A stretch of 64,000 bases of DNA from Alphaproteobacteria bacterium. GTDB lineage: Bacteria > Pseudomonadota > Alphaproteobacteria > Bin95. A model generated the notes under the pieces. The model saw only the letters and a list, made by a program, of their open reading frames with translations, did not search any database and was not told the origin of the DNA. Below, one piece after another: positions 1 to 64,000 of this stretch (position 1 is the stretch's first letter; the number at the start of each line of letters is the position of its first letter). The translations under genes and the position numbers were made by a program. The DNA is taken from contig OZ224045.1 in the NCBI GenBank assembly GCA_963665325.3, positions 1,600,001-1,664,000 on the forward strand, given 5' to 3'.

Positions 1-1
1 C

Positions 2-658
2 GAGGTCCGCGACGAGGCGGAGGTGAAGGCAGCGGTCGATCTGGCGCTCGACAGCTGGGGGCGGCTCGACTGCATGTTCAACAATGCCGGCTTCGGCGGC
101 GCGCTCGGGCCGCTCGAAGCGATCCCGGCGGAGGAGTTCGACCTTTCCTTCGATGTGCTGGTGCGCGGCGTGTTCCTCGGCATGAAGCACGCCATCCCGG
201 CGATGAAGGCGCAGGGCTCGGGCAGCATCGTCAACACCGGCAGCATCGCCGGCCTCACCGCCGGGCGGGGGCCGCAGGTCTATTCGGCGGCCAAGGCGGC
301 CGTCGTGCACCTTTCCAAGGTCTCCGCGATGGAGCTCGGCGAATCCTCGATCCGGGTGAATTGCGTCTGCCCCGGCTATATCGCGACGCCGCTTTCGGCC
401 AACACCGTGGGCAAGCCGGACAGCCTGATCGAGGAACGGATCGACGACTACGCCCTCCAGCAGCCGATTCCCCGCGTCGGGCGGCCCCACGACATCGCCG
501 AGACCGTCCTGTTTCTGGCCAGCGACCGGTCGAGCTTCGTCACCGGCCAGGCGATCACCGTGGACGGCGGTGCGGCCACAGGCGTGCTCTGGCGCGACCA
601 GAAACCCTTCTACAGGCAATATCGCCCCATCCGCGTCTACCACCCCGACCGGCGCTAG
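2..658 (+). CDS. Short-chain dehydrogenase/reductase (5' part outside window)
   Basis: NNAG motif, catalytic YSAAK (YxxxK), C-terminal VTGQAITVDGG; frame is open to the window edge. Confidence 0.9.
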   Translation, partial: EVRDEAEVKAAVDLALDSWGRLDCMFNNAGFGGALGPLEAIPAEEFDLSFDVLVRGVFLGMKHAIPAMKAQGSGSIVNTGSIAGLTAGRGPQVYSAAKAAVVHLSKVSAMELGESSIRVNCVCPGYIATPLSANTVGKPDSLIEERIDDYALQQPIPRVGRPHDIAETVLFLASDRSSFVTGQAITVDGGAATGVLWRDQKPFYRQYRPIRVYHPDRR

Positions 659-663
659 CGCTG

Positions 664-1605
664 TTGGCGCTGTTCGACACTCACATCGTCGTGGACTGGT
701 CGGCGCGCTCGAAGCCGAGTCCCGTTCGGCCGAGCCGGGATTCGATCTGGTGGGCGGCGGTGCGAGCCGGGAGGGCGCTCGAACCCGAATATGCGCGTAC
801 GCGCCGCGATGCCGTCGAGCGCCTTACCGCCTTCATCGCCGGGGAACTGGATGCCGGGCGCTGCATTCTCGCGGGCTTCGACTTCCCGTTCGGCTATCCG
901 GCGGGGGTTGCAGAGCGCCTGACGGGCCGCACGTCAGCCTTTGCAGTCTGGGACTGGCTTGCGGCGCGGATCGAGGACGAGCCGGACAATGCCAACAACC
1001 GCTATGAAGTCGCCCAAACAATCAATGGCTTGTGGAAAGGTGTCGGCCCGTTCTGGGGGCGGCCCCGGCAGTGGTCGCAGTTCGCCGCCATACCGACGAC
1101 CGAAAAGGAACGCACCTGTCGGCCGCGAGAGCGCCGCATCGCCGACCTTCGCGCAATCGGCGCCAAGACCGTGTGGCAACTGGCCTATTCCGGCTCGGTC
1201 GGCTCGCAGGTGCTTGTGGGATTGCCGGCGCTGAAGCGGCTGCTGGGGGATCCGAGCATCGGCGGTCGCGGCGCGGTCTGGCCCTTCGATACCGGTTTGC
1301 GGGCGCCGGACACCCACAAGGCGCCGCTGGTCCTCGCGGAAATCTATCCGTCGCTTCTCAGGAAAGAAGTTGGCGCGAGACAATGGGACGGCGAGGTCCT
1401 CGACCGCGCCCAGGTCCGCGTCAACGCAGCGGCATTTGCGCGACTGGACAGACGTGGCGAGCTTGCCCCACTGTTCGATGGCGCACCCTGTCTTGGGCCG
1501 AATGAACGCCGCCTGATCGAAGAAGAAGAGGCTTGGATACTCGGCCTCGGCCACGAGGACGAAATTCGCGACGCTGCGAGAACGGATTGCCATGAAGACG
1601 CATAA
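664..1605 (+). CDS. Conserved hypothetical protein, RNase H-like/DUF429-like (often mis-annotated as molybdopterin/cobalamin-related)
   Basis: FDTHIVVDWSA N-terminus, GFDFPFGYP, EIYP motifs; probable TTG start just after the SDR stop. Confidence 0.55.
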   Translation: MALFDTHIVVDWSARSKPSPVRPSRDSIWWAAVRAGRALEPEYARTRRDAVERLTAFIAGELDAGRCILAGFDFPFGYPAGVAERLTGRTSAFAVWDWLAARIEDEPDNANNRYEVAQTINGLWKGVGPFWGRPRQWSQFAAIPTTEKERTCRPRERRIADLRAIGAKTVWQLAYSGSVGSQVLVGLPALKRLLGDPSIGGRGAVWPFDTGLRAPDTHKAPLVLAEIYPSLLRKEVGARQWDGEVLDRAQVRVNAAAFARLDRRGELAPLFDGAPCLGPNERRLIEEEEAWILGLGHEDEIRDAARTDCHEDA

Positions 1606-3670
1606 CCCCGCCTGCCGCATCGGCGTGGATGTCGGCGGAACCTTCACCGATGTCGTCATCGACCATGCCGGCGGGCGGACTTCGGCCAAGGTGCCGACGA
1701 CCTCCGACGCACCGGAGGCCGGCGTGATGGATGGCATTGCGGTGGCGCTCGACCGCGCCGGCGTTGCGCCGGAACGGGTCGATCTCGTCATCCACGGCAC
1801 GACGCTCGCCACCAATGCGCTGATCGAGCGCAAGGGAGCGAGGACGGCGCTGCTGACCACCGAGGGGTTCCGCGACTCCATCGAGATGGCCTATGAGCAC
1901 CGCTTCGAGCAATACGACCTGTATATGGAGCGCCCGGAACCGCTGGTGCCGCGCGAGCTCCGCCTGGGCGTGCCGGAGCGGCTGGCGGCCGACGGTTCCC
2001 TGCTCATGGCCCTCGACGAGGCGGCGGTCGCGGACCATGCCGCGTTCTTCCGCGAGGAGGGGGTCGAGGCGGTCGCGATCGGTTTCCTGCACTCCTACGT
2101 GGACGATGCCCATGAGCGCCGCGCGGCCGCGATCCTGAGGCGGGAACTGCCGGACGCCACAATCTGCCTCTCCTCGGAGGTCTCGCCCGAAATCCGCGAA
2201 TATGACCGTCTCTCCACCACGGTCGCCAACGCCTATGTGCGCCCACTGATCGCCGGCTATGTCGGCCGGCTGGAGGCCGCGCTCAGGGAACGCGGACTCG
2301 GCTGCCCGCTGCTTCTGACCATGTCGAGCGGAGCGGTGACGACGGTCGAAACGGCGCAGCGCTTTCCCATCCGGCTCGTAGAGTCGGGCCCCGCGGGCGG
2401 GGCCGTGCTCGCCCGCAATGTCGCGGCCGAGCACGGCCTCGACACGGCGCTCTCCTTCGACATGGGCGGCACCACAGCGAAGATCTGCCTGATCGACGAC
2501 TACCGCCCGCAATTGTCGCGCAATTTCGAGGTGGCGCGGCAATACCGGTTCCTCAAGGGCAGTGGCTTGCCCCTGCGTATTCCGGCCATCGAGATGGTCG
2601 AGATCGGTGCTGGCGGCGGCTCGATTGCGCGCGTCGATGCGTTGCGCCGGATTGTCGTCGGGCCGGACAGCGCGGGCGCCGACCCGGGCCCGGCCTGCTA
2701 CGGGTGGGGAGGCGATGCGCCGACCGTGACCGACGCCGACCTGATGCTCGGGCGCATCGACCCTGCCCGGTTCGCGGGCGGCACGATGGCGCTGGACGCC
2801 GGTGCTGCGCGCCAATCGGTCGAGCGCGATGTCGGAGGGCCGCTGGGCATGACGGGCGAGGTCGCGGCGGCCGGGGTCAGCGAAATCGTCGATGAGACCA
2901 TGGCCAATGCCGCGCGCGTCCATGCGATCGAAAGCGGCAAGCCGCTTGCCGGGCGCGCGCTCATCGCGTTCGGCGGCGCGGCTCCGCTCCATGCCGCGCG
3001 CCTGGCGACCAAGCTGGGGATCGACACGGTTGTCGTGCCGCCGGGAGCCGGGGTGGGTTCGGCTATCGGCTTCCTGTCGGCGCCCATCGCCTATGAAGTG
3101 GTGCGTTCGCGCTTCGTCGCCCTCGACAATTTCGCTTCGGTGGCGGTCGATGCGCTGTTCGACGACATGCGGGAGGAGGCGGAGGCCGTGGTGCGGCTGG
3201 GCGCGCCGGATGCGGTGCTGGAGGAAACCCGGACCGGATACATGCGCTACCGGGGGCAGGGACACGAGATAGCGGTGGAGCTGTCGGCGCGCGCCGATGC
3301 GGAAGAATACCGCGAGCGCTTCGATGAAGCCTATCGGCGCCTCTACGGCCGCACGATCCCGGCGCTGGAGGTGGAAGTAATGTCCTGGAGCCTGGCGCTC
3401 GGCGCCGCCGACCGGCTGCCGCCGCGCCTGTCGCTGGCGCCGCCGAGGGCGGCCGGCACGCCTGCCGGCAGGCGGACGCTCTACGACACGGAGTCGGGCG
3501 GGCCGATGGAGGCGGCGGTGCATACCCGCGCGGACCTCGCGCCCGGCGTCCGGCTTGCCGGCCCGGCGGTCGTGGTAGAGGATGAGACCGCTACGGTTGC
3601 GCCCGAGGGCTTCGACCTCACCGTCGCAGCCTCCGGCGCGCTGGTGCTGACGCGGAGGACGGCTGCGTGA
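1592..3670 (+). CDS. Hydantoinase/5-oxoprolinase subunit A (ATP-dependent cyclic amide hydrolase)
   Basis: GVDVGGTFTD, HGTTLATNALIERKG, ESGPAGG, FDMGGTT, GPDSAGADPGP, MRYRGQG. Confidence 0.93.
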   Translation: MKTHNPACRIGVDVGGTFTDVVIDHAGGRTSAKVPTTSDAPEAGVMDGIAVALDRAGVAPERVDLVIHGTTLATNALIERKGARTALLTTEGFRDSIEMAYEHRFEQYDLYMERPEPLVPRELRLGVPERLAADGSLLMALDEAAVADHAAFFREEGVEAVAIGFLHSYVDDAHERRAAAILRRELPDATICLSSEVSPEIREYDRLSTTVANAYVRPLIAGYVGRLEAALRERGLGCPLLLTMSSGAVTTVETAQRFPIRLVESGPAGGAVLARNVAAEHGLDTALSFDMGGTTAKICLIDDYRPQLSRNFEVARQYRFLKGSGLPLRIPAIEMVEIGAGGGSIARVDALRRIVVGPDSAGADPGPACYGWGGDAPTVTDADLMLGRIDPARFAGGTMALDAGAARQSVERDVGGPLGMTGEVAAAGVSEIVDETMANAARVHAIESGKPLAGRALIAFGGAAPLHAARLATKLGIDTVVVPPGAGVGSAIGFLSAPIAYEVVRSRFVALDNFASVAVDALFDDMREEAEAVVRLGAPDAVLEETRTGYMRYRGQGHEIAVELSARADAEEYRERFDEAYRRLYGRTIPALEVEVMSWSLALGAADRLPPRLSLAPPRAAGTPAGRRTLYDTESGGPMEAAVHTRADLAPGVRLAGPAVVVEDETATVAPEGFDLTVAASGALVLTRRTAA

Positions 3671-3738
3671 ACCCCGATGGAGAGCGCGGCCGGAAACCGA
3701 AAGGCGTTGAAGACACGAACGGGAAGAGGGGAGCCGGC

Positions 3739-5427
3739 ATGACCGAAGCCTTCGATGCGGTGCGCCATCAGGTGATGTGGAACCGGCTGCTCTCCGTGGT
3801 CGAGGAGCAGGCGCAGACGCTTGTGCGCACGGCGTTCTCGACCTCGGCGCGCGAGGCCGGAGACATTTCGGCGGGCGTCTTCGACCTCACCGGGCGGATG
3901 CTCGCCCAGGCGGTCACCGGCACGCCCGGCCATGTCAACTCGATGGCGCTCTCGGTCGGCCATTTCGTCGAGAAATTCCCGCCCGAGACCATGCGCGAGG
4001 GGGACGTCTTCATCACCAACGATCCCTGGAAGGGCACCGGCCACCTGAACGACTTCACCGTCGTCTCGCCGACCTTCCGCGACGGGCGCATCGTGGCGCT
4101 GTTCGCGTCCACCAGCCATGTCGTCGATGTCGGCGGCCTCGGCCAGGGACCGGACGCCCGGCAGGTCTATCAGGAAGGCCTGTTCGTGCCGCTCATGCCG
4201 TTCGCCGAAGAGGGGCGGGTAAACGAGTGGTTCCTGGAGATGGTGCGGGCCAATGTGCGCGAGCCGCGCATGGTGATCGGCGACCTTTACGCGCTCGCGG
4301 CCTGCAACGACACCGGCAGCGAGCGGCTGCTCGCGATGATGGACGAATACGGCCTGGAGGACCTCGCGACGCTTGCCGGTTTCATCATCGGCAGCAGCCG
4401 CAGGGCCATGGCCGATGCGATAGGCGCCCTGCCGCAGGGAAGCTGGAGCCACGCCATGACCATCGACGGCTTCGACCGGGAGGTCGAGCTGGTGGCGCGG
4501 CTGACCGTCGCCGACGGGGCGATCGACGTCGATTTCGACGGAACCTCCGGGCTTTCCGACTTCGGCATCAACTGCCCGCTCTGCTACACCATCGCCTATA
4601 CGAGCTTCGGCGTGAAATGCATCGTTGCGCCGGAAATCCCGAACAATGCAGGCGCTCTCGACGCCATCCGCGTGACAGCGCCCGAGGGCAGCATCCTCAA
4701 TCCGCCGCATCCCTGCGCCGTCTATGCGCGTTCCAATATCGGCCACATGCTGCCGGATGTGGCGTTCGGCTGCTTGTACCAGGCGATCCCGGACCAGGTG
4801 CCGGCGGAAGGCTGCTCGGCGCTATGGACGCTGCGGCTGGGCGCCGGCCAGGGGATCACGGCCCGCGCCGGCTCGCAGTCCACCCCGTTCCAGATCATGA
4901 GTTTCCATTCCGGCGGCGCCGGCGCCCGGCCCGGCCTAGACGGGCTCTCGGCGACGCCCTTCCCCTCCGGCGTGCGCAATGTACCCGTCGAGGCGACCGA
5001 GGCGATCACGCCGCTCGTCTTCTGGAAGAAGGAACTGCGCCCCGACAGCGGCGGCGCGGGGCGGACGCGCGGCGGCCTCGGTCAGACCATCGAGGTCGAG
5101 AACCGCGAAGGCGCGCCGTTCGGCATCTACGCCACGTTCGAGCGCACCGTGCATGCGGCGCGCGGGCGGGGCGGCGGCGGTCCGGGCGCGCTCGGACGGC
5201 TCAGCCTGGGTTCCGGAAAGAAGCTGCGCAACAAGGGCTTCCAGGTCGTGCCAGAGGGCGAGAGGCTGGTGGTGGAGATGCCGGGCGGCGGCGGGCTCGG
5301 AGACCCGGCGGCGCGGGACCCGGCGGCTGTCGAGAAGGACGTGCGGCGGGGGCTGGTCAGCCCGGAAGCGGCCGGGCGCGACTACGGCTTCGATCCGGAT
5401 TCCAGCCGCACCTCACCCAGCCGCTGA
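3739..5427 (+). CDS. Hydantoinase B/oxoprolinase subunit
   Basis: RTAFS, TNDPWKGTGHLND, HVVDVGG, DSGGAGRTRGGLG, PGGGGLG; RBS GGAG before ATG 3739. Confidence 0.92.
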   Translation: MTEAFDAVRHQVMWNRLLSVVEEQAQTLVRTAFSTSAREAGDISAGVFDLTGRMLAQAVTGTPGHVNSMALSVGHFVEKFPPETMREGDVFITNDPWKGTGHLNDFTVVSPTFRDGRIVALFASTSHVVDVGGLGQGPDARQVYQEGLFVPLMPFAEEGRVNEWFLEMVRANVREPRMVIGDLYALAACNDTGSERLLAMMDEYGLEDLATLAGFIIGSSRRAMADAIGALPQGSWSHAMTIDGFDREVELVARLTVADGAIDVDFDGTSGLSDFGINCPLCYTIAYTSFGVKCIVAPEIPNNAGALDAIRVTAPEGSILNPPHPCAVYARSNIGHMLPDVAFGCLYQAIPDQVPAEGCSALWTLRLGAGQGITARAGSQSTPFQIMSFHSGGAGARPGLDGLSATPFPSGVRNVPVEATEAITPLVFWKKELRPDSGGAGRTRGGLGQTIEVENREGAPFGIYATFERTVHAARGRGGGGPGALGRLSLGSGKKLRNKGFQVVPEGERLVVEMPGGGGLGDPAARDPAAVEKDVRRGLVSPEAAGRDYGFDPDSSRTSPSR

Positions 5428-5663
5428 CCGGAGCGCCGGTCGAAGGTCCAGAACAGCACGGCCCCGTCCTGCTCCAGCCGGATGATGAGGTCGTCGCCGG
5501 CCACTCGCCAGTCCTTGAGCACGGCTCCCTCGGGCAACTGCCAACGCACCTCGCCGACGCCGGCAGGGGGCGCCAGCGACCGGTTGACGACGGTGACCAG
5601 CACCACCGCGACCCCGATGACGATCGCCACGCCCATGCCGATGACCAGGGCTTTCAGACCCAT
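5382..5663 (-). CDS. Small membrane-anchored protein divergent from rluD (DUF6476-like)
   Basis: MGLKALVIGMGVAIVIGVAVVLVTVVNR TM segment, then LPEGA...LIIRL...GQRLG; typical alphaproteobacterial neighbour of rluD. Confidence 0.65.
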   Translation of the reverse strand: MGLKALVIGMGVAIVIGVAVVLVTVVNRSLAPPAGVGEVRWQLPEGAVLKDWRVAGDDLIIRLEQDGAVLFWTFDRRSGQRLGEVRLESGSKP

Positions 5664-5741
5664 TCGCTGCTTCCCGCCGCTCGCCCGCGCCGCGGATTTG
5701 CCATAGTTGTGCGTGAGAGTCATCGGTATGGAGACGGTTTC

Positions 5742-6668
5742 GTGACAGTGGGCGAGGAAAACACGGTCTTCGAAGCCGTCGCGCCGTCCGAAGCCGACGG
5801 CGAGCGGCTCGACCGCGTTCTGGCGCAGGCCATCCCGGCACTCTCGCGCTCCCGCATCCAGGCATTGATCGCCGAGGGGTGCGTGACGCCCGCGGCACGC
5901 AAGGCGGTCGGCGGCCAGCTTTACCGGGTGAGAGTGCCGCCCGCGCGCCCGGCGAAACCCGAGCCTGAAGCGATCCCGCTGGCGGTGGCGCATGAGGACG
6001 CGCATCTGATCGTCGTGGACAAGCCGGCGGGCATGGTGGTGCATCCCGCCCCCGGCCATGCCGGCGGCACGCTGGTGAATGCGCTGCTCGCCCGTTGCGG
6101 TCCAAGTTTGACGGGGGTCGGCGGCGTCGCCCGGCCGGGCATCGTCCACCGGCTCGACAAGGACACCTCCGGCCTGATCGTGGCCGCAAAGACGGAAGCG
6201 GCCCATGCAGGGCTCCGCGCCCTGTTCGAGACGCATGACATCGACCGCGGCTACCTGGCGCTGGTGCAGGGCCTGCCGTCGCCGGTGACAGGGCGGATCG
6301 AGGCGCCCATCGGCCGCGACCCGCGTCACCGCAAGCGCATGGCGGTCGTCGAGCGCGGGCGCGCGGCGGTCACGCATTACCGGGTGGAGGCCGCTTTCGG
6401 CACGTGCGCGTCCAGCGTCGCCTGTCGGCTGGAGACCGGGCGGACGCATCAGGTCCGGGTCCATCTGGCCCATATCGGCCACGGCGTGATCGGGGACCCG
6501 CTCTATGGCGGGCGGCGGCGCGGCATGCCGGCCTTTCCGCGCCAGGCGCTCCACGCGGCGCGGCTCGGTTTCCGCCACCCCGCAACCGGCGACAACATGC
6601 AGTTCGAGAGCCCCCCTCCGGCAGACTTCCATGAACTCGCGGTAATGTTGGAAGGCTTGAATTTCTAG
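5742..6668 (+). CDS. rluD: 23S rRNA pseudouridine synthase RluD
   Basis: S4-like RLDRVL...SRSRIQ, VDKPAGMVVHP, catalytic HRLDKDTSG, ETGRTHQVRVH, RQALHA; directly upstream of rpoH. Confidence 0.92.
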   Translation: MTVGEENTVFEAVAPSEADGERLDRVLAQAIPALSRSRIQALIAEGCVTPAARKAVGGQLYRVRVPPARPAKPEPEAIPLAVAHEDAHLIVVDKPAGMVVHPAPGHAGGTLVNALLARCGPSLTGVGGVARPGIVHRLDKDTSGLIVAAKTEAAHAGLRALFETHDIDRGYLALVQGLPSPVTGRIEAPIGRDPRHRKRMAVVERGRAAVTHYRVEAAFGTCASSVACRLETGRTHQVRVHLAHIGHGVIGDPLYGGRRRGMPAFPRQALHAARLGFRHPATGDNMQFESPPPADFHELAVMLEGLNF

Positions 6669-6683
6669 CCGTTATCTCTATGT
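6656..6683 (+). promoter_or_regulatory. Putative sigma-32-type promoter upstream of rpoH
   Basis: CTTGAA (6656-6661), N15, TCTATGT; resembles the alphaproteobacterial RpoH consensus CTTGAA-N15/16-CCTATAT. Confidence 0.4.
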
Positions 6684-6710
6684 TTTAAGGGAGAAGAGAG
6701 GGACTGAATC

Positions 6711-7649
6711 ATGGCCGAAAATATCGTTGCCGGCCGCAATATCCCGGCGCTTGGCGGGGAGAGCAACCTTTCCCGCTACCTGCATGAAATCCGCCAGTTC
6801 CCGATGCTGGAGCAGCAAGAGGAATACATGCTGGCGAAGCGCTGGGTCGAGCACCAGGATGTGGACGCGGCGCACCGGCTGGTGACCAGCCATCTGCGCC
6901 TGGTCGCCCGCATCGCCATGGGCTATCGCGGCTACGGGCTGCCGGTGAACGAGCTGATCTCCGAAGGCAATGTCGGCATGATGCAGGCGGTCAAGCGCTT
7001 CGATCCCGAAAAGGGCTTCCGTCTCGCGACCTACGCGATGTGGTGGATCCGGGCCTCAATCCAGGAATACATCCTGCATTCCTGGTCGCTGGTGAAGATC
7101 GGCACCACGGCGGCGCAGAAGAAGCTGTTCTTCAATCTCCGCCGCCTGAAGCATCGCCTGCAGGCCATCGACGACGGCGACCTGTCGCCTGAGCATGTCA
7201 CGAAGATCGCCGACGAGCTCAGGGTTTCCGAGGACGAGGTCGTGCAGATGAACCGCCGCCTCGCCGCGCCGGACCGCTCCCTGAACGCACCGATGCGCGT
7301 CGAGGGCGAAGGCGAATGGCAGGACTGGCTGGCCGACGAAGGCGAGAGCCAGGAGACACTCTACGGCGAACGCGAGGAGCTGGAGCGCCGCCGCCGGATG
7401 CTCACCGGCGCAATGGATGTGCTCAACGAGCGCGAGCGGCGCATCTTGCAAGAACGCCGCCTGCGTGAGGACCCGGCGACGCTCGAGGAGCTCAGTCAGG
7501 AGTTCGGCGTGAGCCGCGAGCGCATCCGACAGATCGAGGTGCGCGCCTTCGAGAAATTGCAGCGCGCCGTCCGCGATGCGGTCGTTCAGGACCGGCTGCA
7601 CGCCGACCGGGCGATAGACGCAGGTGTGGACGACGCCGCAAGGGTGTAG
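6711..7649 (+). CDS. rpoH: RNA polymerase sigma factor RpoH (sigma-32)
   Basis: RLATYAMWWIRA, RpoH box QKKLFFNLR, region 4 GVSRERIRQIE. Confidence 0.97.
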   Translation: MAENIVAGRNIPALGGESNLSRYLHEIRQFPMLEQQEEYMLAKRWVEHQDVDAAHRLVTSHLRLVARIAMGYRGYGLPVNELISEGNVGMMQAVKRFDPEKGFRLATYAMWWIRASIQEYILHSWSLVKIGTTAAQKKLFFNLRRLKHRLQAIDDGDLSPEHVTKIADELRVSEDEVVQMNRRLAAPDRSLNAPMRVEGEGEWQDWLADEGESQETLYGEREELERRRRMLTGAMDVLNERERRILQERRLREDPATLEELSQEFGVSRERIRQIEVRAFEKLQRAVRDAVVQDRLHADRAIDAGVDDAARV

Positions 7650-7664
7650 GCACCGTCGTCCGCG

Positions 7665-8303
7665 TTACTCCGCTCTCGAGAAGTCTCCGGTTTCCGGGTC
7701 CATCGTCCAGAGTTCCCCTTCGGCAATGTCGAACCAGGCGCCGTGAAGGCTGAGGCGCTTGCGGTCCTCCAGGATCGACACACAGGGGAAGGTCCGCAGA
7801 TTCGCTATCGACTGGCGGATCGACGCCCGTTCCAGCGCGGTCTGCCGCTCCGCTTCGGTCAGCCACCGGCTGCCCGCTATCGCTTCTGCGGCAGGCCTGA
7901 GCAGGTTCATCCACCTGCCGATGAAATCGCCCGGCGAGAGCGGTTCCGCCGCCGGGTGAAGCGCCGCCCGGATGCCGCCGCAGCGCCCGTGCCCGAGCAC
8001 GACGATATGCCGGACCTTCAGGCTCTGCACGGCGAACTCGAGCGCGGCCGACGTCGAGTGGTAGCTGTCGTCCGGCTCGTAGGGCGGCATCAGGTTGGCG
8101 ACATTGCGGACGACGAAAATCTCGCCCGGCGCGGAATTGAAGATCGTCTCCGGCGCCGCCCTCGAATCGCAGCAGGCAATGACCATGATGTCAGGCGCCT
8201 GCCCTTGCTCGGCGAGCATGTGGTAGCGGTCATGCTCCCGTGCATACCGGTCGTTCTTGAAACAGCGGTAGCCCGTGAGAAGCGGTTCGGGAAAACCTTT
8301 CAT
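7665..8303 (-). CDS. Beta-class carbonic anhydrase
   Basis: CCDSR, RNVAN, GHGRCGG zinc ligands. Confidence 0.95.
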   Translation of the reverse strand: MKGFPEPLLTGYRCFKNDRYAREHDRYHMLAEQGQAPDIMVIACCDSRAAPETIFNSAPGEIFVVRNVANLMPPYEPDDSYHSTSAALEFAVQSLKVRHIVVLGHGRCGGIRAALHPAAEPLSPGDFIGRWMNLLRPAAEAIAGSRWLTEAERQTALERASIRQSIANLRTFPCVSILEDRKRLSLHGAWFDIAEGELWTMDPETGDFSRAE

Positions 8304-8426
8304 GGGGGATAACCTCCCTCGGCGCTGTTTCGTTCGCCGGGCTTCGCCTACGCTGGCTTGAAGCGGCTACAGGGCGCTCCATATCGCCTGCGACCGGTAA
8401 CGACAACCGATGGACCCGAAATCGCC

Positions 8427-9113
8427 ATGCCATTCCAGACCGGCCTTCTCCTCTTCCCCAACCTCACCCAGCTCGACATGACAGGCCCCTATGAGGTCTT
8501 CACCAAGTTTCCGGACTCCGAGGTCCATCTCCTCTGGAAGACCCTCGATCCGGTGACGGCCGCCGGCGGCATGCAGCTCTTGCCGAGCATGACCTTCGCC
8601 GACTGCCCGCAGCTCGACCTCGTCTGCGTGCCGGGCGGCGCGGGCATGAACCCGCTGCTGAACGACGAGGAGGTGCTGGACTTCCTGCGCCGCCAGGCCC
8701 CGGGTGCGCGCTACGTCACCTCCGTCTGCACGGGCTCGCTGGTGCTCGGCGCGGCGGGGCTGCTGCAGGGGAGGCGCGCCACGACTCACTGGATGTCGCT
8801 GCCGATGCTGGCCGCCTTCGGTTGCGAGCCGGTGGCCGAGCGCGTGGTCGTGGACGGCAATGTGATCACCGGCGGCGGCGTCACCGCCGGCATCGATTTC
8901 GCGCTTACGGTGGCGGGGGAACTGCTGGGCGCCGAGGCCGCTGAGAGGATCCAGCTCGGCATGGAATACGACCCGCACCCGCCCTTCGACGCCGGCAGTC
9001 CGGAACGGGCCGGAGCGTCCGTCGTCGATGCCGTGTGCAAAGCGGCGGCGGCGCGGCAGACCGAGCGCGAAGTCGAGATCGAACGCGCGACGGCCCGGTT
9101 CGCTTCGCGCTAG
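8427..9113 (+). CDS. DJ-1/PfpI family protein (isonitrile hydratase-like)
   Basis: LTQLDMTGP, SVCTGS, ATTHW, GGVTAGIDF, EYDPHPPF. Confidence 0.9.
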   Translation: MPFQTGLLLFPNLTQLDMTGPYEVFTKFPDSEVHLLWKTLDPVTAAGGMQLLPSMTFADCPQLDLVCVPGGAGMNPLLNDEEVLDFLRRQAPGARYVTSVCTGSLVLGAAGLLQGRRATTHWMSLPMLAAFGCEPVAERVVVDGNVITGGGVTAGIDFALTVAGELLGAEAAERIQLGMEYDPHPPFDAGSPERAGASVVDAVCKAAAARQTEREVEIERATARFASR

Positions 9114-9985
9114 TCGCGGATCCAGCCGGGACCCCAGAGATTGAGCGTGCGCTCCTCGGCAGGCCAGAGCCGGGGCGCCATTTCGCGCGGCATGTGCTCA
9201 ATCTCCGCCGAGAGTTCCACCGGGTCGCCGTGTGGGTCCTGGATCATGAAGAACAGGTTGTTGCCGGGGCCGTGGCGGCCGGGGCCCCACCAGATCTTCT
9301 CGCCCCTGTTGGCGAAATGGTCGGCCCAGTCGCGAATGTCGGTCCAGCCGCCGGTTTCATAGGCGTGGTGGTCCGCCTTGGTCTCCGAGGCGGCGAACAC
9401 GGCGAAGCTGTGGTGCTCCTCGTCGGAGCGGTAGAAGGCGACGCGGCGCGAGCCGGGGTCGTCCATGTCCGCCAGCACATAGTCCGAGGGCGCGAAACCC
9501 AGCACTTCCTCGTACCAGCGCATCATGCGGTCCAGGTTGTCGCTCGCGACCACGACATGCTGCAGGCGGGCGGTGAAGCTGCGGCCCGGCACGCCGTTGA
9601 CCGTGCGGATCGCCGGAAGGTCGGCGCGCGGCAGACCGAACACCGAGAGCCAGCCGTCGGGGTCGCGCACCGCGACGGCGTCGGGGTCGAACACGGCCGA
9701 CGGCGAGGGCTCCATATTGATTCCCTGTCCTGCGATGAAGGCGCGGACAGCATCGAGCTGCGCGCGGTCCCTGAGCCTGAAGCCGTGATAGGGGCGGGCG
9801 CCGGGCTCGCCCCGCCCGATCACCAGGCGCCGGCCGGGCCCCTGAAGCAGCCGGGTGCCGTCCGCCAGTTCGAAACGGTCGAAGCCGAGAAGCTCCGCGT
9901 AAAAATTCGCAAGCCGGTCCGGCGCATCGCTGTCCAGACGCAGGTGATCCAGCGGAGCGGGCCAGATCGGCGAGTCTGTCGTCAT
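9110..9985 (-). CDS. VOC/glyoxalase family protein, extradiol dioxygenase-like
   Basis: Two VOC modules; RLQHVV, EHHS, WGPGRHGPGNN, DPHG..VE. Confidence 0.85.
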   Translation of the reverse strand: MTTDSPIWPAPLDHLRLDSDAPDRLANFYAELLGFDRFELADGTRLLQGPGRRLVIGRGEPGARPYHGFRLRDRAQLDAVRAFIAGQGINMEPSPSAVFDPDAVAVRDPDGWLSVFGLPRADLPAIRTVNGVPGRSFTARLQHVVVASDNLDRMMRWYEEVLGFAPSDYVLADMDDPGSRRVAFYRSDEEHHSFAVFAASETKADHHAYETGGWTDIRDWADHFANRGEKIWWGPGRHGPGNNLFFMIQDPHGDPVELSAEIEHMPREMAPRLWPAEERTLNLWGPGWIRD

Positions 9986-10070
9986 CGGGTTGCCTCGCTT
10001 TCTTGCCTTTGGGCGCCGGGGGGAGGAAGATGGCGCCGGATTCGCTGACAGGCTGGGAGAATAGGCGAAG

Positions 10071-11054
10071 ATGGGTGCGACACCTATTCCGATTGTCGAT
10101 ATCGGTCCGGTTCTCCGGGGCGAGCCGGATGGGCCGGAAAGGGCGGCGGCCGAGCTTTCCGATGCCTGCCGCAATGTCGGCTTCTACTATTTGCGGGGCC
10201 ACGGGGTGCCGCGCCCGCTCATCGATGCCGCGTTCGAGCAGGCTCGCCGTTTCCACGCACAGCCGCTCGAAGCCAAGATGGCGCTAAGGGCAGGCGCCGA
10301 CAATGTTGGCTACATGCCCTACAGGGGGAGCGTGTCCCGCGCGTCAGGCATCTATCTCGGCGACCGGCCGAACCGGAACGAGGCGTTTTTCATGAAGCGC
10401 GACCTGGCCCCAGACCATCCGGACGTGCTGGCAGGGAAGCGTTTCCGCCCGCTCAATCAGTGGCCGGACGAGGCGGCGCTGCCGGTGTTCCGCAAGACGG
10501 CGCTTGCCTATGCCGAGGCCCTGGAAACGGTAGCGAAAAGCCTGTTGCCGCTCTATGCCCGCGCGCTCGACCTTGCGCCGGACTTCTTCGACGCGGCGTT
10601 CGCGGACCCGCAATTCACCCTCAGGCTGACGCATTACGACCCGCCCGAGCACTTCGAAGACGACGAGTTCAGCCTGGCGCCGCACACGGACAGCTCGTTC
10701 ATGACCCTGCTCGCCACGACGGATGTGCCGGGCCTTTCGATCCGGCTGCCGTCGGGCGAGTGGGTCGAGGCGCCTTCGGAGCCGGACTGCTTCATCGTCA
10801 ATATCGGAGACATGGGCCACCGCTGGACCAACGGCCGTTTCCTCTCCACGCCGCACCGGGTGCGCAACCTGTCCGGGCGGGAGCGGTACGCCATCCCGTT
10901 CTTTTTCGACTGCAATATCGACTATGAGATGGTCTGCCTGCCGACCTGCTGCGGCCCCGACGATCCTCCAAAATTCCCGCCGACGACCTATATGGACTAC
11001 ATGCTCTGGTTCACCGGCGCGAACTACGCCCATGCGCGGGAAAACGCTGCCTGA
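10071..11054 (+). CDS. 2-oxoglutarate/Fe(II) dioxygenase, isopenicillin N synthase family
   Basis: IPIVDI, GFYYL..HG, PHTD, NIGD...WTNG, STPHRV, RYAIPFF. Confidence 0.92.
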   Translation: MGATPIPIVDIGPVLRGEPDGPERAAAELSDACRNVGFYYLRGHGVPRPLIDAAFEQARRFHAQPLEAKMALRAGADNVGYMPYRGSVSRASGIYLGDRPNRNEAFFMKRDLAPDHPDVLAGKRFRPLNQWPDEAALPVFRKTALAYAEALETVAKSLLPLYARALDLAPDFFDAAFADPQFTLRLTHYDPPEHFEDDEFSLAPHTDSSFMTLLATTDVPGLSIRLPSGEWVEAPSEPDCFIVNIGDMGHRWTNGRFLSTPHRVRNLSGRERYAIPFFFDCNIDYEMVCLPTCCGPDDPPKFPPTTYMDYMLWFTGANYAHARENAA

Positions 11055-11099
11055 ACCGCGGCCGACAGCCCGATAACCGGAGAACAACGGTCCAACGCC

Positions 11100-12551
11100 A
11101 TGCGTCTTGCCATCGCCCTGATCCTGTTTGCGGCCATGACGGCCGTTGCGCCGCCGCTTCGCGCACACGGCACGCCCGACAGCTTCGCCGAACTCGCCGA
11201 AAAGGCGCTGCCGGCGGTCGTCAACATCTCGACGCGGCAGACCGTGGAGCGGCAGCGCTCGCCCGACCTGCCGCAATTCCCTCCCGGCTCGCCTTTCGAG
11301 GAATTCTTCCGGAAGTTCTTCGACAGGGAACCGGGCGACCGCCAGGACGCGCCGCCGCGCCGGGCGACATCGCTCGGTTCCGGCTTCATCGTCGATCCTT
11401 CCGGCTTCATCGTCACCAACCACCATGTGATCGACAAGGCGGACGAGATCCTGGTCCGCCTCCAGGACGACAGGGAATTGCAGGCAGAGGTGGTGGGGCG
11501 CGATCCGAAGACCGATCTGGCGGTGCTCCGGGTCGAATCCGACGAGCCGCTGCCTTTCCTCGAATTCGGGGATTCGGATAAGACGAGGGTCGGTGACTGG
11601 GTCGTCGCCATCGGCAATCCGTTCGGCTTCAGCAGCACGGTCACCGCAGGCATTGTCTCGGCCCGCAAGCGGGACATCCGCGCCGGACCCTATGACGATT
11701 TCATCCAGACCGATGCGGCTATCAACAAGGGTAATTCCGGCGGCCCGATGCTGAATCTGGACGGCAGGGTGATCGGTGTGAACACCGCGATCACCTCGCC
11801 CTCGGGCGGCAGCGTGGGCATCGGTTTCGCCGTGCCGGCCTCGCTTGCCGCTCCGGTGATCGACCAGCTCCGCCGCTTCCGCGAGACCCGGCGCGGCTGG
11901 CTCGGCGTTCGCATCCAGAACGTGACCGACGAAATCGCTGCGGCGTTCGAGGGATTCGGTGAACCGCGCGGGGCGTTGGTCGCCGCGGTAATGCCCGATA
12001 GCCCGGCCGACCAAGGCGGAATCCAAGCGGGGGACATCGTGCTGTCCTTCGATAGCAAGCAGGTGGAGAAGATGCGCGCGCTGCCGCGCATCGTGTCCGA
12101 TGCGGAGGTCGGCGCAACGGTGCCGGTCGAGGTGTGGCGGAAAGGCAGGGTCGAGCATCTGGAAGTCGTCGTCGGCCGCCTTGAGGAGAACGACCCGGTG
12201 AGCGCATCGGCAGAGAGCACCACGAGCGAGCACCCGGTCGAGGCGCTGGGGCTTGTGGTTGCCGGGCCGAACGACGATCTGCGCAAGGAATTCGAGCTCG
12301 ACGAGGAGACACTCGAGCGGGGCGGCCTGGTCGTTGTCGGGGTGGCTCCCGGCAGCGACGCCGAACAGAAGGGCCTTGAGGCCGGCGATCTCATCATCGA
12401 GGCCGACCAGGCCTCCGTGAGTCGTCCGAAGGACCTGGAGGAGCGTATCGCGGCAGTGCGCGAGGCGGGGCGCCGCTCGGTCCTGCTGCTGGTGAATCGC
12501 GGCGGCGAGGATCGCTTCGTGGCCGTGCTGCTCAAGTCCGAAGCGGAGTAG
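11100..12551 (+). CDS. degP: Do/DegP-DegQ family periplasmic serine endoprotease with two PDZ domains
   Basis: Signal peptide, TNHHV, TDLAVL, QTDAAINKGNSGGP, two PDZ-like segments. Confidence 0.93.
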   Translation: MRLAIALILFAAMTAVAPPLRAHGTPDSFAELAEKALPAVVNISTRQTVERQRSPDLPQFPPGSPFEEFFRKFFDREPGDRQDAPPRRATSLGSGFIVDPSGFIVTNHHVIDKADEILVRLQDDRELQAEVVGRDPKTDLAVLRVESDEPLPFLEFGDSDKTRVGDWVVAIGNPFGFSSTVTAGIVSARKRDIRAGPYDDFIQTDAAINKGNSGGPMLNLDGRVIGVNTAITSPSGGSVGIGFAVPASLAAPVIDQLRRFRETRRGWLGVRIQNVTDEIAAAFEGFGEPRGALVAAVMPDSPADQGGIQAGDIVLSFDSKQVEKMRALPRIVSDAEVGATVPVEVWRKGRVEHLEVVVGRLEENDPVSASAESTTSEHPVEALGLVVAGPNDDLRKEFELDEETLERGGLVVVGVAPGSDAEQKGLEAGDLIIEADQASVSRPKDLEERIAAVREAGRRSVLLLVNRGGEDRFVAVLLKSEAE

Positions 12552-12556
12552 CCGGA

Positions 12557-13708
12557 TTGGGCTCGAGAACAGGCGGGGCGATCCGGGTCGCGCGCATCCG
12601 GATCGAGGTCTTCCGCGCGCCGATGCCGAACCCTGTCGTGGTCTCGTTCGGCGCGATCGCCGAGCGGGTCATCGCAATGGTTGGGTTGGAGGACGCCGAC
12701 GGGGCCGTCGGCCGGGGCGATATCTGGGGGAATTTCCCGTCGATTACGACCGAATACCGCGCGCGTCTCGCAGGCCAGCTGTTGCCGGACCTGCTTCTGG
12801 GCAAGGTCGTTACCGACATCCCGGCGCAGTACGCCGCCATGATGCGGCAGTTGCGCGTGCTTGCGATCCAGTCGGCGGAATATGGCCCCGTCGCCGCAAT
12901 CGTTGCGGCAGCCGACCAGGCGCTCTGGGATCTGGCGGCGCGGCGCCGGGGCGTGCCCCTGCGCCGCCTGCTGGACGCCGGCGCGCGGGACCGCATCCCG
13001 GCCTATGCGAGCGGCCTCAATCCCGGCGACGGGCCGGAAGCCGCCGGACGGGCGCGGCAGGCGGGCCACCGCAACTTCAAGCTCAAGGTCGGCTTCGGGG
13101 AGGAAACCGACCGGGGCAATGTCGAGGCGATCCGCCGCGACATGGGCGCCGGCGAGCGCCTGTTCGTGGATGCGAACCAGCGATGGGACCTTGAAACGGC
13201 CGAGAAGGCTGCGGGATGGCTGGCGGATGCAGGCGTCGGCTGGCTGGAAGAGCCGATGCGGGCCGACATGCCCGACGGGCACTGGCAACGGCTCAGGACC
13301 GCCATGCGCCTGCCGCTTGCGGGCGGCGAAAACCTGGCCGACCACAGTCTGATCGACCGGGCGCTCGGCTGGCTGGACATCATGCAGCCCGATGTCGGCA
13401 AGTGGGGCGGCGTCTCCGACAATACCGCCATTGCGCGCCGTGCGCTGGCCCGCGGGCGGACCTACTGTCCGCACTGGCTGGCCGGCGGGCTGGGGCTGCT
13501 TCACTCGGCCAATATCCTGGCGGCGGTCGGCGGTGACGGCCTCCTGGAGATGGATGTCAACGCCAACCCGCTCCGCGAAGCCGTAATCGGAGAGGCGCTT
13601 GAGGTGGAGGACGGCCAAGTCCGCCTGCCGGACGGGCCGGGCCTCGGCGTTGAAATCGAACTGGAGGCGATGGCCGGCTGGCGGGTCTCCTCCGAGGAGT
13701 TCGTCTGA
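12557..13708 (+). CDS. Mandelate racemase/muconate-lactonizing enzyme family protein
   Basis: DQALWDL, KLK, VDAN, WLEEP, GEN, QPDVGKWGG, PHW, PGLGVE. Start uncertain. Confidence 0.9.
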   Translation: MGSRTGGAIRVARIRIEVFRAPMPNPVVVSFGAIAERVIAMVGLEDADGAVGRGDIWGNFPSITTEYRARLAGQLLPDLLLGKVVTDIPAQYAAMMRQLRVLAIQSAEYGPVAAIVAAADQALWDLAARRRGVPLRRLLDAGARDRIPAYASGLNPGDGPEAAGRARQAGHRNFKLKVGFGEETDRGNVEAIRRDMGAGERLFVDANQRWDLETAEKAAGWLADAGVGWLEEPMRADMPDGHWQRLRTAMRLPLAGGENLADHSLIDRALGWLDIMQPDVGKWGGVSDNTAIARRALARGRTYCPHWLAGGLGLLHSANILAAVGGDGLLEMDVNANPLREAVIGEALEVEDGQVRLPDGPGLGVEIELEAMAGWRVSSEEFV

Positions 13709-13718
13709 GGAATCCGGG

Positions 13719-14690
13719 CTACGCTTCTTCGGTCAGCTCCGGCACGACCCAAAGCGGGTCGGAGCCGCGCGCGACGCGCTGGACATTGTCGAAGGCGTTG
13801 CGCACCCGCGCGGTATTGCTCTCGAAGGTCGGGCCGGCGAGATGCGCGGTGAGCGTGACGTTCTCCATGTTGAAGAGCGGGTTGTCCGCCGGCGGCGGCT
13901 CCTCGTCGAACACGTCCAGCCCGGCAGCGGCGATGGTCCCGTCCGTCAGCGCCGCGCATAGCGCCGCCTCGTCCACGACCGGCCCGCGCGAGGTGTTGAC
14001 GAGAGTTGCGGAGGGCTTCATCAGCGCCAGTTCCTCGGCGCCGATCAGGTGGCGCGTCGAGGCGTTCAGCGGCACATGCAGCGAGACGATATCGGCCTCG
14101 CGGAGCAGCTCCCGCAGCAGGCGGAAGCGCACATTGAGCGCGTCCTCACGGTCCTCCGCCAGACGTTCGATGTCGTAGTAGATCACGGTCATGCCGAAGG
14201 CCAGCGCCAGCCTTGCGGTCTTCTTGCCGATGGTGCCCAAGCCGACAATACCGAGCGTCCGGCCGCGCAGCTCGTGCAGGCGCGGCGTGCTGTTGCCGCG
14301 CCAGTTGCCCGCCGCCACCGTCCGGTGCTGGCGCACAAGCTGGCGCGAGGCCGCCAGCGCCAGCAGGATCGCATGCTCGGAAACGGCGGTGGAGTTGGCG
14401 CCGCCATTGTTGCAGAGCGGCACGCCGGCGCGCCGGGCCGAGTCCAGGTCGGCCTGGTCGTAGCCGGCGCTCAGAAGCTGTATCAGCTTGAGGTTCGGGC
14501 CCGCCTCGAACAGCGCATCTTCCACGAGCCCGTCCACGAAGCCCACGAGATATTCGGCGTCGCGCATCGCGTCGAGATATTCGGCGCTGCCGGCCGGCAC
14601 GATGGAAAGCTCGAAGCCCGAGGGGGCCGCTTCCCGCGCGGCGAGCGCGGCATCGGGGAACATGGTCACGAAAACGATCCTGGGCTGCAT
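13719..14690 (-). CDS. D-2-hydroxyacid dehydrogenase (NAD-binding)
   Basis: GLGTIG, SLHVP, NTSRG, LDVFDEEP, TAHLAG. Confidence 0.92.
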   Translation of the reverse strand: MQPRIVFVTMFPDAALAAREAAPSGFELSIVPAGSAEYLDAMRDAEYLVGFVDGLVEDALFEAGPNLKLIQLLSAGYDQADLDSARRAGVPLCNNGGANSTAVSEHAILLALAASRQLVRQHRTVAAGNWRGNSTPRLHELRGRTLGIVGLGTIGKKTARLALAFGMTVIYYDIERLAEDREDALNVRFRLLRELLREADIVSLHVPLNASTRHLIGAEELALMKPSATLVNTSRGPVVDEAALCAALTDGTIAAAGLDVFDEEPPPADNPLFNMENVTLTAHLAGPTFESNTARVRNAFDNVQRVARGSDPLWVVPELTEEA

Positions 14691-14887
14691 GGTCTCCGTC
14701 CGTTCCTTGAGGGTCTTGGAGGGCGGCCGCCGCTGCGGTCCGCCAAAGGGGTCAACGCGAAAAACGGTAGCGGCCGCCGGACGGCCTGTCCATGCGGCCC
14801 CTGAAAGTTTGCGGCTGACAGGATGGAGGCTGTTGGGAATACTGCGCGGGACGAAATGGCGGCAGCCGCTGTCGGGAGAGTGGCCGG

Positions 14888-16063
14888 ATGACTATCGACA
14901 AGTGCATCAACCTCGACGATTTGCGCGCGATGGCGAAGAAGCGCGTGCCGAAGCTGGTTTACGACTTCATCGAGGGCGGCGTGGACGACGAAGACGGGCT
15001 CCAGCGAAATGAGGACGCCTTTCAGCAGCGCTCCCTCGTGCCGCGTTACATGATCGATGTCTCGAAGATCGACCAGTCGGTGGAGCTGTTCGGCCACACC
15101 TGGTCCAGCCCCTACGGCATCGCGCCCACCGGCGGCATCGGCAATTACCGCCGCGGCGGCGACCTGATGTTGGCGCGAGCCGCCCGCGACGCCAATATCC
15201 CCTTCATCATGTCCGGGGCTTCCAACGCCTCGATGGAGGACATGGCGCGCGAGGCGCCGGAGCATGGCTGGTACCAGATGTACACGGCGAAGGACCGGTC
15301 GATTTCGGAAGACATGATCCGGCGCGCGGCGGACCTCGGGATTCCGGCCCTGGTCGTCACGGTCGATGTTCCCGTCCATTCCAACCGCGAGCGCAACCGG
15401 CGCAACGGCTTCACCCGCCCGCTCAGGCTCACGCTCGGAACGAAGCTGGATACACTCCGGCATCCACTCTGGCTGAAGGACTACATGCGCCACGGCTTCG
15501 CCATGCTTGAGAACTGGAAGCCCTATGCGCCGGCCGGCGCTACCGCGCTGCAAGTCGGAGAACTCATGGCCCAACAGGTCCCGGCCAACCTCACCTGGGC
15601 CGATATCGAGCGCTTCCGGGCGCTCTGGCCGCGCACGCTGATCCTGAAGGGCGTCATGCGCTCGGACGACGCGCTCCGGGCGGCGGAGGCCGGGGTGGAC
15701 GGGCTGATGGTGTCCAACCACGGCGCCCGCCAGCTCGACCGGGCCCCGTCCCCGCTGGACGTGCTGCCGGCGCTGCACGCAGCGGTGGGGGACCGCATGG
15801 CGCTGATGCTGGACGGCGGCGTCCGGCGCGGCGCGGACATCCTGATCGCGCTCGCGAGCGGGGCGAAGTTCGTCTTCCTCGGCCGGCCGACGCTCTACGG
15901 CACCGTCGCCGGCGGCGCGGCCGGGGCGGTCAAGGCCGTCACCATCGTCCGCGAGGAGATCGACAAGGTGATGGCCCAGATCGGGTGTCCGTCGCTCGAC
16001 CAATTGGGTCCGGAATTCCTGCACGGGGACCCGGAGGACGCTGGACGTAACATCCGGCTCTGA
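14888..16063 (+). CDS. FMN-dependent alpha-hydroxyacid dehydrogenase/oxidase, copy 1
   Basis: IAPTG, TVDVP, LKG, SNHGARQLD, DGGVRRG, GRP. Confidence 0.93.
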   Translation: MTIDKCINLDDLRAMAKKRVPKLVYDFIEGGVDDEDGLQRNEDAFQQRSLVPRYMIDVSKIDQSVELFGHTWSSPYGIAPTGGIGNYRRGGDLMLARAARDANIPFIMSGASNASMEDMAREAPEHGWYQMYTAKDRSISEDMIRRAADLGIPALVVTVDVPVHSNRERNRRNGFTRPLRLTLGTKLDTLRHPLWLKDYMRHGFAMLENWKPYAPAGATALQVGELMAQQVPANLTWADIERFRALWPRTLILKGVMRSDDALRAAEAGVDGLMVSNHGARQLDRAPSPLDVLPALHAAVGDRMALMLDGGVRRGADILIALASGAKFVFLGRPTLYGTVAGGAAGAVKAVTIVREEIDKVMAQIGCPSLDQLGPEFLHGDPEDAGRNIRL

Positions 16064-16226
16064 CGGCCGCGGCCGGAAGCCCGAAGCGGCGGCTGCGGTC
16101 TGCAACCGCAACTTCGAGAGTGAAGGGGCCGTTCGGGCCGGACAGTTGCCGGCCGACAGGATCGAACCCATTTGGGAGTGCTGCGCCAGCTGGATCTACC
16201 GCAGGCGATGCCGGGAGAACGGCCGG

Positions 16227-17396
16227 GTGAATATCGACAATTGCGTCAACCTCGACGATCTGCGCGTGCTGGCGAAGAGGCGCGTGCCGAAGCTGGTTTA
16301 CGACTACATCGAAGGCGGCGTGGACGGTGAGGACGGGCTCCGGCGCAATGAGGGCGCCTTTCGGCGGCGCTCCCTGGTGCCGCGCTACATGGTGGATGTC
16401 TCTACGCTCGACCGGACGGTGGAGTTGTTCGGCCGCACCTGGTCGAGCCCCTACGGCATCGCGCCCACCGGGGGCATCGGCAATTTCCGCCGCGGCGGCG
16501 ACACGATGCTGTGGCGGGCCGCGCGGGACGCGAATATCCCCTTCGTCATGTCGATTGTCGCCACCGCCTCGATGGAGGATATGGCGCGCGAGGCGCCCGA
16601 GCATGGCTGGTACCAATTGTCCGCAGCGAAGGACCGGTCGATCTCCGAAGACATGATCCGGCGCGCGGCCGACCTCGGCATTCCCGCCCTGGTGGTCACG
16701 GTCGATGCGCCGGTCCATTCCAACCGGGAGCGCAACCGGCGCAACGGCCTCGGTGGCAAGCTCACGCTCGCGACGAAGCTGGATGCGCTTCGCCATCCGC
16801 TCTGGCTGAAGGATTACATGAAGCATGGCTCCGCCATGCTGGAGAACTGGCGGCCTTATGCGCCGGCGGGCTCCAACGCCAAACAGGTCGATGAATTCGT
16901 GGCCGGACAAAGGCCGACCGGCCTCACATGGTCCGATATCGAGCGGTTCCGGGCGCTCTGGCCGCGCACGCTGATCGTGAAGGGCGTCCTGCGCGCGGAC
17001 GATGCGCTCCGCGCGGCGGAGGCTGGCGCGGACGGGTTGATTGTGTCCAACCACGGCGCCCGCCAGCTCGACAGGGCCCCGTCCCCGCTGGATGTGCTGC
17101 CGGCGCTCGACGCGGCTGTGGGCGACCGGGTGGCGCTGATGATGGACGGCGGCGTCCGCCGGGGCGCGGATATCCTGATCGCGCTTGCCAGCGGGGCGAA
17201 GTTCGTCTTTCTCGGCCGGCCGACCCTCTACGGCGCCGTTGCGGGAGGTGCGGCCGGGGCCGTCAAGGCGGTGGACATCCTCTGCGACGAGATCGACAAG
17301 GTGATGGCCCAGATCGGCTGCCCGTCGCTCGACCAATTGGGTCCGGAGTTCCTCCACTGGGACCCGGAGGACACAGGGCGTAATATCCGCCTCTGA
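16227..17396 (+). CDS. FMN-dependent alpha-hydroxyacid dehydrogenase/oxidase, copy 2 (tandem paralog)
   Basis: Long identical stretches shared with 14888..16063; GTG start in the homologous position. Confidence 0.93.
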   Translation: MNIDNCVNLDDLRVLAKRRVPKLVYDYIEGGVDGEDGLRRNEGAFRRRSLVPRYMVDVSTLDRTVELFGRTWSSPYGIAPTGGIGNFRRGGDTMLWRAARDANIPFVMSIVATASMEDMAREAPEHGWYQLSAAKDRSISEDMIRRAADLGIPALVVTVDAPVHSNRERNRRNGLGGKLTLATKLDALRHPLWLKDYMKHGSAMLENWRPYAPAGSNAKQVDEFVAGQRPTGLTWSDIERFRALWPRTLIVKGVLRADDALRAAEAGADGLIVSNHGARQLDRAPSPLDVLPALDAAVGDRVALMMDGGVRRGADILIALASGAKFVFLGRPTLYGAVAGGAAGAVKAVDILCDEIDKVMAQIGCPSLDQLGPEFLHWDPEDTGRNIRL

Positions 17397-17410
17397 CGGC
17401 CCCGCAACCT

Positions 17411-18472
17411 CTAGGCGGACGCGATGTGGGCGGCGCCGCTTTCCAGTTGGCCCGTCATGGCGGCGAGTTCGTGCAGCGCCTCTTCGGCGCGGCGGCGTTT
17501 CGCCTCGTCGGGGTCGCGCTGGACGATGCGGAGCAGCGCGTCGCGCGCCGCCGGGTCGCCCTCTGCGGCCATGTCGAAGGCCATGCGGTCGCGGCGCTCG
17601 TAATATTGCCGGTCCAGCGGCACGACGGTCGGGGAGAGCGCGCGCCAGAAATACTTGCCGAGTTCGGAGGACCAGTCCGCATAGACCTCCTCCCATGTGC
17701 CGCAGCCGGAATAGGGCACCAGGTTGGTATCCGCGATGGGCTGGCTCGCGGGCTGGTAGCGGTCGTCGAAGGACTGGCGGATCTCGTCCGTGCGGTTGGG
17801 CAGCGCGCAATGGACGGCGGTATCCGCGAAGATCAGCGCATCGCCCGCCTCGAAGGCGCCCGTCACCCACTGGCCGGGGATCGGCACGTTGATGTCCATG
17901 CCGCCGGCGCCGTTGCCGACCCTGGTGTCGAGCACGCCCGCGCGATGCGAGCCGGACGCCACCGCCAGCGCCCCCTTCTCCAGTGGGCAGTCGCCGAGCG
18001 GCGCCCAGAGCGCATGGTTGGTGGCGCCCCCGATATGCACCTTGTCCTGGTGTGCGCCGGTGGTGAAGTCGAAGCTCTCGGTTTGCGGGAAGATATTGCG
18101 CTGGATGAACATCGGGTGCGCCAGCACGGGCTCGGCGAAGATGCGCTCGAACAGCGCCAGCACGTTCGGATGAATGCGCAGCCGGTGCAGCTCCTCGTCC
18201 TTCCACATGCCCCGGAACACTTGCATGTAGCGTTCCTCGGGATCCTTGCAGGCGGCGGCGGGATTGGCGATGCCGTCCTCCACCGGATGCGCCGGGTCGA
18301 GCCAGCCGCCTTCGGCCGCCGTCTCCAGCATGCGCCGGCGGACCTCCATCACCTTCCCGCGCGGCAGCAGGCCCCGGAGGAACAGGTAGCCGTCGCGCTC
18401 CAGCCGTTCGGCGAGCGCCGGGCCGTTCTCCATGAGATCGGTCGAATCGAGAAATTCGCCCATTGCGTCCAT
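17411..18472 (-). CDS. Phytanoyl-CoA dioxygenase (PhyH) family protein
   Basis: DGYLFLRG, AHQD, WAPLGD, GSH, AGDAL...VH...PN, RQS.D.RYQ. Confidence 0.88.
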   Translation of the reverse strand: MDAMGEFLDSTDLMENGPALAERLERDGYLFLRGLLPRGKVMEVRRRMLETAAEGGWLDPAHPVEDGIANPAAACKDPEERYMQVFRGMWKDEELHRLRIHPNVLALFERIFAEPVLAHPMFIQRNIFPQTESFDFTTGAHQDKVHIGGATNHALWAPLGDCPLEKGALAVASGSHRAGVLDTRVGNGAGGMDINVPIPGQWVTGAFEAGDALIFADTAVHCALPNRTDEIRQSFDDRYQPASQPIADTNLVPYSGCGTWEEVYADWSSELGKYFWRALSPTVVPLDRQYYERRDRMAFDMAAEGDPAARDALLRIVQRDPDEAKRRRAEEALHELAAMTGQLESGAAHIASA

Positions 18473-18510
18473 GTCCGTTCCTCCTTGCTGGCGCCTGCCG
18501 GCGCCGGGCG

Positions 18511-19680
18511 TCAGATCGCGAGGTCCTTCGTGTTGTAGTCGCGGATCACCCGCTCGAAGGTTTCGTCGTTCAGCCGGAACTCGTCCTCCAGCCCGTCGAA
18601 AGGCCGGTAGCGGTAGGACGCCTCCTCCGGAAAGCGCTGCCGCCTGGCGTCGATGGCAACCTGGATGACGGCCGAGCGCTCGAAGATGCGCTGTTCGTCA
18701 TACACCTCGCCGGCGCCCATGCTGAGCTTGCCCCGCTGGCCCAGCACCGAGCGGCGGCGGTGGAAGCCCATAGTGATCGAGATGCGCTTGTCGGGCGAAG
18801 TATTGGCGAAGGAGCCGTGCAGCATCTGGCGGTTGACGGCCGTGACGTCGCCGGGCTCGCAGATGAGCGGCACGGCGTCGGGGAACTTCTCGTCGCCGCC
18901 GTTCTCGGCGACCCGCCGCTTGATGTCGATACGCCCGCCCTTGTGGGTGCCGGGCACGACCCAGAGGCAATTGGCGGGCGTCGTCGGGTAGAGCTGCACC
19001 TGGAAGTTGAAGCCGTGGCTGCCCTCGTCCCAATCGGGCGACTCCCAGTGGGTCACGCCGTCCTGGTGCCAGGCGACGGAGCCGCCGACGCCGGCCTGCT
19101 TGACGAAGATGGCATCGTTGTAAGGCACGAAATCCGCCCCGTTGATCGACTCCGCCACCGCCAGCAGGTGCGGATGGCCATAGACCCGGAGTGCGGCCGG
19201 CATGGCCTGGCACATGCCGTACATCAGGAAGACCACATAGTCCGGCGCATCCTCGTCCGGGCGCGGCTGGGTCATCCGGTGCGGATGGCGGCCGTTCAGC
19301 TTGTCCGTGCCGCCCCAGGGGTCGGAGAGCGGCTTCACCAGCGTATAGGGTTCGCGGGCATAGTCCCGGCCAAGCGCGGGGCGGCCCTCTGCGTCCACAT
19401 CGGCGTCGGGACGGACCGGGGCGCGCCCGATCATCATGTCGGCATCGGCCCTGAGTTCCGCGAGTTCCGCCTCGCCGACCACACCCTCGAACACGTAGAA
19501 GCCATGCTTCCAGTAGGCTTCGAGGATGTCGGGATGGAGCCTGCCGTCGGCGCCGAAGCGCACGGGGCCACGATTGGCGAGCGCGCGGGCGCGCTCCTCG
19601 CCAGCCTCGAGATAGGCGCCGACGGTTGCGGCGTGCTCGGCCCTGGTCGGTTCCATCGCCAAGGGCGAAATCTCGTTCAT
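18511..19680 (-). CDS. Phytanoyl-CoA dioxygenase (PhyH) family protein
   Basis: HGFYVF, WHQDG, VVPGTH, PGDV...HGS.AN.S...R. Confidence 0.88.
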   Translation of the reverse strand: MNEISPLAMEPTRAEHAATVGAYLEAGEERARALANRGPVRFGADGRLHPDILEAYWKHGFYVFEGVVGEAELAELRADADMMIGRAPVRPDADVDAEGRPALGRDYAREPYTLVKPLSDPWGGTDKLNGRHPHRMTQPRPDEDAPDYVVFLMYGMCQAMPAALRVYGHPHLLAVAESINGADFVPYNDAIFVKQAGVGGSVAWHQDGVTHWESPDWDEGSHGFNFQVQLYPTTPANCLWVVPGTHKGGRIDIKRRVAENGGDEKFPDAVPLICEPGDVTAVNRQMLHGSFANTSPDKRISITMGFHRRRSVLGQRGKLSMGAGEVYDEQRIFERSAVIQVAIDARRQRFPEEASYRYRPFDGLEDEFRLNDETFERVIRDYNTKDLAI

Positions 19681-19796
19681 CGCGCGTCTCCGGCAGCCTT
19701 CGTCGATGGCGAAATCCTATGCAAACACCTGGTGTGCCGCAACAGGACCAGGCATGACGGCCGTTTATTCGCTCACTCGGAAGACGGGTTCGCGGC

Positions 19797-20549
19797 TCAG
19801 GGCGCGCCGCTCAGATAGCGGGTGAGGAAGGCCGTGGAGAATTCGAGCTCTTCCGGCGGCACGGCGGGATGCAGGCCGGGATTGGCGTGGAGGCGCTTGT
19901 CGGCGGAGCCGAGCGCGTCGAACATGGCGAGGCACTCCTCGCGGGTGAAGAGCTCGTCCTCCAGCTGCCAGATGAACAGCACGGGGCAAGTTATGGCCCG
20001 CGCCGCCGCCTTGACGACCGGCTTGTAGTGGGCCGGCTCGGAGACGAGACCCATCAGGCCCAGCACGGCGACCGAAATGCGCGGCTCGGCCGCGACGAAG
20101 GGCGCGCCGTAGATCGTGCCCATCGACAGGCCCCAATAGCCGACCGGGCCGGCGCCCACCTCGTCCAGGGCGGAGACCATCTCCAGCGCGAGGTGCCAGT
20201 CGCGCACCATGTCTTCCGCCGTGCCCTCGCGCTGCCATTCCGGCCAGAAGGCGTCGCGTCCGCCGGGCCCCACCTGTCTTCGCCCATGCACCGGCCCGTC
20301 GAGGGAAAGGCCGAAATAGCCGTGGCTGCGGCAGAGCGCGCCGGCGATATCCGGGATCGGGCGCTGGTGCCGGCTGCCGGACGCGCCGTGCCCGAAGCAG
20401 ACGAGCGGCGCGCCCGGCTTCGAGTCGGGGCCGGACCAGAGCACGCCCGTTACCGGACGGCCGCCCGTGCGGATGGTGAACTCACGGACCTCCGCGCCGT
20501 CCTGCCGTTCGGTTTCGTGCCATTCGAGCCTGTTGCCGGTCGCGGTCAT
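19797..20549 (-). CDS. Alpha/beta hydrolase
   Basis: GHG oxyanion loop, GLSMG nucleophile elbow, DEL, NPGLH. Confidence 0.85.
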   Translation of the reverse strand: MTATGNRLEWHETERQDGAEVREFTIRTGGRPVTGVLWSGPDSKPGAPLVCFGHGASGSRHQRPIPDIAGALCRSHGYFGLSLDGPVHGRRQVGPGGRDAFWPEWQREGTAEDMVRDWHLALEMVSALDEVGAGPVGYWGLSMGTIYGAPFVAAEPRISVAVLGLMGLVSEPAHYKPVVKAAARAITCPVLFIWQLEDELFTREECLAMFDALGSADKRLHANPGLHPAVPPEELEFSTAFLTRYLSGAP

Positions 20550-20658
20550 GGCGTGCATCCTGAATTCGTCGGGTCGGCCGGAGTGTCCGCCTGCCGGCCC
20601 GTCCGGGTCAAGAACGCCGCCCCCGGAGCCACGGGGCGCGGCAGGGGGGAGCGCTTCC

Positions 20659-21675
20659 GTGACACTGCAATTCGGCCTTCGCGTGCCCACCGTGGGCAAG
20701 CCCGCGGACACCGCCGCCTATGCTGCCGGGGTGGAAGCCGCCGGCTTCGACTTCATGTGGGTGCCGGACACGCCGCTGCTCGCCGGGCGCTGGCGCGATG
20801 TCTATATGCATCTGGGCGCCGCCGCCGGCTCGACGGACCGGGTGCGCCTCGGCCCCGGCGTCACCAACCCGCTCACGCGGCATCCGCTGACCACGGCAAG
20901 CGCCATCGCAACCCTCGACGACGCCTCCGGCGGCCGGGCCGACCTTGTGGCGGGGACAGGCTACAGTTCTGCCTACATTATCGGCCGCAAGGCGGCGACT
21001 TTGGCGGACATGCGCGAGGCGACGGCCCTCTGGCGCGGCTTGCTCAGCGGGGCACCGACCGATCCGGGCGGATCGGAGACGGTTATCGACCGGCCCAATG
21101 CGGAGCTGCCCATTGTGCTCGCGGCGACCGGCCCCCGGATGCTGGCGCTGGCGGGCGAAATCGCGGACGGCGTGCTGATCCATGTCGGCGCGGCGCCCGG
21201 GGCCGTTGCCTGGGCGCTGGAGCGGATCGACGTCGGCATGGCCGCGGCGGGACGGACACGGGAGGAGGTCCGGCGCATCCTCGTGGTCACGGCCTGCATC
21301 GACGACGACCGCGAGCGCGCCATCGAGCATATGCGGCCCTGCGCGGCCGGGCTCTGCCGCCACCGCCATGCAGATGTCTTCTTTCCCGGTATCGAAATTC
21401 CGGCCCGGCCGGCGGGCTATGTCGAGCCGTACCCGGACCTCGGCCACGCCGTCGATTGGGAAGCGGCGAAGCGCGCGACCTCCTATGTGCCGGACAATGC
21501 TGTCGAGGCCTGCGTCGCGCTCGGTCCCGCCGACGATGTTGCCGAGCGCGTGAAGTCGCTCGCAGCGCTGGATATCGACGCCATCTGGTGGCGGGACGAA
21601 GCGACCTGGACGCGGCCGGACACATTGATGGAACGGTTGTCCGCCGAAGTGCTGCCCCGGTTCCGGGCCGGCTGA
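20659..21675 (+). CDS. LLM-class (luciferase-like) flavin-dependent oxidoreductase, Mer-like
   Basis: GFDFMWVPD, LGPGVTNPLTRHP, ATGPRMLALAGEIADGV. Confidence 0.88.
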   Translation: MTLQFGLRVPTVGKPADTAAYAAGVEAAGFDFMWVPDTPLLAGRWRDVYMHLGAAAGSTDRVRLGPGVTNPLTRHPLTTASAIATLDDASGGRADLVAGTGYSSAYIIGRKAATLADMREATALWRGLLSGAPTDPGGSETVIDRPNAELPIVLAATGPRMLALAGEIADGVLIHVGAAPGAVAWALERIDVGMAAAGRTREEVRRILVVTACIDDDRERAIEHMRPCAAGLCRHRHADVFFPGIEIPARPAGYVEPYPDLGHAVDWEAAKRATSYVPDNAVEACVALGPADDVAERVKSLAALDIDAIWWRDEATWTRPDTLMERLSAEVLPRFRAG

Positions 21676-21759
21676 CGGGCGCGATCGGGCCCGCTTGCCG
21701 TCCGCTTGCGGGCCGGCCACACTGGCGGCCGGATGAACGGCCTCACAAGGAGAGAGGGC

Positions 21760-22287
21760 ATGTCGGACGGGTTCAGGATCAACAAATTCAGGGATGTCGC
21801 GGACGGCCTGCAGAAGGGCCAGTTCGCAGTCGGCGAACGGCGCCAAGCGTCGGGCCTGGACGATCTCGACCCGATCCACAAGGCGCTGCTCGACCGTCCG
21901 ATTACCGTTTCCCTGGGCGTGATGACGCCGGACGGGCGCATCGGCCTGACGCCCATGTGGTTCGACTACGAGGATGACAAGATCCTGGTGAACACCGCGG
22001 CCCACCGGACCAAATGCGGCTGGATACGCGCGAATCCTGAAATGACCGTCCTGATCGTCAACCCCGACAATCCCTATCACTGGGTCCAGATCCGCTGCAC
22101 CGTGGAAGAGGAGTTGCGGGAATGGGAGGACGGCGGCGAGCGCGTCACGCAGCAGCTCGACAGGATCTGGACGAAATATACCGGCGCCGAGCCGCCCTAC
22201 GGCCTGCGCGACCCCGAGATCGACGAAAAGCGTGTGCTGTTCGTCTGCCGGATCGACCGGATCGCCACGTTCGGCAAGCCCGCCTGA
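21760..22287 (+). CDS. Pyridoxamine-5'-phosphate oxidase-like (split-barrel) flavin-binding protein
   Basis: DG...TPMWF, VNT...R.K..IRANP, NPDNPYHWVQIR, KY.G; RBS AGGAG. Confidence 0.8.
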   Translation: MSDGFRINKFRDVADGLQKGQFAVGERRQASGLDDLDPIHKALLDRPITVSLGVMTPDGRIGLTPMWFDYEDDKILVNTAAHRTKCGWIRANPEMTVLIVNPDNPYHWVQIRCTVEEELREWEDGGERVTQQLDRIWTKYTGAEPPYGLRDPEIDEKRVLFVCRIDRIATFGKPA

Positions 22288-22306
22288 CCGAGCGCAGGCG
22301 GCCGGG

Positions 22307-22780
22307 ATGGCGAGACTGCGCGGCCCGGACCGTGTGAAGGCGGCTCTCGATGGGCTGTCGCTCGACTGCGAGGTCCTTATCCTACCCGACTCGACCCGGA
22401 CCGCGGCGGAGGCGGCGCAAGCGGTCGGTTGCACGGTGGCCGAGATCGCGAAGTCGCTCGTGCTCCGCGCCGGGGAACGGGCGGTGGTCGCGGTCATAAG
22501 CGGGGACGACCGGCTTGACCCCGCCAGGCTCCGCGAAGCCGCCGGCGAGGAGATAAGCCGGGCGGACGCGAAATTCGTACGTGCTGCGACCGGGTTCTCG
22601 ATCGGCGGCGTGCCTCCTCTCGGTCATGCCGCGCCGGTCGCACTGTTCATGGACTCGGGGCTCTTCCGCTTCGAGCGGGTCTGGGCCGCTGCGGGAAGCC
22701 CGTTCTCCGTGTTCGCAATCGAACCGGCCCGGTTGCGCGATGCCGGCGGCGCGAGAGTCGCCGAGCTCAGAATGATGTAA
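22307..22780 (+). CDS. YbaK/EbsC family aminoacyl-tRNA deacylase
   Basis: TRTAAEAA, IAKSLV, TGFSIGGVPPLGH, VWAAAG. Confidence 0.92.
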   Translation: MARLRGPDRVKAALDGLSLDCEVLILPDSTRTAAEAAQAVGCTVAEIAKSLVLRAGERAVVAVISGDDRLDPARLREAAGEEISRADAKFVRAATGFSIGGVPPLGHAAPVALFMDSGLFRFERVWAAAGSPFSVFAIEPARLRDAGGARVAELRMM

Positions 22781-22818
22781 GCTGCCGCGTTTCAGGCCGC
22801 ACCGGTTCGGAAGAATGC

Positions 22819-25800
22819 TCAGAATCTGAACTGCATGGCGGCCGAGACCCTGCTTTCCGGGTCGCCGGTTTGCGGGACGCGCCGTTCGGCAGCGAGCTTC
22901 AGCACGGGGCCCGCCAGCAGCCCCAAATCGACTCCGAGCGCCAACTGGCGGCCATCCGTGCCGGCAAGGCGGAACGCGGCATGCGGTTCGAATAGTCCGC
23001 GGCGGGAGACGACGCGCCAGCCGGCCTTCAAATCCAGGGTGAACAGTGCCTTGCCGCCGCCGCGTTTCAACGCCTTGCGGGACCGAAACGGTTCGGACTC
23101 CCCGATCCGGCTGTCGGGCGCTCCGTATGCCCCGGCCAGCGACCATGACGGTCCGCCCCGGTTGGTGTCCGCCGGCTGCCGCACCGTGGCTGTCAGGCCG
23201 AATTCCCGATATTCGCGACCGGAACGCCAGACCAGTCCCCGTAACTGGATATCCGCGCGCCCGGACGATGCCGGCAGGGGCGATCCGACGCCGCTGGACA
23301 ACTCGAGGCCCAGGCCGCGCACGCCGTCCCCGCCGTCGCGGCGCAACGACAAGGACGAGTAGTAACCGGCTCCTTCTTCCTCCAGCGCAACCTCGATGCC
23401 GAGGCTCTGGCGGTCGGCGGAGGCGGAGAGGGAGCCGATAGCCGTTTGGGCGCTGCCCCTGGCTTCGAGCTGTGCGAAGCCCGCTTCGCCGGAGATGGAA
23501 AGCTCCAGGCCGCGAAATGCCGGCAGGGGGCCGCGGAAGCCGGCGGAGACGGTCGCCAGTTCGGCGTCCGCGGTCTCGACGCCCCGGCCGGCGGTCGTAT
23601 TCCGGATGGTTCCGCGCCCGCCGCCGAAGGTTATCCAGACCGTTTCTCCATCCTCGAAACGCCGTTGCAGATAGGGATGGACGCTGTCGAAGGTGGTTTC
23701 GACCGCTCCGGGCGCCGCGCCGGCGGCGTATTCCAACTCTCCCTCGCTGCGGGCCATCGCCGTGCCGAACAGCCATTTTTCGCCCCACCGCATGTCGGCG
23801 CCGAACCAGACCGACAGCATCCGCCCTCCGTAACGCGACTGCGGGCCAGCGGATCCCTCGAAACGCTTCAGGTCGCCCCGGTGCCAAAGCGACAATTGCG
23901 GGAAGCCTTCCTCTCCGGGCGGGCCGAGCGCGACCTGAAACGAACTGTCTCGCAGCAATTCCCGGCCGCTCATGCCCATGACCGTCCGGTTTGTCGCGCT
24001 ATCGTGCAGTGATTGCACCCGTTCTTTTCGAACGGGCGCAAATAGAGGAACCTCCCGCCCGGCGAGAACGAAACGCGTTGCAGCTGGGTCGGCGGCGAAC
24101 CGCGCCCCGATGACCGTGTGCGCGCCCGCCGCCACATGGCTTGCGAGGCCCGCTAGCACGGCCTTGACGGCCCTTCGCTCGGCCGGCGTCGCTTTCGCCT
24201 TCGGCGTTGCGGCGACGGGGTCCGAGCCGGGGCTGTAGTTCGGGTAGAGGCAGTCCTCGCTTATGCAGTAACGGACCCGGAATACATATTCGGCGTTGTC
24301 TTTCAATGCTGCCTCGACGTCGTTTTCCCAACCCCTTGCAACAACATGGCGGGTCGTTTCCCGAGTGCTTCCGGATATGTCTATCCATCGGTCCGGGGCC
24401 GTGTCAGCGCGCGATCTGGCGACATGCTGCCATTTGATGATCGCTGGATTTTTCGGATCATCCCATGTCAGCATGACCTGACCGTAGCCGGCATGAGCCT
24501 TGAGGCCCTTCGGTCTGGTTAAGCTAGGCAACGGGACAACCGTAATTCCTTCCGATTCGAGGCTATATCCACTGCTGTTTGCGGCTCTAATGCCGAAGGT
24601 GTGGGGCGTGCCGCCTTCAAGGCCGGGAATCGTATGGCCGGTCGTTCCGGCATGGCTGTCGGGAATGTCGACCCAGTCGCCGAATTCGCCTGTTGTCCGG
24701 TAACGATATTGCCAACGCGTGACGCTCGGGTCGCCTAAAGCTTTCCATTCCAGCGATACTTCGTTCACGCCCCACTCCGCCACGAGTCCCTCCGGCCTGG
24801 CCGGGACCGGCGGCAGCGTCGTGGCAACCTCGTCGGACTCGGGGCCCGTGGAGTAGGCATTCACGGCGCGGACCTTGAAGCCGTAGGACACGCCGATTTC
24901 CAAGCCCGTGACGGTGTAGCTGGTCGTCGCATGTCCGCTGTTCTGTATAGTCGTCCAATCATCTGTATAGTCTCTGCCTGACCTTCGCCGGTTGTATTGC
25001 CAGCCGGCAATTGCGGGGTCGCCCGGGTCGTTCCATTCGAGCAGCGCCTCTCCGCTGCCGGGCGTCGCTTTCAGGCCCGTCGGCTTGGCTGGAACGGCAA
25101 ACGGGGTTGCCGCCGCCTCGTCCGACTCAACTCCCTCGCCGCTACTGTTCGTTGCCCTTATGCGGAAATAGTGGGGAGTGCCGGCGGCGAGGCCGGTCAC
25201 CGTATGGCCGGCTGTATCCGCGCCGCTGTTCGCGATGTCTGTCCAGGAGCTGTAGCTGCCGCCCTCTGTCCTGTAGCTGTATTGCCAGCCGGCGATGGTG
25301 CTGTTGCCGGGATCGGTCCAGCTCAGCGAGACCTGCCCGTCGCCCGCGGTCGCGGCGAAGCCGGTCGGCTTGGCCGGGACCGCTGGCAGCGTCACGGCCG
25401 CCTCGTCTGACTCCGCGCCTGCGCCGCTGGCATTCACAGCTCGAAGCTTGAAGGCATAGGACGCGCCGGTTTCGAGGAGGGTGATTGTGTGGCTCGTCGT
25501 GGCGGCGCCGCTGCCGAGGATAAAGGTCCAGTCCGCCTCGAATTCCCCGCCTGCAGGCCGCCGGTTGTATTCCCAGCCGGTGATCGCGGTGTCGCTCGGG
25601 TCGTTCCAGGACAACACGACTTCCCCGGGGCCCGCTGTTGCGGTGAGACCCGTAGGCTTGGCCGGTACGGCGAGCGGGGTTGCTGTTTTCTCATCGGATG
25701 CCGCGCCGTTTCCGCTGGCGTTTACGGCGCGGACCTTGAAGGTATGATCGATGCCGTTGGTGAGCCCGGTGACGATGTGGGCGGTCGTGGTTGCCCCGCT

Positions 25801-27329
25801 GCCGTCAATATCGGTCCAGTCGCCGTAACCGCCCGTGGTCTTGTGGCTGTATTGCCAGCTGGCGATGGTGCTGTTGCCGGGGTCGGTCCAGCTCAGCGAG
25901 ACCTGTCCGTCGCCCGCAGTCGCGGCGAAGCCCATGGGCTTGGCCGGGACCGGTGGCAGCGTCACGGCCGCCTCGTCTGACTCCGCGCCTGCGCCGCTGG
26001 CATTCACAGCTCGAAGCTTGAAGGCGTAGGACGCGCCGATTTGGAGGAAGGTGATTGTGTGGCTCGTCGTGGCGGCGCCGCTGCCGAGGATAAAGGTCCA
26101 GTCCACCTCGAATTCCCCGCCTGCAGGCCGCCGGTTGTATTCCCAGCCGGTGATCGCAGCGTCGTTCGGGTCGTTCCAGGACAACACGACTTCCCCGGCG
26201 CCCGCTGTTGCGGTGAGACCCGTAGGCTTGGCCGGTACGGCGAGTGGCGTTGCGGTCTTCTCATCGGATGCCGCACCGCTTCCGCTGGTGTTTACGGCGC
26301 GGACCTTGAAGGTGTAGGCGGTTCCGTTGGTGAGCCCGGTGGCGGTGTGGGCGGTCGTGGTTGCCCCGCTGTCGGGAACGTCGGCCCAGTCGCCATAGCC
26401 GCCCGTGGTCTTGTAGCTGTATTGCCAGCTGGTGATGGTGCTGTTGCCGGGATCGGTCCAGCTTAGTGAGACCTGCCCATCGCCAGCGGTCGCGGCGAAG
26501 CCCGTGGTCTTGGCCGGGACCGCTGGCAGCGTCACGGTCGTCTCGTCCGACTCCGCGCCAGCGCCGCTGGCATTCACAGCACGAAGCTTGAAGGCGTAGG
26601 ACGCGCCGATTTCGAGGAGGGTGATTGTGTGGCTCGTCGTGGCGGCGCCGCTGCCGAGAATGAAGGTCCAATCCGCCTCGAACTCCCCGCCTGCAGGCCG
26701 CCGGTTGTATTCCCAGCCGGTGATCGCGGCGTCGTTCGGATCGTTCCAGGACAGCACGACTTCCCCGGCGCCCGCTGCAGCGGTGAGACCCGTGGGCTTG
26801 GCCGGTACGGCGAGTGGCGTTGCGGTCTTCTCATCGGATGCCGCACCGCTTCCGCTGGTGTTTACGGCGCGGACCTTGAAGGTGTAGGCGGTTCCGTTGG
26901 TGAGCCCGGTGGCGGTGTGGGCGGTCGTGGTTGCCCCGCTGTCGGGAACGTCGGCCCAGTCGCCATAGCCGCCCGTGGTCTTGTAGCTGTATTGCCAGCT
27001 GGTGATGGTGCTGTTGCCGGGGTCGGTCCAGCTGAGCGAGACCTGCCCGTCGCCTGCTGCGGCGGTGAAGCCTGTCGGCTTGGCCGGTACGGCGAGCGGG
27101 GTTGCTGTTTTCTCGTCGGATGCCGCACCGCTTCCGCTGGCGTTTACGGCGCGGACCTTGAAGGTGTGAGCGGTGCCGTTGGTGAGCCCGGTGACGATGT
27201 GGGCGGTCGTGGTCGCAGTGCTGTCGGGAACGTCGGTCCAGTCGCCATAGCTGCCTGTTGTCTTGTAGCTGTATTGCCAGCCGGAGACGGTGCTGTCGCC
27301 GAGGTCGGTCCAGCTGAGCGAGACCTGCC
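22819..27329 (-). pseudogene. Fibronectin type III repeat outer-membrane/autotransporter-like protein, 5'-truncated by IS21
   Basis: About 10 FN3 domains (PAKPTG...V.LSW...WQY...GL..G..Y.FKVRAVN), C-terminal beta-barrel-like region ending AAMQFRF. The frame runs to the IS21 left end with no start codon or signal peptide. Confidence 0.8.
25270..27329 (-). repeat. Tandem coding repeats of about 570 bp (FN3 pairs) and 282 bp (single FN3)
   Basis: Near-identical blocks recur every 570 nt (ACTCCGCGCC at about 25410, 25980, 26550); CAGCTGAGCGAGACCTGCC at 27029 and 27311. Confidence 0.9.
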
Positions 27330-27444
27330 TGTTGTTAAGCGTGGAAGATTGACCCCCTGTTGGGGGTTATCGGCGTCCAAAATTGACCCCCCATGGATTG
27401 TGTCCATGAACACGCCCTGTCGTTGGACGGACGGGGTGGGGGAG

Positions 27445-28089
27445 ATGCTGGTTGTGGAGACGATAGCGCGGATCCGTCGGGATCATCTGGTGAAGGGCGT
27501 TCCGATCAAGAAGCTGGCGCGGGATTTGAGGGTTTCGAAGAACACGATACGCAAGGTGGTTCGGGGCGATACGACCTCGCACAGCTATGAGCGCAAGATC
27601 CAGCCGATGCCGAAGCTTGGGCCTTGGGTGGCAGAGCTTGAGCGCCAGCTGGAGGCCAACGAGAAGAAGAAGCGCCGGGATCGCCTGTCCCTGCTGCAGA
27701 TCCATGAGGACCTTGGCGAGCTGGGCTACAAGGGCGGCTATGACGCGGTCCGGCGCTACGCCAGGGCGTGGCGGCGCCGACGCCGTCTGTTATCGCCGTC
27801 GCAGGCCTATGTGCCGCTGATCTTCGATCCGGGCGAGGCCTACCAGTTCGACTGGAGCCACGAGTATGCGCGTCTGGCGGGAGCGACGACCAAGGTGAAG
27901 GCGGCGCACATGCGGCTGTGCCACAGCCGCATGTATCTGGTGCAGATCTTTCCCCGCGAGAGCCAGGAGATGGTCTTTGAGGCGCACGAGCGTGCCTTCC
28001 GCTTCTTCGGCGGGGTCTGCCGACGGGGCATCTACGACAACATGAAGACGGCGGTGAACACGATCTTCGTCGGCAAGGAGCGTGCCTAC
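27445..28089 (+). pseudogene. istA: IS21 transposase IstA, N-terminal half (interrupted)
   Basis: HTH (IKKLARDLRVSKNTIRK), YQFDWS, YDNMKTAV; stops at GKERAY at the insertion point. Confidence 0.92.
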
Positions 28090-28335
28090 TGAGTGTGCTC
28101 TCGGTATCTGATGGCGGGATGGTCACGTTGTTCGATGGTTTTCAGGCGTCGGGCCGGGCGTGACGGCGGGGGTGTCGGACGGCCGTCGGCGCGTCAAGCC
28201 GCTTCGCGGCTCCTGCGCTGCGCTCCGGCCCTTCGGGTGACCCGCCGCCGTCCCTCCGACGGAGTGCATCCATGGCCGTAAGCAAGCTTCCGGCCACGGG
28301 CCGGCCGCTTTACGCAGTGTGACAATGGGAGCGGT

Positions 28336-28396
28336 GTTACCCGTTACCGTTACCCTCTCTCCCTAGGGGTTCGAGGCGGTAACGGTTTTCGGTAAC
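28336..28396. repeat. Iteron-like array around a palindrome (putative origin or protein-binding site)
   Basis: GTTACC x3 (28336, 28343, 28349), CCCTAGGG palindrome (28361-28368), inverted GGTAAC x2 (28378, 28391). Confidence 0.6.
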
Positions 28397-29361
28397 GTGT
28401 CCCTGCGGTCGTTGCCGTTGAGGGCGGCGAGGCGGTATCCGCCTTCGGATGCGCGCTCGACGCGTCCTTCGCGGACGAGCCTGTGCAGCGCCTCGGCGAC
28501 GGTTGCGGGCCGGGTTGCCGCGCGCTCGCGGATCCGGCGCTGGGAGAGCGGCGCGTCGGCGTCGGCGAGGGCCTGCAGGATGCGCCGTTCGGGGGTATCC
28601 GGCTCCGGCGCCTGGTCTTCCGGCGTCTCGCGCAACCGCAGGGCGGGGCGCTCGTCGTCGTCGGCGAGTTCGATCTCGAGGTCTTCGAGGCCAGGGGCGT
28701 CGCGATGCTCGACGGTCATGAGGATCTGGCGGTCTCGCCGGCGCAGGTACAGATTCGAATCGCCCCAGGCGTGAAGTTCGCTGCTGCCGCGCAGCGCCTG
28801 CCCGGGCCGGGAGCCGCCGCTCTTTCGTGCGTGATGGACGAGGAGGACGGCGGTTTCGAAGCGGCGCTGTATGTCGCGCAGGAAGCCCAGCATGGGGGCG
28901 ACCTCGGCGACGGTATTTTCGTCGACGCCGTGCAGGCGCACGAGGGGGTCGAGGACGACGAGGCGGGGTGAGACGCGCTCCACCGTCTCGACCAGGCGCT
29001 GGCGATCGGCGCGATGGTCGAGACGCAGCGTGGGCACGTCGATGACGGCGATGTCGAGGGTCTCGAACGCGGTGCCTGCCGCCTTTGCGATGCCCTGGAG
29101 GCGTGCGCGCACGATATGGCCGGCGTCCTCGGCGGCGAACAGCAGCACGGGGCCGCTTGCGGCGGGACGGAAGTGGCGCAGGCAGGGGACGCCGGCGGCG
29201 ACCGCGACGGCGATGTCGAGTGCGAGGAAGGATTTGCCGCACTTGGGCTCGCCGCCGACGATGCCGACGCCCTGCTCGGACCACAACGCCTCGACCATCC
29301 AGCGGCGCGCCTGGGGGCGCTCTTCGAGCTCCGCCGGCGCCCGTGTCGGGAAGCCCTTCAC
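28363..29361 (-). CDS. RecA/DnaB-fold ATPase (AAA_25 / RSF1010 RepA-like helicase) with C-terminal winged HTH
   Basis: Walker A GEPKCGKS, FAAED, Walker B VVLDP, LLVHHARK, LRGSSEL; C-terminal RILQAL...LSQRRIRE...TVAEALHRLVREGRV. GTG overlaps the upstream stop (GTGA). Confidence 0.82.
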   Translation of the reverse strand: MKGFPTRAPAELEERPQARRWMVEALWSEQGVGIVGGEPKCGKSFLALDIAVAVAAGVPCLRHFRPAASGPVLLFAAEDAGHIVRARLQGIAKAAGTAFETLDIAVIDVPTLRLDHRADRQRLVETVERVSPRLVVLDPLVRLHGVDENTVAEVAPMLGFLRDIQRRFETAVLLVHHARKSGGSRPGQALRGSSELHAWGDSNLYLRRRDRQILMTVEHRDAPGLEDLEIELADDDERPALRLRETPEDQAPEPDTPERRILQALADADAPLSQRRIRERAATRPATVAEALHRLVREGRVERASEGGYRLAALNGNDRRDTLPKTVTASNP

Positions 29362-30191
29362 CGCCGCGCCCTCCTCGGCTTGGCGGGTTCGCCCAGGGTC
29401 TCGATGAAGAGCTTCTCGTCGAGGACCTCGCGCTCCTTCTCGGCGGCGGCGGCGAGCAGGGCGTCGGCCATGACGGTGAGCGCCCGCGGGTTGCCGTCGG
29501 CATGGGCGACCAGGGTGTCCTTGAGGCCCGCGGTCATGAGGCCGGGATTGCCGGCCTGCTCGATCAGATGGTCGAGCAGGGCCGCGAGGTCGCCGGCCTC
29601 GGCCTTGGTCATGACCAGGCGCTGGCGGATGCGCGAGGCGATGGGCTGCAGATCGGGCTGGCGGAGCTTGTCGAGCAGGCGCGTGTCGCCGGCGAGGACG
29701 ACCGAGAGGATGGCGCGCGAGTCGAAGTCGGTCGAAGCCAGCAGGCGGATCTCGGAGAACACCGAGGGCAGCAGCTCCTGGGCCTCGTCGACGAGCACGA
29801 CGGGGCGCATGCGGGTATCGTCGACATGGGCGAGCCAGCGCTCGCGCAGGCTTTTGAAGCTGGCCCAGCGGTTGTTGTACATCAGGTCGACGCCGAACAT
29901 CTCGCCGATCTCGCGGTAGAAGTCGGACAGCCGGGAGGAGGGATGGGTGATGGCGGCGATGCTGAGCCCCTCGCAGCGGCCGAGACGGTCGGCGAGCAGG
30001 CGCAACGCCACACTCTTTCCGGCGCCGGGCTCGCCGGCGATCAAGGCGAAGCCGCCCTGGCGCACCAGGTGGCGCTCGATCCTGAGGCAGAAGCTGTCGA
30101 CGGCAGGCGTCGCCATGAGACTGTCGACCGGCAGGTCGGTGGCGAAGGGGTTCCACTTGAGCCCGTAGAAGGTGAGCAGTTCCCGGTTCAT
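29358..30191 (-). CDS. ExeA/TnsC/MuB-like AAA+ transposition ATPase
   Basis: FYGLKWNPF, Walker A GEPGAGKS, Walker B VLVDEAQ, LAG, GNPR; ATGA overlap with the transposase. Confidence 0.88.
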   Translation of the reverse strand: MNRELLTFYGLKWNPFATDLPVDSLMATPAVDSFCLRIERHLVRQGGFALIAGEPGAGKSVALRLLADRLGRCEGLSIAAITHPSSRLSDFYREIGEMFGVDLMYNNRWASFKSLRERWLAHVDDTRMRPVVLVDEAQELLPSVFSEIRLLASTDFDSRAILSVVLAGDTRLLDKLRQPDLQPIASRIRQRLVMTKAEAGDLAALLDHLIEQAGNPGLMTAGLKDTLVAHADGNPRALTVMADALLAAAAEKEREVLDEKLFIETLGEPAKPRRARR

Positions 30192-31663
30192 GGCGCATCT
30201 CCCCGATCTTCGTCCTCGCCCGGACCGGGCGTCTTGTCATGGGGCAGCCAGGCCGGCGGCAGGCCGGTTGCGGCCTGGGCGTCGAGCATGCCCTTGAGCA
30301 GCGGCGGAAGTTCCCCCGTCCCCGCGCCGCCATTGCCATCGTTGCCGCCGGGGCCGGCGGGACGGCGCACGCCATCGGCGTTGCCGCGCTTGTCGAGGGG
30401 GTACAGCGTGCACAGGCGCTCGCCGCCTCGACCGTCGATCAGATCGACGCTGGCGAGGTTCCAGCGCGCGTAACGGATCCAGGCCTCGCGCAGGTGGCGC
30501 CACGGCTGTGGCACCTGGTAGCGGATGCCCTCGACCGAGACGGTGCCGTCCGAGCGCCTGAGCGTGCGCTTCCTGGTGATGCGGAAGGCCGCCTTGAGCT
30601 CGGCCGAGCCGGGGCAGGATCTCGACGCGTCGACGCTCCCGGCCAGGCGTTGATGCGGCGTCATGCCGAGCTCGCGGTGCTTGCGGCGGTGATAGTCCTG
30701 CTCCAGCCAGGCGATGGTGGCGTCGTTGAGCATCTTCAAGGTAAGCGCGTCGACGCCTTCGAGCTGAGCCATCAGGCGCGATTCGACCGTGCCCCAGAAC
30801 GACTCGATCTTGCCGTTCTGATGGGGGCTGTAAGCGAGCGTCGTGACCCCCGCGATGCCGAGCCGGTGCAACCCCTCCTCGACCTCGCCCGCGGTCATCG
30901 CCGCGCCGTTGTCGGTCAGCAGGGACCTCGGCAGACCGCGCTTCATGAAGGCCTGGCAAAGGCCGTGGACGAACACCTCGGCGGTCTCGGCGAGGTACCA
31001 CTGAAGGTGGCAGCCGAGGCGCGAGTGGTCGTCGAGGAAGCCGAGCAGGATCGGCGTCTTCCACTCGCCCGAGGCGGTCAGCACGCGACGCTTGGCGCTG
31101 TGCATGTCGGCGTGCCACAGGGCGTGAGAGCGCGAGACCTCGTAGCTCAATACCTCGCGGGCTTCGACCGCCGGCCTGGCCTCGCTCTCATGCCACTTGC
31201 GCCGGCGCTTGCGTACCAGCCCGCGAGCCCGCATCGCCCGGGTCAGCGTCGCGTAGGACGGTATCGGGCCGAGCTCGGGATCGGCCTCGACCCGCGCGGC
31301 CAGATTCTCGTGATGAAGCTGCGCCGACCACGACGGATGCGCCCGGTACTGCTCGTGCAGCGCCTCGATCAGCGTCGGCGACATCGCGCGCGGGCGCCCG
31401 GCATCGGCGCGCGGGCGCCGCTTGAGCGCCCCCACCGGATCGTTGTCCGCCGCCCGCGCCTGGTAGTACCAGCGCTCGATCGTGGACACCGCGAAGCGCA
31501 CCCGGCCCTTGCCGGACGGGTGATCCCACTCGCGTTCGGCAAGCCGCTCAAGCTCGGCGTGCAGCCGCCCCGCCGGCGGCGGCGAGGCCAGAAGCGGCCC
31601 GACCACCGCGAAGCGCAACCGCGCCCACCGGTCGCGACGCTCGCTCCCGTCGTTGCTGTTCAT
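30188..31663 (-). CDS. DDE transposase/integrase (rve core with Mu-like C-terminal domain)
   Basis: HTH STIERWYY, WHAD, FLDDHSR, LTDNG, NGKIESFW, YHRRKH..LG.TP, DGTVSVEG.RY.VP. Confidence 0.92.
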   Translation of the reverse strand: MNSNDGSERRDRWARLRFAVVGPLLASPPPAGRLHAELERLAEREWDHPSGKGRVRFAVSTIERWYYQARAADNDPVGALKRRPRADAGRPRAMSPTLIEALHEQYRAHPSWSAQLHHENLAARVEADPELGPIPSYATLTRAMRARGLVRKRRRKWHESEARPAVEAREVLSYEVSRSHALWHADMHSAKRRVLTASGEWKTPILLGFLDDHSRLGCHLQWYLAETAEVFVHGLCQAFMKRGLPRSLLTDNGAAMTAGEVEEGLHRLGIAGVTTLAYSPHQNGKIESFWGTVESRLMAQLEGVDALTLKMLNDATIAWLEQDYHRRKHRELGMTPHQRLAGSVDASRSCPGSAELKAAFRITRKRTLRRSDGTVSVEGIRYQVPQPWRHLREAWIRYARWNLASVDLIDGRGGERLCTLYPLDKRGNADGVRRPAGPGGNDGNGGAGTGELPPLLKGMLDAQAATGLPPAWLPHDKTPGPGEDEDRGDAP

Positions 31664-31711
31664 TCCGGCATCCCCCTCGCTGCTTCGTGGAGGTGCCGAT
31701 GATGCGGTGCC

Positions 31712-32326
31712 CTATCCGTGCATCATAGAAACGCTTTCTGCGGGCGAAGCCGGACCTGCGCCGAGCGCGCAAAAGCCGGTCCACGGCATCAGCCAGACCA
31801 GGCTCCGCAGCAGCCGCGAGCGGAAGCCACGGCCCCGCATGATGCGCAGCAGCCGGCGCAGCGGCGCCTCTTCGGGCGGCGCCGCCAGCTCGCCCCGTCT
31901 CGCCTGCCACTCCCGGGTCAGCGGGAAGGCTTCCAGCCACCAGCGCCGCCAGCGCTTCAGCGTCGAGGCCGGAACCCCGCACCGCCGCGCGATCGTCTGC
32001 AACCGCGCGCCGCCGGCCACAGCCAGCGCACTCACCACAAGGAACAGCGCCCCGACGTAAAAGCGCCTGCCGAAGAAACGCACCGACGGCGGCTTCACGC
32101 GGCGTCGGCACACCGAACAGCACAGGCTGAAGCGCCGAACGTCGTTCCGAAGATTCGCCGCCAGACCGTGCGGCTTGCGCGGGTAGCTCGCGCTGTGAAG
32201 CGCGCCGCCGCAGCGCGGGCAACCCGCCGCCCGGCACGCCTCCGCCTCGGCCGCGTCGACCTGCTTCAGAAAATCCCAAACCCGGGCGTTGGAGAGATTG
32301 GAGTGCCGGAACAGCTTGTGCGACAT
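31712..32326 (-). CDS. Zn-ribbon plus HTH accessory protein of the nested transposon (DUF6431-like)
   Basis: CPRC...CCSVC, HTH-like IARRCGVPASTLKRWRRWW; first gene of the transposase operon. Confidence 0.65.
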   Translation of the reverse strand: MSHKLFRHSNLSNARVWDFLKQVDAAEAEACRAAGCPRCGGALHSASYPRKPHGLAANLRNDVRRFSLCCSVCRRRVKPPSVRFFGRRFYVGALFLVVSALAVAGGARLQTIARRCGVPASTLKRWRRWWLEAFPLTREWQARRGELAAPPEEAPLRRLLRIMRGRGFRSRLLRSLVWLMPWTGFCALGAGPASPAESVSMMHG

Positions 32327-32478
32327 TGGGGCCGTCTCAGGTTGATGTCACTGTCACCGAGACAAGCCCTCCGGCGGCCTTCTTGCAAGATCGCCGGGGG
32401 GCACCCAATCCAAAACCTCGATTAATCCGAGCCGATCAGCCCCTGATCGCCGCTGAAAGCCTGCGCCCGCTCACCTAC

Positions 32479-33348
32479 AACCGCCGCTTCCAGGAGATGT
32501 GCTCGCACCATCTGGTGGAGCCAGTGGCGTGCACGCCAGGGGCGGGCTGGGAGAAGGGGCAGGTTGAGAAGCAGGTGGGAGACCTTCGCGGGCGTCTGTT
32601 CGCGCGCAGCCCGCGGGGCCGCTCCTACACCGAGATCAACGAGTGGCTGATGGATCGGTGCATCGAGGAGGCCAGGAAGCAGCCGCATCCGACGATCGAG
32701 GGCAAGACGGTGTGGCAGGTATTCGAGGAGGAGCGGCCCTTCCTGATGGCATACCGCGGTCCCTTCGACGGCTTCCATGCCAGCGAGGTGTCAGTCTCGA
32801 AGACCTGCCTGGTGCGCTTCGACAACAACCAGTACAGCGTCTCTGCCCGCGCGGTGGGACGGCCGGTGGACGTGCGGGCCTATGCCGAGCGGATCGTCAT
32901 CCGCCAGGACGGCGAGATCGTCGCCGAGCATCCCCGGAGCTTCGGGCGCGGTCGGTTCGTCTACGATCCGTGGCATTACGTGCCGATCCTGACGAGGAAG
33001 CCCGGCGCACTGAGGAACGGCGCACCCTTCAAGGACTGGCAGTTGCCCAACGCGCTGGGCCGCCTGCGAACCCGGCTCGCCGGCCACGACGACGGCGACC
33101 GGCAGTTCGTCAAGATCCTCGCGGCGGTGCTGGAGGACGGGCTGGAGGCGGTCGAGGCGGCCTGCGCCGAGGCGCTCGCCTGCGGCGCCTGCAGCGCCGA
33201 CGTCGTGCTCAACATCCTCGCCCGGCAGCGCCAGCCGGCACCGCCGGCAATCATCCCGACGCCCGAGGGCCTGAAGCTCCGCCACCAGCCGGTGGCCGAC
33301 TGTCAGCGCTACGACAGCCTGAGGGAGGCCGGTCATGGAGCGTCATGA
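32479..33348 (+). pseudogene. istA: IS21 transposase IstA, C-terminal half
   Basis: NRRF...CTPGAGWEKGQVE, VSKTCLVRFDNNQYSV, YDPWHY, KPGALRNGAPF. Confidence 0.92.
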
Positions 33349-34063
33349 TGTGCTGGAGATGATGACCCAGCTGAAGCTCGCAGGCATGCGAGCCGCCTAT
33401 GACGACATCCTCGCCGACGGGCTCAAGCGCCGTCATCCGGTGCAGCAGATCATCGGTACGCTGCTGCAGGTCGAGATCGCCGACAAGAGGGCACGCTCGA
33501 TCAAGTACCAGATGGCGTCCGCCAAGCTGCCCACGGCCAAGGAACTGGCCGACTTCGACTTCGCCGGCTCGCCGGTCAACGAGCCCCTGATCCAGGAGCT
33601 CGCCGGCGGCGGCTTCCTCGAGGGCCAGCGCAACATCGTCCTGGTCGGCGGCACCGGCACCGGCAAGACCCATCTCGCCGTCGCCGTCGCGCGCTCCTGC
33701 ATCCGCAAGGGCGCCCGTGGCCGCTGCTACAACGTCGTCGACCTGGTGAACCACCTCGAGGCCGAACTCCGTGCCGGGCGCCAGGGCCGCACCGCAGACC
33801 AGCTCGTCCGACGCGACTTCGTCATCCTCGACGAACTCGGCTACCTGCCCTTCGCCCAAGCCGGCGGACAGCTCCTCTTCCACCTCATGAGCCGGCTCTA
33901 CGAGCGAACCTCGATCGTCATCACCACCAACCTCGCCTTCGGCGAGTGGCCGTCCGTCTTCGGCGATCCCAAGATGACCACGGCGTTGCTCGATCGTCTC
34001 ACCCACCATTGCGAGATCATCGAGACCGGCAACGAGAGCTGGCGCTTCAAGAACCGCTCCTGA
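33335..34063 (+). CDS. istB: IS21 helper ATPase IstB
   Basis: [43 protein letters not shown]. Confidence 0.96.
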
Positions 34064-34089
34064 CCCGCCGCCGGCCTCCCCTGCGGCCC

Positions 34090-34196
34090 GGTTGCCCCGG
34101 TGGGTCAACAGGGACCCCCCACGCGGCTTCGCTCCGCGTAGCGTGAGACGCTACACGAAGCCGCGCGGGTCCCCCCTATTGACTACCGGGACAACC
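34090..34196. repeat. Long imperfect inverted repeat in the IS21 right end
   Basis: About 40-nt arms GGTTGCCCCGGTGGGTCAACAGGGACCC...CGCGGCTTCG and CGAAGCCGCGCGGGTCCCCCCTATTGACTACCGGGACAACC, with inner TAGCGT-GAG-ACGCTA stem. Confidence 0.7.
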
Positions 34197-34264
34197 TCCA
34201 CCGTGCCTCTCAGGGGGTCAATTTTGCACGCCGATAGGGGGTCATTATTGAAAGCCGATTGACA

Positions 34265-37065
34265 GCCTCGGTTCCGAAGCCGTGCGCGCGGCCTTGTTCG
34301 ACCTCGAAAGGTTCGGCATCGCCAGCAACGACACGGTCCTGACTGCGTTCGTACATGTCGGGGTCGAGCATGCGTCGGGACGGCGGCTTGAGGCGGCCGG
34401 AGCGCTGGAGACGGCGCTGATCGAGCATATGCGCGAGGCGGCGCCCGAACTCGAAAGGGGCGAGACCTCCTCGCTTCATCTCAGGATTGCTTCGCAGGCA
34501 CTGCGGGACGGGGGACTGGCCGACCCGCTGCCCGAGCGCCTCTGGCGGATCGTCCGCGGCATCGCTTATGACGGCCGCGGCGAGGACGGGGCGGCCGGGA
34601 GCCTCTCGGTCCGCAAGCAGGATGCGGAGACCGCGCGCATAACGCTCAGGCGGGAATGGGACAGTCTGGAAGAGACTGCCCGTCTTCGGCGCGAGGCGGC
34701 AGCCTGCCTGCTGGAGCATCTGCTCTCCTGCCTGCCGGCAAGAAGCCGCGGCACCGATCTGCTCGCGGAGACCACGCTCGGCAAGCTGAACCGGGCGCTT
34801 GCGGACGACATGGTCCTGAGCGGCAAGGTCAGGTTCCCCGTGAAGCTGCTGGAACGCGCCCTGCTGTGGCTCCACGAACAGGAGGTCATCCGCCTCAACA
34901 AGGGACTGACGGTGTTCCGCCCGGCCATGACCCTTCGCCTGGACCGGGGAGAGCGCCGGGGCTTCACCAACGCCGATTTCGAGCCGCTCTCGCTCCACTA
35001 TGACGGGCAGGTGCGGCAGGTCCACGTCATGGCGGCATTCGCCGAGTGCGGCCTCGTCAGGATGAGGGACGCGCTTCGCCTGGCGGGGGACTACTTCGCC
35101 CTGAACGAGGCGGACTTCCTGAAGCGCTGGCTGCCCGGCCGCGACCGGGAGACCGGGCGGCAGACCACGCCCGCCTCCTGGCGGGCTATCGTCGAGAGCC
35201 TGAACAACCCCGTGCAGCAGCGGATCGTGGCCGACGACCGGGAGCGGACCAATGTGCTGGTGCTCGCAGGTCCGGGATCCGGCAAGACGCGCGTGCTGGT
35301 GCACCGCATCGCGTATCTCGTCCGGGTGAGGCGCGAAGACCCGCGCGGCATCCTGGCGCTTGCCTATAACCGCCATGCGGCGGTCGACATCCGGCGGCGC
35401 CTGGGCGAGCTGGTCGGCAACGATGCGCGGCGCGTGACGGTGCTGACCTGCCATGCGCTCGCGATGCGCCTTGCCGGCGCGAGCTTCACCGGCCGGGCGG
35501 AGAGCCCCGACGAGGAGATGTTCAGGGACGTGGTCCGGCGCGCCGTCGAGGTGCTGCAGGGCGCCGACCTGCCGTCGGAGGACGCCGACGAACGCCGGGA
35601 GCGGCTGCTCGCGGGCTTTCGCTGGATCCTGGTCGACGAATACCAGGACATAGCGGCGGAGCAGTACGACCTGATATCGGCGCTTGCCGGTCGCACGCGC
35701 GAAGACGAGGAAGGCAAACTCACCCTGTTCGCGGTCGGCGATGACGACCAGAACATCTATGCCTTCAACGGCGCCTCGGTGGAGTTCATCAGGCGGTTCG
35801 AGGCCGATTACGGCCCGAGGCCGGCCTATCTGACCGAAAACTACCGTTCCAGTGCCCATATCGTGGCGGCGGCCAATGCAGCGATCGCGCCGGCGCGCGA
35901 GCGGTTGAAGGCAGAGCATCCCGTCCAGATCGACCGGGCGCGCGCCAGGGCGCCGCGGGGTGGCGGATGGGAGCAGCTGGACCCGGTCGGGCGGGGACGG
36001 GTGCAGATCCTGCCGGCGGGCGCCGACGCGGTCTCGCAGGCGCGGACGGCGGTGGCGGAACTGCAGCGCCTGGCTGCACTCACGCCCGATTGGGACTGGT
36101 CCCGCTCTGCCGTCATCGCCCGCGAGTGGGACTATCTCGTCCCGGTCCGCGCCTGTTGCGAGGCGCTGGGCATTCCGGTGCAGATGGGCAATGAGGACAT
36201 TCCGTCGTTCTGGCGCCTGCGGGAGACGCGCTCGCTTGTCGAGTGGCTGAGGAGCCGGCAGCCCCGGATCGTCGACGGCGCGGCACTCATGGACCGGTTG
36301 GCGGCGTGTCCGTCGGACCGCTGGCACGACCTGCTGCGGCAGGCCATGGAGGAACACCGGCTGGAGACCGGGGGCGGCGAGACGCCGGCCGACCATTTCA
36401 TCGAATGGCTGGCCGAATGGGGCCGTGAGATACGCCGGCGGCAGCAGGGGCTGCTGCTGGTTTCCGCGCACCGGGCCAAGGGCCTCGAATTCAATCACGT
36501 GGCGGTACTGGACGGAAACTGGGATCGCATCGGGCCCGGCGAGGACAGGGACGCGCCCCGGCGGCTCTACTATGTCGCCATGACGCGGGCGCGGGAGACC
36601 CTGTCGCTGCTTCGGTTCGACAGCCCGCACCGGATACAGGATGCACTACAGGGCAATCCCTCGGTCCTGCGGCGCGAGCCGGTTCCTCTGGCGCCGGCAA
36701 CTCCGGCGCTGAACAACCGCTTCGTCCGGGCGAGCCTGAAGGACGTGGATCTGGGGTTCGCGGGGCGCCGCCGCGAACGGGACCTCATCCACCGCGCGAT
36801 TGCGGCGCTCGCGCCCGGCGATCCGCTCGAGACGCGGATAAACGAACGCGGACGCTGGCAGCTGCTGGATCGCTCGGGGAGAGTTGTCGGTCGCCTCGCT
36901 GCGGGCTTCGCGCCGCCTCGGGGATATCGGTGCCGCTCGGCCGAGGTCCTCGCGATCGTCGGCTGGAGCCGCGAGGCATCGGAACCCCAATTCCGGGACG
37001 ACATGAAATGCGAGGCTTGGGAGGCGGTGGTTCCGGAACTCGTGTTCGAGCCGGGAACCGGATAG
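34265..37065 (+). pseudogene. 3' part of a large helicase (UvrD/REP SF1 domain; probably a RecQ-UvrD fusion), 5'-truncated by IS21
   Basis: AGPGSGKT, LVDEYQD, VGDDDQNIYAF, ENYRS, HRAKGLEF, YVAMTRAR; frame starts abruptly at the IS end without a clear RBS. Confidence 0.8.
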
Positions 37066-37182
37066 GCGGAGCCGGCCCACAATGAGGTCAGCTCGACTTT
37101 CAGGACGCTGCATCCCGGCAAGGGCCGAGCCAGGCTGTCCGAATAGGCGAGGCCACTTCACCCAGTCTGGAAGGAAACGACG

Positions 37183-37623
37183 ATACCCGCAGAATCTATC
37201 GCTTACCTGAATCCGCCGAACACCTGCCCGGCCCAGGGGCTCTATTCACACGCCATGGCGGTACCTGCCGGCTCGACGCTGCTCATCGCCGGTCAGCTCT
37301 CCGTCGGGCGCGACGGTGGCGTGGTCGGCAAGAACGATTTCGACGCCCAGATGCGCCAGGTGTTGGACAATCTGGGCGCGGTCCTCGAAGGCACGGGCGT
37401 CCGCTTCAACCATATCGTCAAATTCACCACTTATCTCGTCCATTCCCAGGATATCGAGCGGTTCATGGCGATCCGGGCCGAGTTGTTTTCCGGGTTCTTC
37501 GGCGGCGAGGCGTATCCGCCGAATACGCTGCTGATCGACGACCGGCTGGCAAATGAGGAGTTCCCGGTCGAGATCGAGGCTGTCGTCTACGCCGACCCGG
37601 ACGGCGGCATGCGCCAGCCCTGA
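37183..37623 (+). CDS. RidA/YjgF family protein (start codon apparently ATA)
   Basis: NPP...GLYSHA, IAGQL, QMRQVLDNL, PPNTLL, VEIEAV; AGGA RBS precedes an in-frame ATA at 37183; first ATG is at 37255. Confidence 0.75.
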   Translation: MPAESIAYLNPPNTCPAQGLYSHAMAVPAGSTLLIAGQLSVGRDGGVVGKNDFDAQMRQVLDNLGAVLEGTGVRFNHIVKFTTYLVHSQDIERFMAIRAELFSGFFGGEAYPPNTLLIDDRLANEEFPVEIEAVVYADPDGGMRQP

Positions 37624-37734
37624 TGCCGGCGCGCGGCGGCGCGGGAACGGTCCGCCGGTTTATCCGCGGCCGGAGCGCCGTATCCGGGTTCGGAAGCCCC
37701 GCTTGCCCGCCTCCTCTTGGCGATCGTGCGCCGG

Positions 37735-38493
37735 CTACATGCTGGTCGCGCCGCCATCGACCACCATTTCGCCGCCGGTCATGTACGAGGCGGCGTCCGA
37801 CGCGAGAAACAGCACTGCCGCGACGACCTCGTCGATCGTCCCGATACGTCCCATGGGAACCCGGGTCACCCGCTCGGCCAGTACTGCCGGCTCGGACAAC
37901 GCACTCCGCAGCATTTCGGTGTCTATCGGGCCGGGAAGCACCGCGTTGCAACGGATGCCGTCCCCGGCATGCTGCGCCGCCGTCACCTTGGTGAATATCC
38001 GCACCGCGCCCTTGCTTGCGGCATAGGCGGGTTCCTGATGGGTCGACTGGCCGATACCGGCCACCGATACGATATTGACAATCGAACCGCCGCCGGACGC
38101 CCGCATCGCCGGTATCGCATGCTTTGTTCCGAGAAAGACACCGCGTGCATTCACGGCCTGCACCCGGTCCCATTCCTCCACCGTCCGATCCTCGATGGCT
38201 GCGCGGGCAATGACGATCGCGGCATTGTTCACCAGGATGTCGAGCCGGCCATGCGCTTCTATCGAGTAGCCGACCGCACGGCGCCAGTCGTCCTCCTTCG
38301 TCACATCCAGATGCCTGTAGGCCGCAACCCCGCCCGACGCCTCGATCCCGGCCTGAACGGCCGCGCCTTCCTGCTCGAGGATATCGCCGAAAACGACTGC
38401 CGCGCCCTCTGCCGCGAAGGCTCGCGCCTCTGCCGCGCCCTGTCCGCGAGCCCCGCCGCTGATCAGCGCAACCTTGCCATCGAATCTGCCCAT
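37735..38493 (-). CDS. Short-chain dehydrogenase/reductase
   Basis: SGGARGQG, NNAA, YAASK, PGPIDT, VDGG. Confidence 0.93.
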   Translation of the reverse strand: MGRFDGKVALISGGARGQGAAEARAFAAEGAAVVFGDILEQEGAAVQAGIEASGGVAAYRHLDVTKEDDWRRAVGYSIEAHGRLDILVNNAAIVIARAAIEDRTVEEWDRVQAVNARGVFLGTKHAIPAMRASGGGSIVNIVSVAGIGQSTHQEPAYAASKGAVRIFTKVTAAQHAGDGIRCNAVLPGPIDTEMLRSALSEPAVLAERVTRVPMGRIGTIDEVVAAVLFLASDAASYMTGGEMVVDGGATSM

Positions 38494-38674
38494 GTCGGTT
38501 CCCGTTTGCAGCAAGTTTGCAAGTGGCGCGAGCCTAGCGCCTCCTCGGCCTCGACGGAATGGCGCATGCCCAATACGGGACGGCCGTGGCGAAGGTGGAC
38601 CCGGTCTCGGCCACCGGGCAGCGCAAACCCCAGACCGCAGGGGGAGAGCAACGATGGCGGGAAGATGCCAGCCC

Positions 38675-38923
38675 ATGGCTGAGGCCGACCTCAGGGCGTT
38701 CGTTCCGATCCCCTTCCCCGAGATCGGGCCGGGGGTGAAGTTCAACGCCAATTTCTTCCGCAACCCGATGTGCCCGAATTTCGGGCCGGCGCCCGACCAC
38801 AAGAGCTATGCCGAGCGCTACAAGGTCGAGGCCTGTTCGGATTTCCTGTTCGACCGGCGTTACACATGCCTGGCCTGCGGAATGAGTTCGCGGCTATCCG
38901 GCTCTTGCGTGAATGGACGATGA
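38675..38923 (+). pseudogene. N-terminal fragment of a Cys-rich transposase-like protein
   Basis: NFFRNPMCPNFG...YTCLACG resembles the NFCxNPxCxNFG zinc-binding N-terminus of IS1/IS1595-like proteins; truncated. Confidence 0.4.
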
Positions 38924-38948
38924 CGCCGGGTAAGACCGTGACGGTCGG

Positions 38949-40568
38949 CTATCCTCGCAGCGCCCGCATCTGCTGCTGATATCCGGACGCATCGATCCGG
39001 GCGTCGATCAACCGCGGGCCAGCGACAGTGGCAGCGGCCCGCGCTGCGCGGCGCATTTCTTCACGGGTTCGCACTGTCCAGGTCGTGAAACCGAAGCCGT
39101 CGGCAATTCTCGCGAAATCCGGAGCATCCCAGGAGAGACCGAGATCCTGCATCTGGCGTTGCTCGCGCTTGATATCTATCAGCGAGAGGCGCGCATCGTT
39201 GAAGACGACGACGGTGAGGTCGACGCCTGCGGCCGCTGCCGTCTTTAACTCGCCGAGACACATCATCAGGCCCCCGTCGCCGGTCAGCGCGACAGCGCCT
39301 CGGCCGGGATCGTGCAGCGCCGCCGCGATCGCCGCAGGCAGGGCGAAGCCCATGCTGGCGAGGCCGTTCGATATCAGAACGTCGAGCGGCGACCCGGCCA
39401 TCCAGAAGGCGCAGGCCGAAAACATGTGGGCGCCCGCGTCGATCGTCACGCGCGGTGCGAATTCGAAAGCCTGACCGACCTCCCGCACGACCGTCTCGGG
39501 CGAGAGAGCATCTCCAACCGGCATGCCCATGTCCGAGAGGAACCGCTCGCGGCAACGGGCGATCTCCACAGCGCTCCAATCGCTGGCTGTCGGCACGTCG
39601 GTGAGGCTTCGGAGCGTCCCGACAAGGTCGCCCTCAATTCGAACGGTCGGCACAACATAGTGGGGAGAGTGCGTACAGGGACAGAGATCGAGCACCGGCG
39701 CACGGTAGGGCCAGGGCTTCCGGATCAATTCGACAGGATCGAGGCCGGCCAGGATGATCAGGTCCGCGGCGCCGACGGTCGCCTGCTCGATTGCCCCGCC
39801 CGTGAAGATTCCCGCGAACATCGGATCGCTATCCGGGACAACACCCTTGGCCATGTAGGTCACCAACGCCGGCGCTCCCAGTGCCGTGGCAAGGTTCCGA
39901 ACGCCAGACGCGGCCGCAGCGTTTGTTGCCTCAAGCCCCGCGACGATTACCGGCCGGCGTGCGCTGGCGATCAGGTCGCGGGCCCGAAGGATTGCATCCG
40001 GGTCGACGGCTGCCACGGACGCGTTCGGGCCGTTCGGCGGCGCGTCCACCGGGGCCGCCATGAGATCGGGGTCTGCAAGCAGCACAGCCGGGCCCATCGG
40101 CACGACCGTCATCGAGTCCAGCGCTCGGGCGACCTTATCCGCTCCGGGCGCGTGCGCCCGGGCTTTGCCACCGGAAATCCCGCCGAACAGACCCTCGGTC
40201 AGGCCCTTCTGGTCGAAGACTTGGTGAGAGAGGTAATCGAGCTCCGCCGCATCGAACCCTTCCGCCACGAACAGCAGCGGCATCCGGTCAAGCAATGCCG
40301 AGGCAAGGCCGTTGATCGCCGAGGCAAGCCCCGGTCCCTTGGTCGAAAAAGCAAGTCCCGGGGCTCCGGAGAGCCGCCCCGCGACGCCGCCCATTATCGC
40401 GGCGGCATCCTCGCGCGCAGTGATGACCGTGCGCACCCCCGCGTTCTGCGCGGCCAAAAGCAGGTCCAGGCTGACGCCGCCGCCGGGCACGCCGAAGGCA
40501 AAGCGCGTACCGCGCAGGTAGAGCTCGTCCGCAAGCCAGTCGACGAAGCGGCGGGGTTGCGCAGTCAT
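38949..40568 (-). CDS. Thiamine diphosphate-dependent enzyme (acetolactate synthase-like family)
   Basis: FGVPGGG, E of AREDAAA, GPG, MGFALPAAI, GDGG...N ThDP motif. Confidence 0.92.
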   Translation of the reverse strand: MTAQPRRFVDWLADELYLRGTRFAFGVPGGGVSLDLLLAAQNAGVRTVITAREDAAAIMGGVAGRLSGAPGLAFSTKGPGLASAINGLASALLDRMPLLFVAEGFDAAELDYLSHQVFDQKGLTEGLFGGISGGKARAHAPGADKVARALDSMTVVPMGPAVLLADPDLMAAPVDAPPNGPNASVAAVDPDAILRARDLIASARRPVIVAGLEATNAAAASGVRNLATALGAPALVTYMAKGVVPDSDPMFAGIFTGGAIEQATVGAADLIILAGLDPVELIRKPWPYRAPVLDLCPCTHSPHYVVPTVRIEGDLVGTLRSLTDVPTASDWSAVEIARCRERFLSDMGMPVGDALSPETVVREVGQAFEFAPRVTIDAGAHMFSACAFWMAGSPLDVLISNGLASMGFALPAAIAAALHDPGRGAVALTGDGGLMMCLGELKTAAAAGVDLTVVVFNDARLSLIDIKREQRQMQDLGLSWDAPDFARIADGFGFTTWTVRTREEMRRAARAAATVAGPRLIDARIDASGYQQQMRALRG

Positions 40569-42670
40569 CGGTCGATTTTCCGGGTGGCTACCAGGCTCCG
40601 GACCGGATCGACGGTGAGAACGAACTCCGGGGAAAGGACCAGAGTCGACTCGTCCTCCTCGACGACCGCCGGGCCATGCAGGACCTGGCCGGGCCGGAGT
40701 TCGGTCCGCCGGTAGACCGGGGTTTCGATGAAGCGCTCCCCGAAAAAGACGGGTCGTGTGGCATGGGCGGCCGGCGAAGGCGCTTCAGCGGCCATGACCG
40801 CGCCGAGCGCCGCACCGAGCTTCGGGCGTGGGCCCGAAGCTACGACCCGCCATGAGAGGATCTCCGGCGCCGCTGTCTCAGCACGGCCGTATCGGGCCTT
40901 GTAGGCGGCCGAAAAGGCCGCGTGGAGATCGTCGCCACTGCCTGCCAGCCTGTCGGGAGCGACCTCGACCTCGATTTCGTAGCCCTGGCCCACGTAGCGC
41001 ATCATCGCGCTCGTTCGGACCGTGATCGCCTCAAGAGCGATCCCGGCGCCGGTGACGAGTATTTCCGCCTCGGCGCGCATCTCGGCGAGCAAGGTCGAGA
41101 TTCCGGCGATGTCGAGCGCGTCGAGCCGGCACGGCGCGGCATGACCGACCTCGAACGACACCGGTGCTGCGAGCATCCCGATGGCTGAGGCGACGCCGGC
41201 GCCGATCGGGCAGATCAGCCGATCGATGTTCATCTTCGCGGCCATTGCGCAGGCGTGGACCGGTCCGGCACCGCCGATCGGCAGCATTGCGAAGCGGGTC
41301 ACATCGAGCGCCCGTTCGATCGCGTGGATCGTCGCTGCCTGGGCCATGCTGGCGGTGACGGTCTCGTGGACGCCCCAGGCGGCCTGGACGACGGAAATGC
41401 CAAGCGGTTTCGCGAGGCGCGTTTGGATGGCAGTCTCCGCCGCTTCCCGGTCGAGCGGCATGGTCCCGGCCAGGAACGAGCCGGGATCGAGATAGCCGAG
41501 CACCAGATCGCAATCGGTCACAGTGGGATTAGGGTTGCCACGGCCGTAGCAGGCGGGTCCCGGGTCGGCCCCGGCGCTTTGCGGGCCTACCTGGATCAGT
41601 CCGCGCGTGTCGACACTGGCCACCGAGCCGCCGCCGGCGCCGATTTCGATCATGTCGATGGCGGGTATCTGCAGGGGCAGGCCGCTGCCCCCGGCAAAGC
41701 GGGTCTCGCGGGCGACCTCGAAACGGGCGGTGCGCTCCGGCTCCCCGTCGCGGATCAGGCAGGCCTTTGCCGTCGTGCCGCCCATGTCGAAGCAGAGAAC
41801 GTCGCGCGCGCCGGCGAGCTCTCCGAACATCCCCGCGGCCTCCGCCCCGGCGGCCGGGCCGGACTGGATCAGTCGAATCGGGAAACGTCGGGCGGTCTCG
41901 GCCCGGATGCAGCGGCCGTCGGAGAGAATCATCAACAGGTCCCGACAATATCCCAGGCTGGCCAAGGCCTGCTCCAGCCGCTCGACATAGCGGGCGAAGA
42001 CCGGCAGCACATAGGCGTTCGCGGCCACGGTCGACGTTCGTTCGTATTCGCCGAGCTCCGGGCTGACCTCTGACGAGAGCGAAATCTCCACGCCTGGAAG
42101 TTGGGCTGCGAGAACCTCGCCTACACGCCGTTCGTGGGCGGGATTACGGAAGGAATGCAGAAGCGCGACCGCCACCGCCGAGACGCCCGCCATGCGCAAG
42201 GTCGCGGCGGCCGCGGCCACGTCCGTCTCGACCAGGGGCGTAGCGACGCTGCCATCTGCCAGCAACCGCTCGGTCACCTCAAGGCAGAGCGCCCGGGGTA
42301 CCAGCGGCGCCGGCATGGCGATGTCGAGATCGTAGAGGTCGTACCGCCACTCCCGCCCCAGTCCCAGCACGTCACGGAAACCGCGGGTGGCAATCAAGCC
42401 GGTCGGCACGCCCCGCCGCTCGATCAGCGCATTGGCGACCAGAGTCGTGCCGTGCACCACAGTCCCGAGGTCTGCGGCAGCGATGCCCTGGCGGTCGAGC
42501 GCGCGGCGAACCCCCTCGATCACCGCGCGCGATGGATCGTCCGGGGTCGTCAGTAGTTTCTCCCGGAGTATCGCAGCCGCACCGTCACGCCAGAGCACGA
42601 CATCCGTGAAGGTACCGCCGATGTCCACGCCGATGGACCAGCCGCCGCGTTCGATTTCAGTTTCGGCCAT
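40565..42670 (-). CDS. Hydantoinase/oxoprolinase subunit A
   Basis: DIGGTFTD, HGTT..ANALIER, SGPAAG, DMGGTT, SAGADPGP, MRYVGQG. Confidence 0.93.
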   Translation of the reverse strand: MAETEIERGGWSIGVDIGGTFTDVVLWRDGAAAILREKLLTTPDDPSRAVIEGVRRALDRQGIAAADLGTVVHGTTLVANALIERRGVPTGLIATRGFRDVLGLGREWRYDLYDLDIAMPAPLVPRALCLEVTERLLADGSVATPLVETDVAAAAATLRMAGVSAVAVALLHSFRNPAHERRVGEVLAAQLPGVEISLSSEVSPELGEYERTSTVAANAYVLPVFARYVERLEQALASLGYCRDLLMILSDGRCIRAETARRFPIRLIQSGPAAGAEAAGMFGELAGARDVLCFDMGGTTAKACLIRDGEPERTARFEVARETRFAGGSGLPLQIPAIDMIEIGAGGGSVASVDTRGLIQVGPQSAGADPGPACYGRGNPNPTVTDCDLVLGYLDPGSFLAGTMPLDREAAETAIQTRLAKPLGISVVQAAWGVHETVTASMAQAATIHAIERALDVTRFAMLPIGGAGPVHACAMAAKMNIDRLICPIGAGVASAIGMLAAPVSFEVGHAAPCRLDALDIAGISTLLAEMRAEAEILVTGAGIALEAITVRTSAMMRYVGQGYEIEVEVAPDRLAGSGDDLHAAFSAAYKARYGRAETAAPEILSWRVVASGPRPKLGAALGAVMAAEAPSPAAHATRPVFFGERFIETPVYRRTELRPGQVLHGPAVVEEDESTLVLSPEFVLTVDPVRSLVATRKIDR

Positions 42671-44282
42671 GGTCCCGTTCCGCTGCCACCCCGGTCACGA
42701 GCCCGGAGGCAAGATCGGCGTTGATCGCCGCGCGGTCCCGCTCGGTCGGCGAAAACAGCCCGCCGCCGCCGGGTGTCTGGAATGTTACCTCATCGCCCCG
42801 CGCCAATACGGTCCGTGACTTCGGTTCCAACCGCTCGCCGTTCAGCAGGTCGATGCCGGGTGTGCCGCTCTGTCCGCCGATCAGGCCGCGGGGCGGGAAC
42901 TTCACGCGTTCGTGCCGGATCGTCATGGTGATCGGCGCCTCCGAGATCGAACGGAAGCGGATCCGCTGTGCATTGCCGCCCCTGAACCGGCCCGCACCGC
43001 CCGTGTCGGGCACGAAGGCCTTCTCGACGATCATCATCGGCGTCTGGTTTTCGAAGACCTCGGCCGGCTCGTTAGAGACATTGGACGGGAAACTCAGGCA
43101 GCCGGGCCCATCGCCCGTCGCCCGCGCGCCATGGCCGCCGTTCATGAAGTACATCTTCACGAAATTGCCGGTGCCATCCGGCCGTGTGCCGGTGAAATAG
43201 ACGTTCCAGAGAGGAGAGCCCGACTCAGCCACCGCCCGCTCCGGCACCACCTGCGACAACGCACCGATCACAGCTGGCGGGACGTAGTGCCCGGAGAGGT
43301 GTCGCCCCCAGACCGGCGCGGGGGGCGAAGCATTAAGCAGGCATCCCTCCGGCGCCGAGATGTCGATCGGGCGGAGCGAGCCGGCATTGTTGGGCGCTTC
43401 CGGGTCAAGGAGGCACTTCACAGCATAGCGGGCGTAGGCCTGGGTGTAGTTCAGCACACAATTGACCGGCCAGGGCACCTGGGGCGATGTACCGGCAAAG
43501 TCTATCGCCATCCGGTCGCCCTCGACCGTCACCGAGCAGGCGACATGCAGTGGATAATCGAACCCGTCGGTATCGAAAGCGTCCCGATATGTCCCGTCCG
43601 GCAGCGCGGCGATGGCGCGGCGCATGCTCTGTTCGGAGCGATCGATGATCTCGTCGGTTACCTTCTCGAGATCCATCAGCCCCTCGTCGTCCAGGAGGGC
43701 GGTCAGCTTCGCCGCGCAGTCGGCATAGGCCGCGAACTGGGCGCGGACATCGCCCAGGGTTTCATCGGCCATGCGAAGGTTTTCCTTCAGGAAGTCCAGC
43801 ACCGTCCGGCTTTCCTGCCCGCCCTCGACGATCCGGCAGATCGGAATGCACAGCCCTTCCTCGAACCGATCCCGCGCTGTCGGCGAGGGCGCGCCGCCGA
43901 TATCGACCGTGTGGGCGGTGGAGGCGGCAAAAGCGATCAGCCGGCCATCGCGGTGGATCGGGTGCACCATGGATATGTCGTTCAGGTGTCCGGTCCCGAT
44001 CCAGGGATCGTTCGTGATCACGACGTCGCCGGGCGCGAGGGTCTCGGCGGGGAACTTCGCCAGCACGGCCTCCAGCGTCCTGGGCAGCGTGCTTGTAAAG
44101 CTGGGGATGGAGCGCTTGGACTGGGCGACCAGGCGGCCATGCGAATCGAACAGGCTGAAGGCCATGTCGTAGTTGTCGCGCACCACGACCGAGAAGGCCG
44201 CGCGCAGGAAGGTTTCGGCCACCTGGTCGACCAGCCCCTCGATGCGCCGCCAGATCAGCCCGATGCGAATCGGGTCCATCAT
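42657..44282 (-). CDS. Hydantoinase B/oxoprolinase subunit
   Basis: RAAFS, TNDPWIGTGHLND, HTVDIGG, GGAGRFRGG, TPGGGG; ATGA overlap. Confidence 0.92.
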   Translation of the reverse strand: MMDPIRIGLIWRRIEGLVDQVAETFLRAAFSVVVRDNYDMAFSLFDSHGRLVAQSKRSIPSFTSTLPRTLEAVLAKFPAETLAPGDVVITNDPWIGTGHLNDISMVHPIHRDGRLIAFAASTAHTVDIGGAPSPTARDRFEEGLCIPICRIVEGGQESRTVLDFLKENLRMADETLGDVRAQFAAYADCAAKLTALLDDEGLMDLEKVTDEIIDRSEQSMRRAIAALPDGTYRDAFDTDGFDYPLHVACSVTVEGDRMAIDFAGTSPQVPWPVNCVLNYTQAYARYAVKCLLDPEAPNNAGSLRPIDISAPEGCLLNASPPAPVWGRHLSGHYVPPAVIGALSQVVPERAVAESGSPLWNVYFTGTRPDGTGNFVKMYFMNGGHGARATGDGPGCLSFPSNVSNEPAEVFENQTPMMIVEKAFVPDTGGAGRFRGGNAQRIRFRSISEAPITMTIRHERVKFPPRGLIGGQSGTPGIDLLNGERLEPKSRTVLARGDEVTFQTPGGGGLFSPTERDRAAINADLASGLVTGVAAERDHGRN

Positions 44283-45211
44283 TGTCCGTCTTTCCAGACA
44301 GGGGTCAGCCAGTGGTCGTACTCGGGGACGCGGCCGCGTACGACCGCGTCGTAGCGGACCTGCAGTCTGCGAGTCGCGTCGCCCGGGGTTCCATCGCCCA
44401 CCGGTTTGCGGTCGATGCTGAGTATCGGCACGATCTCCTGGCCCGTGCCGCAGTAGAGCGCCTCCTCGGCGAGGTAGAGTTCGGTCCGGCCGACCTCGCG
44501 CTGGATGACGGAGGAACCGGCCCCGTCGGCAATCTCGATCAGCGTGCGGCGGGTGACGCTCTCGAGGATTCCAGCGGTGACGGGAGAGGTTATCCATTCT
44601 CCGTCCCGCATCAGGAAGATGCAGCCGCCCGGCCCCTCACTGACGGTGCCGTCACGGTTCAGGATGACGGCGGCGTCGAAACCGTTTCGCTTGGCCTCGA
44701 GCCCCGCGAGGCGGTTGTTCAGGTAGTTGGCGGATGCCTTGATCCGGGGCGGGCTGGCATCGTCCTCGATGCGCCGCCAGGTGCTGACGCAGAAATGCAT
44801 GCCGTTCGTGAAGGCCGGCGCCCGGCCGCGCGACCGGCAGACGATAGAGCTGGACGCCGGGCCGGTCGCCGTCATCTCGCCCCAGTCGTCCACATAAACC
44901 TGGATACGGACATAACAGTCCTCGCGCATCCCGCAGGCGCGAATCAGATCGGTCGTCTGGGCGGTCAGAGTCTGGCCGTCCGGCGCGCCGTCGATATCGA
45001 CGACGCTGTTCGAGAAGTCGAGCCGCGCCATGTGCTCCGCGACGCGAAAGAGGAAAAGCTCGCCTGCGTCGGCGTTCCAGTAGCCGCGCAAGCCTTCGAA
45101 GGCGAGGACCGAGAAGGTCAGTCCCGGCGCCATGATCGAGACCTTTGCCTCGTCGAACGGCACAATCCGGCCATTCAGGGTTGCGTAGGGCGGGCGTTCG
45201 TTTCCGGTCAT
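44279..45211 (-). CDS. PLP fold-type IV aminotransferase (IlvE/branched-chain-like)
   Basis: FEGLR, H..RL, K of PRIKASANY, EGPG, GILESVTR, GT..EI.P. Confidence 0.92.
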   Translation of the reverse strand: MTGNERPPYATLNGRIVPFDEAKVSIMAPGLTFSVLAFEGLRGYWNADAGELFLFRVAEHMARLDFSNSVVDIDGAPDGQTLTAQTTDLIRACGMREDCYVRIQVYVDDWGEMTATGPASSSIVCRSRGRAPAFTNGMHFCVSTWRRIEDDASPPRIKASANYLNNRLAGLEAKRNGFDAAVILNRDGTVSEGPGGCIFLMRDGEWITSPVTAGILESVTRRTLIEIADGAGSSVIQREVGRTELYLAEEALYCGTGQEIVPILSIDRKPVGDGTPGDATRRLQVRYDAVVRGRVPEYDHWLTPVWKDGQ

Positions 45212-45229
45212 CGTTTCGGTCTCGTCGGT

Positions 45230-46744
45230 TCAGGTATCTGTGCGTCGGGCCCGGCGTACGCGGCAGCGCCGCCAGAGGACGAAGGCTATGGCGCTACCCA
45301 TGATCGCCAGAAGCGCAAGGAAGGCCGGACGCTTGAAGACGAACAGGATGTGCGCGTCATAGGTCGGGGCGAGGAGCAGCACCGTGCGCAGGTTCTCCTC
45401 GAGCAACGGCATCAGGATGAACCCGATCAGAAGCGGCACCGGCGGGAAGCCGTGGCGCATCATGAGGTAGCCCGCAATCCCGAAGACGAAGACGAGCTGC
45501 ACATCGAAGAGAGAGCCGCGCAGCGCATAGCTCCCGGCCGCCGCGATCGCCAGCACGCTTGCCAGCAACAACCGGCGCGGCACCGAGAAGGCGAACCGCG
45601 CGACATGCAACATGCCGAGGCCGATGACGAGATTGACCAGGTTGGCCATGATCAGCGCCGCATAGATCGCGTAGATCGGCATCGGGTTCTGCGAGAAGGC
45701 GAGCGGCCCGACATTGACCCCCTGCACCATCAGGGCGCCCAGGATCAGTGCCGCCGCGATATCTCCGGGGATGCCAAAGGCCAACAGCGGGATCAGGTTG
45801 GCGCCGGAAACGGCGTTGTTCGCCGCCTCCGGTGCGGCCACGCCTTCGAGTGCGCCCTTGCCGAACGCCTCTGGCTTCCTGGAGGTGCGCCTTGCTTCTC
45901 CGTAGGCAATGAAGGCGGCCACCGTCGAGCCAAGACCCGGCATCGCGCCGATCGCCGTGCCGATGGCGGACGAGCGGAAAAGGACCGGGATACAGCCCCG
46001 GAACTCGGGCCAGGACACGCGGTTGTCCTCACGCTTCCTGGAATAGCGGATCGCTTTCGAGGACAGTTCCGTGTTCGACCCACCCATCTGCCGGAACACC
46101 TCGGACACGGCGAGAAAACCGATCAGCATCGGGATCAGACCGATGCCTTCTTCGAGCTCGGGATTGCCGAAGGTCAGCCGTTCGGTCGCGGTGATCGGGT
46201 CAAGCCCGATGATGCCGATCGTCACGCCCACCAGCGTCGCGACCAGTCCCTTCCAGATCGGCCGGCTGGACAGCATACCGAGCGAGCCGAGCGCCAGGAC
46301 GATAAGCAGCGTGTATTCCGCCGGTCCGAACTTCAACGCGACGAGCGCGAGAACGCTGGCAAAGAAGATGAGGCAGACGTCGCTGAAGGTATCGCCGAAG
46401 ACCGAGGCGTAGAGCGCCATCTTGATAGCCTTGGCCCCCTTGCCGGCTTGCGCCAGCGGATAGCCGTCAAGCACCGTGGCCGATGCCGCGGGCGTTCCCG
46501 GCGTTCGGATCAGGATGGCGGTGACGCTGCTGCCGAACAGCGACCCCTTGAACATGCCGAGCAGCATGGGGATCCCGACCCAGGGGTCGAAGTAGAAGGA
46601 ATAGGGAATCAGCAGGGCGACGGCCATCGACGCCGTCAGCCCCGGGATCGCGCCCAGGATCTGGCCTGCAGCGATCCCCAGCACCACGGCGAGCAGGCTT
46701 TGCCAGGTGAGCGCGAGGCCGATTCCTTCGACGATCGGGTCCAT
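45230..46744 (-). CDS. tctA: Tripartite tricarboxylate transporter large permease TctA
   Basis: GAIPGL, PGTPAA..T.LDGYP, APEAANNA, GIPG; polytopic membrane protein. Confidence 0.93.
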   Translation of the reverse strand: MDPIVEGIGLALTWQSLLAVVLGIAAGQILGAIPGLTASMAVALLIPYSFYFDPWVGIPMLLGMFKGSLFGSSVTAILIRTPGTPAASATVLDGYPLAQAGKGAKAIKMALYASVFGDTFSDVCLIFFASVLALVALKFGPAEYTLLIVLALGSLGMLSSRPIWKGLVATLVGVTIGIIGLDPITATERLTFGNPELEEGIGLIPMLIGFLAVSEVFRQMGGSNTELSSKAIRYSRKREDNRVSWPEFRGCIPVLFRSSAIGTAIGAMPGLGSTVAAFIAYGEARRTSRKPEAFGKGALEGVAAPEAANNAVSGANLIPLLAFGIPGDIAAALILGALMVQGVNVGPLAFSQNPMPIYAIYAALIMANLVNLVIGLGMLHVARFAFSVPRRLLLASVLAIAAAGSYALRGSLFDVQLVFVFGIAGYLMMRHGFPPVPLLIGFILMPLLEENLRTVLLLAPTYDAHILFVFKRPAFLALLAIMGSAIAFVLWRRCRVRRARRTDT

Positions 46745-46748
46745 GCGG

Positions 46749-47243
46749 TCAGCCGTCGAAGAGCATGCCGGTCGGAAGCCGGATCGAAAATATCCGGTCG
46801 AAGAGCAGCCAGATCAGCCCCATCACCGCAACCGGCTGGCCGACGAGATAGAGCCGTCGCCGCTCGCCCATCACCATCATCAGCGCCAGAATCATGCAAA
46901 TGCCGGCGATGTAGTATCCGGCAAGCGGGACCAGTACGAACGCGAAGACGAGGGCGACACCGATGCCGGCAGCGTTCCTGAGCCAGGAGCCCGTCCCGAC
47001 CTCCTCGTCCGGTGCAGCAACTCCCCCGCCTATCAATAAGGAGACCAGCCGCACGCCCATGATAAGGGCCATCAGGATCGCCGCAACGTGGGCCGAGAAG
47101 CTGGGCGGCAGGCCCTGGTCCAGGCCGAAACCTTCGGGATTCTCGATTCCGTAGGGAATCACGGCAAAGTAGAACACGGCATCGGCCAGTAGCAGCCCGC
47201 AGAGCAGTAAGATCTCGCGGCGTGGCTGCATATCCATCGTCAC
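46749..47243 (-). CDS. tctB: Tripartite tricarboxylate transporter small permease TctB
   Basis: Several TM segments, C-terminal LF..IF.I.LPTG; lies between tctC and tctA. Confidence 0.85.
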   Translation of the reverse strand: MTMDMQPRREILLLCGLLLADAVFYFAVIPYGIENPEGFGLDQGLPPSFSAHVAAILMALIMGVRLVSLLIGGGVAAPDEEVGTGSWLRNAAGIGVALVFAFVLVPLAGYYIAGICMILALMMVMGERRRLYLVGQPVAVMGLIWLLFDRIFSIRLPTGMLFDG

Positions 47244-47328
47244 GCTTTGGTCATCCCTGCTGCGATAGGGGCCCGCTCGGCAGGCCCGCTCCCGGACGTG
47301 CGCCGGGAGCGGGAAGAGACCCGCGGCC

Positions 47329-48282
47329 TCACTTCATGCCGATCTCGGCGATCGTTTTCTTCGCGGCTTCGTAGTCCATTGTTACGATCTCGGTGAACTC
47401 GGCGCTTCCGGCGTGCTTCAGCGCCCACTTGCGTTGCTCGGCCAGCTTCCGGAACTCGGGGCTTGCCACGACCTTCGGCAACACCTCGTCCCACTTGGCC
47501 AGCACTTCCTCGGGCAGGTTCGCCGGCCCGGCGAAGCCGAAGAAGATCGCGGGAGCAATCGGATACCCGGCTTCGGTCAAGGTCGGCGCGTCGGGGTTCA
47601 CCGGGTTCCTGCTCGGCGTGCCCTCGGCCAGGATGCGGGTCTGGCCGTCAAGCGTGGCCTTGTTGCCCTCGGAGATCATCGCAAGGTCGATCGTTTCGCC
47701 CAGAAGCGCCGCCAACACCTTCGAGCCGCCGCGGAAAGGCACGTAGGTCGCCGTCACGCCCTCTTTCTTGAACATCGCCTCGACCGCGACGTGCGGGCCG
47801 CCACGCTGGACGGAGGTCGACCAGCGCAGCTTGCCGGGATTTGCCTTCGCATAGGCAATGACGTCGGCGAGCGTCTTCCACTCACTGCCCGAGCGCACGA
47901 TCAACGGCTGGTTGCTCGAGACGATCTGGCCCACATAGCTCAGATCCTTGAGCGGATGGTAGGGCGCGCTCATCATATGCGGCCGGATGGTGATCGGGCT
48001 GGTCGAAATGAAGCCCAGCGTGTAACCGTCCGCCTTTGCCTTGGCCGTAGCGCCGATGCCGATGGTGGCGCCGCCGCCCGTCTTGTTCTCGACATTGATC
48101 TGCACGCCCATCATGTCGCCGGCGAGCTTGGCGACGATCCGGGTCGCAGTATCGCCGCCGCCGCCCGCCGAATAGGGGCAGATCAGCGTGATCGTCTTGT
48201 TGGGATAGCTGTCGGCGGCAGCAATCCCCGACACCGAGACGGCGAGTGCGAACCCGCCAAGAAAACTTGCAATGCGACGCAT
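47329..48282 (-). CDS. tctC: Tripartite tricarboxylate transporter substrate-binding protein TctC (Bug family)
   Basis: Signal peptide, YPNK.I.LI.PYSAGGGGD, VEN..GGG..IG, DGYTL, VPFRGG. Confidence 0.92.
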   Translation of the reverse strand: MRRIASFLGGFALAVSVSGIAAADSYPNKTITLICPYSAGGGGDTATRIVAKLAGDMMGVQINVENKTGGGATIGIGATAKAKADGYTLGFISTSPITIRPHMMSAPYHPLKDLSYVGQIVSSNQPLIVRSGSEWKTLADVIAYAKANPGKLRWSTSVQRGGPHVAVEAMFKKEGVTATYVPFRGGSKVLAALLGETIDLAMISEGNKATLDGQTRILAEGTPSRNPVNPDAPTLTEAGYPIAPAIFFGFAGPANLPEEVLAKWDEVLPKVVASPEFRKLAEQRKWALKHAGSAEFTEIVTMDYEAAKKTIAEIGMK

Positions 48283-48398
48283 TTCGGAACCTCCCTGATG
48301 GCCTTGTCGCGAAGTCGGCGGCGGTGGGATCGCCGTCCGTCGGCAGAGAGGTTATCGCCACGCCAATCATGATGTAAAATTCATTAGCATCATTGGTC

Positions 48399-48415
48399 CA
48401 TGAGCTGGCGTCATG
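48399..48415. promoter_or_regulatory. Putative LysR binding site
   Basis: CATGA-N7-TCATG dyad containing T-N11-A in the tctC/lysR divergent spacer. Confidence 0.55.
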
Positions 48416-48434
48416 CAATTGCAGTGCGGCGTAT

Positions 48435-49340
48435 ATGCTTCAACCTGGTGAACTGAAGGCTTTCCTGGCCGTCGCCGAGACCGGCAGCGTGACCCGCGCG
48501 GCCGAACTGCTGGGCCTTACCCAGTCGGGCGTGAGCCGCAAGATTGCCGGGCTTGAGTCGGCGCTCGGATTCCTGCTCTTCGACCGAAACCGCGGCCGCG
48601 TCACGCTGAACCGGCAGGGCCGGGCATTTGCGCCGCATGCGAGGCGGGTTGTGGACACAGTCGGAAACCTGCCAAGGATTGCTCGGGCCATCGGTGACGG
48701 CGCCTATGACCGCGTTCGGGTCGCAGCCACGAGTTCTCCGATGCACGGCCTCTTGCCGCCGGCGCTCAAGCGCTATCTCGACGAACGCCCCGACCTGCCG
48801 CCAAGCGCGACGATGCGGAGCCTGACCGAAATTCTGAATCTCGAGGCAGCGGACGCCTACGATCTGGTCATTGCGCCGCTGCCGATGCGTCCGCTCGCCT
48901 TTCGGCTGGTAGCGGAGTATCCGTTCAGTCTTGTCTTGGCCGTCCCGAAATCGCTGCTCCCGCCGGATGCCGGCCCGGTCGAAGGCGTCTGGCCCGATCT
49001 GGAGCGCCTCGCCAGACTGCCGTTCATCTCCCTCGACCCGTTCGCGTCGTACCAGGAAAGCGTCGAGGCGGTGCTGGCCCGGCTGGACCTCGGCGTGCAT
49101 TACGTCGCCGAGACCACATCGGTCGTCACCGCCGCGCTGATGACACGGGCAGGCGTCGGCTGCGCCTTTCTCGATCCTTTCATCGCTGCGGCCTTCAGCG
49201 GACCGGCGGTCATGGTCGCCCTTACCAGGCCGGAGGTGCCACACGCCTACGGCGCACACGTCCCGCATGGAACCGAAGTTGCGCCAGAGGCACGTCGTCT
49301 GCTTACAGCGATCGGCCACGTCATGGGAGCCGATATGTGA
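48435..49340 (+). CDS. LysR-family transcriptional regulator
   Basis: LKAFLAVAETGSVTRAAELLGLTQSGVSRKI..LE..LG..LF.R. Confidence 0.94.
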   Translation: MLQPGELKAFLAVAETGSVTRAAELLGLTQSGVSRKIAGLESALGFLLFDRNRGRVTLNRQGRAFAPHARRVVDTVGNLPRIARAIGDGAYDRVRVAATSSPMHGLLPPALKRYLDERPDLPPSATMRSLTEILNLEAADAYDLVIAPLPMRPLAFRLVAEYPFSLVLAVPKSLLPPDAGPVEGVWPDLERLARLPFISLDPFASYQESVEAVLARLDLGVHYVAETTSVVTAALMTRAGVGCAFLDPFIAAAFSGPAVMVALTRPEVPHAYGAHVPHGTEVAPEARRLLTAIGHVMGADM

Positions 49341-49683
49341 GCTGAAACATCTCGCGACGCCGTTCGACACCGGCCGGTTGCAGCAGCGGAATCGCATCGT
49401 TCCAGCGGTTGTTCCTGTCCGATGGAAACGGTCCATCGTCAGGTTGTGGAACGAACGCGACCGGGCGCGTGCGCCGCCGGCCCATCGTCCCAGCCAGGCT
49501 GACGCGCATCGTTACCGCGAAGAAGCCGGGTGCGGCCGTGAGGAGGCCGCAAGGAAGCCCGGAAGGTCGTGGTACTCCGTCAATATTCTCACGAATGCGA
49601 GACATATGGGTGGCTTACGATGTGCCGGCCGGATTCCCGACCACGTGCGTATCCGGGCTGGGGCGGTAGTGAGGGGTAGTGCG

Positions 49684-49806
49684 GTGAATCTCGACGTGTT
49701 GATCAGCGGCGCGATCCGGAAATACGGCCACCGGACGGCTGTCTTCGGCGAGCGGCGCAAGGTCCGCTTCGACGAGTTGGGCGAGCGCACGAACCGGTTG
49801 GGCTCC
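49684..49806 (+). pseudogene. N-terminal remnant of an AMP-binding (acyl-CoA ligase-like) gene
   Basis: MNLDVLISGAIRKYGHRTAV...RFDEL.ERTNRL after a GAGG RBS; no continuation. Confidence 0.45.
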
Positions 49807-49885
49807 TCAGCCTCCCGCGAGCATGTGTACGACACCGACAGCCAGTTCGGGGTCCGCTCCGGTAGCGGGCGAAATCGCCCCCCCT

Positions 49886-50140
49886 TCAGCCGCTTTCCTT
49901 CCCTGTTCCGGCGCTGCCCCAGGGATCCGGCGTGCTGTGTTTCGGCACGGGCGGTTTGCGGAAGAACCGCAGGCCGCAGAGTTCGAGATGCTCCAGAATA
50001 CCGCGGGCGAGGGGCCTGAAGCGGTTGTGATCGCCGGGCCTGTACCGCTTCGGCCACAGCTTCTCTTCCTTGCTGAGCGCCATCTCGATATCGAAGAGCA
50101 CTTCGTCGCGCGGCGCCGACAGGCTGTCTTCCTTGTGCAT
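49886..50140 (-). CDS. Small hypothetical protein
   Basis: 84-aa ORF with normal composition and an upstream LexA-like box. Confidence 0.55.
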   Translation of the reverse strand: MHKEDSLSAPRDEVLFDIEMALSKEEKLWPKRYRPGDHNRFRPLARGILEHLELCGLRFFRKPPVPKHSTPDPWGSAGTGKESG

Positions 50141-50161
50141 GGAGGCCTCTCACGAAATATG

Positions 50162-50176
50162 GAACATTTCAGCAAC
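50162..50176 (-). promoter_or_regulatory. Putative alphaproteobacterial LexA (SOS) box
   Basis: GAAC-N7-CAAC, one mismatch to GAAC-N7-GAAC, about 20 nt upstream of the 50140 start. Confidence 0.4.
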
Positions 50177-50550
50177 ATATAGTTTGCCGCCGCGCACCTG
50201 CCAAGCAGGCACTACGTCAGACACGGGCGGGTAGCTGCGAGGCCATTCAACCGGACGGTGCGTTGAGGTCGCCCGGGCGGGGGTCGAATGAGGGCGGCAG
50301 TTTGTCAAGTCGTCGCTCGGGAACCGTGTCCGGAGGCGAGGTCGGAGGTGCTCTTACAGGCCTTCATACGGAACCTCCCCTTCCGACCGGCCGTCGGCTC
50401 ATCGGGTCCTTCATGGCGTCCGGAACACCAAATCTGTACCGGCCGCGTGCTCAGGGTGCAGCGATCCGCCCCGAGGGTGAAAATGCGTGCGGTTGAACAC
50501 ATTGAGGCCGCAACGGCAGCGGGGTTCGAGGGGTATGGCCGTTGCGCAGC

Positions 50551-50832
50551 TCAGTGCATCGAACCACCGAAGCGCTCCGACGGCGTCTCGGCGGCGCCTG
50601 CCGTCCAGTCGAGCAGGCGGCGCAGTGCGGCGAGATCGGCGTGGTGCAGGAAGACCGCCACGCGTGGCGACGCCCGGTTCTCACCGGCTGCACGGCGCGC
50701 CTCGGCAAAGGTGATCTTCGCGCCGCCGGCCATGGGCGAAACGAAGACCTTGTTCGCGAAGATCGCCGGCGTCTCACCGATCGCGGTTTCTTCCTCCGCG
50801 GACGCCGACTGCGGCGCGTCCCGTTCGTCCAT
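50551..50832 (-). CDS. Small hypothetical protein
   Basis: GGAGG RBS; PAIFANKVFV...KITFAE; directly downstream of the cold-shock gene. Confidence 0.6.
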   Translation of the reverse strand: MDERDAPQSASAEEETAIGETPAIFANKVFVSPMAGGAKITFAEARRAAGENRASPRVAVFLHHADLAALRRLLDWTAGAAETPSERFGGSMH

Positions 50833-50873
50833 GCTTTCCTCCGATGCGGCTGTCCGCTGTGATGCCGGCCCGT

Positions 50874-51437
50874 TCAGAGCGGCTCTATTTCCCTTGCCTG
50901 GAGCCCGCGCGGCACGCTTTCGGCTCGGACGAAGACGCGTTGTCCCGGCAGCAGATCGGTCATGCCCGAGCGAAACAGGACGCTGGAATGAACGAACACC
51001 TCGGGGCCGCCATCGTCCGGCACGACAAAGCCGAACCCTCTCGCCGGATCGTAGAACTTGACCGAGCCTGGCGCCTCCACGTCTGCCCGCGGCGGATCAT
51101 CAACCAGCGGGCCCGGGTGCCGGGCTTCGAACGAGCGGTTGCCGACCGCCGGGCCCCCAAATCGGAGTCCGGTGCGAGCGGACCCGGCCGCCGGCGGGTC
51201 AACCGAGAGGATCCTCGACGCCTGGGGTCCCCTGTCGCCCGGTGCGATCTCGCAGGTTACCGCCGCGCCCTGGGGCTGCGTGTCATATCCCGATGCCTGT
51301 ACGGCAGTCAGGTGGCAGAACAGGTCGGCAGAGCCGTCCTCGGGTTCCAGGAAGCCGTAACCCTTTGCCGGATCGTACAATTTGACCGTCGCCGAAATGT
51401 GCGTGCCGGTGCCGGATTCTGAAAACCGGTTCGTCAT
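50874..51437 (-). CDS. Tandem cold-shock domain protein
   Basis: Two CSDs: VKLYDPAKGYGFL...LFCH and VKFYDPARGFGFV...VFVH. Confidence 0.92.
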   Translation of the reverse strand: MTNRFSESGTGTHISATVKLYDPAKGYGFLEPEDGSADLFCHLTAVQASGYDTQPQGAAVTCEIAPGDRGPQASRILSVDPPAAGSARTGLRFGGPAVGNRSFEARHPGPLVDDPPRADVEAPGSVKFYDPARGFGFVVPDDGGPEVFVHSSVLFRSGMTDLLPGQRVFVRAESVPRGLQAREIEPL

Positions 51438-51581
51438 CCCGAATAACTTTCCCTCATACGGTTATGTTCGTATGGATTGCCTCTTCTACCGTCCATCCCG
51501 TGGGCGGTGAAGGTCCCCGGGCAAGCGCCGGTGGACGGGGTTCATCGATACTCGAGACCGGTTGTCCAGACGGCGAGGGAG

Positions 51582-52475
51582 ATGACGATGCGTGTTGCCG
51601 GGTATTGGTCGCTGGCATTTCTGATGCTGTTGCTGGCGCCGGCGGCAGCGGTCGCCGGCGACCTGCACATTGCGGCCTGGAACCTGGAGCATCTGGACGA
51701 TACCGACGGCGAAGGGTGTGTCGGGCGCAGCAGCACCGACTACGCCGCGCTCGCAAGACAGATTGAGGAACTGGGCGCCGATATCGTCGCTTTCCAGGAG
51801 GTGGAGGACGAGGCGGCCGCGCGCCGCGTGTTCCCGGCCTCTGAATGGCACATCGAGATGTCCGGGCGCCCGCCGATGGAGCCCAGCCGGGCCTGCTGGG
51901 GCAAGCCTGAGGCGCGTCTCGGGCATCTGGCGACGGGGTTCGCGATCCGGAAGGGCATTCGTTATCGGCGCAACGCCGATCTGAAGGTGCTGGGAGGCGA
52001 GGACGCTTTCCAGCGCTGGGGTGTCGACATCGCAGCGGGCGCCGGTGGGGAGGAGCTGCGCCTGCTGTCCGTGCATCTCAAGACCGGCTGTTGGGGCAGG
52101 AAACAGGACCGGGACAACAGAAGCAGGAAAGCCTGCGCGACGCTCCGGGGCCAGATCGAGAGCCTCAGGGCCTGGGTCGACGCCCGCCGGGCCGAGGAGG
52201 CAGCTTTCGTCATCCTGGGCGACTTCAACCGCCGTCTGGCATTGCCGGAGGACTGGGCCTGGCGTCTGTTGTCTCCGCCATCGGCGCCGCTTCTGCTGCT
52301 GACCGAAGGTGTGCCGTTCCGTTGCGACCCACGTTTCCCGGCCTTCATCGACCACATTGTGGAAGGCGGCGGTGCGGAGGCGATGCGGGTGGCGGGCTCG
52401 TTCCGGGAATGGCCGCGCGGGGGGCCGCACCCGGATCACTGCGCCGTGTCTGCGGTCTTCAGGGTAGGACCATAG
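51582..52475 (+). CDS. Exported endonuclease/exonuclease/phosphatase (EEP) family protein
   Basis: Signal peptide, AWNLEH, AFQEV, SVHLK, LGDFNR, IDHI, PDHC. Confidence 0.9.
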   Translation: MTMRVAGYWSLAFLMLLLAPAAAVAGDLHIAAWNLEHLDDTDGEGCVGRSSTDYAALARQIEELGADIVAFQEVEDEAAARRVFPASEWHIEMSGRPPMEPSRACWGKPEARLGHLATGFAIRKGIRYRRNADLKVLGGEDAFQRWGVDIAAGAGGEELRLLSVHLKTGCWGRKQDRDNRSRKACATLRGQIESLRAWVDARRAEEAAFVILGDFNRRLALPEDWAWRLLSPPSAPLLLLTEGVPFRCDPRFPAFIDHIVEGGGAEAMRVAGSFREWPRGGPHPDHCAVSAVFRVGP

Positions 52476-52839
52476 GGCACTGCCGGCGAGTTGCGACAGG
52501 CTGAACTGCTGCCCGACCTGCGGCTTCCTGTGACTGCTGAGAGTGGCGGTCAGCTCTCCAGCGGGAGATGGCTGTCTCCTGTTCCGGCTCCCGGTCGAGC
52601 TCAATCGACACGCGGGGCGCAGACGACCGCACATCCCGGGATGGTTCCGGACGCCTGCGGCGCGGTGCCCGGGGCTCGATACCTGCCCGGCAACTACCGA
52701 GAAGGCAGGCTCCGGGTCCGATGCATCGCTCTTGCGGCCATCGCCCGTTGGCGCTCGCGCCGCATACGGTCTTCAGTTGGCGCTGCCAGCATCTGGAGCC
52801 GGCAAAGCTACTGCCGACGCCAGCGGATACCGAAACGTC

Positions 52840-53230
52840 TCCCTCCAGGCGGATCCGAATTGCGCTTGCGGACGGCTCGCGTGTGACGGTCGACCGGGAC
52901 GTGGACGCGGCGGTGCTGTCGCAGGTGCTCGGGGTTCTGGAGCGGCGATGATCCCGGTTCCGAGCGGGGCGCGGGTCTGGCTCGCAACCGGAGTAGCGGA
53001 GTGGAGCTGGGCAGCCGACTAGGCATGATAATCGCCTCCGGGATGGGCGGCCGGAATCCAAGACTGCTGTGGAGGCGCACGGCGTTGTAATGGCGCCCCT
53101 GACGGTGCATGCTAGACCGCTATAAGCGAGTTGACTCAGGATTAGATTCTTGGGTTTCACGGGTAAGGATTTGTCGGAATCATGAGACGTCGACGACTCG
53201 TAGAGACGCAATCGGCCCGTGAGGGAGTGG
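52840..53230. mobile_element. Mosaic of IS remnants (IS66 tnpA end/tnpB start; IS3-family transposase C-terminus; possible IS5-like left end)
   Basis: RIRIALADGSRVTVDRDVDAAVL..VL* overlapping MIPVPSGARVWLATG (IS66); minus-strand HYNAVRLHSSLGFRPP (IS3); CTAGACCG...MRRRRLVETQ weakly IS5-like. Confidence 0.6.
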
Positions 53231-53367
53231 GCCCCAAATTTCCGACATCGTCATCTGGGAATGCTCTAACGGGCTACGCAAGGTCATGACCGTCCAGATA
53301 ATGAGACAAAGGCAGTGCCTATATTCGTTGATGTAAGTCAAATGGTTGCGAGTCAGAGGTTATACAA

Positions 53368-53802
53368 ATGGTAAACAAATTGTTTAAGTTATTGTCGCAA
53401 GTAAAGTCAGTCACTGGAGATGATTTTTCGGGCTTAGGATTGATCATTTGTGACACACCGGAATTCCTCCCTATTGTGCCAATACGCCCCGTGAGCTCTC
53501 CGCCAAGTAAGTTCAATCTAATTGATTCACTCGTCAGTATCTCGACCTTGGACAGTGAATATCATGATGGCTTCCATATACTATCATCCGACTGGACATT
53601 GAGCCGAATATCTCAATACTTTTTGCCACCGATTGTCAATGGTGTAATTGTTGATCGGAGTAAGACCTTTGGTGGTCGCTATATTGCAGCACTGTTCGGA
53701 TCGGCAATACCAAACGTGCGACTGTCAGGAATAGCAAGTAAAGGGTTCGGAATCGCGATCTTTAAGGACGGCGCAGAAACATATTTCCAGGATGCACTAT
53801 GA
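53368..53802 (+). CDS. Minimal stand-alone DisA_N/DAC (diadenylate cyclase)-like protein
   Basis: G.G.II, YHDGFHI (canonical HDGA), GGRYIAALFGS (canonical GTRHRAA..S), IAS..G I.IFKDG C-terminal DAC pattern; GAGG RBS; AT-rich. Confidence 0.75.
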   Translation: MVNKLFKLLSQVKSVTGDDFSGLGLIICDTPEFLPIVPIRPVSSPPSKFNLIDSLVSISTLDSEYHDGFHILSSDWTLSRISQYFLPPIVNGVIVDRSKTFGGRYIAALFGSAIPNVRLSGIASKGFGIAIFKDGAETYFQDAL

Positions 53803-54401
53803 TTGGACTTGTACCAATAGGCCGATTTATTGCGCTTGTCGCGGTGTTGTATGCTGTATTAATTTCTGGTTTTGTAGCCGCAGCAGTCGAGTTCGGAGAT
53901 GATTCATGGTCGATTTGGATCAATTTCACATATATATTCTCCGGGGCCACATTACTCCAAATTCTGCTCGCGCTGTCGTTTTGTTATGGTTGGAGGCACT
54001 TGTGGCGATGGTTTCCGACTCTAAATCATTTACTATACCCGGACCTGGGCGGAGAGTGGGACATCAGAATTCATTGGCAAAGCTCTACGGACGATGGGAC
54101 TATCGATGCAAGAGCAGTGGTCCGGCAGAATTTCTTGCAAGTAAGTATGGAGGTATTGTCTGAGAATTCTGATTCAAAGACTCTGATCGCACAGCCCAGA
54201 AAAGATCCGGAATCTGGAACCCCATTCTTGTACTATGTATACCAAGTAAATCCAAAATTCATTGGACCAGAACACAACGAACCTTACTTTGGGGCTGCAA
54301 TCTTGAAGTATTCTCAAGTTGAAGAAGGGGGAAATTTGAGTGGAAATTATTGGACAACTAGAGCGACTAGAGGCCACTTTAACCTAAGGCGTCAAACATA
54401 G
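53799..54401 (+). CDS. 2TM plus SMODS-associated beta-barrel membrane effector (Cap15/S-2TMbeta family)
   Basis: Two N-terminal TM helices, W..LW, PDLGGEW, VRQ, SDS, LYYVY, GAAIL, LSGNYWT.R.TRG; ATGA-coupled to the DAC gene. Confidence 0.85.
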   Translation: MIGLVPIGRFIALVAVLYAVLISGFVAAAVEFGDDSWSIWINFTYIFSGATLLQILLALSFCYGWRHLWRWFPTLNHLLYPDLGGEWDIRIHWQSSTDDGTIDARAVVRQNFLQVSMEVLSENSDSKTLIAQPRKDPESGTPFLYYVYQVNPKFIGPEHNEPYFGAAILKYSQVEEGGNLSGNYWTTRATRGHFNLRRQT

Positions 54402-54435
54402 AAATGTTGGACAGGCGGTATTCGCTGACCGCGGC

Positions 54436-55302
54436 TTACCTGCGGAAACGCGGTGTCCAGCGCTCCTCCATATCCTCATCTTCCTCGTCAGGTTCATCGT
54501 CGGCAAATGCGCTCGAAGAAAGTACCGTTAGCGTCTTGCCGTATCGTCCGAGGCCAATCGTCTCCTCGGTGCCCGGCAGGGAACGAGGACCGCCGAACCA
54601 GTCACGAAGATCGACGTCCACATGGCTGCGGTGGGCTCGAAGGATATTTTCGGGATTACGATTGAAGAGAGCGGTCTCAATGCCGGCCGGCAACGGCTGC
54701 CCCTTGCGGAGCCATTCAAGGCCGCTGATGTCCTGAAGGCTCTTGGACATGAAGCAGTAGTCGACCGAATCGCCGGTGCTTACTACGACGGCGACCGGCA
54801 CCGAGGCTGTTTCGGCATATCGGATCGCCGTGGCGGTCAGCGAGGTGCAGCACTCGCGCGCCATGCCTTCGACCGCTTCGAGCCCGTCGCCGAAGCGACG
54901 GACTCTTCGGGAAAAGTGGGGATCGGGCATCAGCAAGCCCGCGGCAAAATGATCGGCTTCCAGTTCGAAGCGATCGCCGGAAACGAAGCCGGCTTCGGAT
55001 GCATGAACTCCATCGCCGGACGGGAAGATGTGATCGACATGGCCGTCCAGCACGTAGTGACCGATCTCGTGGGCAATACTGAACCTCTGAAAGCCTTCAT
55101 TGTCGATGTGGGTGGCGTACATGATCCCGAACATGTCCTGATGGCGGACCAGCATGCCGGAAACACCACCCGCCGTGTCCGGCTTGGGCTCCACGACGAT
55201 GTCGAGGCTCTCGGCGATCATGATCGGATCGACGGGGAGGCTGGCGATGCCCCGGTCGGCGAGGAACTTCTCTGCCTTACGCTTTGCCATTTGGTATCGC
55301 AT
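54436..55302 (-). CDS. ImmA/IrrE-family Zn metallopeptidase (CapP-like)
   Basis: QRFSIAHEIGH (HExxH), E..AD.FAA.LLMP, TSLTA.AIRY. Confidence 0.9.
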   Translation of the reverse strand: MRYQMAKRKAEKFLADRGIASLPVDPIMIAESLDIVVEPKPDTAGGVSGMLVRHQDMFGIMYATHIDNEGFQRFSIAHEIGHYVLDGHVDHIFPSGDGVHASEAGFVSGDRFELEADHFAAGLLMPDPHFSRRVRRFGDGLEAVEGMARECCTSLTATAIRYAETASVPVAVVVSTGDSVDYCFMSKSLQDISGLEWLRKGQPLPAGIETALFNRNPENILRAHRSHVDVDLRDWFGGPRSLPGTEETIGLGRYGKTLTVLSSSAFADDEPDEEDEDMEERWTPRFRR

Positions 55303-55314
55303 AGGCCTGACCGT

Positions 55315-55671
55315 TCACGCACCCTCTCCGCCACGCTTCTTGCGGTCGGAGAGCATCTTCATGAAAGAGTGGGCGAGATCGCGATCCGAGGAAGACAGGT
55401 TCTTGAAGTCCCGGTAGAGCGGATCGGCGTCGGCATAGGCTTCCGGATCGTCAACACGGCCCAGCAAGTAATCGGTCGTCACCTCCAGGGCGTTGGCGAG
55501 TCGGCGCAGGTTCTCGAAGGAAGGCTTACGGGAGCTGGCTTCGAAATGCGAGATCGAGGACGGGGGCAGGCCCGACTTCTCCGCCAAGGCTGACTGGTCC
55601 AATCCCCGCATCTCACGCGCGATCCTCAGCCTTTGAGGGAAGGCATCCGAGGGGATCGGATCCTCGGACAT
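55315..55671 (-). CDS. XRE-family HTH repressor (CapH-like)
   Basis: RL..AR..RGLDQ..LA...GL..SSISHFE...RKPS..NL..LA.AL.VTTDYLLG; divergent from the CD-NTase. Confidence 0.9.
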   Translation of the reverse strand: MSEDPIPSDAFPQRLRIAREMRGLDQSALAEKSGLPPSSISHFEASSRKPSFENLRRLANALEVTTDYLLGRVDDPEAYADADPLYRDFKNLSSSDRDLAHSFMKMLSDRKKRGGEGA

Positions 55672-55737
55672 GTCGATTTCACGATCTGTCACTTGACGTT
55701 CTCGCCATCCAAGTCCATGTATATTCCGACACAGTTT

Positions 55738-55757
55738 GCATGGCGAAGTCGCCATGC
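55738..55757. promoter_or_regulatory. Perfect inverted repeat, candidate operator for the XRE repressor
   Basis: GCATGGCGA-AG-TCGCCATGC; extra half-site TCGCCAT at 55702-55708. Confidence 0.55.
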
Positions 55758-55822
55758 GCAACTCATGGTGCTGCCCGGCGTTTAGGAGCAGGACTGGACC
55801 GGGTGCGGAGAAGGATAGCGGA

Positions 55823-57082
55823 ATGACAAGCAAGAACTATCCACTGCAACAGCCACTAGCCGATCCGGTGGACCTGTTGCTTGCCGACGTAGCGATCAGG
55901 GTGCAGCTGTCCCGGACCAATTACAGCAAGGCAATCGAACGGTACGAGACGATTAATGCCTGGATCGAACGCGACGGAAGTCCGCTGAAGGACCGGATTG
56001 TGCGGTTCTACCCCCAGGGTTCGATGGCGATCGGGGCGACGATCGCTTCGAAGCTGCGGACCGACGAGTTCGATATCGATGTCGTCGCACAGCTTGGTCT
56101 GCCGCTGAGCGTGTTGCCGAAAGACGCCTTGGATCTTTTGTTCCAGGCAATCCGAGGGGAACCGGGGTCGCGCTATTACCGGATGGTGGAACGTCGGACG
56201 CGGTGTGTCACGGTGCACTACGGAAACGATATGCATGTCGACGTGACGCCGGTGCTGCGCATGCTCGGTACGGCGGCGAGGCAAAGCCTGATCTTCCATC
56301 ACAATGAAGAATCGCCGCAGGATCCGGGGGATCGGTTGATCGCGAATCCCTACGGATTTGCTGAGTGGTTCAAGCTGAACACGCCGAACGACCAAGCCTT
56401 CGCCGAAATCTTCGAACAACGGGCTTGGGAGTACGAGGAAGCGTTGCGCATCCTTGCGGAGAAGGCCGAGAGCGAGCCTGTGCCTTCGCAGGAACCGGCG
56501 TTCCGGAAATCCAAGGCGGTCATCGTGCTGCAGCTTCTGAAGCGCTGGCGCAACGTTCAGTATGACGCGCGGTTGGGGCGCAAGCCTCCGTCGATCATGT
56601 TCGCCAAGCTGATCGCGGATGCGGCGAACCATACGGACGGGCTCTCGAAAGAACTGCTCCACCAGGCTCGGCACATGCTGGACGAGTTCCGCCGTTGCCA
56701 GGAGCTGGGGCGCCTCGTCCACATCGCCAACCCCGTTTGCGCCGAAGATGTTCTGACCGACCGGTGGCCAGGTAGCCTGCGTGACCAGGCAATCTTCATT
56801 GGCGACCTCGAGCACTTGGTCCGGCAGATCGAGCGCCTGATCGAGGGGTGCGACTTGGACGAAATGCAGAAAATAATGGCCGAGCTGTTCGGCGAGGCGC
56901 CGACGGGAGAAGCCTTCCGGAGCTTCAACGAGAAGGTCGGCGGCATGGTGCGGGAAGGCCAGAGTCGGCATCGCACCGGCACGGGCGGGCTGGTCTTGCC
57001 GGGTGCTGCTGCGGTCGTCGCGACGCCGTCTTTGGCGACGCCCAGGCACACGTTCTTCGGTGCGGACGACGACGACCGATGA
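55823..57082 (+). CDS. cGAS/DncV-like nucleotidyltransferase (CD-NTase, clade G-like), CBASS cyclase
   Basis: PQGSMAIGATI...EFDIDVV, MHVDVTP, ANPYGFAEWF, QLLKRWRN, PPSI, NPV..ED.L.DRW, C-terminal HTFFG. Confidence 0.92.
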   Translation: MTSKNYPLQQPLADPVDLLLADVAIRVQLSRTNYSKAIERYETINAWIERDGSPLKDRIVRFYPQGSMAIGATIASKLRTDEFDIDVVAQLGLPLSVLPKDALDLLFQAIRGEPGSRYYRMVERRTRCVTVHYGNDMHVDVTPVLRMLGTAARQSLIFHHNEESPQDPGDRLIANPYGFAEWFKLNTPNDQAFAEIFEQRAWEYEEALRILAEKAESEPVPSQEPAFRKSKAVIVLQLLKRWRNVQYDARLGRKPPSIMFAKLIADAANHTDGLSKELLHQARHMLDEFRRCQELGRLVHIANPVCAEDVLTDRWPGSLRDQAIFIGDLEHLVRQIERLIEGCDLDEMQKIMAELFGEAPTGEAFRSFNEKVGGMVREGQSRHRTGTGGLVLPGAAAVVATPSLATPRHTFFGADDDDR

Positions 57083-57537
57083 CCCTGTCGATACGGGCAC
57101 AGATGGACCGGATGGGCCGAGCCTGGCCGGATTTCAGGGTTCTTGGCGCGACGGATTGGTTGGCGACCTGGGAAGGGTCGCTCCGGCCGCTGGCCATGCG
57201 CTACAGGGTGCGCGTATCGATGTGTTTCGGCAGGCAATTGAGCAATGCGGTGATCAGGAGTTATGCGCCCCGGATCACGGTGGTCTCTCCAATCCTGCGC
57301 CGGCGACCGGAACAGCCGGAGCAGCCGATCCCGCACATCTACCCGAACAGGTGTTCTCCCGACCGCCCGATCCTGTGCGTCTACCTTCCTGGGGCGGGGG
57401 AATGGGATTGGCGCGATGCGGTGGCCGACACGACGATCCCTTGGACCATCGACTGGCTGGCCTGTTACGAGGGCTGGCTCGCGACGGGAGAGTGGGCGGG
57501 CGGAGGCGTTCATCCGACAAAGGAGCGGGCGGCGTGA
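57079..57537 (+). CDS. Stand-alone prokaryotic E2 (ubiquitin-conjugating-like) CBASS accessory protein
   Basis: W.G.L.P...YRVRV, P.I.V.SP, PHIY, LCVY (catalytic Cys), EW, TIPW..DWL..YE.WL.TG.W.GGG.H; ATGA overlap. Confidence 0.82.
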   Translation: MTLSIRAQMDRMGRAWPDFRVLGATDWLATWEGSLRPLAMRYRVRVSMCFGRQLSNAVIRSYAPRITVVSPILRRRPEQPEQPIPHIYPNRCSPDRPILCVYLPGAGEWDWRDAVADTTIPWTIDWLACYEGWLATGEWAGGGVHPTKERAA

Positions 57538-58625
57538 TGCCGGCGCCGGTGGGCGAAGGGTCGCCGAGACGGTCGTCGGGGGCGCTTGATCGTCGCCGTG
57601 TTCCGCTTCCTTGGCCGGAGGATCGGCCGTTTCGCATTCTTTCAATCGACGGAGGCGGCATTCGGGGTATCTATCCCGCCGCTTTCCTGGCGGAGCTCGA
57701 ACGGCGCTACCTTGGCGGGGAATCCGTGGCGCGGCACTTCGATCTCATCGCGGGGACTTCGACCGGCGGGATCCTCGCCGTGGGCCTGGGAGCGGGCATC
57801 ACGGCCGCAGAGTTACGCGACCTCTATGTCAATCGTGGATGCGAAATCTTCCCGCCGATCAGGCCGAGAGCGCTGGAGGGGATCCTCCGACGGTGCCGGA
57901 GCGCATGCCAAGTGTTCAAGTACCGATACAACCGAAGAGCGTTGGAAGGAATTCTGAAGGAGACGCTGGGCGAACGGAAGTTCGGAGAGGCAGGGACACG
58001 CCTCTGCATTCCGTCCTTCGATGGTCGGTATGGGGAGGTTTACATCTTCAAGACACCTCATCACCCGGATTTCCGGAAAGATGGGCGTGAGTTCATGACG
58101 AAGGTGGCTGAAGCCACATCGGCGGCTCCGACATTTTTTCGGCCGCTCGAAGACGGCGGCTACACCTTCGTCGACGGCGGGGTATGGGCGAACAATCCGG
58201 TAATGATCGGCTTAGTCGACGCGTTGACCTGCTTTGCGGTCAAGGCGGAGCAGGTTCGGATTTTGAGCGTTGGATGTGGCGACGATCCCTACGTTGTCGA
58301 CCGACGCAAGATTGTGGGAGGCGGCATATGGGCGTGGCGGGACGTGATCTTCGCCGCAATGCGGCTTCAGTCGCAGAACGCCCTCGGGCAGGCGGGGCTC
58401 CTTATCGGCGCCGACAGGATCGTCCGAATCGATGCGCCGACAACCGAGGCGAAGATTGAGATGGACGACTGGAGACGCGCGGTGGACGAACTGCCCGGCG
58501 CGGCGGAAACGGCGACTGACGAAATGGGTCCCGAAGTGGCTGCAAGGTTTCTGCGCGAACCTGCGGTACCGTACAGGCCGATTAGAACAACAGACATCCA
58601 AATGGCCCCGGTTCAGAGCAGATGA
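57537..58625 (+). CDS. capV: Patatin-like phospholipase, CBASS effector (CapV-like)
   Basis: ILSIDGGGIRG, GTSTG, IFKTPHH, ATSAAPTFF, DGGVWANNP; TGATG coupling. Confidence 0.9.
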   Translation: MPAPVGEGSPRRSSGALDRRRVPLPWPEDRPFRILSIDGGGIRGIYPAAFLAELERRYLGGESVARHFDLIAGTSTGGILAVGLGAGITAAELRDLYVNRGCEIFPPIRPRALEGILRRCRSACQVFKYRYNRRALEGILKETLGERKFGEAGTRLCIPSFDGRYGEVYIFKTPHHPDFRKDGREFMTKVAEATSAAPTFFRPLEDGGYTFVDGGVWANNPVMIGLVDALTCFAVKAEQVRILSVGCGDDPYVVDRRKIVGGGIWAWRDVIFAAMRLQSQNALGQAGLLIGADRIVRIDAPTTEAKIEMDDWRRAVDELPGAAETATDEMGPEVAARFLREPAVPYRPIRTTDIQMAPVQSR

Positions 58626-58673
58626 CGAAGACTGCAATTGGGTGGCCGGGTAGTTGTCAACGGCGGAGCAAGA

Positions 58674-59113
58674 ATGTACCGGCGCGGCGACTGGCCTCGA
58701 CCGCGCACACGGGCTAGGTGGACAAGTCCGGAGCGCCCTATATCGAACACGTGACGAGAGTGTCCCAGGCAGTCGAGATGAAGGTGGCGCCGGAACTGCG
58801 GGACCATGCCGTCACGGTCGCGTACCTGCACGACGTGGTGGAAGACACCAATGTCACGCTGGACTTCATCCGGAAAAGGTTCGGCAACGATGTTGCCGAA
58901 GACGTGGAGACGCTGACACACCGCGACCGCGAGGAGTATCCCGACTACATCAACCGCGTGGCCCGCGGCAGCGCAGCGGCCAGGGCGGTCAAGCTCGCTG
59001 ATCTGGAGGACCATCTGCGCGACACATCACACATCAGAGCCGATCAGGTGGAGAAGTACGTTCAGGCGCTGGCTGTCCTGACCGGCTCCCGCGCACCTGA
59101 TCCTGCCGGGTGA
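58674..59113 (+). pseudogene. HD-domain small alarmone hydrolase-like (RelA/SpoT HD) gene with 5' lesions
   Basis: LASTAHTG*VDKSGAPYIEH (in-frame TAG at 58715 where Gln is expected), LHDVVEDT, VKLAD; the RBS-preceded ATG at 58674 is one base out of frame. Confidence 0.72.
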
Positions 59114-59301
59114 CGACTCCGTCCGGCGGGAAACCGGCGATGCCGGCCGGTGGCGCGCACCGTGTTCAATCGCTGCTGCTCAACCAGGCGTCACCGGGAC
59201 GACCGATCCCGGGGGCAGACTTCGTCAGGCATTCCGACAGCCCCGTCGGCAACAAGTGTGCGTGTGCGCGCCGATTGGAAAACCGGCAACACCGCTGCAT
59301 C

Positions 59302-60129
59302 TCAAGCGGCGGCGCGGCTAGTTCCCATCCGTGACGCGCTCCGTGCGAGGATGCGAAGGGCCGTGCGAAGCTGCTGGCCGCTGCCGGCGGCCACGCGCAC
59401 GCACACACCGCTGCCGTCACGCGTCGGCGCGATGCCTGTCCAGATGCCGTCGTCCAGCCTGTCCGCCGTCGAAGTCATGACCCCCAGTGCCCCGTCCGGG
59501 TCTTCCGACAGGACGATCACCGTGCCGAACGATGTCCATGTGCCGGGCATCTCGGCGAGCCGGGCCAGCAGTTCTCCGGTCACCTGCTGACGGTCCTCGA
59601 ACAGGACGGTGCCGTCGGGGCGCCGGACGACGACTTCGGATCTCCAGCACCGCCTGCCCGGCAAGGCCGCACAGATACCCTCGCAGGAAACCAGAGTTGA
59701 GACTCGCGGGAGCGTGATCGTCTGTCGAAGGGTCAGGTCCGCATCGTCGAACAACACGTAGGGTTCCGACAGCAGCACGGCCCGCGACCCGTGGCCCAGA
59801 TCAATCGCCCAGTCCGAAACGCTGCCCTGTCCGCCCGGCGTCCCGTAGGTCAGCATCGCACCGGCACTCTCAAGATGCAGAGCCGCGCCGTCCTCGATGC
59901 GAATGCGCTGCCCGATCCGGTCTCCTGCCAGCAAACCGGCTCCGGCAACCTGGGGGATCAACGTGACCGGCGTCCCGGGTGGTCCGGGATATCCCCGGCC
60001 CAGCGACCAGGGGAAGGAAACACGGCGGAACGCCAGGCGGCTGCGCCCGTCTGCCCCCAGGCCGATGATCAGGTCCATGGACGGCGCGCCCGGTGAGGTG
60101 GACGGGCCCGTGGCCGGCAACGCGTTCAC
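59302..60129 (-). CDS. ureD: Urease accessory protein UreD/UreH
   Basis: [14 protein letters not shown]; last gene of the urease cluster; divergent. Confidence 0.75.
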
Positions 60130-60731
60130 CGGAACAGCACGGCGTCCCTGATCTGCGTGGCCACCGCGCCGATACCCCGGCCCGCGCGACAGTTCGTGCC
60201 CAGGACCGGGGCGTTGCCACGGACCCGTGTTGCCTCCTCGAACATCCTTGCCAGGTCGACACCGACATGCGGGGCCAGATCGATCTTGTTGATCACCAGA
60301 AGATCGCTCTTAAGCACCCCCGGTCCGCGCTTGCGGGGAATGTCGTCGCCGCCCGAGACGTCAATCACGAACATCCACCAGTCGACCAGGTCCAGCGAAA
60401 AGGTCGAGGCCAGGTTGTCGCCGCCGCTTTCCAGCAGAACCAGGTCCAGGTCGGGAAATTGCCGGTCCAGCCGGTCTGCGGCGGCCAGGTTCGGTGTCGG
60501 GTCTTCGCGGATCACCGTATGCGGGCAGGCGCCGGCCTGCACGGCAAGAATCCTCTCGGGCGGCAGGCGGCCGCCGCGGCGCAGGCGCTCGGCGTCTTCA
60601 TCGGTGACCAGGTCGTTGGTGATGACGGCGGCTTCCACACCCTCATGGGCGAAGGACACCAGGAGGCGCTCTATCAGTGCCGTCTTGCCCGAGCCCACGG
60701 GCCCGCCTATGCCCACGCGGGCGGCGGTCAT
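60126..60731 (-). CDS. ureG: Urease accessory GTPase UreG
   Basis: [22 protein letters not shown]. Confidence 0.96.
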
Positions 60732-62431
60732 CGCAGGAAGTGGCTGCGTGCCAGCGGCACGCGGGTTGCGGGTTCAGCCTGCAGCAGCACACCATCGGCG
60801 CGGACCTCGAAGGTGGCCGGATCCACCGCGATGTCAGGACAGGCGCGGTTGCGGATCATGTCAGGCTTGCCGAGGGAACGCACCGAGGTGATTGGCAGGA
60901 TCTCCTTCTGCACGCCGAGGCGTTTGGCAATGTCGTTGTCGATGGCAAGCCGGCTGGCGAAGGTTGCGCCAAGCCGGTGTTTCACGGTTCCCAGGGCTCC
61001 CCACATCGGCCTGTGCAGAAGCGGCTCCGCCCCGATGAAGCTGCCGTTGCCGTCCCCCATGACCGACCAGACGATTTCGCCGGATTTCACCACCATCTTC
61101 GGCTTGGCGGCGAAGTGGTCGGGCCGCCAGAATACCAGGTCGGCCATCTTGCCAGGCTCGATCGAGCCCACATGCGCATCGATTCCGGCCGCGATCGCCG
61201 GGTTGACGGTCAGCTTGGCCATGTAGCGCAGGATGCGTTCATTGTCGGCACAGGCCGTTTTCTCTTCGGCCAGACGTCCGGTCCGGTCCTTCATGATCGA
61301 TGCCAGCTGGAACGCCTTGGTCGCGTTCTCGGCCAGACGGCCCATACCCTGGGTGTCGGTCGCAAAGATCGAGATTGCGCCCAGGTCGTGCAGGAAATCC
61401 TCCGCGACCATGGTCTGCGGGCGGATGCGCGCCTCCGCAAAGGCCACGTCCTCCGGCAACTCGTAGCTCATCGCGTGGGCCAGCATGGTCATCGGCACCC
61501 CCTCCTCCAGTGCCGCCGGCGTGAAGGGGTTGGTGGGGTTGGTCGAGGACGGCAGCACGTTGGCGAAACCGTTCACGGCGAGGATGTCGGGCGCATGACC
61601 GCCGCCCGCGCCCTCGGTGTGGTACATGTGAATGGTCCGACCGGCGACGGCGGCCATGGTGTCCTCGTAGAACCCGAACTCGTTGATGGTATCGGTGTGG
61701 ATGTGGACCGAGAAGTCCGCCGCATCCGCGGCGCGCAGGCACCCGTCGATCACGGCGGGCGAGGCACCGAAGTCCTCATGGATCTTCACCCCGAGCGCGC
61801 CGCCCGCAACGCTCTCCGCCACTGCGCCCGCGTCCGAGCATCCGCGCCCCAGGAACCCGAAATTGAGCGGATATTCGTCGCAGGCCTGGATCAGCCGGCC
61901 CAGGGTATGTGGGCCCGAGCAGGACACATCGAAATGCGGCCCGGGGCTCATCCCGATCATCGTGGTGCAGCCCCCCGCGAGTGCATGGTACGCCTGTTGA
62001 GGTGACAGGAAATGCGCGTGCGCCTCGATCACGCCGGGGGTCACGATCAACTGGTCGCCATGCATGATCGTCGTGTTGGGTCCGGTATCCAGGCCGGGTG
62101 TGACACCGGCCATGATCTCCGGGTTCCCGGCCTTTCCGACGCCCACGATACGCCCGCGGCGCACGCCGATATCGGCCTTGATGATCCCCAGAACCGGATC
62201 GATGATCAACGCGTTGTGCACGACCAGGTCCAGGGCCTGTTCGGCATCGGTACCGCGGGTGCGGAATCCCTCGCCATCGCGCATGACCTTGCCGGCCCCG
62301 GTGGTCAGTTCGTCGCCAGGATGGGTGTGGTCGTGCTCGACCTCCGCCAGCAGGGACGTATCGCCCAGGCGGATCATGTCGCCGGTGCTCGGCCCGTAGA
62401 GGCGGGCGTACTGGCCGCGATCCATTTTCAC
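60728..62431 (-). CDS. ureC: Urease alpha subunit-like amidohydrolase (divergent)
   Basis: [56 protein letters not shown]. Confidence 0.88.
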
Positions 62432-63120
62432 GGCGCGTCCTCCAGATACCCGCGATCCCTGGCGCGCTGGAACGCGGCCTCGCGTGTGGCCGGGTCATCC
62501 GCCGGGCCCTCGGCCAGACCGGCAAAACCGCGGATTTCACGCGTCCCGGCATAGGGCACGAGGCGCACGCGCCGACCGATTCCGGGGTCGAAGCGTTCCC
62601 CGCCACCGGAGGGACGGTCCAGCCGCATGCCCCAGGCCCTGGTCCGGTCAAACTGCAGCACTCTGTTGACCTCGAAGAAATGTGCATGGCTTCGGACCTG
62701 TATGGACCGGTCGCCGGTGTTCAGCACGTCGATTTCGACGCCCTCGCGCCCGGCGTTGAGCTCGATCTCTCCCGCTTTCGGGATGATCTCGCCGGGGACA
62801 GGCGCCGCATCGCCGCCCGGAGGGATCGGATCAAAGACCGTCACCAGCTTGGTGCCCTCGGCCATCGAAACCTCGACCGAGACCATCCGCAGCATTTCCG
62901 GCACGCCCGCCTCGACGTCCTCTGCCGTCAGGATGGTTCCGCCCAGCGAAACCAGCGCCGGGTGGTCCAGCCCCTTCCGGGCCGCCAGCAGGATTTCGTC
63001 GGCGATGAGGGCATTGGCCTCGGGCAGCGACAGGCGCACGCCTTCGCTTCGATATCGTCGCGCGAGTTCGGCCGCCTGGAAGATGACCAGTCGGTCCATT
63101 TCTGTCGGGGTCAGGTTCAT
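62428..63120 (-). CDS. ureAB: Fused urease gamma-beta subunit
   Basis: MNLTPTEMDRL...GTKLVTV (gamma) fused to PGE...LNAGRE...NTGDRSIQV.SH.HFFEVN (beta). Confidence 0.92.
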   Translation of the reverse strand: MNLTPTEMDRLVIFQAAELARRYRSEGVRLSLPEANALIADEILLAARKGLDHPALVSLGGTILTAEDVEAGVPEMLRMVSVEVSMAEGTKLVTVFDPIPPGGDAAPVPGEIIPKAGEIELNAGREGVEIDVLNTGDRSIQVRSHAHFFEVNRVLQFDRTRAWGMRLDRPSGGGERFDPGIGRRVRLVPYAGTREIRGFAGLAEGPADDPATREAAFQRARDRGYLEDAP

Positions 63121-63130
63121 TGGCGTCTCT

Positions 63131-63781
63131 TCAGTTGGCGAACAACCGCCCGTCGCCGGGGCGCATCATCGCGATTTCCGAGATCGGGGCAAAGCTGGCG
63201 GGCAGCGTGCCGGGCAGCGGCGGGGCCGTGAAAGGGGCGAATTCCGGCTGCAGGTCCCGCAGGATGCCCTGCGCTTCCAGTGCTCCGACCAGGCCCAGCC
63301 GCACCGCGGCGCCGGCCAGTCCCTGTGCCGCGGCGTGGGCGGAAACGGCCAATGCCGGTGCAAGCTCAAGTCCCATGGACCGGAACACCGCGCCCTGGGC
63401 AACCGGCAGGTGCCCGGCGGCCTCTCCGTCCAGCACCGCCCCGCGGAACCGCACTGCCACGGGGTCGCCCAGGCGCGCCGTTGCCGAGAGAAACGCCTGC
63501 CCGGCCTCGGCCGAGCGGGCCCGCAACGGTTCGGCCATGAACAGACGATCGGTCCTGGCATCGACCGGCAACTCGTCATCGGTCCGATATGCATCCGCCA
63601 GCACGACCCGGTCGAACTGCGCCCAGCGGCCGAGCATCTCGACAGCCAGCCAGGGACCGAAGCCCGCACGGTCAAGCCGGCCGTTTTCCGCAGCGGTCTC
63701 CATCCCCCATGAATAGGCGAAGGCGCCTGACGGAAAGCCGCTGTCAGCCAGCTGCAGGGCGCGCAGGGTATCCAGGCTCAC
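63131..63781 (-). CDS. ureF: Urease accessory protein UreF
   Basis: LQLADSGFPSGAFAYSWGME, AAVRLG, RLFAN; GTGA overlap. Confidence 0.9.
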   Translation of the reverse strand: MSLDTLRALQLADSGFPSGAFAYSWGMETAAENGRLDRAGFGPWLAVEMLGRWAQFDRVVLADAYRTDDELPVDARTDRLFMAEPLRARSAEAGQAFLSATARLGDPVAVRFRGAVLDGEAAGHLPVAQGAVFRSMGLELAPALAVSAHAAAQGLAGAAVRLGLVGALEAQGILRDLQPEFAPFTAPPLPGTLPASFAPISEIAMMRPGDGRLFAN

Positions 63782-63999
63782 TGCCCGGCCTCCAAGCGTT
63801 CGATCGCAAAACTGCAGAACACTTCCGCATCGGCCAGCCGGGCACGGTAGGTATCCTCCGGCCCGTCCATGTGGACGACAATGGCGCCGCCGCAAAAGTC
63901 GGCCTTCCAGTGCAGATTGCCGCAGAAGTAGCCGAGCCGCAGCCCGGAGGCGACGTCAGCGGGTATCAGGCGCAGGCGTGGGCCGCCATCGATGCGGGC
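63778..63999 (-). CDS. ureE: Urease accessory protein UreE (3' part; continues beyond window)
   Basis: Manual translation gives RLGYFCGNLHW (GNxH motif); stop overlaps the ureF start. Confidence 0.75.
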   Translation of the reverse strand, partial: ARIDGGPRLRLIPADVASGLRLGYFCGNLHWKADFCGGAIVVHMDGPEDTYRARLADAEVFCSFAIERLEAGQ

Positions 64000-64000
64000 G

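Follow-up and report, generated by a model that had tools for sequence, protein, structure and literature searches.

Detailed knowledge of how replicative and copy-out transposons acquire a replication fork exists for phage Mu only, which borrows the restart proteins of its host, and we know of no replicative-type helicase encoded by any member of the Mu/Tn7/Tn5053/Tn552 group. IS21 elements encode a transposase plus an ATPase and generate short duplications of variable length. The origin set of plasmid RSF1010 consists of iterons, hairpin priming sites, and the RepB' primase, while SV40 large T antigen, papillomavirus E1, and the phage P4 alpha protein each join a sequence-specific DNA-binding domain and a ring helicase in one polypeptide and act at sites of short repeats inverted around a centre. 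Tn6049, which has given its name to the transposon family discussed here, is a 3.5-kb element found on plasmid pMOL30 and also on the P. aeruginosa plasmid pHS87a; its fourth gene encodes 71 aa and has no Pfam match. The family name is already in use, and Tn6049 has been amplified to 12 copies in Cupriavidus metallidurans CH34 without a helicase (PMC2864759). Its description includes short terminal repeats starting with TG, a 12-bp imperfect inverted repeat, and 4-bp direct repeats (PMC4739549). No functional study of Tn6049 was found in the searchable literature.

The window analysed here is a 64,000-nucleotide stretch of an alphaproteobacterial genome (contig OZ224045.1, positions 1,600,001 to 1,664,000), in which an initial annotation had proposed a 4384-bp transposon with TG...CA ends, flanked by CCTAC on both sides and inserted in an istA gene (Table 1). 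Both the boundaries and the insertion site were confirmed. The element begins with TG and ends with CA, nine other copies of its IS21-type istA host in the same genome are uninterrupted, and at these empty sites the two 300-nt flanks overlap by exactly 5 nt. In addition, contigs from all four public runs join position 28084 to 32474, skipping 4389 bases and sharing 5 letters. The two istA portions (215 aa and 289 aa) are in frame across the site, so that removal of the element restores the gene by in-frame read-through. Thus, this is a real transposon whose four genes moved as one unit. Its mobility is beyond chance and it is very active, as the genome holds 24 copies, of which 21 are identical, two carry a 1-nt deletion, and one carries a 2074-bp IS. 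The duplications flanking these copies measure 5 bp (n=10), 4 bp (n=8), 6 bp (n=2), or 5 bp with one mismatch (n=2), whereas the flanks of the remaining two copies are reciprocally swapped. Consequently, the fixed 5-bp duplication that had been assumed for the element does not hold, and neither does its use as a tie to Mu and Tn7, since Mu produces a fixed 5-bp duplication and the length here varies from 4 to 6 bp. The identical copies with retained donors, together with the swapped-flank pair, only hint at replicative transposition.

Table 1. Features of the transposon and of its insertion site, numbered by position in the window
Feature	Position	Strand	Details
Whole transposon	28090-32473		4384 bp; genes on minus strand; 24 genome copies with identical ends; contig joints skip the element in 4/4 runs
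Target-site duplication CCTAC, left copy (window orientation)	28085-28089		
Target-site duplication CCTAC, right copy	32474-32478		
N-terminal 215 codons of interrupted IS21-type istA	27445-28089	+	
C-terminal 289 codons of interrupted istA	32479-33348	+	
istB-like gene after C-terminal part of istA	33335-34063		
Terminal repeat, ORF4-side end (TGAGTGTGCTC)	28090-28100		8/11 bases match the other end
Terminal repeat, ORF1-side end (...GCGCCCGCTCA)	32463-32473		
Two subterminal direct repeats, type CCATCRA (minus-strand reading), ~25 nt apart	28105-28138	-	Present at the same end in relatives, including helicase-less L090
132-nt conserved structured motif	28173-28304	-	Predicted long hairpin plus closed three-hairpin junction with G-N-A triloops
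Inverted hexamer array	28336-28396		GTTACC at 28336, 28343, 28349; GGTAAC at 28378, 28391
Palindrome of the array (CCCTAGGG), holding the ORF4 stop	28361-28368		
ORF4, 332 aa, RepA/DnaB-fold ATPase (~10-245) and C-terminal winged helix (~255-311)	28363-29361	-	Pfam AAA_25 at 4.6e-36, HTH_IclR/MarR_2
AAA_22 ATPase, 277 aa, MuB/GspA(ExeA)-like	29358-30191	-	Pfam AAA_22 at 5e-20
TnpA, DDE transposase, 491 aa	30188-31663	-	Pfam rve, rve_3, HTH_32
ORF1, 204 aa, Cys4 zinc ribbon and HTH	31712-32326	-	HTH_23 at 3.4e-6

The domain matches in Table 1 agree with the gene identities given by the initial annotation, and the coupling that it described for the last three genes is evident from overlaps of ATGA at the TnpA/ATPase junction and GTGA at the ATPase/ORF4 junction, with AGGAGG located 8 nt upstream of the ORF4 GTG. 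Its assignment of TnpA and the ATPase as a Mu-type pair is plausible, as the two appear MuA/MuB-like by their PHROGs matches to phrog_310 'transposase' (2.4e-40) and phrog_296 'DNA transposition protein' (1.4e-23), respectively. In a PDB sequence search the ATPase reached MuB (8xvb) at an E of 0.056 only, and TnpA has no Mu-transpos_C match in Pfam. Among NCBIfam models, IS481 scored best for the TnpA catalytic core, albeit at 123.9 bits against a cut-off of 224, while IS21 scored 45.1 against a cut-off of 160. RefSeq labels the TnpA of Tn6049 an 'IS481 family transposase', but IS481 elements have a single gene, whereas this element has four and a TnpA that falls under the IS481 cut-off. The transposase plus ATPase and the variable short duplications are shared with IS21, except that the ATPase here is of the AAA_22 type rather than IstB-like. 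With Mu and the Tn7/Tn5053/Tn552 transposons the element shares a DDE transposase with N-terminal HTH domains, a separate ATPase, and asymmetric TG...CA ends with several subterminal repeats. Tn7-like and Tn5053-like transposons additionally carry a TniQ/TnsD target selector (plus TnsA for Tn7), none of which was found here: as originally noted for TniQ and the resolvase, Pfam and NCBIfam searches of the four proteins detected no TniQ, TnsA, or resolvase, though ORF1 may still bear a remote likeness to TniQ. Four ORF1 cysteines (C36, C39, C70, and C73) are invariant among 39 sequences, and a PDB search with its low-confidence model (pLDDT 62.6) yielded no hit at or below an E of 0.001.

A tblastn comparison with Tn6049 of pMOL30 found the same gene order and strand, with ORF1, TnpA, and the ATPase being 40%, 51%, and 52% identical, respectively; the first genes of Tn6049 and its PsJN relative match ORF1 at 40-44% identity. 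As in Tn6049, the terminal repeats are short, imperfect, and start with TG, the two ends of this element matching each other at 8/11 bases, and the duplications include the 4-bp length in eight copies. Beyond these 8/11 bases, the two ends of the element are no more alike than random 70-mers drawn from it. The ...GCTCA tip of the ORF4-side end is common to relatives, and a helicase-less relative (L090) combines this tip with CCATCRA-type subterminal repeats, which we presume to be transposase-binding sites. Judged by gene order and protein identities, the element is a distant member of the Tn6049 family. However, since it is 4384 bp long with a 332-aa putative helicase as its fourth gene, we consider it a variant and not Tn6049 proper, which is shorter, has only the 71-aa gene in this place, and lacks the helicase, the hexamer array, and the 132-nt motif. 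The earlier view of a poorly characterised transposon class stands in part: a literature search found no paper on the helicase-bearing form, but its backbone belongs to an already named family.

The fourth gene had been read as a RecA/DnaB-fold ATPase with a winged helix, and the AAA_25 match, the similarity to RepA, and the structural model all support this reading. The only solved sequence relative of ORF4 is RSF1010 RepA (1g8y, E 2.4e-8, ~20% identity). A Foldseek search with its AF2 model (pLDDT 91.2) placed DnaB (4esv), RadA (8rxc), and RepA (1nlf/1g8y; target-normalised TM-score 0.70-0.74) on top at E 1e-11 to 1e-12. K43, E78, D138, R191, and R220, which correspond to the Walker A lysine, the catalytic glutamate, the Walker B aspartate, and two arginines, are invariant among 69 sequences of 36-86% identity, and ORF4 thus has the Walker A, catalytic Glu, Walker B, and arginine finger expected of a RecA-fold hexameric helicase. 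PHROG matches were to the helicase parts of phage primase-helicases. We conclude from the alignments and the model that ORF4 is a DnaB/RepA-type RecA-fold ATPase fused to a winged helix and presumably has helicase activity. Its dN/dS (0.23-0.43) is close to that of TnpA (0.25-0.40), which indicates purifying selection equal to that on the transposase. At a threshold of E 1e-30, ORF4 matches 489 protein clusters (50% identity).

Two cis features accompany ORF4. Among 86 distinct regions, at least 56 have an inverted hexamer array downstream of ORF4 and at least 30 miss the array threshold, compared with arrays in 0/1172 control windows, while no such array follows the ATPase in any of four helicase-less relatives, which by eye have a simple hairpin at the equivalent position. 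As single-stranded DNA, the array forms a modest hairpin (z -1.9) that 7 of 200 shuffles equal. Within the close clade, the residue at the start of the recognition helix changes together with the hexamer's fourth base (GTTACC is accompanied by R-P, GTTCCC by R-N, and GTTTCC by R-A), although this correlation is not independent evidence because it follows the family tree. Overall, the array is likely to be the cis site of ORF4, which would bind it through the winged helix. The second feature is the 132-nt motif, which is limited to the close clade and has no Rfam match. In 10 sequences its 45 pairs are 97.3% paired, with both-side changes at seven pairs; none of 500 shuffles reached this level and slid controls were 23-48% paired. 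A putative helicase together with a likely DNA site of its own suggests that the element brings part of its own copying machinery.

Whether close relatives mostly lack ORF4 was a question raised by the initial annotation, and they do not. Among 80 loci found with TnpA in genomes, ORF4 follows the ATPase in 77, the exceptions being two truncated copies and a single intact element without the helicase. The metagenome set comprised 80 loci found with ORF4, 64 of which have at least 900 nt upstream; the ATPase lies directly upstream in 62/64, and loci with enough upstream DNA have TnpA in 42/42 and ORF1 in 31/34 cases. More distant ORF4 relatives (39-43% identity, three loci) are again located behind an AAA_22 ATPase (27-30% identical), with a DDE transposase (28-30%) upstream in two and the third contig ending before that point. 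At loci L060 and L047, TnpA and the ATPase are only 29% and 28% identical and the terminal sequence differs from that of this element, yet ORF4 is 78% and the 132-nt motif 92% identical; the transposase of this second backbone (L060) has a Mu-transpos_C match. By these comparisons, the ORF4 cassette is an integrated, self-contained module recurring in three deeply divergent backbones. The synteny, dN/dS, and recurrence accordingly favour the original proposal that ORF4 is a constituent part of a large class and not cargo picked up by chance. Some lineages, falling into two groups, also have primase genes: 26 loci from six element lineages have a DUF3991+Toprim_2 gene downstream of ORF4 (a 27th locus, L075, has a weaker, partial match located outside the element), whereas in L092 the end of ORF4 overlaps with a Zn_ribbon_DnaG+Toprim_2 gene, homologues of which follow ORF4 in L093 and are present in L114, where the contig begins within ORF4. 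The MAGs that harbour elements are assigned by their labels to five phyla, and genomes hold tens of copies each. The class is spread over several phyla in environmental, sponge-associated communities.

The claim that ORF4 is a core function was too strong. All 20 ORF4 matches in MAG G001 are fragments, as a RIT element with three recombinases interrupts ORF4 near residue 160 in each of its 7-8 element copies. Three 8083-bp composites of one form have their own duplications (GCGGC, GCCTT, and GCCC; 5, 5, and 4 bp). Barring the later loss of a helper copy, transposition must therefore have continued with no intact helicase present. From this one genome it appears that ORF4 is not essential for transposition, and the Tn6049 subgroup lacks the helicase altogether.

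We give about an even chance to the interpretation that ORF4 and the array are an accessory replication-initiation cassette on an active Tn6049-family transposon. Movement would be carried out by the MuA-like TnpA, the MuB-like AAA_22 ATPase, and the Zn-ribbon/HTH protein ORF1, using the TG...CA tips and subterminal repeats and making staggered cuts 4-6 bp apart. The cassette would occupy the right end of the element, where the winged helix of ORF4 would recognise the inverted hexamer array at its own stop codon. After loading at this site, which lies within a few hundred bases of the end of the transposon, ORF4 would unwind the element and help a replisome to copy it, either at a Mu-like strand-transfer intermediate or in a copy-out step. 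Priming could be performed by the element-encoded Toprim primase in some lineages and elsewhere may be left to the host, which would act on the hairpin-rich 132-nt motif. Efficiency or host independence would be raised by the cassette, which would not be essential. We infer both the replication role of ORF4 and replicative transposition itself. A more far-reaching version, which we hold only tentatively, is that of a large undescribed transposon class with a built-in origin, an initiator-helicase, and sometimes a primase, forming a private primosome with which the element recruits or builds its own fork during transposition. The parts resemble the RSF1010 set in that RepA is the best sequence and fold match of ORF4 and in that short repeats, hairpins, and some primase genes adjoin the helicase. 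They differ in that RepA lacks the C-terminal winged helix, no RepC-like initiator is present, the primases are Toprim types and not RepB'-like, and the context is a transposon rather than a plasmid. The likeness to the viral initiator-helicases is a functional analogy only. Those proteins are SF3 helicases encoded by viruses, whereas ORF4 has a RecA fold of the DnaB/RepA type and is encoded by a transposon.

The initial annotation had left ORF4 with either replication of an intermediate or target selection, and replication fits better because of the primase pairing in two lineage groups and the element's own internal site. Target selection or immunity, with ORF4 replacing TniQ/TnsD/TnsE and marking forks, single strands, or (via the array) resident copies for the AAA_22 ATPase, would account for the lack of a detectable TniQ-like protein and for the adjacency and coupling of ORF4 to a MuB/TnsC-like ATPase gene, and the array could mark 'self'. 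We nevertheless regard it as quite unlikely. Besides the helicase-primase pairing, the ATPases that the cassette works with can be as little as 28% identical, orientation relative to GC skew is unbiased in the flanks of 64 relatives (34 negative, 30 positive), no common motif is evident by eye at the insertion sites in this genome, and the nearest copies lie ~10 kb apart, which argues against strong immunity. An unlikely but somewhat better candidate is that the winged-helix helicase, the array, and either the 132-nt motif or a primase make up a selfish, mini-replicon-like passenger of transposons, which might replicate excised or circular copies or over-replicate the element in place instead of assisting transposition. 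Such a module would be self-contained, as is the cassette that has moved between backbones with only 29% identical TnpA without the transposon ends; its helicase, iterons, hairpins, and primase are laid out like the RSF1010 replication set, and it is dispensable for transposition in G001. On the other hand, ORF4 of at least 51% identity is found almost only behind a transposon ATPase (62/64) to whose gene it is translationally coupled, a search of 72,556 plasmid records (PLSDB) at E 1e-20 gave no match to it, and there is no separate initiator gene.

Two further readings assign ORF4 no part in copying. That it is passenger cargo of other use to the host or the element, for instance in repair, anti-phage defence, or counter-defence, without a part in movement, is highly unlikely given its constant position and coupling, its own cis array within the element, purifying selection equal to that on the transposase, its recurrence in three deeply divergent backbones, and the absence of a PADLOC family match, even though it is dispensable in G001 and missing from Tn6049. 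Alternatively, the winged helix and array could be solely a device for operon autoregulation or termination and the ATPase domain vestigial, as might be expected from an array overlapping the stop codon of the last gene and from the hairpin at the same place in helicase-less relatives. However, ATPase catalytic residues that are all invariant across 69 sequences as divergent as 36% identity, and a dN/dS of 0.23-0.43 across the whole of ORF4, make this extremely unlikely.

These results describe a large branch of Mu-like transposons that have built in a putative helicase and a DNA site to match, in some cases along with a primase. As a small system of four to five genes plus one 60-nt site, it lends itself to testing, and nature has supplied two points of comparison, a knock-out in the RIT-split copies and a helicase-less sister in Tn6049. 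Should the cassette prove irrelevant to movement, it would still be an unusually faithful passenger in need of explanation. If it acts as its parts suggest, this would be, to our knowledge, the first bacterial DDE transposon to supply its own primosome. With a private primosome, replicative or copy-out transposition would no longer depend on the host restart machinery, and such a primosome could explain the spread of this class across several phyla.

A precisely delimited transposon within an IS21-type istA gene, as claimed in the initial annotation, was confirmed by its flanking duplication together with the state of the target gene. The istA frame is kept across the insertion, with 215 N-terminal codons running to 28089 and 289 C-terminal codons from 32479, and nine other IS21-type copies in the same genome are uninterrupted and serve as empty sites, the 300-nt flanks overlapping by exactly 5 nt in each. 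In four of four public sequencing runs, assembled contigs likewise pass straight from 28084 to 32474, sharing five letters at the joint.

Features of the transposon and its right-end region
Feature	Coordinates	Strand	Description
Transposon	28090-32473		4384 bp; TG at start, CA at end
Target duplication	both flanks of 28090-32473		CCTAC
ORF1		minus	Cys4 ribbon + HTH_23
TnpA		minus	rve + HTH_32
ATPase		minus	AAA_22
ORF4		minus	AAA_25 + winged helix
132-nt motif	28173-28304	minus	downstream of hexamer array; long hairpin plus closed junction of three small hairpins, G-N-A triloops

The TnpA and ATPase genes overlap by ATGA and those of the ATPase and ORF4 by GTGA, with a Shine-Dalgarno-like AGGAGG 8 nt 5' of the ORF4 GTG. 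At the extreme tips, the two ends match at 8 of 11 bases; further inward their likeness is not significant, and no long terminal inverted repeats were found in the element. Two CCATCRA-type repeats at the ORF4-side end recur in relatives. An Rfam search of 27900-32700 was negative down to E 1. Immediately upstream of the interrupted IS21 element lies a 1312-aa ORF composed of many ~90-aa repeats (22819-26757, minus strand).

The five contigs of this genome (5.58 Mb) contain 24 copies of the element, 21 of them identical, two with a 1-nt deletion (one of which breaks TnpA), and one carrying a 2074-bp IS. The target duplications measure 5 bp at ten copies, 4 bp at eight, 6 bp at two, and 5 bp with one mismatch at a further two. 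Thus, the stagger of the element is variable, unlike that of either Mu or Tn7, and the exact 5-bp duplication previously taken as a Mu/Tn7-type trait gives way to a range of 4-6 bp. Two copies (C2:25283-29666 and C4:930514-934897) have reciprocally swapped flanks, such that the left of one pairs with the right of the other over 4 bp and 5 bp, which fits inter-replicon recombination between copies, an unresolved cointegrate, or an assembly join. We also considered a fork-directed orientation, as 18 of the 24 copies agree with the sign of the local GC skew (element copies masked). This was dropped, since seven of the 18 lie in a single 120-kb stretch (C1, ~1.98-2.10 Mb) of unusually strong skew (0.13-0.2, copies masked) on contigs without a clean two-arm skew, while the flanks of 64 relative loci divide into 34 negative and 30 positive. 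No end-to-end element joints were listed in the assembled contigs of four runs, a type of data that cannot show absence. Near-identical copies occur in runs X8, X10, and X17, labelled sponge metagenome or metatranscriptome; in the metatranscriptome X17, contigs are 90-99% like parts of all four genes, with DNA carry-over possible. In run X2, contigs break exactly at 28090 and 32473, and depth is ~104-115 inside the element vs 3-7 in its flanks.

The nearest annotated relatives are Tn6049 of Cupriavidus metallidurans CH34 and a copy on the Paraburkholderia plasmid pBPHYT01, which share the gene order and are 40-44% (ORF1), 50-51% (TnpA), and 52-53% (ATPase) identical, except that their fourth gene encodes only 71 aa instead of a helicase. 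The accessible portions of the papers naming Tn6049 describe a 3.5-kb element with 12 copies in CH34, a 'gspA' ATPase, an imperfect repeat of 12 bp, and direct repeats of 4 bp, and offer no mechanism (PMC2864759, PMC4739549). Among NCBIfam models, IS481 scores best for TnpA, at 123.9 bits vs a cut-off of 224, while PHROGs relates TnpA to a phage 'transposase' family (2.4e-40) and the ATPase to 'DNA transposition protein' (1.4e-23). The backbone is filed as a Tn6049-family, putatively MuA/MuB-like module; membership of Mu, Tn7, IS481, or IS21 was rejected. Foldseek found no match at E 0.001 or better for a poor AF2 model of ORF1 (pLDDT 62.6), and ORF1 could still be a remote TniQ relative. Across 400 genomes sampled evenly from the phylum the family is rare: only two contain TnpA relatives, one on a Tn6049-like 3.5-kb contig and the other on a contig ending 114 nt past the ATPase gene; three genomes of the same sample have ORF4 relatives at 39-43% identity. 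Helicase-less relatives encode a ~70-aa protein at the fourth position (L009:3433-3648, L010:3718-3933, and L090 ~2660-2870), with acidic residues and then F or PF at its end and no Pfam match for the L009 protein, and this protein may stand in functionally for the helicase cassette. In a quick TnpA tree of 65 rows, these three helicase-less loci fall beside helicase-bearing rows with SH-aLRT of 89-91, below the starred level; the tree is silent on whether the helicase is ancestral, since 38 of the 65 rows came from an ORF4-based search. The backbone family is already named; the helicase-bearing form, the array, the 132-nt motif, and the primase variants were not found in the searchable literature. 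Text searches yielded no helicase-bearing Tn6049-type form, and Table S5 of PMC3414803 could contain relatives of this kind. Titles and abstracts on AAA_25 or ExeA with transposase or transposon helicases contained nothing relevant, and the papers matched for transposon-encoded helicases concern retrotransposons.

A TnpA search gave 80 genome loci (54-92% identity), and in 77 of them ORF4 follows the ATPase; of the other three, two are truncated and one (L090) is an intact element lacking the helicase. Close relatives therefore do not mostly lack ORF4, as the initial annotation reasoned they would if it were merely cargo. A separate set of 80 metagenome loci was found with ORF4 (51-81% identity), and where the contig reaches far enough upstream the ATPase lies immediately before ORF4 in 62 of 64, with TnpA in 42 of 42 and ORF1 in 31 of 34; TnpA identity in these loci is 45-56%, which is as distant from the TnpA of this element as Tn6049. 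Even ORF4 relatives at 39-43% identity, at three loci, are again located behind an AAA_22 ATPase, with a DDE transposase upstream in two and the third contig stopping short of that position, and their partner proteins are just 27-30% identical to those of the element. At L060 and L047, an ORF4 of 78% identity occurs on a backbone with a TnpA of 29% identity and a Mu-transpos_C match. With a dN/dS of 0.23-0.43, ORF4 is on a par with TnpA (0.25-0.40). Because of this constant position, the recurrence on divergent backbones, and the TnpA-like dN/dS, ORF4 is a regular and selected component of a large transposon class.

ORF4 had also been proposed to be a core function, which did not survive inspection of one MAG (G001; L075-L079, L084, and L089), where each ORF4 copy is interrupted at about residue 160 by a ~3.7-kb insert (L075:8773-12493). 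The insert has ~100-bp inverted repeats and three tyrosine recombinases and is therefore a RIT element; it is present in both orientations among the copies, so the segment also inverts. A search of the whole G001 genome returned 20 ORF4 matches, all partial. Three identical 8083-bp composites occupy different sites with duplications of their own (GCGGC, GCCTT, and GCCC), and their movement thus postdates the breakage of the helicase, unless an intact helper copy was lost afterwards. With the helicase-less Tn6049 subgroup also considered, ORF4 is accessory rather than a core catalytic part. Elsewhere, an IS66-family element with an 8-bp duplication (L049:8773-11448) interrupts ORF4 at the same codon (~156-160) as the G001 RIT, and L017 loses similarity at the same ORF4 point (~8774); this codon may be a hot spot for unrelated mobile elements.

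Among solved structures, ORF4 has a single sequence relative, the RSF1010 hexameric helicase RepA (E 2.4e-8). An AlphaFold model from 69 sequences (pLDDT 91.2) found its best fold matches in DnaB, RadA, and RepA (E 1e-11 to 1e-12), with a target-normalised TM-score of 0.70-0.74 for RepA. None of the 69 sequences departs from K43 (Walker A), E78, D138 (Walker B), R191, or R220, and the winged helix spans residues ~255-311. A full scan for the ORF4 family gave 489 clusters (50% identity) at E 1e-30 or better and 7570 at E 1e-10 or better, and sources that name the family at all use only 'AAA family ATPase'. PLSDB contained no ORF4 relative at E 1e-20, and PADLOC returned nothing for ORF4, TnpA, or ORF1, its partial matches being confined to the P-loop stretch of the ATPase and a Toprim stretch in the fifth gene of L016. 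An ORF4-ATPase complex prediction scored 0.00 in two runs without folded controls, which speaks neither for nor against binding.

At the ORF4 stop lie three GTTACC hexamers, the palindrome CCCTAGGG, which contains the stop, and two inverted GGTAAC. The general design is 2-3 direct (G/C)TT(A/C/T)CC hexamers, a centre, and 2-3 inverted copies, and such an array lies behind ORF4 in no fewer than 56 of 86 distinct regions vs 0 of 1172 control windows; none follows the ATPase in four helicase-less relatives. The residues that open the recognition helix vary in step with the hexamer in the close clade (R-P with GTTACC, R-N with GTTCCC, and R-A with GTTTCC), a match that is suggestive of recognition of the array by the winged helix and is confounded by kinship. 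As single-stranded DNA, the array of this element forms only a modest hairpin (z -1.9), a result more in keeping with a protein site than with a structural hairpin. The 2074-bp IS mentioned earlier, of which the genome has ~12 copies, sits precisely at the CCCTAGGG centre of the hexamer array in the copy at C1:2290596-2297053, outside the window, where it is flanked by a CTAG duplication. Five metagenome lineages (L131, L151, L154, L160, and L176) have, directly after ORF4, another conserved GC-rich noncoding sequence of ~120 nt with a strong hairpin at its end, which replaces the hexamer array or the 132-nt motif.

Across ten sequences, the 45 pairs of the 132-nt motif are 97.3% paired and seven have changed on both sides; none of 500 shuffles equals the observed pairing, slid controls are 23-48% paired, and only the gene-sense strand shows G-U pairs. 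The motif matches nothing in Rfam, and its covariance model run over 95 loci recovered only L121 and L122, its own training rows, and weakly L140 (E 0.0016), so that as far as the model reaches it is a feature of the close clade and not of the whole family. It travels with ORF4, being 92% identical on the divergent L060 backbone, whose transposon end differs. A gene with DUF3991 and Toprim_2 domains is found between ORF4 and the element end at 26 loci from six other element lineages. Two loci with ORF4 at 41-43% identity (L092 and L093) have after ORF4 a DnaG-type primase with a CHC2 zinc ribbon and Toprim_2, which in L092 overlaps the ORF4 end. A third DnaG-type homologue is on L114, a contig that begins inside ORF4.

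That a helicase is paired with a primase on two occasions, the primases differing in architecture, speaks for DNA replication more than for target choice. Thus, of the two roles originally offered for ORF4, replication is favored, and the earlier interpretation as a whole is upheld in part, with the underlying observation itself confirmed. We give roughly an even chance to the right-end cassette being a replication-initiation device, with the element copied in replicative or copy-out transposition. The winged helix would set the ring helicase on the hexamer array, the helicase would open the element close to its end, synthesis would be primed by a primase of the element or of the host, and the element would be copied as it transposes; each of these functional steps is one that we infer.

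The same cassette could instead be a selfish mini-replicon module, which we consider unlikely. A role for ORF4 as a target or immunity factor is quite improbable, as the two primase pairings point to replication instead. Some other cargo function for ORF4, which its regular place behind the ATPase speaks against, is very doubtful, and there is scarcely any likelihood that the winged helix and array are a purely regulatory device. Initiation of replication by the cassette would be consistent with the large number of identical copies whose donors were retained, and with the presence of the element in MAGs labelled Alphaproteobacteria, Gemmatimonadota, Acidobacteriota, Chloroflexota, and Actinomycetota, bin labels that may err for multi-copy repeats. 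If this is true, the element would be less dependent on host restart proteins.

Follow-up and report, generated by a model that had tools for sequence, protein, structure and literature searches.

Organization of the locus

The window analysed here, a stretch of 64,000 nucleotides, contains two small adjacent genes on the forward strand that differ markedly from their surroundings in base composition. The first, panS (53368..53802), starts with ATG and codes for a 144-aa minimal diadenylate cyclase, the putative synthase of a decoy signal. The second, panE (53799..54401), also starts with ATG and codes for a 200-aa S-2TM-beta effector, in which two transmembrane helices precede a Cap15-type cyclic-dinucleotide receptor barrel. 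The stop codon of panS and the start codon of panE overlap as ATGA (53799..53802, forward strand), which makes the genes translationally coupled, and an AGAGG sequence lies 8-12 nt 5' of the panS ATG. The GC fraction of panS is 0.437 and that of panE 0.444; the adjoining CBASS genes have 0.616, and the window apart from 53100-58625 has 0.676. In an AT-rich leader 5' of panS (53100..53367, forward strand) the values drop to about 0.45-0.52 from some 0.63-0.69. An initial annotation, made from the letters of the DNA, had described an AT-rich, ATGA-coupled two-gene operon in a GC-rich genome, and both reading frames as well as the contrast in composition (44% vs 68% GC) agree with that description. 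A sigma-70 scan placed no site 5' of panS; the two sites that it gave within the gene are no more than in shuffled sequences, and nothing in the promoter and terminator scan exceeded shuffles.

On its 3' side panE converges, across a gap of 34 bp, on capP (54436..55302, reverse strand), coding for the CBASS regulator protease (PADLOC capP, E = 2.2e-63; Pfam Peptidase_M78, E = 1.3e-12). Next to it lies capH (55315..55671, reverse strand), the HTH repressor of CBASS (PADLOC capH, E = 1.3e-25; Pfam HTH_3, E = 2e-15); its frame is open to 55833 (172 aa), and the likely start at 55671, where there is a Met, was placed from the extent of the profile match (residues 63-165). Divergent from capH is the gene of a CdnG-like CD-NTase (55823..57082, forward strand, in a frame open from 55736), which matched PADLOC Cyclase PDLC00800 (E = 2.5e-153) and Pfam SMODS (E = 5.5e-10). 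Its closest PDB entry was 7ljn (E = 5.3e-69), and SmCdnG matched at E = 1.6e-16; according to the available text of PMC12948482, 7LJN is BdCdnG from an E2-CBASS. The start of the following gene, the E2 of a type II-short (E2-only) CBASS (57079..57537, forward strand), overlaps the CD-NTase stop as ATGA (CCGATGACCC at 57076-57085), and the match to PADLOC E2 PDLC00877 (E = 7.6e-46) covers residues 78-227 of the ORF 56848..57537. The operon also carries the CBASS's own effector, a patatin-like phospholipase (57600..58625, forward strand; the frame is open from 57003 and the start was placed near 57600), with matches to NCBIfam NF041079, CBASS cGAMP-activated phospholipase (246.6 bits, cut-off 200), to the PADLOC Phospholipase effector (E = 9e-115) and to Pfam Patatin (E = 5.6e-24). 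Judged from these profile matches, the neighbour of panS-panE, which the initial annotation of the pair did not mention, is a complete, CapH/CapP-regulated CBASS of the E2 type that carries an effector of its own, and the AT-rich pair forms a separate unit.

Upstream of panS we observed an EEP-family gene, a two-domain cold-shock gene and an ORF with a weak integrase-core (rve_3) tail that stayed below the cut-off (E = 0.0039). Three further upstream ORFs, 52459-53211 (reverse strand), 52543-53022 (forward strand) and 52568-52951 (forward strand), had no Pfam match; they might perhaps be IS66-type remnants. On the other side of the CBASS, urease genes start near 59300.

PanS has the fold and motifs of a minimal diadenylate cyclase

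A sequence search of the PDB with PanS retrieved 37jy_A, deposited as 'Panoptoo PanS synthase' (147 aa), at E = 7e-34 in an ungapped alignment over residues 2-137, with about 41% identity (56/136 positions, counted by hand from that alignment), and the family profile matched the same chain at E = 3.2e-47. The family is small but genuine: of 220 candidates, 196 proteins reached E <= 0.01, with 66% identity in the closest, and 262 relatives were found at E <= 0.001 among 1.84 billion representatives. All the residues that are invariant in an alignment of 69 sequences (G22, G24, D67, G68, F69, G102, R104 and G135) are present in the window PanS, as is every one of those conserved in at least 90% of the sequences (F20, P35, H66, H70, A108, S112 and F132). 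The motifs of the window protein are F20, HDGFH (H66-D67-G68-F69-H70), GGR (G102-G103-R104), A107 and S112, in which D67 and R104 are, by sequence, the catalytic Asp and Arg. They match the set known from characterised PanS proteins (EcPanS D68, G69, G103, R105, F22, F70, S113 and HDGFH), a correspondence made by motif and not by alignment of the EcPanS sequence.

The direct family scans were empty: the window PanS gave no Pfam match at E <= 0.1, DAC (PF02457) included, no PADLOC match at E <= 0.1 and no NCBIfam match at E <= 0.01, and it reads DGF for the DAC motif DGA and GRY for RHR. What ties PanS to the DACs is solely its match in the PDB sequence search, together with the family profile and the fold. 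When searched individually, 21 of the 69 family members matched Pfam DAC (E <= 0.01), and the family profile reached canonical DACs in the PDB, with DacM 7dg0 as the best match (E = 6.1e-5) followed by CdaA entries, and with HDG and G-R-x-x-A-A aligned. Furthermore, the AF2 model of PanS (pLDDT 96.1) is a single DAC domain with no extra domain, and Foldseek matched it to DacM, CdaA/DacA and DisA from E = 1.8e-6, giving 70 matches at E <= 0.001; the exception among the listed matches that is not named as a DAC was 2fb5, a structural-genomics 'hypothetical membrane-spanning protein'. Measured against canonical DisA_N domains, the window PanS thus has the fold and profile-level homology, and falls short of the Pfam score and of the DGA and RHR motifs. 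These results support the earlier reading of the gene product as a 144-aa stand-alone DAC-fold protein lacking transmembrane and regulatory domains, and the AlphaFold-Foldseek comparison proposed with that reading returned the DAC fold.

PanE is a membrane protein with a Cap15-type receptor barrel

PanE matched Pfam Cap15_CD_rec over residues 80-198 (E = 1.2e-15; 58.4 bits, cut-off 31.2) and 17 PADLOC '2TM Effector' models, the best at E = 3.7e-26; it had no NCBIfam match, and its sequence matched nothing in the PDB at E <= 1. The AF2 model (pLDDT 88.7) shows helices at residues 7-32 and 39-71 followed by eight strands, and Kyte-Doolittle windows of 1.6 or more were confined to the first 65 residues or so. 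Three Foldseek matches were obtained at E <= 0.001, all of them Cap15 receptor structures (7n34, 7n35), and the model aligned with the 7n34 Cap15 at E = 4.8e-6 with a target-normalised TM score of 0.86 and an rmsd of 2.1 Å. The residues conserved in the family, G85, W87, S126, Y146, G182, Y184, T186 and G192, are kept in PanE. Two hydrophobic N-terminal helices, the Cap15_CD_rec domain and the similarity to 7n34 are what was to be expected of the 200-aa 2TM plus Cap15-like beta-barrel protein that had been described from the sequence, and the fold comparison suggested for it found the Cap15 barrel.

Conservation, genomic context and origin of the pair

The genomic context of PanS was surveyed in 41 loci, obtained by scanning one genome per species with the PanS alignment, by iterated HMM searches of ORFs of at least 50 aa; the loci were picked by the peptide patterns GGRYxAALFG and [YF]HDGFH[IV][VLI]S and therefore represent the closer relatives. 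A PanE homologue was present immediately 3' of PanS on the same strand in every one of the 41 loci, so the conserved co-occurrence that the initial annotation had proposed to look for in a gene-neighbourhood survey is there. The spacing of the two genes, which is approximate since ORFs were taken from the most upstream start codon, was an overlap of -4 in 25 loci, a gap of 0 in 9 and other values in 7, with an overall range of -49 to +146 nt. In two loci (L027 and L032) the PanE ORF is long and combines Cap15_CD_rec with PNP_UDP_1, a barrel-PNP in place of the 2TM type, which corresponds to the rare form that adjoins fewer than 5% of PanS in the available text of Nabhani et al. (PMC13640721). 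In a third locus (L038) the effector is likewise long but lacks a PNP match.

A CD-NTase homologue was located within 10 kb in at least 28 of the 41 loci and none was found in the flanks of 13, some flanks being incomplete. A patatin homologue was near PanS-PanE in 16 loci, CapH together with CapP in one, and an iterative search with the E2 of the window retrieved a homologue in none of the 41; other CBASS neighbours may use different accessory genes. This frequent association, the distance of 34 bp between panE and capP, and the finding by Ragucci et al. (10.64898/2026.08.10.743927) that 73.4% of 617 S2TM-beta effectors are CBASS Cap15 proteins would fit a role in which PanE serves the adjacent CBASS as an additional effector, one that senses the CdnG product while PanS tunes or primes it, so that the pair would not be autonomous. 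We consider such a role very unlikely and rejected PanE as a servant of the neighbouring CBASS, since that system owns a patatin effector in addition to its E2 and the 13 surveyed loci mentioned above showed no CD-NTase nearby. In addition, panS-panE converges on capP and lies some 17 GC points apart from the CBASS, and homologous two-gene operons on their own defended, or answered the phage protein Acb4, in E. coli, as reported in the portions of the two preprints on this system that were available to us (10.64898/2026.08.10.743927; PMC13640721).

PanS was found in none of the 30 relatives searched, 16 of them of the same genus. Homologues occurred on six plasmid records, four of them conjugative, and none was found among 50,697 phage records. 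Taken with the low GC content, this distribution indicates that panS-panE has been acquired horizontally, as far as can be judged from sequence. A mobile cassette of this kind could also be an addiction module, in which PanE would be the toxin, PanS would provide a small-molecule antitoxin, the pair would stabilise a mobile island and defence would be incidental. The toxin-antitoxin-like logic of the pair and its acquisition (low GC, absence from the 30 relatives, homologues on conjugative plasmids) speak for this idea, to which, as the principal explanation, we give very little credence; it is compatible with a guard function of the Panoptoo/PanDA type.

The host itself has no housekeeping DAC. 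Pfam DAC had no match at E <= 0.01 in its own genome, which is 100% complete, while the control search matched 11 of 14 reference genomes, and among 151 sampled genomes of the host's class only two had a match, in keeping with the earlier remark that canonical DACs are mostly absent from this class. Since there is no housekeeping DAC in the host, the signal made by PanS would be private to the system.

Identity with Panoptoo/PanDA and proposed mechanism

The initial annotation had cautioned that a pairing of this kind might have been reported recently, and indeed two preprints of August 2026 describe it. Ragucci, Haley & Kranzusch named the system Panoptoo (bioRxiv, 11 Aug 2026; 10.64898/2026.08.10.743927) and Nabhani et al. 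named it PanDA (bioRxiv, same date; PMC13640721); the two are the same system, and both sources are preprints. In the accessible portions of both, PanS is a DAC-only protein of about 150 aa, operonic with an S-2TM-beta PanE, the systems have a GC content about 10% below that of their hosts, and around 50% of them have a CBASS no more than 10 genes away, as a rule one that combines a 2TM-beta or patatin effector with Ub-like machinery. Additionally, Nabhani et al. (PMC13640721) state that PanS and a non-immune DAC do not occur in the same genome, which is a regularity and not a definition, and the lack of a Pfam DAC match in the genome studied here agrees with it. Every feature of Panoptoo/PanDA membership that can be examined in silico was present at our locus.

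The experiments on homologues, as given in those parts of the preprints that we could consult (10.64898/2026.08.10.743927; PMC13640721), bear on how the pair would work. PanE is toxic by itself and permeabilises the membrane, and cells are rescued by wild-type PanS and not by the D68A or R105A variants. PanS is constitutive, makes 3'3'-cUA and/or c-di-AMP and represses PanE. In one of the preprints, 9 of 11 homologues co-purified with 3'3'-cUA and the other 2 with c-di-AMP; in the other, EcPanE bound c-di-AMP (7.7 µM) but not cUA, and the two disagree on the physiological ligand. The phage sponge Acb4 alone is enough to trigger the system, and phages that escape it are mutated in acb4. The suggestion made from sequence, that a recruited DAC generates the signal to which a Cap15-like effector answers, holds for the folds of both proteins and for their pairing in all the surveyed loci, and the further suggestion, of a decoy made constitutively and taken away by phage sponges, is what the two preprints demonstrate for homologues, in the toxicity of PanE alone and in the activation by Acb4.

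By analogy with these homologues, PanS dimers would constitutively make 3'3'-cUA and/or 3'3'-c-di-AMP, and the dinucleotide would bind the barrel of PanE and hold it inactive. When a phage counters CBASS with a sponge for cyclic nucleotides (Acb4 or perhaps Acb2), the decoy would be drained as well; its removal by phage sponge or nuclease would release PanE, and the freed protein would permeabilise the membrane and abort infection. The locus could in this way guard the adjacent CdnG/E2/patatin CBASS, a relation that we infer for this locus, given that only one of the 41 loci shows a pairing with a CapH/CapP CBASS. The opposite sign of signalling, the other option offered by the initial annotation, has also to be considered: PanS could be silent until infection and its dinucleotide could then activate PanE as in CBASS, where Cap15 effectors with the same barrel are activated by their ligand. 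This appears very improbable, because the 144 aa of PanS make up a single DAC fold that leaves no sensor or regulatory domain and, in the homologues, PanS co-purifies with its product, PanE is toxic alone and active PanS rescues. Our preferred interpretation is that the pair is a horizontally acquired panS-panE guard operon of the Panoptoo/PanDA type, beside an E2-type CBASS and with PanE repressed by a decoy, and we put its probability at roughly 0.88.

The locus is an ordinary member of an already published system, and what remains as curiosities are a single unusual residue of PanS, Leu86, and the uncommon CapH/CapP-type CBASS neighbour; the PanS of the window may already figure in the homologue lists and trees of the preprints. 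It matters as one more natural case of a decoy guard built on a DAC, its host being GC-rich and lacking c-di-AMP housekeeping, and as an independent reproduction of regularities given in the preprints, namely that PanS is obligatorily paired with PanE, that a CBASS is close by, that GC is low and that the genome has no other DAC. The locus opens no new question, but it shows that the system, decoy logic included, could be recovered by reading raw sequence.

Leu86 and the specificity of the signal

Residue 86 of the window PanS is Leu, which is unique to this protein both in the family alignment (1/69) and in the alignment of the survey loci (1/42); the former has Ser at this position in 46 of 69 sequences and Ala in 15, and the latter has Ser in 37 of 42. 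The position corresponds to the lid position of RePanS S90, a residue that contacts the bases and, in the crystal structure, swings toward the uracil pocket (10.64898/2026.08.10.743927). For its activity VcPanS does not need S85, a residue from the same region of the lid (Ragucci et al., Figure 4j legend, 10.64898/2026.08.10.743927). Small residues at G103 and A107 have been linked to room for uracil in the available text of Nabhani et al. (PMC13640721); position 103 is G in 36 of 69 family sequences and position 107 is A in 43, and the window PanS has both G103 and A107. The window PanS might be a natural specificity variant, restricted for instance to c-di-AMP or making a different dinucleotide, and its PanE might have adapted along with it, a suggestion prompted by the alignments that we hold to be unlikely. 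If it were true, the Leu86 variant would bear on the disagreement between the preprints about cUA and c-di-AMP.

The same residue could be taken as a sign of decay, the copy being inactive through its unique Leu86 or through lack of expression. Decayed copies do exist in the survey, with PanE split in two loci (L003 and L041) and PanS truncated in one of them (L041), and no promoter was detected at our locus. The idea is scarcely credible for the window pair, in which neither ORF is broken or shortened and all catalytic and conserved residues are kept, where an intact PanE should be lethal next to a dead PanS, and where the dispensability of VcPanS S85 argues against Leu86 as a silencing change.

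Comparison with known systems

PanS shares with the housekeeping DACs DisA, CdaA and DacM (PF02457) the fold and the positions of the catalytic Asp-Gly and Gly-x-Arg. It differs from them in having no transmembrane, HhH or regulatory domain, in a longer lid loop and in the replacement of DGA/RHR by DGF/GRY; moreover, its role is probably immune, whereas theirs is in osmotic or DNA-damage signalling.

PanE, in turn, has the effector architecture and the barrel fold of the CBASS effector Cap15 (PDB 7n34). In CBASS, however, a CD-NTase produces the ligand upon infection and this ligand activates the effector, while here the effector is paired with a DAC and the ligand would be inhibitory. A Cap15 owned by the adjacent CBASS was rejected as a description of PanE, because panE is not co-operonic with the CD-NTase, capP and capH lying between them, and the CBASS operon carries a patatin.

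The logic of the system is that of Panoptes (OptS mCpol with OptE 2TM-beta; Nature 2025, PMC12657218, PMC12657230), which in the portions of those papers available to us is likewise a guard of two genes that sits beside CBASS, where a decoy nucleotide is made constitutively and its presence keeps a 2TM-beta effector switched off; at our locus the decoy and the repression would follow from its homologues. The synthase of Panoptes, according to the same text, is a minimal CRISPR polymerase with the Cas10 palm, unlike the DAC found here, and its signal is 2'3'-c-di-AMP or cA3 as far as it is cited in Ragucci et al. (10.64898/2026.08.10.743927). Membership in Panoptes was rejected for the pair, since its synthase folds as a DAC and not as mCpol or the Cas10 palm.

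Lastly, the likeness to Panoptoo/PanDA extends over the whole locus: a DAC-only synthase of about 150 aa with HDGFH and GGR, an S-2TM-beta effector directly 3' of it, a GC content low with respect to the host, a genome with no housekeeping DAC, a Pseudomonadota host and an adjoining CBASS that has Ub-like machinery as well as a patatin effector. The window PanS departs from the crystallised R. etli PanS of Panoptoo, to which it is about 41% identical, in having Leu86 for the usual lid Ser, and the locus departs from most surveyed Panoptoo/PanDA loci in having a CapH/CapP-regulated CBASS as its neighbour.

Genomic surroundings of the PanSE pair

In the window, the divergent genes of the neighbouring CBASS leave 151 bp (55672-55822) between the inferred capH start at 55671 and the CD-NTase start at 55823, and this stretch, where capH and the CD-NTase gene overlap if each is taken as its longest ORF call, is the expected place of a putative CapH operator region. 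On the other side of the PanSE pair, overlapping ORFs that gave no Pfam match (52459-53110) lie just 5' of the AT-rich block, and a weak rve_3 (integrase-core) tail was detected on the minus strand at 52808-53110 (E = 0.0039, under the cut-off). Together they resemble the remains of an insertion sequence at the edge of the island, possibly of the IS66 type. The left flank of the island (50874-52475) encodes a two-domain cold-shock protein (two CSD matches; PADLOC CSD_V, 1.7e-15), together with a member of the endonuclease/exonuclease/phosphatase family that probably has a signal or transmembrane segment.

Among the surveyed related loci, three from Sphingomonas (L009:9225-11040, L011:9225-11040 and L017:9210-11031) carry an additional S-2TM-beta gene immediately 5' of panS and on the same strand, its end overlapping the longest panS ORF call. 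The apparent three-gene row of 2TM-beta, PanS and PanE adjoins a divergent CD-NTase, and the upstream 2TM-beta gene could be the Cap15 of this adjoining CBASS that has become fused to the transcription unit of PanSE. PanSE of Dyella dinghuensis is followed, at most 8 kb downstream, by two pairs of a CD-NTase and a patatin gene (L005:11028-18032). Additionally, the copies at L003:6801-7447 and L041:10089-11039 look decayed: each has its PanE broken up over two ORFs, and in L041 PanS is truncated as well. Homologues of CapH/CapP were found in L041 only, among the surveyed loci.

Variation of the effector

The PanE homologues of Zymomonas mobilis (L036:10432-11292) and Sphingomonas yunnanensis (L039:10426-11070) lack the N-terminal two-TM region and start nearly at the barrel, and no CD-NTase was found in the flanks of either locus. 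The Z. mobilis protein, whose Cap15_CD_rec match (6.1e-7) was slightly under the cut-off, has a hydrophobic stretch within a C-terminal extension, which suggests a permuted topology.

Lastly, PanS is followed by a long effector in three further loci. Two of these proteins, of about 740 aa, combine the Cap15 barrel with a PNP_UDP_1 domain (L027:10426-12645 and L032:10423-12651), and the third has 532 aa, of which Pfam recognizes the barrel only (L038:10421-12019). The two barrel-PNP proteins match the rare beta-PNP form of the system noted by Nabhani et al. (PMC13640721).
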